A DNA stretch of 26,675 bases, from the IMG/VR virus record IMGVR_UViG_3300012933_000091, positions 1 to 26,675 of that record, one strand, 5' to 3'. Position numbers and translations under genes: made by a program. The stretch comes from a virus (Duplodnaviria; Caudoviricetes). Below the pieces are notes generated by a model that was given only the letters and a program-made list of their open reading frames with translations, did not search any database and was not told the origin of the DNA. Shown in pieces: positions 1 to 26,675 of the stretch (position 1 is its first letter; each line of letters begins with the position of its first letter).

Positions 1-53
1 TTGTTGTAAAACTGAATAACGCCGTATTTCAAAAACTCGTCAAGGGTGAATGA
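1..53 (+). CDS. 3' end of an upstream gene (partial, ...VVKLNNAVFQKLVKGE*)
   Basis: Open frame from base 3 to TGA at 51-53, which overlaps the ATGs of the next gene (ATGATG), suggesting translational coupling. Confidence 0.55.
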   Translation, partial: VVKLNNAVFQKLVKGE

Positions 54-586
54 TGAAGACGTTTTCCGTTGGAATCGTTGGTGTTAAAGAATTGAGAAAT
101 GTTCTTAATGAACTAACTCAAGACTTTGGGCCAAAAGATTCAAAGCGTATTCTTACATCAGCGGTCCGCTTTGCAATGAAGCCAGCCCTTGAGACTGCCA
201 AAGCAAACGTGCCAACAGACACTGGCGCTTTAAGGGCATCATTACGGATTGAGGCTAGAAAGCCAAACCGTAGGGATAGGGCATCAAAGTATGTAGACCC
301 TAATGATGTGGCAATTGCTACGGTGACAACTGCGCCTGGCAAAGTGCTTGCTAAAAAGAGTTTTAAAAACTTAAAGACAGGCAAACGTCAAAAAGGTATT
401 GATAGCGATGCAAGGGCTATTGCAACAGAGTTTGGAACTGCTAAAGTAGCAGCCCAACCATTTTTAAGGTCGGCGTTGGAAAGCAACTCAACGCTGATTT
501 TGAATAGTTTATCTAATGAGATAAAACAATCCATTGAACGCTACAAAGCACGACAATGGCAAAAAGCACTAAAGGACACAACATGA
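50..586 (+). CDS. HK97 gp10-like tail completion protein
   Basis: Motifs PTDTGALRASL and EFGTAKVAAQPFLRSAL typical of the HK97 gp10 family; tail-module context. Confidence 0.88.
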   Translation: MMKTFSVGIVGVKELRNVLNELTQDFGPKDSKRILTSAVRFAMKPALETAKANVPTDTGALRASLRIEARKPNRRDRASKYVDPNDVAIATVTTAPGKVLAKKSFKNLKTGKRQKGIDSDARAIATEFGTAKVAAQPFLRSALESNSTLILNSLSNEIKQSIERYKARQWQKALKDTT

Positions 587-1071
587 ACAAACTAGCATCA
601 GCATTTGGTAAAGACTTTGTTAAAAACAAAGACAAAGTTCGCACACGCACTTTTGACCTTGGCGGTCATACATTCAAAGTTAAAGTCCCACTTACATCCG
701 AATTTGAGATCATGCAAGAACGCATGAAAGTTGTGGATGAAGAAAAGGTGGCAACGTATTACAAAGAGATCACCAAGGATTTGGAGAAGTATCGGGAAAA
801 TCCTGATGCTGATTTGAAGTGTGAATTCTTGGAAGACGACATTGTTGTTGATGGTCGTTCAATGCGTGAGGCTGCAAAGAATAAGATCATTGCCGAAAAC
901 CGTATTACAGAGATGTTTCGCTTACTGGTTCCAGAAGAAAAAGACTTTGACATGGAAACCATTACATACGCAATGGTTGAAGAACTTTTCCCGTTTGCAA
1001 TTCAGATGCAGATTGTTGAATGTATTGGCAAGACGGTTTCGCCAAACTATGAGGCGCAAAAGGGAAAATAA
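583..1071 (+). CDS. Tail assembly chaperone (lambda gpG equivalent)
   Basis: Start likely ATG 583 (AAGGA SD, overlaps upstream stop); acidic helical protein two ORFs before the tape measure; ends in slippery G GGA AAA immediately before TAA. Confidence 0.8.
   Translation: MNKLASAFGKDFVKNKDKVRTRTFDLGGHTFKVKVPLTSEFEIMQERMKVVDEEKVATYYKEITKDLEKYRENPDADLKCEFLEDDIVVDGRSMREAAKNKIIAENRITEMFRLLVPEEKDFDMETITYAMVEELFPFAIQMQIVECIGKTVSPNYEAQKGK
1062..1068 (+). other. Programmed -1 ribosomal frameshift site (GGGAAAA)
   Basis: X XXY YYZ heptamer in the correct phase; the -1 frame is open from 1062 (GKIIGSVRRQVKAYL...) into ORF 1104-1415; lambda uses GGGAAAG at the same locus position. Confidence 0.88.
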
Positions 1072-1415
1072 TTGGGTCAGTCCGTAGACAGGTCAAAGCG
1101 TATTTGACCGCTCACGGAACTGACCCTGATGCGGTAGATGAGGAAACCTTTACAGACATTTGCATCATGTATGCTGATGGGCAGATTGGCAACCGTGGAT
1201 TGTTAGAAACGCTTGGAGGTTTGAAGGGCGCGATTTACAATTACATCAGGCCAGAAAACCAACGCGCCTATACATTACAAGACATGATTCCAAGCGCATA
1301 CGATTACAGTTTCCCGCCATTGCCTGAAAACCAAAAAGCGGAAAAGGTAAGCACAAGCCTAATGCAGTTTATGCAAATGGCTCCAAATGCGCCAGAAGGT
1401 CTTTTTAAGGAGTAA
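1062..1415 (+). CDS. gpT portion of the G-T frameshift fusion tail chaperone
   Basis: ORF 1104-1415 has only a TTG start with no clear SD and is in frame with the -1 slip; lies directly before the tape measure. Confidence 0.8.
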   Translation, partial: GKIIGSVRRQVKAYLTAHGTDPDAVDEETFTDICIMYADGQIGNRGLLETLGGLKGAIYNYIRPENQRAYTLQDMIPSAYDYSFPPLPENQKAEKVSTSLMQFMQMAPNAPEGLFKE

Positions 1416-1420
1416 TCAAC

Positions 1421-3340
1421 ATGGGTATGCTGGCGCGGTTAGGCGTTGTTCTTGGTTTGGATTCTGGAGAGTTCAAACAAGGTATTGAATCTGCTGATAA
1501 ATCGTTATCCAATTTCAGTTCAAAAGTTGCAACTGTTGGTACGGTTTCTGCCGCTGCTTTTGCAGCCATGACTTATAAAGCACTTGCCTATTCAGATGCA
1601 ATTGCTGATGTTGCCAAAGCAAACGACATGGCTATTGCGTCAGTCATGGCGCTTGGTGAAGGACTTGCACAAAACGGTGGTAGTGCAGAAAACGCTGGCA
1701 AGTTAATTTCATCTTTTACATCACAAGTTGACAGCGCAGCCCAAGGTTCAAAAGAAGCGCAAGAGGCGTTTAACCGCCTTGGTGTTTCTTTTAAAGATTT
1801 GGCAAACAAAGACGTTACTCAATTGTTTGACCAAACAGTAAAAGCAATTGCAGAAATTGAAGACCCACTTTCTCGCGCAGCATTGGGTATGACAATGTTT
1901 GGTAAAGCGGGTAAAGGAGTTGACTTTGTAGGTTTGGCAGAAGGCACAGCAGAAGCCCGTGAACAGTTTGCACAATATGCCAAGGCTGTTGAACTTTCTG
2001 CTGAATTGCATGACAAACTTGATGCCAAGGCAACAAAGACAATCATTCTATTTACCAATGCTTTTTTGCCAACCTTGAACTCTCTTTACGATGCTTTAGC
2101 AAAAGATATAAAGGGAATGGAAGGTTTGATGCAAGCCGCAGAATCCGCAGGAAAATTTATTGCTGAAATCTTCTACAACGCTTACACGGTTGTAATGATG
2201 ATGGGCGCTGCTATCACTTTTGTTGGTTCGGCAATCAAAGATATATTTACTGGCAAAGGCATGACCGCAGTTGCTGATGATTTGAAAGTTTATTCAGATC
2301 GTGTAAATGAACTTTGGAAAAACGCAAAAGCATTTCACATGGAAATGGCAAAGCCAGAAGCCAAAGAAGAAGCCAAAAAAGTGGCAGACACAGGACCAAA
2401 AAGAAAAGTAACTCCTTATGTTGACAAAGCAGAAGCAGAACGTAAAAAACGTATGGAAGAAGCCATTGAGATGGCAAAGAAGTTATCTAAAGAATATGAA
2501 CGTCAATCAGATTTTGATTTGGCTCAAATTCGCCGTAAAGCAGAATTAAACGGATTGACAGATAAAGAACGTCAAATTGCCGAATCAATGATGCAAATGC
2601 GTGAACAACTTGAAAGCAAACTTCAGGCAATTGAAAGCAAACGCCAAGATGCAATCATTAAAAAAGAATTAGAACTTGCACAAGAGTTTGAAAATCAAAA
2701 AAAGATTATTTCTGAAAAAAGTGATTTTTATATTGCCGAAACAGAACGAGTGACTAGGGCCATCCAAGAGGAGCAAAACACTTTTGCATTTGGTTGGAAT
2801 CAGGCATTTGCTCAATACATTGAAGATTCTGAAAACGCTGCAAAACGTGGTCAAGAAGTTTTTCAAACTGTCACTGGCAACATGAATGCAGCCATTGATA
2901 ACTTTGTACGCACTGGCAAACTTTCATTCAGCAGTCTTGCAAAATCAATCATTCAAGATTTGATTGCAATTCAACTTAAAGCATCCGTGACTTCAATGTT
3001 TAAGTCTGGATTTAGTATGTTTGCTACTGGTGGTACTGATGTTGGTGGCTATACATCTTCAATGGCTCAATTTGCTGACGGCGGCAATCCTCCAGTTGGT
3101 GTTCCATCAATTGTTGGCGAACGTGGTCCTGAATTATTTGTTCCTCATACTGCTGGAACAATCATTCCAAATAATAGAATGCAATCTGCTTTAGGTGGCG
3201 GTCAAACAGTCAACAACTTTACAATCAACGCAATTGATACAAAGAGTTTTGAAGATCGTCTGTATGGCAGTTCAAACGCTGTATGGGCTGCTAATCAATA
3301 CGCAAACAAATCACTTGCCATTGGGCGCGGAAGGTCTTAA
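1421..3340 (+). CDS. Tail tape measure protein (639 aa)
   Basis: N-terminal LGVVLGLDSGEF, Ala-rich helical/coiled-coil body, lambda-type C-terminal region, FADGG...VGERGPELFVP motif; AAGGAG SD. Confidence 0.95.
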   Translation: MGMLARLGVVLGLDSGEFKQGIESADKSLSNFSSKVATVGTVSAAAFAAMTYKALAYSDAIADVAKANDMAIASVMALGEGLAQNGGSAENAGKLISSFTSQVDSAAQGSKEAQEAFNRLGVSFKDLANKDVTQLFDQTVKAIAEIEDPLSRAALGMTMFGKAGKGVDFVGLAEGTAEAREQFAQYAKAVELSAELHDKLDAKATKTIILFTNAFLPTLNSLYDALAKDIKGMEGLMQAAESAGKFIAEIFYNAYTVVMMMGAAITFVGSAIKDIFTGKGMTAVADDLKVYSDRVNELWKNAKAFHMEMAKPEAKEEAKKVADTGPKRKVTPYVDKAEAERKKRMEEAIEMAKKLSKEYERQSDFDLAQIRRKAELNGLTDKERQIAESMMQMREQLESKLQAIESKRQDAIIKKELELAQEFENQKKIISEKSDFYIAETERVTRAIQEEQNTFAFGWNQAFAQYIEDSENAAKRGQEVFQTVTGNMNAAIDNFVRTGKLSFSSLAKSIIQDLIAIQLKASVTSMFKSGFSMFATGGTDVGGYTSSMAQFADGGNPPVGVPSIVGERGPELFVPHTAGTIIPNNRMQSALGGGQTVNNFTINAIDTKSFEDRLYGSSNAVWAANQYANKSLAIGRGRS

Positions 3341-3342
3341 AA

Positions 3343-3939
3343 ATGTCTTTTCAAACAATCGTTGACATACAACAGTCAATGACGGTGAACAACCGTAGAA
3401 CTATTGGTCAGCAAGTTGCTAGGTCTGGTTACATCACAGTGGCGCAATATTTAACTGCTGTGCCTTGGGTGTTTACTGTTACGCCTCATAACTTTTTGTA
3501 CTACCCACAAGTGCGCGACATTATCCAATCAATTGATAATGCGGACCGTCAAAACCCTGAGTACATTACGTTTGATTCTGCAAACCTTGATTGGTTCACA
3601 GCAATGCGTGGCACTGCAACAACGGCTGTATTGAATGGCACACCAACTCCAAACACACAAACGCTTGCATTGACTTCAAACGGCACATTTAAGGCTGGTG
3701 ATTTTATTGAGGTGAATGGTTATGTTTACAAGGTAACGGCTGATTCTGCTGGTTCATCTGTTGGCATCCATCGGCCTTTGATTGGTACGCCAGCATCAGG
3801 CGCTCCAGTTACGCTTGGTAATAATGTAAGTTTTTATGTTGTGGCTGAATCATGCCCAACATACACATTGAACCCAACTGCTGATGGTGCTTACGTTCAA
3901 TGGGATGGGCCTTTTGTTTTTAGGGAGTACGTTGTATGA
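3343..3939 (+). CDS. Putative distal tail protein
   Basis: First gene after the tape measure; beta-rich, KAGDFIEVNGYVYKVT motif, ends ...FREYVV. Confidence 0.65.
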   Translation: MSFQTIVDIQQSMTVNNRRTIGQQVARSGYITVAQYLTAVPWVFTVTPHNFLYYPQVRDIIQSIDNADRQNPEYITFDSANLDWFTAMRGTATTAVLNGTPTPNTQTLALTSNGTFKAGDFIEVNGYVYKVTADSAGSSVGIHRPLIGTPASGAPVTLGNNVSFYVVAESCPTYTLNPTADGAYVQWDGPFVFREYVV

Positions 3940-4607
3940 CAACAATGAATGCGGTTAACAGCCCGTCAATTCGCCATGCTGAATTTGTCAAACTATCTAT
4001 TGGTCCACTTGGTACGCCAACAGCCGTGTACACATTTTGTAACGCTGCTGGTCCTGTTACCTACGATGGTACAACTTACTCCAATCTTGGTTCATTGCTT
4101 TCTGTTGGCGATGTGCAAAGAGACATTAAAGCAACGTCTGATGACATGACAATTGCCTTAACAGGCATAGACCCAGACAACATTGCTCTTGTTTTGTCTT
4201 CAGACATTAAAGGCTCAATTATTGAAATGTGGCGTGGATTTCTTGATTCAAACAATCAAATCATCACAACGCCAACAGATCAATTTTTTAAGCGTTATCA
4301 AGGCATTATCAACAACATAAGCATTACAGAAAATTTTGATGAACAAGCAAGAATGCGTATTGCAACTTGCACATTGGCTTGTTCAAGTATGCGCCGTATT
4401 CTTGAAAACAGAATTTCAGGAATCAAAACAAACGTCAATAGTTGGCAAACTTTTTATTCTGGAGACACATCAATGAGCCGTGTGGCTGAAATTCAAAGTA
4501 CATTTTTTGATTTTGGCGCACCTCCTAAAGTTCAAACTCAAGCATCTGATTCTTCAACAACAACTACAACAACAGTTGCAGCGGATGATATTACAGGTGC
4601 TGGTTAA
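3936..4607 (+). CDS. Putative minor tail / baseplate hub protein
   Basis: YDGTTYSNLGSLLSVGDV...IALTGI...RYQGII pattern seen in hub proteins; ATGA coupling; position in tail-tip module. Confidence 0.65.
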   Translation: MTTMNAVNSPSIRHAEFVKLSIGPLGTPTAVYTFCNAAGPVTYDGTTYSNLGSLLSVGDVQRDIKATSDDMTIALTGIDPDNIALVLSSDIKGSIIEMWRGFLDSNNQIITTPTDQFFKRYQGIINNISITENFDEQARMRIATCTLACSSMRRILENRISGIKTNVNSWQTFYSGDTSMSRVAEIQSTFFDFGAPPKVQTQASDSSTTTTTTVAADDITGAG

Positions 4608-4609
4608 AA

Positions 4610-5056
4610 ATGATTAGAGAAGCAAACAAATTTGACATTCCAAGGCTTTACGAAATGATGGTTTCGTATGCTAAAGAATCGCCGATACAAATATTACAAG
4701 ATGAATCTAAACATGATGAATCGCACGTTTCTGATTTGCTTTTTACTCTTATCGCTGGCAGAGGTTTTGTTCTTGTTGATGATGAATTAAACGGAATGAT
4801 TGCTGGTATAAAAGCGAGAAACATTTGGTGTCCTGATGTAGTTGAATTGCGTGAACTTGCATGGTGGGTAGAGCCTGAAAAAAGAAACGGAAGTCTTGGT
4901 GGCCGTCTTTGGAAAGCCTTTGATGAAAAAGCAATGCAAATGAAACAAAACGGAACAGTCAATTACATTTGCTGTACTGTAATGACAACTAGCCCAGTTA
5001 TTAGTTATGCCAAGCGTGGATACAAACCGCTTGAAGCCACGTTTTACAAGGATTAA
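4610..5056 (+). CDS. GNAT-family acetyltransferase
   Basis: MIREA start, WWVEPEKRNGSLGGRL (acetyl-CoA binding motif A, R-x-x-x-x-G) and Y-x-KRGY motif B. Confidence 0.82.
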   Translation: MIREANKFDIPRLYEMMVSYAKESPIQILQDESKHDESHVSDLLFTLIAGRGFVLVDDELNGMIAGIKARNIWCPDVVELRELAWWVEPEKRNGSLGGRLWKAFDEKAMQMKQNGTVNYICCTVMTTSPVISYAKRGYKPLEATFYKD

Positions 5057-5058
5057 AA

Positions 5059-8000
5059 ATGCCATCAACTTTAATTGCCTATGGGATTATGGAACTTGGG
5101 ATGACTTATGCAATGGCAACATTTGCTGCCAACATGGTTATCTCGTTTGCATTGTCTTATGTTGTTAATCGTGTGTTTGGCGCAGAAGCACCATCACAAC
5201 AAGATCAAGGTACGCGCCAACAAATTCCACCAAGCACAGCAAATTCAATTCCAGTTGTTTATGGAGATGCTTATTTGGGAGGTACTTTTGTTGACGCTTG
5301 TTTAACAACAAATCAACAAATCATGTTTTATGTAATGGCTATTAGTAGCATTAGCGAAAATGGCACATTTACTTATGACACAACAAAAATGTATTACGGT
5401 GATCGCCTTATTACATTTGGAACTGGTCCTAACGTAGCAAGCCTAACTGACCAAGCAGGAAACGTAGATACAACAATTTTTAACTCTAGTGTTGGCATAA
5501 GTAATTTACAAATTTATTTGTATACATCAAATAATGCTGGAACTATTACCCCTGTAAATACTTCATCAATGCCACCCGATATTATGGGTTCTGCATCTGG
5601 TTTGCCTTCTGGAGTTCAATGGTCTGGTACTCGTCAAATGAATGGTTTGGCTTTTGCTATTGTTCGATTGAACTACAGTCGTGAAGCGCAAACAACACAG
5701 TTGCAGCCAATCACATTTAAAGTTGCACAAAACCTTGGTGGATTAGATCGGGCAAGACCAGGTGATGTTTGGTATGACTACATGACCAACCCATACTATG
5801 GCGGCGCTATTGATACTGCTTATGTTGATACAACAACCCGTGATGCACTAAACACATACTCTGACCAAACAATTACATACACACCTAGCGGTGGAGGTAC
5901 TGCTACACAGCGCCGTTACAAAATCAATGGTGTTATCAATGCTGGTGAAACAGTTTTGAATAACGTAGATAAAATTTTGATGGCTAGTGATAGTTGGATG
6001 GCCTATAACGCGCCAACAGGAAAATGGTCTATTGTCATTAATAAAGCAGAATCAACTGCATACGATTTTAATGATAACAACATCATTGGTGACATTCGCG
6101 TAAGCGCAACTGACATTACAAGTTCAATCAACGCTGTTGAAGCAAAGTTTCCAAATAGGGATAACAAAGATCAATCAGCATATATCAATATTGAAACGCC
6201 ATCTGGTTTACTTTATCCAAACGAACCTGTAAACAAATACAGCATTACGTTTGATTTGGTAAATGATAATGTGCAAGCGGAATACCTTGCAAACAGAATG
6301 CTTGAACAAGCGCGTGAAGACTTGATTGTTGGATTTAGTACAACATACTATGGCATTCAAGTTGATGCTGGCGATGTTGTTTCTGTTACCAACTCAAGTT
6401 ACGGATGGAGCAATAAACTGTTCCGTGTAATGAAAGTTAACGAGGCATCTTTGCCTGATGGAACACTTGGCGCAAAGTTAGATTTGAACGAATACAACGC
6501 ACAAGTTTATGACGACAAAGACATTACCGCATTTACACCTGTGCCAAATAGCGGGTTGCCTTCACCTGTTTACTTTTCTTCTTTGCAAGCGCCAACGGTA
6601 ACTGGTTATCCATCTGCTAGTTCGCCTACGTTTAGTGTTAGCGTTTACATTCCAATTACAGGCCGTATTACGTTTACCACATTGTTTTACACAACTGTGG
6701 CAAGTCCTGTAGCATCTGATTGGAAACAACTTGATTTTGCTGAGACTGTTAATTCGCAACCAGTAACAAACTCCACATCTGGTACGCCTCAATACTATGT
6801 GTTTGCCAATCAGAAATTGTCGGCTGGCACTTACTATTTTGCTTACATTGTTGGCAATGAATCAAGTCAATCATCATTGAGTACAAAGAGTTCTGCATTT
6901 GTATGGACACCTATTGCGCCTACTGGCCCCACGGGTCCAACTGGTAATACTGGACCAACAGGTTCTGGAACTACTGGAGCCACTGGGCCACGCAGTGCAA
7001 GCGGATATATCTACTACAGTCTTGCATCGGCTACTACTCCATCGGCTCCTTCTGCTAGTGGATATAACTTTGATACTGGCGCTTTTAGTTCGCTAAGTTC
7101 AAATTGGTCAACAACATTTACTGCGCCAGACCCTGTAACAAATCCATCAACCGAGGCTGGTTCTAAGTTTTGGGCTGTGCGCTATAACGTAAGTGAAGCA
7201 ACGTATGGAGGAACTCAAACAGTAACCCTTTCATCACGTTTTAACTGGCAAAACCTTGATGGTCTAGTTACGTTTACAAACGTAAGTTCACCAAGCGGCA
7301 CTACTTTTATTGATGGTGGCAACATCATTGCTGACACAGTTACAGTAAACAAATTAGCATCTGGAACTGCAACGATTGCAGCAGGTCAAACATTTAGTTT
7401 GGGCGCTGGTTCAAGTGCATTTGGATATTCTGCAACAGGTGTTTTTAGTTCTACTGTATCTACTGCCAGTGGACTTATTGGCGCTTGTACAAACAATACA
7501 TACGGTTTGGTTGGTATTGCTTATGGCAGCACTACTGCTGGTGTTGGTGGTATTTTTGGCAGGGCTAGAACATCTGGCCTTACCACTTGGCGTTCTATTG
7601 TTAATAATGGTGAATATACATCCGCCATTGTTTGTTCATATTCAGGCGGCTCAGGTGATGCAAAATTATCTGCTCTGATTTCACATCAAACTGATGGAAC
7701 TGGAAATTATTACGGTGGTGTTTTTACAAACATTGTAGACAGCACTGGTGGCTATGTTGCTGTAAATGGTTATGACTTCTATGCTTTTGGCGGTGGAACA
7801 AACTACGGTCCATTTACAGGCGCTCACGATGCTTTAATAGATAAGTCATATACATTGGAAGCGGGAGATATTGTTGCTGATACTGGATTTGCAATTAAGT
7901 CTGGCGTATCAAACACCATTACACAAGTTGTGCCATGCACTTCTGCAAACCAAGCAGGTTCTCTTGGTGTGTTTGTTGGCATCTATAACGATCATGCCCC

Positions 8001-8301
8001 AACTGCTATAAGTGAAGTTGTTGATGGCATCTTGGTTGTGAAGCCTGAGTATGCTCCATTGTTGGTTGATAACAACATCATTGCCGTAAACGCAGTTGGT
8101 GAAGGTCAGATCAACGTCTGTGGTCAAGGTGGCGACATTCAAGTTGGTGACTTTATTGTTTCTAGCGACACTGTTGGTAAAGGAATGAAGCAATCAGATG
8201 ACGTATTACATTCATACACAATTGCCAAGGCTCGAGAAAATGTAACTTTTTCTTCACCAGATGAGGTAATTCAGATTGCTTGTATCTATGTAGGTGGTTA
8301 A
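5059..8301 (+). CDS. Tail tip / host specificity protein (gpJ-like) with short collagen-like linker and C-terminal chaperone-like domain
   Basis: 1080 aa; IPVVYG, RYKINGVI and GDVVSVT...KLFRV motifs of J-like hubs; PTGPTGPTG at ~6920-6990; C-terminal FTGAH...NAVGEG...GDFIVSS...YTIAK...CIYVGG. Confidence 0.85.
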   Translation: MPSTLIAYGIMELGMTYAMATFAANMVISFALSYVVNRVFGAEAPSQQDQGTRQQIPPSTANSIPVVYGDAYLGGTFVDACLTTNQQIMFYVMAISSISENGTFTYDTTKMYYGDRLITFGTGPNVASLTDQAGNVDTTIFNSSVGISNLQIYLYTSNNAGTITPVNTSSMPPDIMGSASGLPSGVQWSGTRQMNGLAFAIVRLNYSREAQTTQLQPITFKVAQNLGGLDRARPGDVWYDYMTNPYYGGAIDTAYVDTTTRDALNTYSDQTITYTPSGGGTATQRRYKINGVINAGETVLNNVDKILMASDSWMAYNAPTGKWSIVINKAESTAYDFNDNNIIGDIRVSATDITSSINAVEAKFPNRDNKDQSAYINIETPSGLLYPNEPVNKYSITFDLVNDNVQAEYLANRMLEQAREDLIVGFSTTYYGIQVDAGDVVSVTNSSYGWSNKLFRVMKVNEASLPDGTLGAKLDLNEYNAQVYDDKDITAFTPVPNSGLPSPVYFSSLQAPTVTGYPSASSPTFSVSVYIPITGRITFTTLFYTTVASPVASDWKQLDFAETVNSQPVTNSTSGTPQYYVFANQKLSAGTYYFAYIVGNESSQSSLSTKSSAFVWTPIAPTGPTGPTGNTGPTGSGTTGATGPRSASGYIYYSLASATTPSAPSASGYNFDTGAFSSLSSNWSTTFTAPDPVTNPSTEAGSKFWAVRYNVSEATYGGTQTVTLSSRFNWQNLDGLVTFTNVSSPSGTTFIDGGNIIADTVTVNKLASGTATIAAGQTFSLGAGSSAFGYSATGVFSSTVSTASGLIGACTNNTYGLVGIAYGSTTAGVGGIFGRARTSGLTTWRSIVNNGEYTSAIVCSYSGGSGDAKLSALISHQTDGTGNYYGGVFTNIVDSTGGYVAVNGYDFYAFGGGTNYGPFTGAHDALIDKSYTLEAGDIVADTGFAIKSGVSNTITQVVPCTSANQAGSLGVFVGIYNDHAPTAISEVVDGILVVKPEYAPLLVDNNIIAVNAVGEGQINVCGQGGDIQVGDFIVSSDTVGKGMKQSDDVLHSYTIAKARENVTFSSPDEVIQIACIYVGG

Positions 8302-8329
8302 AATACGCAAAAGACAAGACACCATTAGC

Positions 8330-8379
8330 CCGTGAGAATCACGGATTTCCAACTGAGTACAGGGAATTGCAATGGCAAT
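8330..8379 (+). promoter_or_regulatory. Structured leader upstream of gene 8372 (hairpins; SD and start codon potentially occluded)
   Basis: CCGTGA-gaa-TCACGG (8330-8344); TTCC-aa-CTG-agta-CAG-GGAA covering the SD; ATTGC-aatg-GCAAT with the ATG in the loop. Confidence 0.4.
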
Positions 8380-8872
8380 CTTCAATAAGAATACGCTGGC
8401 ACAGGTCAGTGGATTCGACAACCCAATTCTTGCGGGTGAACTTGTATGGAATCAGAAAACCTATTGGAATCTGATTTTTACAACGACAGACCCAACCACC
8501 TGCACACCTACGCCTCTTGATTTGACAGATGCTGATGTTGACGCTCAGATTGTTCGCCGTCAACTTTCAAACGTACAAGACACACGCAATGGTCTGACGT
8601 TTGACATTGCCAACTACACGCCAACGCCTGACACTATTCCTTTGACAATCACTAAAACAGATGCTGTAAATGGCGTTTGTACTTTGTCTATTGATAGTGA
8701 TGCTTGGGATTTGATTAACAGTGACCCAGAACTTGAGATTAACGCCATTGACCCTGTTGGTTTTAGTGGTCGTGTAATGGTAAGTTTCCCCGTATCAGGC
8801 GCAACACCTGCTGATGATTCGGTAATCTTCTTGCTGTTTATTGTTCGTTCTGATGGGGTGGTTGTTGTATGA
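8372..8872 (+). CDS. Putative virion structural protein (fibre-attachment / Ig-like candidate)
   Basis: Acidic beta-rich 166 aa; PLDLTD...AQIVRR...GVCTLSI pattern; coupled (ATGA) to the collagen gene. Confidence 0.6.
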
Positions 8873-10941
8873 CGGATATTAAAGTAAATGTTACGCCAGC
8901 ACCGCGCGTTGAATTAAACATCAATCGTGGCTTAATCGGCCCCACGGGGCCACAGGGCGCGTTTGGCGGTCCAACGGGTGCCACGGGACCTACGGGTGCC
9001 GCATCTACTGTTCGCGGCCCTACGGGGGCCACGGGACCCACGGGTGCTACAGGTTCCGCATCTACTGTTGCTGGACCCACGGGTGCCACTGGAAATACGG
9101 GACCCACGGGCGCACAGGGAAATCAGGGAAATGCTGGACCCACGGGACCACAGGGCGTACAGGGAATACAGGGCGTACAGGGCGATATCGGACCCACGGG
9201 AAGTCAGGGAATTCAGGGAAATGTTGGACCCACTGGAAGTCAGGGTTTAGTTGGCCCCACGGGTAGTCAGGGAAATGTCGGACCCACGGGTGCTACGGGT
9301 GCTGCATCAACTGTAGCGGGACCAACGGGTGCTACAGGTAATACTGGCCCAACTGGTGCCGCATCAACTGTCGCGGGACCCACGGGTCCGCAGGGCGTAC
9401 AGGGAATTCAGGGCGAGCAGGGAATTGCGGGACCCACGGGCGCAGCGGGAAATGTTGGCCCCACGGGTAGTCAAGGTTTGGCGGGACCCACGGGTAGTAC
9501 GGGACCCACGGGCGCAGCGTCTACGGTAGCGGGACCTACGGGGGCCACGGGACCACAAGGTACATCAATCAACCTGAAAGGTGAGGTTGCCAATGTTGGT
9601 GACTTGCCAACAACAGGTAACGTAGTTAATGACGCATACATTGTTACCAGTGAAGGTAACTTGTATGTATGGAACGGTTCTGCTTGGTTTGATGCTGGTC
9701 AAATTGTTGGCCCACAGGGACCCACTGGAAATGCTGGCCCCACGGGTAGCGCGGGAAGTGTCGGACCCACGGGGGCGCAAGGAAATGCTGGACCTACGGG
9801 CAGCGCGGGACCCACGGGAAGTGCTGGAAATGTCGGACCCACGGGACCGCAGGGAATACAGGGCATACAAGGCGAACAGGGAATTGCTGGACCTACGGGC
9901 AGCGCTGGAAATGTTGGTGCTACGGGACCCACGGGGGCCACTGGTGCTGCTTCTACAGTAGCGGGACCCACGGGTCCGCAAGGTGTACAGGGCGTTACGG
10001 GACCCACGGGCGCTGATTCAACTGTAGCGGGACCCACGGGGCCACAGGGAATACAGGGCATACAGGGAAATGTCGGACCTACGGGAAGTCAGGGCGTACA
10101 GGGAATACAAGGCGATGTTGGCCCCACGGGTGCAGTCGGACCCACGGGTAGCACACCTGCAATTGGTGGCTCAACAACGCAAGTGCAATACAACAATGCT
10201 GGTGCATTTGCTGGCTCTGCCAATTTGACATTTGACGGCACTGCATTAACGGCGGCAAAGAATTTAGTAGGCGCTTCTGCTAACTTCACTCGTTTCCCAA
10301 ATGCTTTGGCTGCTGTATCAAGCACAGATGTAAGCATTCAACAAAACGAGGGTGGCTACATTGGTTTGATTGGCGAGGCTACGGCCAACTCTGCTAACAC
10401 ATCACTACGCGCTGCTGGTTTGTATGGCGTTGGATACACACAAGGCGGTGCATCAGGTGAAGGTGTAAACGGTGAAGGCCACGTTTCTGATTCTGCCGAT
10501 ACTGCTAGTGCTGTTGGTGTTCGTGGTTATGCACACGACACTCATACTGGTGGCTTAAACATTGGCTTGTATGCAAATGCTGTCAATTCTTCTGTTGGAA
10601 ACTATGCGCTGTATTTAAAGAATGGCGATATCTATTCATTTGGCGCACAGACTTGGTTGCTTAACGGCAACTTAACTTTGTCTGGTTCTTACACCACCAG
10701 CCTATACACCTTGAATCTGACAAATGCGTTGGGTGTTGGGTATGGCGGTACAGGAGTAACAACAACACCAGCAAACGGCTCGTTGCTAATTGGTAACGGT
10801 ACTGGTTATACAAACACTACACTAACGGCTGGTTCTAACATAAGCATTACAAACAGTTCTGGCGGTATTGAGATTGCCGCTACAAACGTAGGTATTTCAA
10901 CAGGTAAATCTATTGCTATGGCAATGATCTTCGGATTCTAA
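8869..10941 (+). CDS. Collagen-like (Gly-X-Y, GPT-rich) fibre protein
   Basis: Two long Gly-X-Y tracts separated by a ~50-aa non-collagen domain; C-terminal fibre motifs ([27 protein letters not shown]); ends [12 protein letters not shown]. Confidence 0.92.
8935..10155 (+). repeat. Coding repeat array; core GGACCCACGGG (Gly-Pro-Thr-Gly)
   Basis: About 18 exact copies of the 11-mer by manual count plus many near copies; visibly more GC-rich than the flanks. Confidence 0.9.
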
Positions 10942-10950
10942 GGAGTAAAC

Positions 10951-11325
10951 ATGGCTAATCCAAACATTGTTGCTGTAACTAGCATTTACGGTAACACTTC
11001 ATATCTCATTCCAAGCACAACAAGTGTAACTACTTGGACTGCGCTTACACCTGCAACTGGCACTGTAAACAAGATTGACAACATCGTTGCGGCTAACGTC
11101 ACTGGAACTGCTGTGGCTGTTACTGTGTCAATCAACAGCGCTACTGGCGGTGGTGGTACGGCTTACCGTATTGCTTACCAGATCAGCGTACCTGCTAATG
11201 CTTCACTTATTATTGTTGATAAGACAACCGCTTTCTATTGCGGCGAAGGTCAATCAATTGTGGTGACCGTTGGTACTGGTAGTGCAATTGAGTTGACAGC
11301 AAGTTACGAAGCAATTACAGCCTAA
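10951..11325 (+). CDS. Small beta-rich structural protein (putative fibre adaptor)
   Basis: AAGGAG SD; MANPNIV...ISVPANASLII...ASYEAI type protein following a GKxIAMAxIFG-ending fibre. Confidence 0.7.
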   Translation: MANPNIVAVTSIYGNTSYLIPSTTSVTTWTALTPATGTVNKIDNIVAANVTGTAVAVTVSINSATGGGGTAYRIAYQISVPANASLIIVDKTTAFYCGEGQSIVVTVGTGSAIELTASYEAITA

Positions 11326-11336
11326 AGGAGCGCAAT

Positions 11337-13484
11337 ATGTCGTTGCGTTACAAAGGCGGTGTTTTATCGACTGTCCCACCAACAACATCTACATCTTCTG
11401 CCGTAGGTGTTTGGACTATGCGTCAACAAATGCAAGCGCAAGGTGCAAGCGAATGGCCTTTTCCTCAACAACTTGATGCACAATTTAATTATGTATCAAT
11501 GTTGCTGCATGGCGATGGTACTAACGGCGCTCAAAACAATACGTTCTTAGATGGCTCGACAAACAACTTCACCATTCAGCGCATGGGTAATACAACCCAA
11601 GGCTCGTTCAGTCCTTATGGGTCTAATTGGTCTAACAACTTTGTTGCTGTAAGCGATTATCTTTCTATTGCAGATAACACCGCATTGGAGTTTGGTGCTG
11701 GAGATTTCACTTTTGAGTGTTGGATAAATTTACCTTCACTACCATCTAGCGGTGGTTCTCAAAACATTATGTCCAAATGGGCTACGGGACAAAAAAGTTA
11801 TATTTTTTCTGTGTTTAACAACGCAGGAACAATGACTTTACAGTTTGACTATTCAACAAATGGTTCTACAACTGCAACTGCAATTGCAGCAAATGCTTCT
11901 TTATCTGCAAATGTTTGGTATCACGTTGCATTTGTTCGTTCTAGCACTTCTTTTAAAATATTTTTAAATGGTACAGAAATAACATCAGGAGCCACTTTAA
12001 GTGGAACTTTGTTTGGTGGTACTGCTGCTACTTGGATTGGTCGCACTTTATCTGCTACTTATTCATACAACGGATACATTTCAAACCTTAGAGTAACCAA
12101 AGGCGGTGCTTTATACACAAGCAACTTTACGCCAAGTGCAGTTCCATTAACAACAACAGTATCGGCTGGTACAGTTTCGTTGTTGACTTGTCAATCAAAC
12201 CGTTTTGTAGACAAAAGCGCAAGTCCTTTGACTATCACAGTAAACGGCGTTCCAAGCATACAACGCTTTAACCCATTTGGTGCATCTATTGCATACAGCA
12301 CAGCTAATATTGGTGGTAGCGGGTATTTTGATGGCACAACAGATTATTTACGCAACATTACTGGCAGCGCTGCTTTTGCGTTTGCTACAGGAGATTTTAC
12401 TCTTGAGGCGTGGGTATATCCAACTTATGACACAGCAGCAACATATCGTGGAATATTAAGTACCTATGACTCAACTGTTGGTGGTGGTACAGGTGTAATT
12501 CTTGAAATTTATAACAATAATTGGGGTACTTATTCTGTTAGCGGTGGTGGTCACATAGATACTGGCATACTAGCTGCTACAAACACATGGACTCACGTTG
12601 CCTTTGTTAGAAGCAGTGGTACTTCAAAGATTTATGTAAACGGCGTTTCCGTTAGTAGCGTTGGGGACACTACAAATTGCGGTAACTGTCCATTCCAAGT
12701 TGGTGATTTAGACAATGCTGGCGGATATTCATTCAAAGGTTATATTTCAGACGCTCGTATCGTTAAAGGTACTGCGGTTTACACAAGTAACTTTACGCCT
12801 CCAACATCTCCATTGACAGCCATCAGTGGTACGTCATTGCTATGCAACATGACCAACGGGGCCATCTACGACAACGCAATGATGAACGACTTGGAGACTG
12901 TGGGTAATGCTCAGATTTCTACTAGCGTGAAGAAGTACGGTACTGGGTCATTGGCGTTTGATGGTACTGGTGATTATTTAGTAGCGGCCAATAGCCCAAT
13001 CTACGCGCTTGGTTCTGGTGATTTCACACTAGAGGCGTGGGTATATACCGCAACCGCTGCAACCAACCAAGCAATTTGCGCAAAAGAATCCTCTGGCACT
13101 GATTCATTTTTATTTTTGATTGGTAACTCGTCTGGTAATAAGGTCGCACTTAACTTGTCATCTGACGGCGCTACTTACAGTTTGACTTTGACAGGAAGCA
13201 CGACTTTATCCATAAACACTTGGTATCACGTTGCGGCAGTAAGAAGCGGCTCTGGCTCAAATAATATTAAGTTGTATTTAAACGGGGTGCAAGACGCGCA
13301 AGGTACGTTTTCTGGAACCGTTTATAACGATACTTCAATGTTTACAGTTGGCTATCGTCAACCAGCATCTAATTTGTATTTCAACGGCTACATAGACGAC
13401 CTACGCATCACCAAAGGCTATGCTCGTTACACAACCACATTCACACCGCCAACTGCGGCCTTCCCAAACATTGGACCAGCATAA
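11337..13484 (+). CDS. Triple LamG / concanavalin A-like lectin domain protein 1
   Basis: Three repeats with DFTxExW...W(Y/T)HVAxVR...NG...GYIxxxR...YTxxFTP; AAGGAG SD. Confidence 0.92.
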   Translation: MSLRYKGGVLSTVPPTTSTSSAVGVWTMRQQMQAQGASEWPFPQQLDAQFNYVSMLLHGDGTNGAQNNTFLDGSTNNFTIQRMGNTTQGSFSPYGSNWSNNFVAVSDYLSIADNTALEFGAGDFTFECWINLPSLPSSGGSQNIMSKWATGQKSYIFSVFNNAGTMTLQFDYSTNGSTTATAIAANASLSANVWYHVAFVRSSTSFKIFLNGTEITSGATLSGTLFGGTAATWIGRTLSATYSYNGYISNLRVTKGGALYTSNFTPSAVPLTTTVSAGTVSLLTCQSNRFVDKSASPLTITVNGVPSIQRFNPFGASIAYSTANIGGSGYFDGTTDYLRNITGSAAFAFATGDFTLEAWVYPTYDTAATYRGILSTYDSTVGGGTGVILEIYNNNWGTYSVSGGGHIDTGILAATNTWTHVAFVRSSGTSKIYVNGVSVSSVGDTTNCGNCPFQVGDLDNAGGYSFKGYISDARIVKGTAVYTSNFTPPTSPLTAISGTSLLCNMTNGAIYDNAMMNDLETVGNAQISTSVKKYGTGSLAFDGTGDYLVAANSPIYALGSGDFTLEAWVYTATAATNQAICAKESSGTDSFLFLIGNSSGNKVALNLSSDGATYSLTLTGSTTLSINTWYHVAAVRSGSGSNNIKLYLNGVQDAQGTFSGTVYNDTSMFTVGYRQPASNLYFNGYIDDLRITKGYARYTTTFTPPTAAFPNIGPA

Positions 13485-13493
13485 GGAATAACA

Positions 13494-15620
13494 ATGAGTG
13501 AACAGTATCCTGGCGGTTACTTAACCAAATCCCCTGTTGTTCCAACAACTACAGCAGCGCCTGGCATTTGGAATTTAAGTCAACAAGCGGCTTATAAATC
13601 GGCTGGCATTTGGCCTGGTATAGGCATACCAGATGCTCAGTTCAACTACGTCACTATGTTGTTGCATGGCGATGGTACTAACGGCGCTCAAAACAATACG
13701 TTCTTAGATAGTTCAACCAACAACTTTACGATCACTCGTAACGGCAGTACGACACAGGGTTCTTTTAGTCCTTATGGTAGTAATTGGTCAAACTATTTTG
13801 ATGGTACTGGAGACTATTTGTCAGCTCCAGCTAACAGTGGTCTTGATTTAGGGACTGGCGATTTCACAATTGAATGTTGGTTTCAATACGATACAACACC
13901 TCCATCTGGATCTGGATATGATTATTTGTGGGGAATTGGTGCAAACGCTACTACTGGTCTTGGTTTGTACATTCAAGGTGGTGTACCAAAAGTTTGGAAC
14001 GGCTCTGCTTTATTAACAACTACAGGTTCTATTTCTGGGTCTACTTGGTATCACATTGCTGCCGTGAGATCAAGCGGAACACTCACTGTCTATTTGAATG
14101 GCACAAGCATTGGTTCAGTTGCACTATCAAGTAATTTGTCTGGTGGAGGCTCATCAGGATTTAACATTGCTCGATGGGCCAACGCCCCAGACCCACAAGA
14201 ATTTTTTGGTTATGTATCTAATCTTCGTATCGTTAAAGGTACTGCGGTTTACACAACATCCTTTACGCCAAGCACAAATCCATTGTCTGCTATAAGCGGC
14301 ACATCGTTATTAACCTGTCAAAGCAATCGTTTTATTGATAGCAGCGCCAGCAATTTAGCCATAACTGTAAGTGGCAACCCAAGCGTACAACGCTTAAATC
14401 CATTTGGGTCTGCTTCAGCATACGCTACATCTACTATTGGTGGTAGCGGTTACTTTAATGGAACAACTGATTATTTGAGTGTTGCAAACAGTACATCTTT
14501 GCAACTAAGAAGTAGCCAATTTACTATTGAAGGCTGGTTTTATACTCCTATTGGCGCTACAGATGCAAACTATCCCATATCTCAAGTTGCTGGCGGGTCT
14601 GAAAGCAGCATCAACTGGTTTGTAAGAACTACAAGCGGTAATAAGTTGCGCTTGGTTTTAATGGTTGCCACTACGCCAACTGTGATTGACAGCACCGCAA
14701 GTATTCAAATTAACGCTTGGAACTATTTTGCAATCACCTGTGATGGTACTGGTACATCCAATGTTCGAATGTGGCTAAATGGTGTTTATCAAGGCGTTGC
14801 AGTATTTGACATTTCCACATTGAACAATAACTCCGCAGCCACAGTGGTAGGCTCTTGGGTTGGGGCAGGCACTTACATGAACGGGTATTTGACGGATATT
14901 CGCGTCATTAAAGGCACTGCACTATATACAGGAACAGGAAATATTACTGTACCAACATCACCATTGACATCCGTAACAAATACACAATTGCTTGCAAACA
15001 TGACCAATGGAGCAATCTACGACAACTCTATGTTGAACAACTTGTATTCTCTGGGTAACGCTCAGATTAGTACAAGCGTCAAGAAATACGGCACTGGTTC
15101 GCTTGCTTTTGATGGAACTGGTGATTCTTTGCAATATCCGTTTACTCCGTTGATTCCAAACGGAACAGAATCTTTCACTATAGAGTGTTGGATTAATGTA
15201 AGTGTGCTTAAAAACTACAACTACATTTTTTGTGCTGGATACCCTATTCAAATATACATTGCTTCAGATGGAACAATAGGCACAGCATTTAATGACACTG
15301 AAAACAGTTCCACATATTTTGGAGTAATGACTAGTTCTGTTGCCATTACTACTGGAACTTGGTATCACGTTGCAATTGTTAGGAATGTTTCTTCTTTTGT
15401 GTTGTATATAGATGGCGTTTCAAGAGGGTCAGCAACTTCATCAAACAGTATTTTGTTAAGTACAACATACAAGCCTACTGTTGCCAATGCGTTAGAAAGC
15501 GCTGCTACTTATTGTTTTAACGGGTATATAGACGATTTCCGCATTACTAAAGGTTACGCTCGTTATACAAGTAACTTTACGCCGCCAACTGCGGCTTTCC
15601 CAAACTTTGGACCAACTTAA
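13494..15620 (+). CDS. Triple LamG / concanavalin A-like lectin domain protein 2 (paralog)
   Basis: Same architecture as 11337-13484; shared linkers LLHGDGTNGAQNNTFLD, LLTCQSNRF and GNAQISTSVKKYGTGSLAFDGTGD. Confidence 0.92.
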   Translation: MSEQYPGGYLTKSPVVPTTTAAPGIWNLSQQAAYKSAGIWPGIGIPDAQFNYVTMLLHGDGTNGAQNNTFLDSSTNNFTITRNGSTTQGSFSPYGSNWSNYFDGTGDYLSAPANSGLDLGTGDFTIECWFQYDTTPPSGSGYDYLWGIGANATTGLGLYIQGGVPKVWNGSALLTTTGSISGSTWYHIAAVRSSGTLTVYLNGTSIGSVALSSNLSGGGSSGFNIARWANAPDPQEFFGYVSNLRIVKGTAVYTTSFTPSTNPLSAISGTSLLTCQSNRFIDSSASNLAITVSGNPSVQRLNPFGSASAYATSTIGGSGYFNGTTDYLSVANSTSLQLRSSQFTIEGWFYTPIGATDANYPISQVAGGSESSINWFVRTTSGNKLRLVLMVATTPTVIDSTASIQINAWNYFAITCDGTGTSNVRMWLNGVYQGVAVFDISTLNNNSAATVVGSWVGAGTYMNGYLTDIRVIKGTALYTGTGNITVPTSPLTSVTNTQLLANMTNGAIYDNSMLNNLYSLGNAQISTSVKKYGTGSLAFDGTGDSLQYPFTPLIPNGTESFTIECWINVSVLKNYNYIFCAGYPIQIYIASDGTIGTAFNDTENSSTYFGVMTSSVAITTGTWYHVAIVRNVSSFVLYIDGVSRGSATSSNSILLSTTYKPTVANALESAATYCFNGYIDDFRITKGYARYTSNFTPPTAAFPNFGPT

Positions 15621-15629
15621 GGAGAAACA

Positions 15630-16079
15630 ATGTTAGTAGCAAAAATTGAAAATGGTATTGTTGTCACAGTGGCAGATTGCCGTGAACTGTGCGAATGGTA
15701 TCCACCAACTGAAGAACAATTGAATGACCGTGGACTTGTCCAAGTCAACGCATTTCGTTCTTATAATTCTTTAATTGAAAAACTTGTTTCATGCACTCCA
15801 GTTATTGAAGGTGATTGGGTTTATACAGTAGAGGTACAACAAATGACAGCAGAAGAAATCCAAGCAGCAAAAGATTCAGCAATGTCTCTATTACGATCAA
15901 ATCGTAATAACCTATTGTTGCAATCTGATTGGACTCAAATTCCTGATTGCACTTTGTCAAACAAAACTGAATGGGCAACATATCGCCAAGCCTTGCGCGA
16001 TTTCCCTGCTACAGTTGAAGATGCACGTTTACCAGTTGAATGGCCTCATAGCCCTGATTGGCAAGAAATGACTATGTAA
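15630..16079 (+). CDS. Tail fibre assembly chaperone-like protein
   Basis: C-terminal RNNLLLQSDWTQIPD...WATYRQALRDFP...EWP motif; AAGGAG SD. Confidence 0.85.
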   Translation: MLVAKIENGIVVTVADCRELCEWYPPTEEQLNDRGLVQVNAFRSYNSLIEKLVSCTPVIEGDWVYTVEVQQMTAEEIQAAKDSAMSLLRSNRNNLLLQSDWTQIPDCTLSNKTEWATYRQALRDFPATVEDARLPVEWPHSPDWQEMTM

Positions 16080-16096
16080 CAAGAAAGCAACAAGAT

Positions 16097-17251
16097 ATGA
16101 CAAAACAACTCAAGATAGCAGTCTACGCAATCAGTAAAAATGAGGAACAGTTCGTTGAACGATTCTGTAAATCAGCAAAGAACGCTGACCTCATTCTTAT
16201 TGCAGACACAGGTTCAACTGACAACACTGTAATCCTAGCCAAAGAAAACGGCGCTGTTGTTCACGACATTTGCATCAGCCCTTGGCGCTTTGATAAGGCC
16301 CGTGATACTGCACTGGCATTGATTCCACGCGACTTTGATGTGTGTATCAGCCTTGACTTGGATGAAGTCATGGAAGACGGCTGGCGTGAAGAAATTGAAC
16401 GGGTATGGAAAGACGATACAACCCGTCTGCGCTACAAGTTTGATTGGGGCTGTGGCATTGCGTTCTTCTATGAGAAGATTCACCACCGTCATGGCTATCA
16501 CTGGCATCACCCAGTGCATGAATACCCACGACCTGATGGCAGAACCAATGAGATTTATGCTCATACGGATATGTTGCTGGTTACGCATCTGCCAGACAAC
16601 ACAAAGAGCCGTGGTCAATATATGCCATTGCTTGAGTTGGCTATCAAAGAAGACCCACGTTGCCCACGCAATGCTTTCTATCACGCTCGTGAACTAACTT
16701 TCTATTGCCGTTGGGATGAGGCCATCATGTACTTGAACAAGTACCTTGAGATGCCAGAAGCCACTTGGCAGAACGAACGCTGCTATGCAATGCGGCTACT
16801 TGGTAAATCCTATGAACACCTTAATAACCACAATGAAGCAGAAAAGTGGTATCGCCTTGCTGCTGCTGAAGCGCCTAATACTCGTGAGCCTTGGGTTGAG
16901 TTGGCAATGCTTTCGTATCAGCGCCATGATTGGACTCAGTGTTATTTTGCGGCTTGCAAGGCGCTAGAGATCAAAGACAAAGCACTTGTCTACACAATGG
17001 ACCCAAGCGTATGGACTGAAAAGCCACACGACCTTGCCAGCATTGCTGCTTGGCATCTTGGCTTGAAAGAAAGTGCTTTGTTCCACATTGATGAGGCGTT
17101 AAAATTTGCCCCTGATGACGCTCGTTTGGTGTCAAATAAACAATTGATTCAAGGGGTGGATGATGGCAATGATCTCGGAAACGGAAGCGCGGTTGAACAG
17201 TCACGAGGCCGTCTGCGCCCAACGGTACGAAAGAATATCGGAACAGTTTGA
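16097..17251 (+). CDS. GT2-family glycosyltransferase with C-terminal TPR repeats
   Basis: IAVYAISKNE, DTGSTD, DxD motif (SLDLDE), VHEY, then TPR-like helices; likely start ATG 16097 (ORF is open from 16058). Confidence 0.92.
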   Translation: MTKQLKIAVYAISKNEEQFVERFCKSAKNADLILIADTGSTDNTVILAKENGAVVHDICISPWRFDKARDTALALIPRDFDVCISLDLDEVMEDGWREEIERVWKDDTTRLRYKFDWGCGIAFFYEKIHHRHGYHWHHPVHEYPRPDGRTNEIYAHTDMLLVTHLPDNTKSRGQYMPLLELAIKEDPRCPRNAFYHARELTFYCRWDEAIMYLNKYLEMPEATWQNERCYAMRLLGKSYEHLNNHNEAEKWYRLAAAEAPNTREPWVELAMLSYQRHDWTQCYFAACKALEIKDKALVYTMDPSVWTEKPHDLASIAAWHLGLKESALFHIDEALKFAPDDARLVSNKQLIQGVDDGNDLGNGSAVEQSRGRLRPTVRKNIGTV

Positions 17252-17366
17252 CAGCGGTAAGAAGCGCATGGATAAGATGGAAATGCTTATCTATGCTGTT
17301 TTGATTGCCGTACTGTTTGGTCCTGGCGTTGCCGCTGAGTTCTTTAAAAAGTTGATCGGCATCTAA
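17160..17366 (+). CDS. Small coiled-coil protein with C-terminal membrane anchor (XhlA-like lysis accessory candidate)
   Basis: HEAVCAQRY coiled coil then hydrophobic LIYAVLIAVLFG; GGGGTGG SD; first gene of the lysis cluster. Confidence 0.65.
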   Translation: MMAMISETEARLNSHEAVCAQRYERISEQFDSGKKRMDKMEMLIYAVLIAVLFGPGVAAEFFKKLIGI

Positions 17367-17367
17367 T

Positions 17368-18132
17368 GTGGACCCTTTCAGCCTCCTTATGCTGGCACAA
17401 GGTGCAGTCAGCGCTATTAGGTCTGGCTGTGAAATGCTCCAGCAGGGTAGGGCAATCATTGACGAATTCAAAGGTGAGGCTGAAGGCGTGGTTGGCGAGG
17501 TCACGGCAACTGTTGACGAGTTGCGTGGACTTTGGGATTGGGCTGTTGGACTTTGGAATAGCGTTGCTGGTCTATTTGGCGTATCGCCTAAAGTTACTGA
17601 AGCGCCTCAAATTATTGTCAAACCCACGGCGAAAAAGCCTGTGGCGAAAAAGGCAAGTCAATCAGACCCAGACCCCGATGTTCTCCAAATGCAGATCGTG
17701 CATGAGGTCAGCCAGCAGTTGGGCAAGTTCTTTGACATTCAGCAACAAATTCAAAACCACTACAAGAACCTAGAAGATACGTCATTGCACGTTTATGAGG
17801 CTGGACAAAACCATGCGATCAAAGCCATTGAGCGTGTAGAAGTTGAACTCCAACTTGAGGAGATGAGCAAGAAAATACGAGAAACAATGGTGTACGCACC
17901 AATGGAATTAAAAGATTTGTACACGCGATTTCTGTCGATGTACGGCAAGATAAAAGAAGAACAAGAGTTTGCCAGACAGGAACAGATAGCAGCGAAACGG
18001 TACAAGGAAACTCGTAAATGGCAACGTCACAATTCCAGAATAGAAATCGCGATGTGGGCCGTGGCTCTAATGTGGGTGCTGCTAATTCTGTGGGGAATGA
18101 TGCTCCAAGTGGCAACACTTACCTCATCGTAG
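17368..18132 (+). CDS. Hypothetical helical protein with C-terminal transmembrane helix
   Basis: 254-aa ORF, GTG start right after upstream TAA; coiled-coil body; TM segment IAMWAVALMWVLLILWGMML. Confidence 0.75.
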   Translation: MDPFSLLMLAQGAVSAIRSGCEMLQQGRAIIDEFKGEAEGVVGEVTATVDELRGLWDWAVGLWNSVAGLFGVSPKVTEAPQIIVKPTAKKPVAKKASQSDPDPDVLQMQIVHEVSQQLGKFFDIQQQIQNHYKNLEDTSLHVYEAGQNHAIKAIERVEVELQLEEMSKKIRETMVYAPMELKDLYTRFLSMYGKIKEEQEFARQEQIAAKRYKETRKWQRHNSRIEIAMWAVALMWVLLILWGMMLQVATLTSS

Positions 18133-18293
18133 GAATGGTGTTCTTTGGCATTGTGTGTTTTATCACCTTGCCAATATCGGTGTTTATCTTGATGGATGCA
18201 AAGAAGACAAACGCAAACTCACACGCAGCATTGGCTGAGACAAAGAAAATTCAGGCAGAGTTGAAACCAAAGAAAGAGGCAGACGATGAATGA
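18018..18293 (+). CDS. Single-TM membrane protein with C-terminal coiled coil
   Basis: AAGGA SD before ATG 18018; TM LIVGMVFFGIVCFITLPISVFILM; stop overlaps the holin start. Confidence 0.65.
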   Translation: MATSQFQNRNRDVGRGSNVGAANSVGNDAPSGNTYLIVGMVFFGIVCFITLPISVFILMDAKKTNANSHAALAETKKIQAELKPKKEADDE

Positions 18294-18735
18294 ACTACTT
18301 GCATTGCTTAAAACAGCAGCACCAGCCCTTGCTACGGCAGTTGGTGGTCCTTTGGGTGGCATGGCAATCAAAGCCATTGCTGACAAACTTGGAGTGCCAG
18401 CATCTATTACTGACGTAACAACTGCGCTGCAAGCAAACCCTGACCTTGCACTCAAACTTAAAGAGATTGACACACGCGCATTTGAAGCGGAAACCAAGGC
18501 GGTATCAGAGCGTTGGCAAGCAGACATGGCATCTGATTCTTGGCTGTCAAAGAACATCAGACCTATGACATTGATTGCCATCTTTGTGGCCTATTTCCTG
18601 TTCGCTAGTTTGAGCGCCATGAATATCAATGTGAACGAATCCTATGTAAAACTACTAGGTGAATGGGGCCAACTGATTATGTTGGCGTATTTCGGTGGGC
18701 GTACCGCTGAGAAAATTATGGAGAAACGGAAATGA
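18286..18735 (+). CDS. Holin, GTA-type 3TM family
   Basis: APALATAVGGPLGG N-terminus; DMASDSWLSKNIRP...YFGGRTAEK motif; upstream of the endolysin. Confidence 0.8.
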   Translation: MNELLALLKTAAPALATAVGGPLGGMAIKAIADKLGVPASITDVTTALQANPDLALKLKEIDTRAFEAETKAVSERWQADMASDSWLSKNIRPMTLIAIFVAYFLFASLSAMNINVNESYVKLLGEWGQLIMLAYFGGRTAEKIMEKRK

Positions 18736-18980
18736 GCGAATTCCAACGTGAGATTATTCATATTGCAAGAATGATGGCAGTGACTTTGTGCTTTGTTATC
18801 TTGACCATGACCATGAGCCTGTTGGGTGGTTTGTTCATGCCCAACAGCGTGATTGATAACAAGGATATTTTCCCAATCATTGCGCCAGCATTCAGCACTA
18901 TCATTGGTGGCTTTATTGGATGGTTGGCTGCTATCAAATTGAACAACGCATCTGAGGAATCAAATGACCAAACTAACTGA
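18732..18980 (+). CDS. Small two-TM membrane protein
   Basis: Two hydrophobic segments; ATGA-coupled to the holin. Confidence 0.7.
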   Translation: MSEFQREIIHIARMMAVTLCFVILTMTMSLLGGLFMPNSVIDNKDIFPIIAPAFSTIIGGFIGWLAAIKLNNASEESNDQTN

Positions 18981-19434
18981 AAACTTTACCCTTGAAGAAC
19001 TCACGCACACTGACCACCGTGAGTTTGACAACACACCCACAACGACTGAGAAGTGCATCATTGATGGCAAGGAAGTCATTGTGAATGCTTACGAGAACCT
19101 GCCACGCTTGGCTGCTTTCTTGGAACAAATCAAGGTGTTGGTTGGTGGCAAGCCTATCATGGTAAACAGCGCATTCCGTTCGCATGATGTGAACACTGCG
19201 GTGGGTTCCAAAGATACCAGCGACCATCGCCGTGGTTGTGCCGCTGATATTCGTGTGCCTGGCATGACCCCTGACGAGGTAACACGCGCCATCATTGCCA
19301 GTGATTTACCTTACCAGCAAGTCATTCGTGAGTTTGACCGCTGGACCCATGTGTCAATTACAACCAATGAAGGCGACACGCCTAAGAAATCCAAACTTAT
19401 CATTGATAAGGCTGGAACTCGTCCTTTTGCGTAA
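18964..19434 (+). CDS. Endolysin, peptidase M15A family (Zn peptidase)
   Basis: LTENFTLEEL, NSAFRS..N..VG, SDHxxGxAADI and WTHVS zinc-ligand motifs; GAGG SD. Confidence 0.92.
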   Translation: MTKLTENFTLEELTHTDHREFDNTPTTTEKCIIDGKEVIVNAYENLPRLAAFLEQIKVLVGGKPIMVNSAFRSHDVNTAVGSKDTSDHRRGCAADIRVPGMTPDEVTRAIIASDLPYQQVIREFDRWTHVSITTNEGDTPKKSKLIIDKAGTRPFA

Positions 19435-19696
19435 GCATTAGGGTTGTAAGTTCTAGCAAGAATTCTTGGCTGATTCCGTACCTTTTTTCAAAACCTTTTG
19501 CTCCGAGGCCATGCACACCTGTGTTACCTCGGTGATGTTCAACACAAAGTCCAATGACGGGTGCGTTGTCACGTTTCCCACCATAACGGCGAATGTGGTG
19601 GATTTCGCAAGGGGTTTGTCCGAATTTGAGAAAAAGGCAGAGGACACAGCCAAGATTCGCGACTTCACCATAATGCTTCTTTGTTTCTTTGTTCAT
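19400..19696 (-). CDS. Ref/DUF968-like HNH-fold nuclease
   Basis: GCVLC...EIHHIR...IGLCVEHHRG..GVH..G.K.FEKRYG..Q..LL pattern. Confidence 0.78.
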   Translation of the reverse strand: MNKETKKHYGEVANLGCVLCLFLKFGQTPCEIHHIRRYGGKRDNAPVIGLCVEHHRGNTGVHGLGAKGFEKRYGISQEFLLELTTLMLTQKDEFQPYQ

Positions 19697-19844
19697 GTAT
19701 TTAACTGATAACGCTTTGAATTGTTTTTATGTGTATCAAAAAAGATACGTTGATTACAAAAGGCAATCACGCATAGAGATTGAAGAATTTAAAGCAAAGC
19801 AAAAGCGTCATCAGGCTTGTTTGTGGATTAAAAAACCAAGGTAA

Positions 19845-20108
19845 TTAGTTAATTCCTCGGTACTCAAAAAAGTGTTTAAAGGATGGATTGCGCTGTGCAA
19901 ACAACCTTGCAAGGTGTGATGTTGCATAGTTGTTTATTTTCCATTCTCCATTTGCTTCAGTTATCAATGTGTGGTGTCGTAAAAATTCCACAATTGTTTT
20001 GGCTGAATAACGATTGCGTTTTTTGGCGGTTGCCAATGCTTCACGTTCAAACGCATCATAAATGTGTTCGTTGTTTTTAATCCAAGAATCAAAATCAAAT
20101 TTACTCAT
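19845..20108 (-). CDS. Hypothetical phage protein
   Basis: 87-aa ORF, ATGA-coupled to the upstream gene; YSAKTIVEFLRHHT...KINN...ARLF. Confidence 0.75.
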   Translation of the reverse strand: MSKFDFDSWIKNNEHIYDAFEREALATAKKRNRYSAKTIVEFLRHHTLITEANGEWKINNYATSHLARLFAQRNPSFKHFFEYRGIN

Positions 20109-20440
20109 TGTGTAGACCTCACTTCAGAACGGGCTGATGATTCAAGGCTGCGCCACACAGCAATTTTTGCTTCTGCGGCTGACACCAAGATGCGTAGGGT
20201 TTCGTATTCTGCAATAGCGTCACGCATCTCAACAAGGTGTTGGATGTATTCGTCATGGGAATACGCATAGGTTTCTTTGGCTGACTCAGTTCGTTCGCTA
20301 GACGATGCCATGATGATGGCTTTAACCGTCTTGCGCTTTTCCTGCATATAGACCATCTGGCCTTTAAGTCTGCCAAGGTTATCTGCGTTGTCACGCATGA
20401 AATCAAGTGCTTTGAATGGGCTGATTTCTTGTTCTGTCAT
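20105..20440 (-). CDS. Helical phage protein, possibly UvsY-like recombination mediator
   Basis: Start ATG 20440 with AAGGA SD; all-helical; AKETYAYSHDEY...KIAVWRS; function is inference. Confidence 0.6.
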   Translation of the reverse strand: MTEQEISPFKALDFMRDNADNLGRLKGQMVYMQEKRKTVKAIIMASSSERTESAKETYAYSHDEYIQHLVEMRDAIAEYETLRILVSAAEAKIAVWRSLESSARSEVRSTQ

Positions 20441-20808
20441 GTGTTTTCCTTTATGCCGTGGGCGGCTTCGATTGCTCTGGCAAGCCAAACAAAACCTGAT
20501 GTTGCTGTCAGTCCGTATTTTGTTGAGTCATACCCGTAATACTTCATTGCTATCTCAATGTGAGGTTTCAACTCATCATCCGTTAGCGGCTCACGCTTTA
20601 ACTTTGGTGGATGTTCAATAGGAAACCCCCAACCATTAAAACCAAGCACCTCATCATCAGGCTCACCCTGCTCTTGCTTGGCTAGTGCTTCTTCTATGGC
20701 TTTGATGGCTTCATCTACTACATCTCCGTTTATTGGTTGCGAATAAACAAGACTGTTTTCAATTCGCAGCAACGCCTCAAGCGCCAGTGTCATTGCTTCT
20801 TTACTCAT
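20437..20808 (-). CDS. Hypothetical phage protein
   Basis: GGGGTG SD; modular motifs ALEAL...AIEEALA..EQGEP and PLTDDE...ARAIEAAHGI. Confidence 0.75.
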   Translation of the reverse strand: MSKEAMTLALEALLRIENSLVYSQPINGDVVDEAIKAIEEALAKQEQGEPDDEVLGFNGWGFPIEHPPKLKREPLTDDELKPHIEIAMKYYGYDSTKYGLTATSGFVWLARAIEAAHGIKENT

Positions 20809-20950
20809 AATTCACCCCGTAAGCAATTGAATACAAAACAGAAAAATGCAAAGCAATTCCAAGAAGCCCATACCAAGGAGGCGAAAGCCATGCAGAAAAT
20901 AAAGATGTTGTTATTGAAGTCCAAAATAACATTCCAAAAAATGATTTCAT
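20801..20950 (-). CDS. Small membrane protein (49 aa, MKSFFGMLFW...)
   Basis: GAGG SD, ATGA overlap with the upstream 33-aa ORF, stop overlaps next start; hydrophobic. Confidence 0.6.
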   Translation of the reverse strand: MKSFFGMLFWTSITTSLFSAWLSPPWYGLLGIALHFSVLYSIAYGVNYE

Positions 20951-21048
20951 AGCAGCGCATCCTCTGTTTGTGCGCGTTGCTGTTGCGCGTATTCTTTGAT
21001 TTGCTTGGCAGTCCAAGGCGTTGGTGGGCAGGTAGGGAAGGGCCACAT
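20947..21048 (-). CDS. 33-aa peptide MWPFPTCPPTPWTAKQIKEYAQQQRAQTEDALL (not in the ORF track)
   Basis: AAGG SD; ATG 1 nt after upstream TGA; its TGA overlaps the next ATG, tiling the operon. Confidence 0.65.
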   Translation of the reverse strand: MWPFPTCPPTPWTAKQIKEYAQQQRAQTEDALL

Positions 21049-21049
21049 A

Positions 21050-21301
21050 TCAACCTTTCTTTTTTACTGTTGTGTTTTTGATACCAGCGCGGCTGTAGTA
21101 CATGAATTCAAGCGGTTTGGTTGAAACTCTTGTCTTGCTGATTCCTGACAAAGTGCCATGCAAAGGCTTTTGTTTGCGTGTCTCCTCAACGTAAGCAGAC
21201 AGTGTTTGACCTGCTGCGGTTTGCTTGGATTCAAGGCGAATGGCTTTGAGAAACTCAGGCATATACGTCTTGACGTAATCGGGGTGAAAGGCGTTAATCA
21301 T
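21050..21301 (-). CDS. Hypothetical basic phage protein
   Basis: 83-aa ORF, ATGA-coupled. Confidence 0.7.
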   Translation of the reverse strand: MINAFHPDYVKTYMPEFLKAIRLESKQTAAGQTLSAYVEETRKQKPLHGTLSGISKTRVSTKPLEFMYYSRAGIKNTTVKKKG

Positions 21302-21726
21302 GCTGCTTTTCTTTCTGCGCGGATTTGATCGCGTGATTTGCCAAGGTTAAAGACGCTGTTCATGCGGTACAAGCCCATGCGTTTAGCGTCATAGCGGCGT
21401 TTATTTTCTTTGGGTGAGGCTTTGGGTTTAGCCACATCGTTGCCGCTTCCTAGGGCGTATACAGCCCTTGGGTAACGCCTTGCGCCTTCAGCGTCATAAA
21501 TGTATCGGCAGACATAGATTTGTTTGCCAACTCGCGGCAGGTTTTTGTTCATGCGCGACAAGATTGCTGAAATTAAATCTTTGCGTACACCAGCCGATTG
21601 CTCAAGTTCTGCGCGGGACTGTGGCCCATACTGTTCTAGGGCCATCTTTACGGCTTGGACTCTCACTCCGTACAACTTGTGGTTCGGGTTGATCTTTTCT
21701 CTTAATGGGGCTTGTGATGATTTCAT
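21298..21726 (-). CDS. Hypothetical basic protein, possible winged-helix DNA-binding protein (true start may be downstream)
   Basis: ALEQYGPQSRAELEQSAGVRKDLISAILSRM resembles a wHTH; RYPRAVYALG. Confidence 0.65.
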   Translation of the reverse strand: MKSSQAPLREKINPNHKLYGVRVQAVKMALEQYGPQSRAELEQSAGVRKDLISAILSRMNKNLPRVGKQIYVCRYIYDAEGARRYPRAVYALGSGNDVAKPKASPKENKRRYDAKRMGLYRMNSVFNLGKSRDQIRAERKAA

Positions 21727-21838
21727 TGGTTTTGAATGTGTGGTAATTGAAACAGGTTCGGGTTCTGTCTACTGTTCCGTTGGGTTTGATTCTTGTTGCG
21801 TCAACGCTGGTTGGTGCGTTGCATTCTGGACATTTCAT
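21602..21838 (-). CDS. Zinc-ribbon protein (NrdR N-terminal / Ogr-like), putative regulator
   Basis: MKCPEC...V..TR...RTRTCFNYHTFKTNE (CxxC...CxxxH); coupled to the upstream stop. Confidence 0.7.
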   Translation of the reverse strand: MKCPECNAPTSVDATRIKPNGTVDRTRTCFNYHTFKTNEIITSPIKRKDQPEPQVVRSESPSRKDGPRTVWATVPRRT

Positions 21839-22041
21839 AATTCTTGAATGGTGATTCGGTACTGTTTGCCTTGCATATCCAGAACATCTACCGTGGTTAG
21901 TGTTGATTCCACATCGCCATTCATGTTTAGGTCATATTGGACTTTGCTTACTTCATCAATCAAACCGCGCCTGTCTAAGTTGATTAGGTTCTCTCGTATG
22001 GTGAATGCTATGTAGTCGCAATATGATTTTTTTGGTTTCAT
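21835..22041 (-). CDS. Hypothetical phage protein
   Basis: Strong SD AAGGA; 68 aa ending D.QGKQYRITIQEL. Confidence 0.75.
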   Translation of the reverse strand: MKPKKSYCDYIAFTIRENLINLDRRGLIDEVSKVQYDLNMNGDVESTLTTVDVLDMQGKQYRITIQEL

Positions 22042-22084
22042 GTTTAGTTCCTTTTTGAATGTGTAAAACTATCATACATCATAA

Positions 22085-22870
22085 CTATGATACTTTGATG
22101 CGTTGAGCAAATAAACGCACACTATCTGGAATTGGTGTTGCTTTTTTGGCATCTGCTTCAATTTTGCGTAGGGCAGCATCTTGATTTGGTGGCGCAGGTA
22201 CAGTCACAGTTGCAACGTCATGCGGATTGATTCGGATTGCTTGACCAACCATCCAATCGGATTTAAATCCAGCCCAACCACGCTCACAACAAACAGACAT
22301 TACTTGTTCAAGTGTCATGTTTGCTTTTGCTGCTTCACGTTGTAATCCAGCAATAGCGGTATTTGTGATTGCTGCTTTCTTGGCTTTACGCAAAGAAACA
22401 AAATCATTCCAAACATCAACACTAACGCCTTCAGGCGCTGCAACGCTAGTTGCTTTCCTTTCCATTTCCCTTTCCTTTCCTTTCCTTTCCTTTCCAGTAG
22501 GTATGGCTACGGTAGTGGTCTGGTAGTCGCAAGGTAAATCGCATAAATGCTTGATTTTGCTTGGTGTTTTCTTGTTTATGACTTGATGTTTTTCAAAGTT
22601 TTTAACATGACCATAAGTCTTGCCATCTTCACCTTGAAAAAGGTCTAAATAACCAATCGTGCATAACTCCTGTATCAATACGGTAGTCTTTTTGGAAAGT
22701 TCCCGTAATGGAAAAATGTCAGATTCAACAAGTTTTGGGTTGGCATTAAAGTAACCTTCATCATCGCAATGGTTGAGCAATCCAATAGCCAAAAGACACG
22801 CTTCTGGTGATACCAAAGCCAATGATTCATCACGCCAAAATTCAGGTTTGATTGTTCTAATTCGTGCCAT
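22085..22870 (-). CDS. Phage replication initiator / replisome organiser
   Basis: MARIRTIKPEFW.DE N-terminus, GLLNHCDDEG, low-complexity linker, C-terminal WNDFVSLRKAKKA...GWAGFKSDW domain. Confidence 0.85.
   Translation of the reverse strand: MARIRTIKPEFWRDESLALVSPEACLLAIGLLNHCDDEGYFNANPKLVESDIFPLRELSKKTTVLIQELCTIGYLDLFQGEDGKTYGHVKNFEKHQVINKKTPSKIKHLCDLPCDYQTTTVAIPTGKERKGKEREMERKATSVAAPEGVSVDVWNDFVSLRKAKKAAITNTAIAGLQREAAKANMTLEQVMSVCCERGWAGFKSDWMVGQAIRINPHDVATVTVPAPPNQDAALRKIEADAKKATPIPDSVRLFAQRIKVS
22454..22536. repeat. Candidate replication origin: TTTCC tract plus four 11-bp-phased GGTA repeats
   Basis: 8 TTTCC units in 22454-22495 (5 in perfect tandem); GGTA at 22500, 22511, 22522, 22533; located in the initiator linker as for lambda ori within O. 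Confidence 0.6.
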
Positions 22871-22872
22871 GA

Positions 22873-23082
22873 TTATTCACCCTCACGTTTAACATAGATG
22901 CCTGTCCATCGTTCCTCTTGTTGGCGCATTAACTCGCCAGCCATGCTAAACATGATTCTTGTTTGGTCAGGTGTCAACATAAACATTGAATCGTGACCGC
23001 ATTCAAGGCATTCTTGTTTAATTACCAAATATCCTGCATCAGATACATAAATTTCTGTTTCATAAGAACTTTGTAACTTCAT
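22873..23082 (-). CDS. Hypothetical phage protein (CxxC)
   Basis: ATG 23082 preceded by GGGGT SD (ORF track extends to TTG 23088); directly upstream of the initiator. Confidence 0.7.
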   Translation of the reverse strand: MKLQSSYETEIYVSDAGYLVIKQECLECGHDSMFMLTPDQTRIMFSMAGELMRQQEERWTGIYVKREGE

Positions 23083-23093
23083 TTTCAAACCCC

Positions 23094-23203
23094 AAAAAGA
23101 AAACCCCTGAAAACCTGCGGTACTAGCACAAGTCTTCAGGGGTCAGCCGTTGAAGGCTTAGATGTATTCGTATCTAGTACATACGACACCTAAACCTTCT
23201 GAC
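23094..23203 (-). ncRNA. Two-hairpin leader RNA with complementary (kissing) loops ending in an intrinsic terminator
   Basis: Hairpin 1 at 23152-23199, loop GUACUAG; hairpin 2 at 23103-23143, 17-bp stem, loop CUAGUAC, followed by UUCUUUUU; G-U pairs are only valid on the - strand. Confidence 0.75.
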
Positions 23204-23207
23204 AAGA

Positions 23208-23237
23208 ATTATACACACGATTCCAAAGGCACATCAA
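23208..23237 (-). promoter_or_regulatory. Sigma70-type promoter driving the leader RNA and replication genes
   Basis: - strand TTGATG-18 nt-TATAAT at the 3' end of rusA; predicted start ~23201-23203. Confidence 0.65.
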
Positions 23238-23571
23238 TCAGAACTCGACAGCCGCCACCTTTTTGTTGTTCTTTTCGCACAATCAACAAACGGTCCACTT
23301 GACTATCATCATTAAACACGCCAGCCTGTGTAAGCGCATCAAGCAGTGGCTTGGCTATGTTGTCAATGTCACGAACTCGTTTGTCTGGCGGGTAAAGATG
23401 TATGGTCAGGCTCACCCGTTGAGCCTCAAAGCCTTTATGCTCTGAAAGGGCAAATGCCTCAAACACTTTGGCTTTGAACTGATTGGCCTTGGGTGTAAGG
23501 AAGCGTCTAGAGCCGTTGAAGTTCCAGTAGGTGTTAATACTAGGTGGGTACGGCAAAAAAAGATTGAGCAT
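23209..23571 (-). CDS. rusA: RusA-family Holliday junction resolvase
   Basis: LPYPPSINTYW, PPDKRVRDIDNIAKPLLDAL, DDSQVD catalytic motifs. Confidence 0.95.
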   Translation of the reverse strand: MLNLFLPYPPSINTYWNFNGSRRFLTPKANQFKAKVFEAFALSEHKGFEAQRVSLTIHLYPPDKRVRDIDNIAKPLLDALTQAGVFNDDSQVDRLLIVRKEQQKGGGCRVLIDVPLESCV

Positions 23572-23573
23572 GG

Positions 23574-23625
23574 TTGTAATAGATGGTTTAAGTGTGCTTA
23601 TAATACATCATCGCAACCACGCGAT
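23574..23625 (+). promoter_or_regulatory. Promoter for the recombination operon with 5' hairpin
   Basis: Perfect TATAAT at 23599-23604 preceded by TGTG; TTGTAA 19 nt upstream (non-optimal spacing); ATCGC-aaccac-GCGAT at 23610-23625. Confidence 0.55.
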
Positions 23626-23645
23626 ACATCGAAAAGGAATTAAAC

Positions 23646-23957
23646 ATGACAGCATACGACAGGTGGTTAGAAGCGCCAATTCAAGCGCACTATGAGGAAC
23701 AAGACGCAATCAGCGACATTGTTGAGCAACTCATGGAAGACGAGTTAGACCCACGCAACCCTAGCGTGTTCATGCAAGCCATTAACGAAGGCGCTTGTTT
23801 GGACAACAAGGAATTCAACGAAGCGTTGAAGCAAATCCTTGAAACCAAGAATTATGACGAACTAGGCAAACTGGTCTACGACTTTGTTGTTGACTATTGC
23901 CAAGACACAGCCGTGATTCGTGCTGAAGCAATCATCCAAATGAGGACATACAAATGA
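23646..23957 (+). CDS. Hypothetical acidic phage protein
   Basis: AAGGA SD; 103 aa, strongly D/E-rich; YDRWLEAP N-terminus. Confidence 0.8.
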   Translation: MTAYDRWLEAPIQAHYEEQDAISDIVEQLMEDELDPRNPSVFMQAINEGACLDNKEFNEALKQILETKNYDELGKLVYDFVVDYCQDTAVIRAEAIIQMRTYK

Positions 23958-24502
23958 AGACGTTTAAAGACCTACGCACAATCAATGTAAACCAGCACAT
24001 TGAAAAGAAAGGCAACTTGTCATACCTGTCATGGGCATGGGCTGTTGATACGCTGTTGCAGGAAGACCCAACAGCACATTGGGAATTCCATGAGCCAACA
24101 TTTTTTGGCGAAACCGTAATGGTTCGTTGCACCGTGTACGCATTAGGCAAATCAATGACGATGCACTTGCCAGTGATGGACAACAAAAACCAAGCGGTCA
24201 AATCGCCTGATGCGCGTAAGGTATCAGACGCAATGATGCGATGCCTTGCCAAGTGTATTGCCACCTTTGGCATTGGCCTTTACATCTATGCTGGTGAAGA
24301 CGTACCAAGCGAAGGCGAACCAGAGCCTGTTGACCTTGGACCAATCATTGCATTTATTGCCGAGGCGCATAACCTTGATGACCTGCGTATCAAGTACGTT
24401 GGCGCGGTTAAGACGGTCAAGAACGACCAAGACGCATTGAAGCAATTGGAAGCAGTTAAAGACAAACGTAAAGCCGAATTGACGGCATTGGAGGCAGCAT
24501 GA
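23954..24502 (+). CDS. Sak-family (DUF1071, Rad52-like) single-strand annealing protein
   Basis: IEKKGNLSYLSWAWA, LPVMD, RCLAKCIATFGIGLYIYAGED motifs. Confidence 0.92.
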   Translation: MKTFKDLRTINVNQHIEKKGNLSYLSWAWAVDTLLQEDPTAHWEFHEPTFFGETVMVRCTVYALGKSMTMHLPVMDNKNQAVKSPDARKVSDAMMRCLAKCIATFGIGLYIYAGEDVPSEGEPEPVDLGPIIAFIAEAHNLDDLRIKYVGAVKTVKNDQDALKQLEAVKDKRKAELTALEAA

Positions 24503-24804
24503 GTTATTCAGAATTGGAAATGAAAACAATCCAATGGGGTGAAGCCCGTGGCATTGTGCAAAACAGCACCGCAGCAGCCCAAGCAATCAAGACGCAAGAG
24601 GAACTTGACGAACTGGTTGATGCTCTGCGAAACAACGACCGCGCAGCCATTGCAGACGCTTATGGCGACATTCTGGTGACGCTAATCATGGGTTGTGCCT
24701 GTGTTGACCTTGACCTTGTAACGTGCCTTGAAGGTGCTTACAACGAAATCAAGGACCGCAAGGGTTATCTCACTGCCGATGGCATCTTTGTGAAAGAAGC
24801 GTAA
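24499..24804 (+). CDS. MazG-like nucleotide pyrophosphohydrolase
   Basis: WGEARGI, KTQEELDEL...DAYGDILVTL, AYNEIKDRKG motifs. Confidence 0.9.
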   Translation: MSYSELEMKTIQWGEARGIVQNSTAAAQAIKTQEELDELVDALRNNDRAAIADAYGDILVTLIMGCACVDLDLVTCLEGAYNEIKDRKGYLTADGIFVKEA

Positions 24805-24953
24805 TGGGACAACTTGTTGCATTCATCTGTTTCTTTGCATGGCTGACGCACATTTTCACCTGCTTTGCTCAAGGCTTTTGGGGTTTCTTGGTGGCTGGCG
24901 CTATCTTTTTCCCCATTGGCATCCTTCACGGCTTTTACCTTTGGATGACTTAA
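24804..24953 (+). CDS. 49-aa hydrophobic membrane protein (not in the ORF track)
   Basis: MGQLVAFICFFAWLTHIFTCFAQGFWGFLVAGAIFFPIGILHGFYLWMT; TAATG overlap; exactly fills the gap between MazG and the exonuclease. Confidence 0.75.
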   Translation: MGQLVAFICFFAWLTHIFTCFAQGFWGFLVAGAIFFPIGILHGFYLWMT

Positions 24954-24954
24954 T

Positions 24955-25590
24955 ATGACAGACACAATATTTGACCCACGCACAGTGGAACAAGGTACAG
25001 ACCTGTGGAAGAAACTGCGCCTTGGTCACGTTACTGCCAGCAACATTGCCGAGGTAATGAGCAAAGGCAAAGGCAACGCAGAGGCTATTGGGCGTTACAA
25101 ATACAAAGTGCGCTTGGTTGCAGAACGCTTGACAGGTACGGCTGCTGAATCATTTAGCAGTTCTGCTATGGAGTGGGGCGTTGAGCAAGAGCAATTTGCC
25201 GCCATTGAGTACGAAGCAGCCAAAGGCGTGTTTGCTGACAAGACGGGCTTTTGGCCTTGTGAAGATGTGAAGTGGCTTGGCGTATCGCCTGACCGCTTGG
25301 TGGGTGAGGATGGTTTGGTTGAGATCAAATGCCCCAACACCACAACGCATTTGCAATACCTGTTTGACAACAAAGTGCCAACTGAGTATTACAAGCAAAT
25401 CCAATGTCAACTATGGGTAACAGGCCGCAAATGGTGCGACTTTGTTTCCTATGACCCAAGACTGCCCAAGCGCAATCAACTGCTGATTGTGCGGACAGAA
25501 CGCGATGAAGACCTCATTGCGGAAATGAAAGCCGAGGTTGAGAAATTCTTAGCCGAAGTGGAAAATTTAATCATCAAACTAGAGGAATAA
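24955..25590 (+). CDS. YqaJ / lambda-exonuclease family protein
   Basis: EQGT..W...[22 protein letters not shown]...EIKCP (PD-(D/E)xK), QIQCQLW. Confidence 0.95.
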
Positions 25591-25591
25591 T

Positions 25592-25996
25592 ATGTCAGTA
25601 AACAAGTTCATTGGTATCGGTAACCTGGGGCGTGACCCTGAAATGCGCTTCATGCCTAACGGCAATGCAGTGTGCAACTTCAGCATCGCCATATCCGAGA
25701 AGTACAAAGACAAAAACAGCGGTGATTGGAAAGAAGTCACTGAGTGGGTCAACGTGGTCATGTTTGGCAAGTTGGCTGAAATCGCTGGCGAGTACCTCAA
25801 GAAAGGCTCAAAGGTCTACGTTGAGGGCAAATTGAAGACCGAGAAATACACCGATAAGAACGGTGTGGAGAAGTTTTCGACTAAAGTGGTGGCAGAGAAG
25901 ATGGATATGCTGAATACGCGCACAGAAGGCGCAGCACCATCTAAAGCAGCGCCACCAGAGCCTGAGCCGTTTGACGAGGATAGTATTCCGTTCTGA
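25592..25996 (+). CDS. ssb: Single-stranded DNA-binding protein
   Basis: [26 protein letters not shown], acidic C-terminal DEDSIPF. Confidence 0.97.
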
Positions 25997-26015
25997 GTTC
26001 CTTTGCAGGAGCCTT

Positions 26016-26041
26016 AGCCCCCTTAATTGGGGGCTTTTTTT
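26016..26041 (+). terminator. Rho-independent terminator
   Basis: AGCCCCC-ttaatt-GGGGGCT followed by a T run, 20 nt after ssb. Confidence 0.9.
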
Positions 26042-26081
26042 CATTAGGGAAAATACTTAGAAAATAATTTGCAAGAACTAT

Positions 26082-26132
26082 GTGCAACGTCTTTTTTATG
26101 TGGTTATAATAGTTATCAGAGCAAGACGCTCT
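26082..26132 (+). promoter_or_regulatory. Early promoter with 5' hairpin
   Basis: GTGCAA-17 nt-TATAAT (26105-26110); AT-rich upstream; AGAGC-aagac-GCTCT at 26118-26132. Confidence 0.6.
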
Positions 26133-26159
26133 TAATCATCAATCAAAGGGGTAAACATC

Positions 26160-26417
26160 ATGACAACATTTCAAGCAGTAACACCAGGCGAAGCGCACGT
26201 TTGGGCTTTGGGTTTTCCATTGCCAGAATTGACTAATGCTCAAAAAGCAAATCGTGATTGGGCTTTGGCAGAAGCATTGGATAAAAAGGCTGATGCTGCG
26301 TTTGCCGCAGGTGATGATGCTAAAGGTAAGTATCTTCGTACCCGCGCACTTGGCGCTGCCAATCGTGCTGTTCGTTTTTCAGATTTAGCCAATCAAGGCG
26401 TTCGTTTTTCTAATTAA
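26160..26417 (+). CDS. Hypothetical early protein
   Basis: AAGGGG SD; 85 aa, Ala-rich. Confidence 0.75.
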   Translation: MTTFQAVTPGEAHVWALGFPLPELTNAQKANRDWALAEALDKKADAAFAAGDDAKGKYLRTRALGAANRAVRFSDLANQGVRFSN

Positions 26418-26423
26418 TTAAAC

Positions 26424-26437
26424 GGGGCTACGGCCCC
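26424..26437 (+). other. UNCG-tetraloop hairpin between early genes
   Basis: GGGGC-TACG-GCCCC (C(UACG)G), without a strong U tract. Confidence 0.6.
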
Positions 26438-26455
26438 AACTTTGAAAGTCTAATC

Positions 26456-26623
26456 ATGAAAAAAGCATTTGAAATCTTGGGTCAGGTCACGCTGGCAGTT
26501 GTCATTGGTTCTATCTTGGCTGTGCTGTTCATTGAATGGATGGCTGGATGTGGTGAATCCTATGTGGATGCAAAGGGCGTTACACACGCCAATGAATGCG
26601 TTTTGGTGATGCACCACAAGTAA
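26456..26623 (+). CDS. 55-aa single-TM protein (not in the ORF track)
   Basis: MKKAFEILGQVTLAVVIGSILAVLFIEWMAGCGESYVDAKGVTHANECVLVMHHK. Confidence 0.7.
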   Translation: MKKAFEILGQVTLAVVIGSILAVLFIEWMAGCGESYVDAKGVTHANECVLVMHHK

Positions 26624-26663
26624 TAGTAGTGCTACTATTAGCCCTCATTCAGCAATGGGGGTT
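26621..26663 (+). promoter_or_regulatory. Palindrome overlapping an extended -10, followed by an SD-sequestering hairpin
   Basis: TAATAGTAG-tg-CTACTATTA; TGcTACTAT; AGCCCTCATT-cagc-AATGGGGGTT before ATG 26666. Confidence 0.5.
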
Positions 26664-26675
26664 ATATGGCAAACG

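Follow-up and report, generated by a model that had tools for sequence, protein, structure and literature searches.

What could a short leader RNA, whose two hairpins carry loops that are perfect complements of each other, do in front of the replication genes of a phage? The question is raised by a viral record of 26.7 kb, estimated to be ~71% complete; the window referred to below is the whole analysed stretch of 26,675 nucleotides. In this record tail and lysis genes are followed by a replication arm on the minus strand and by a divergent recombination arm on the plus strand, which encodes Sak, a MazG-like protein, a YqaJ exonuclease and SSB. A glycosyltransferase-like gene (16058-17251, plus strand; phrog_13126, E 1e-98) is located between the tail and lysis genes.

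The element occupies the space between a rusA-like Holliday junction resolvase gene (23209..23571, minus strand; phrog_34, E 1e-33; PF05866) and an ORF of 69 amino acids, with the initiator gene next in line. The 69-aa ORF, which starts at ATG 23082 behind an SD-like GGGG at 23093-23090 (together 22873..23093, minus strand), is the first gene of the operon; its function is unassigned, it has no family match in Pfam or PHROG and belongs to an unnamed viral cluster of the Atlas (score 0.93), and its four viral relatives do not have the element at their loci (0/4). The second gene (22085..22870, minus strand) encodes a replication initiator with an O-like C-terminal part (phrog_1408, E 2e-41; phrog_678, E 6e-17). 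Within it, three copies of a 17-nt repeat of the GGAAA type (22450-22498) are possibly a linker-coding tract or a part of the origin. The 74 bp that separate rusA from the recombination arm (window 23572-23645) correspond to the place of cI in lambdoid phages and contain only a short inverted repeat (23609-23626) and no repressor gene.

Anatomy of the two-hairpin leader

The first-pass annotation of this DNA had described a promoter, two hairpins, an 8-nt linker, an SD and an ATG on the minus strand, and a check of the sequence finds all of them in place. The sigma-70-type promoter (23208..23237, minus strand) is formed by the -35 box TTGATG (23237-23232), an 18-nt spacer and the -10 box TATAAT (23213-23208), the latter including the rusA stop codon TAA (23211-23209). 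With 10/12 it is the best of seven promoter matches between 19.3 and 26.7 kb, a number of matches that does not exceed the average of 11 in shuffles. Judged from the spacing to the -10 box, transcription is likely to start near A23200.

Hairpin 1 (23152..23199, minus strand) comprises 19 bp, divided into a 14-bp lower stem and a 5-bp upper stem by a 3-nt bulge on the 3' side, and its loop 1, GUACUAG (23174..23180, minus strand), follows the family pattern G-N-N-N-N-A-G. The linker of 8 nt (23144..23151, minus strand) ends in the sequence-conserved GGCUG and leads into hairpin 2 (23103..23143, minus strand), whose 17-bp stem is the longest terminator in the terminator scan and is predicted to act as an intrinsic terminator. 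Loop 2, CUAGUAC (23120..23126, minus strand), is the exact complement of loop 1; the U-tract of the predicted terminator covers 23094..23103 (minus strand), and the SD lies 3' of it, outside both hairpins. The region folds with -53.6 kcal/mol (z -6.5; none of 200 shuffles was equally stable), and its five non-Watson-Crick stem pairs, two in hairpin 1 and three in hairpin 2, are all G-U on the minus strand, as had been read at first. The stems of hairpins 1 and 2 are not complementary to each other in the alignment, and therefore the loop-loop pairing ends at 7 bp.

A pairing of GUCAG at the 5' end with CUGAC at the base of hairpin 2, which had also been suggested, does not hold up, as it can be formed in only 14 of 57 relatives and the probable start near 23200 leaves most of GUCAG upstream, outside the transcript. 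Some further candidates were set aside. An alternative AGCC/GGCU hairpin across the linker is a possibility on paper; its columns barely vary, both of the variants break it, and it is thus unsupported. The motif CCCUGAA, which we take to resemble lambda boxB, forms no boxB hairpin, and the comparison with HK022 put, an RNA element with two stems, was dropped with two stems as the only common feature.

A covarying RNA family and its carriers

Relatives of the element were gathered through DNA patterns, protein-anchored searches, alignment and a covariance model, which together yielded 63 distinct full-length relatives (57 and 6 later ones) in phage and metagenome contigs, one cut-off copy being excluded; these variants are related sequences and do not count as independent events. 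Whether the loops of relatives would vary and yet stay complementary had been named as one check of the loop pairing, and the answer is clear: the 7-nt loops are perfectly complementary in 63/63 relatives, in the form of 14 covarying alleles, most of which differ at two or more of the seven pairs. In the alignment of 42 distinct relatives the loop-loop helix is Watson-Crick in 294/294 cells, without G-U, and compensatory change is found at 4/7 positions, so that the perfect complementarity noticed in the window is far beyond chance. The stems behave similarly in these 42 rows: 97.6% of cells are paired in the lower stem of hairpin 1 (compensatory change in 7/14 pairs), 99.0% in its upper stem (4/5 pairs) and 98.0% in the stem of hairpin 2 (7/17 pairs). 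The scores of the whole structure were matched by none of 500 shuffles, and slid controls were 34-45% paired; covariation scores of this kind are inflated by kinship, and the search patterns already contained some of the invariant sequence.

Because this pattern content made the conservation in the alignment circular, each hairpin was also searched for separately. The pattern for hairpin 2 alone retrieved 22 distinct elements, all of them with hairpin 1, and the linker, which is not part of that pattern, reads GGCUGAC in 21 of the 22. The pattern for hairpin 1 alone, in which the loop and everything downstream were unspecified, gave 37 distinct matches, and in 35 of these loop 1 is followed at 30-34 nt by its exact complement; one of the remaining two is cut by the contig end and the other is a chance match. 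A pattern scan of metagenomes produced 104 matches (70 distinct), and 25 passed the filter; among the 45 distinct matches that failed it one is a real element (L350) and the others are due to chance.

The architecture around the helices is equally constant. The loop-to-loop spacing is 51-57 nt in 56/57 elements, the outlier being a parser error (loops GGACUAG/CUAGUCC). A -10-like box precedes hairpin 1 by at most 22 nt in 55/57 elements, in 53 of them by 7-9 nt, against a background of 8.7%, and in all 57 the 9 nt that follow the stem include eight or nine T. In every one of the 57 elements the sense strand folds more stably than the antisense strand, and 252 of their 2070 predicted pairs are G-U. 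Two parts are conserved in sequence beyond what pairing requires, namely the UUAG/CUAA stem segment of the lower hairpin 1 with its U-G pair, and the linker GGCUG.

The search against Rfam, likewise envisaged from the start, gave no match for the window and otherwise only a chance miRNA match (E 0.38); the elements of eight relatives had none, with one unrelated weak GcvB match elsewhere. A copy in GenBank MW202710.1 stands before an initiator-like gene and has no RNA annotation. Full-text literature searches did not find a description of the element; the Weinberg 2017 alignments and parts of Fremin 2023 (PMC10690425) may contain it. Comparative sequence analysis thus identifies the element as a real, strongly covarying RNA family, absent from Rfam, ahead of phage replication operons. 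The initial proposal of an RNA-level element with a predicted terminator at its end, here ~105-110 nt long and located ahead of replication genes, is in this respect borne out by covariation, U-tract and position.

The carriers look like lytic or non-integrating phages as judged from their gene content. Tyrosine integrase (PF00589) was found in none of 18 carriers, 11 of which are at least 90% complete; S24 peptidase (PF00717), HTH_3 (PF01381) and resolvase (PF00239) were found in none of 12, and the 11 near-complete carriers have none of the four. When 126 selected non-structural ORFs of four complete genomes were compared with PHROG, neither CI nor integrase was detected. Since the carriers are without integrase and CI-type repressor, lysogenic immunity is doubtful, and the role in lysogenic copy number or immunity that had been considered at first is weakened; a plasmid-like or carrier state of these phages may exist. 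The complete carrier G004 has a phrog_478 gene labelled recombination directionality factor (L359:11860-12237, minus strand), and an integrase was not found in it.

The host did not emerge from these searches. The exact element pattern had no match in GTDB genomes, a covariance-model search of the best 80 of 538 initiator loci in GTDB had none either, plasmids gave only chance matches to the element, and the search for SSB homologues pointed to no host. Ten sequencing runs had small shares, and the four of them examined contained short assembled contigs only, for which an origin from DNA is possible; runs X3 and X4 share the same 193-nt contig at equal depth and are probably one data set. Neither transcription nor habitat can be read from these contigs.

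The slot behind rusA

What occupies the same place in closely related phages? Among 18 closer rusA relatives the slot contains the element in two, an int-alpA/IsrK-like RNA in three (two of them above the Rfam cut-off), another loop-target terminator RNA in three and nothing in nine, and one is truncated. All three types of RNA are found behind rusA genes that are 88-96% identical to that of the window, and the nine relatives without RNA in the slot indicate that the element is dispensable in this lineage. The first genes after the element, inspected at the N-terminus for 57 elements, belong to many unrelated families, several initiator types among them, and the loop alleles are not linked to particular first genes; those scanned for families are initiators, HNH or unassigned ORFs. 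According to these comparisons of sequence, the element moves as a cassette and is swapped for other leader RNAs in the same slot.

Proteins of 59-74 aa with an E-T-E/K-V-like motif are often encoded by the first gene (window 22873-23082, minus strand; L006, L195, L261, L263, L379); they have no Pfam or PHROG match and belong to an unnamed viral cluster of the Atlas. The slot RNAs other than the element have peculiarities of their own. One, without an Rfam match (L005:2868-2975, L007, L010 and L161:1400-1506, plus strand), has a hairpin loop UUGGCGG that matches CCGCCAA in a branched terminator and a further site that covaries (CACAGU/ACUGUG versus CGUAGU/ACUACG); its 5' arm is similar to the linker and 5' terminator arm of the element, and it resembles the a-b sites of c4/CI. 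The sequence UUGGCG is named as the target loop of ColIb-P9 in a title cited by PMC10724649. The int-alpA/IsrK-like RNAs (L008:1480-1580, L009:828-896, L014:670-736, L149, L152, L171-L173, L175, L180, L181, L183 and L188) have, as seen by eye, a variable loop and two covarying complementary downstream sites, the second of which overlaps the SD of the first gene.

In 5 of 32 searched records the element is present twice (four lineages; L361:17655-17537 and 15325-15209, minus strand; L482; L483; L484; L485/L486), and the alleles differ in each pair, which the allele frequencies lead us to expect by chance about half the time and which is not significant. The two copies are ~2.3 kb apart in one operon in G006, G010 and G026, and G014 has a second, more diverged copy 4.7 kb downstream. 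No diversifying selection on the loops is evident; the allele is shared by 5 of 10 pairs that are at least 85% alike downstream, including the three closest.

Possible role of the loop-loop helix

The predicted terminator is strong in 57/57 elements and the start codon follows directly, and therefore something must permit read-through. No nested antiterminator appears in the prefix folds. Own-allele heptamers are not enriched outside the element, where 22 were counted against 32.3 expected from other alleles in 298 kb of flank (mostly ~1.5 kb per side), which offers no third target site; a -10-like box in antisense orientation is found in the 60 nt downstream of 14/57 elements against a background of 22%, which gives no conserved promoter. 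Considering these results, and that the SD is beyond the U-tract, the loop-loop helix is the only conserved interaction that could reach the terminator, and the loop-to-loop spacing of 51-57 nt is the geometry that a constraint in cis would require.

We propose, with somewhat better than even confidence, that the element is an RNA-only attenuator in which pairing of loop 1 with loop 2 in cis would prevent closure of the terminator base and so allow read-through into the replication operon. From a start near 23200, hairpin 1 would fold first, the 5' arm of hairpin 2 staying free, and loop 2 would pair with loop 1 on leaving the polymerase. As hairpin 2 zips down, the tether would shorten to 8 nt, making the kiss and the pairs adjacent to the U-tract mutually exclusive, and the race between the kiss and the last terminator pairs would set the fraction of read-through. 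In a rod model, which is crude and has assumed angles, and in which hairpin 1 could fray instead, the cis kiss is reached in 0.3-2.4% of conformers when hairpin 2 is fully zipped, in 19-30% when 4 bp of it are open and in 100% when 8 bp are open. Kissing complexes are described as bent, end-to-end stacks (PMC2602780, PMC6832290). If the loop pairing in cis is in competition with the base of the terminator, as this model implies, it would antiterminate. The covariation would be the same for cis and trans, and for a kiss that promotes or blocks termination, and the conserved GGCUG linker and the lower hairpin 1 are outside what the cis kiss explains.

A separate step in trans, suggested by analogy, is put forward more tentatively, at somewhat below even probability. 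The terminated RNA of ~105 nt, with hairpin 2 zipped and loop 2 free, would cap loop 1 of new transcripts; termination would thereby be restored and the operon shut down as genomes and RNA accumulate, or, alternatively, a co-infecting phage with the same allele would be blocked.

Among known RNAs, the guanidine-IV riboswitch (GGAM-1 or mepA motif) comes nearest to this scheme. There, a rigid kiss is proposed to stretch the linker so that the outer terminator pairs fail and read-through follows (PMC7736828), and P2 elongation hinders the kiss (PMC11611296); this steric mechanism is a proposal that has been probed by smFRET (PMC7736828, PMC11611296). In both RNAs the loop of a 5' hairpin is the complement of the loop on an intrinsic terminator hairpin, in our case as indicated by covariation. 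However, guanidine-IV of L. lactis has a 5-bp P1, a 4-nt loop, a larger P2 loop and invariant ligand-binding bases (PMC7736828), whereas the element has a hairpin 1 of 19 bp and two loops of 7 nt, fully paired with 4/7 pairs varying, and implies no ligand; guanidine-IV precedes guanidine-related genes (sugE/mepA-type), and the element precedes phage replication genes. The element is mechanistically closest to guanidine-IV, yet it is outside that family.

The systems named as analogues in the first-pass annotation, P4 CI, P1 C4 and IncI/IncB, were rightly not equated with the element, each of them departing from it in defining features. The c4 RNA of P1/P7 is derived from a leader, has self-complementary sites and controls premature termination ahead of replication genes. 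In purpose the element is similar to the P4 CI RNA (seqA/seqB/seqC), which is likewise a leader-derived, self-complementary RNA linked with premature termination ahead of replication genes and which terminates P4 transcripts (PMC4825925). Unlike both P4 CI and P1 c4 (RF01695), the element has no second downstream target, folds neither as a cloverleaf nor with multiple branches and is limited to a kiss of 7 bp, and there is no sign of a temperate lifestyle in its carriers; the c4 Rfam model did not match it at gathering or E-value thresholds. IsrK (Gifsy-1)/int-alpA (RF02996) occupies the same promoter-proximal slot and combines a short terminated RNA with a read-through mRNA, as predicted here, but it has a three-way junction and loop targets near the SD, with IsrK acting mainly on translation, whereas the element consists of two simple hairpins; the RF02996 model matches L009 and L014 and does not match the window element, L006 or L011. 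By analogy, IsrK indicates that the opposite sign in trans, activation, is possible.

The IncI/IncB rep pseudoknot, the pT181-type attenuators and ColE1 RNAI/RNAII also involve loop-loop recognition and a replication gene; they are countertranscript systems with extended complementarity, whereas in the element both partners are on one strand and pair over 7 bp at most. The IncI/B pseudoknot frees a sequestered SD. These plasmids act on translation, in contrast to the element, whose SD is outside both hairpins and not sequestered. Titles cited in PMC10724649 speak of competition between the cis pseudoknot and a trans antisense RNA, and fully complementary loops are shared by ColE1 (PMC2602780) and the element.

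How do other explanations compare with the cis kiss? The closely kept stem lengths and loop spacing fit better with a constraint in cis than with a kiss that is solely intermolecular, in which terminated RNA would bind nascent transcripts, without a cis role, and either enforce termination (exclusion as in P4 CI) or relieve it (genome counting as in IsrK). That reading draws on the steric rarity of a full cis kiss in the finished RNA of the rod model, on the 14 alleles, most of them at least two of seven pairs apart, and on the int-alpA/IsrK-like RNA in the slot of relatives; furthermore, a motif of the type named YUNR opens loop 2 in 13/14 alleles and is broken in one. IsrK and CI are themselves trans-acting (PMC4825925). 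With no third target site found (22 versus 32.3 heptamers) and integrase and CI-type repressor absent in the 11 near-complete carriers, we regard a purely intermolecular kiss as rather unlikely. It is quite unlikely that the element is a sensing switch, in which a small molecule, an ion or a host or phage protein would bind the linker and lower hairpin 1 and stabilise the cis kiss. The topology is the same as in guanidine-IV, and the conservation of GGCUG and of UUAG/CUAA with its U-G pair beyond pairing needs would suit a binding site, but this conservation may reflect recent ancestry in a narrow family, all seven loop bases are paired and 4/7 vary freely where guanidine-IV requires invariant loop bases, and the first genes downstream are mixed replication-module genes of no metabolic class.

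The short RNA could also be a product in its own right: by assembling itself head to tail in dimers, rings or filaments, it would serve as a decoy, a scaffold or a stable small RNA, and the terminator would merely end it. Such a rod, which carries complementary 7-nt loops at its two ends, does resemble the unit of RNAI/RNAII nanorings (PMC6832290), and the predicted terminator is strong; nevertheless, the element always stands between a promoter and an SD with a replication-module gene, a place that an independent small RNA would not need, and it moves like a cassette, with other leader RNAs taking its place, which makes this explanation improbable. Highly improbable is a feature of the DNA (a cruciform, an origin or a recombination site) or an ordinary terminator that happens to have a hairpin upstream. 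Although both hairpins are inverted repeats at a recombination-prone spot of the replication module, the promoter distance is fixed and the complementarity of the loops is compensatory, and at the level of sequence the strand asymmetry, seen in the fold stability of all 57 elements and in their G-U pairs, together with the covariation largely refutes this reading already.

Returning to the attenuator, the element shares its topology with guanidine-IV and may by analogy share its purpose with P4 CI or IncI. In its widest form the proposal is that one short RNA, needing neither protein nor ligand, serves as both lock and key: the kiss in cis would antiterminate, terminated copies would poison it in trans through a 7-letter address, and phages without a repressor would in this way limit their own replication and exclude co-infecting kin according to allele, the element being one of three interchangeable RNA address cassettes for a single promoter slot. 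As a whole this scheme is possible but doubtful. If the attenuator model is true, phages without N- or CI-type proteins would gate replication by an RNA of ~105 nt as a purely mechanical switch, and a kiss that strains a terminator is a mechanism so far described for a riboswitch that responds to a ligand. With the 14 natural alleles, short templates and E. coli polymerase would allow direct tests of specificity, of superinfection exclusion and of action in cis or in trans, and synthetic biology would find in these alleles a ready set of candidate orthogonal attenuators. That three unrelated loop-target RNAs are exchanged for one another in a single slot suggests that address codes made of RNA form a general layer of control, so far overlooked, among environmental phages.
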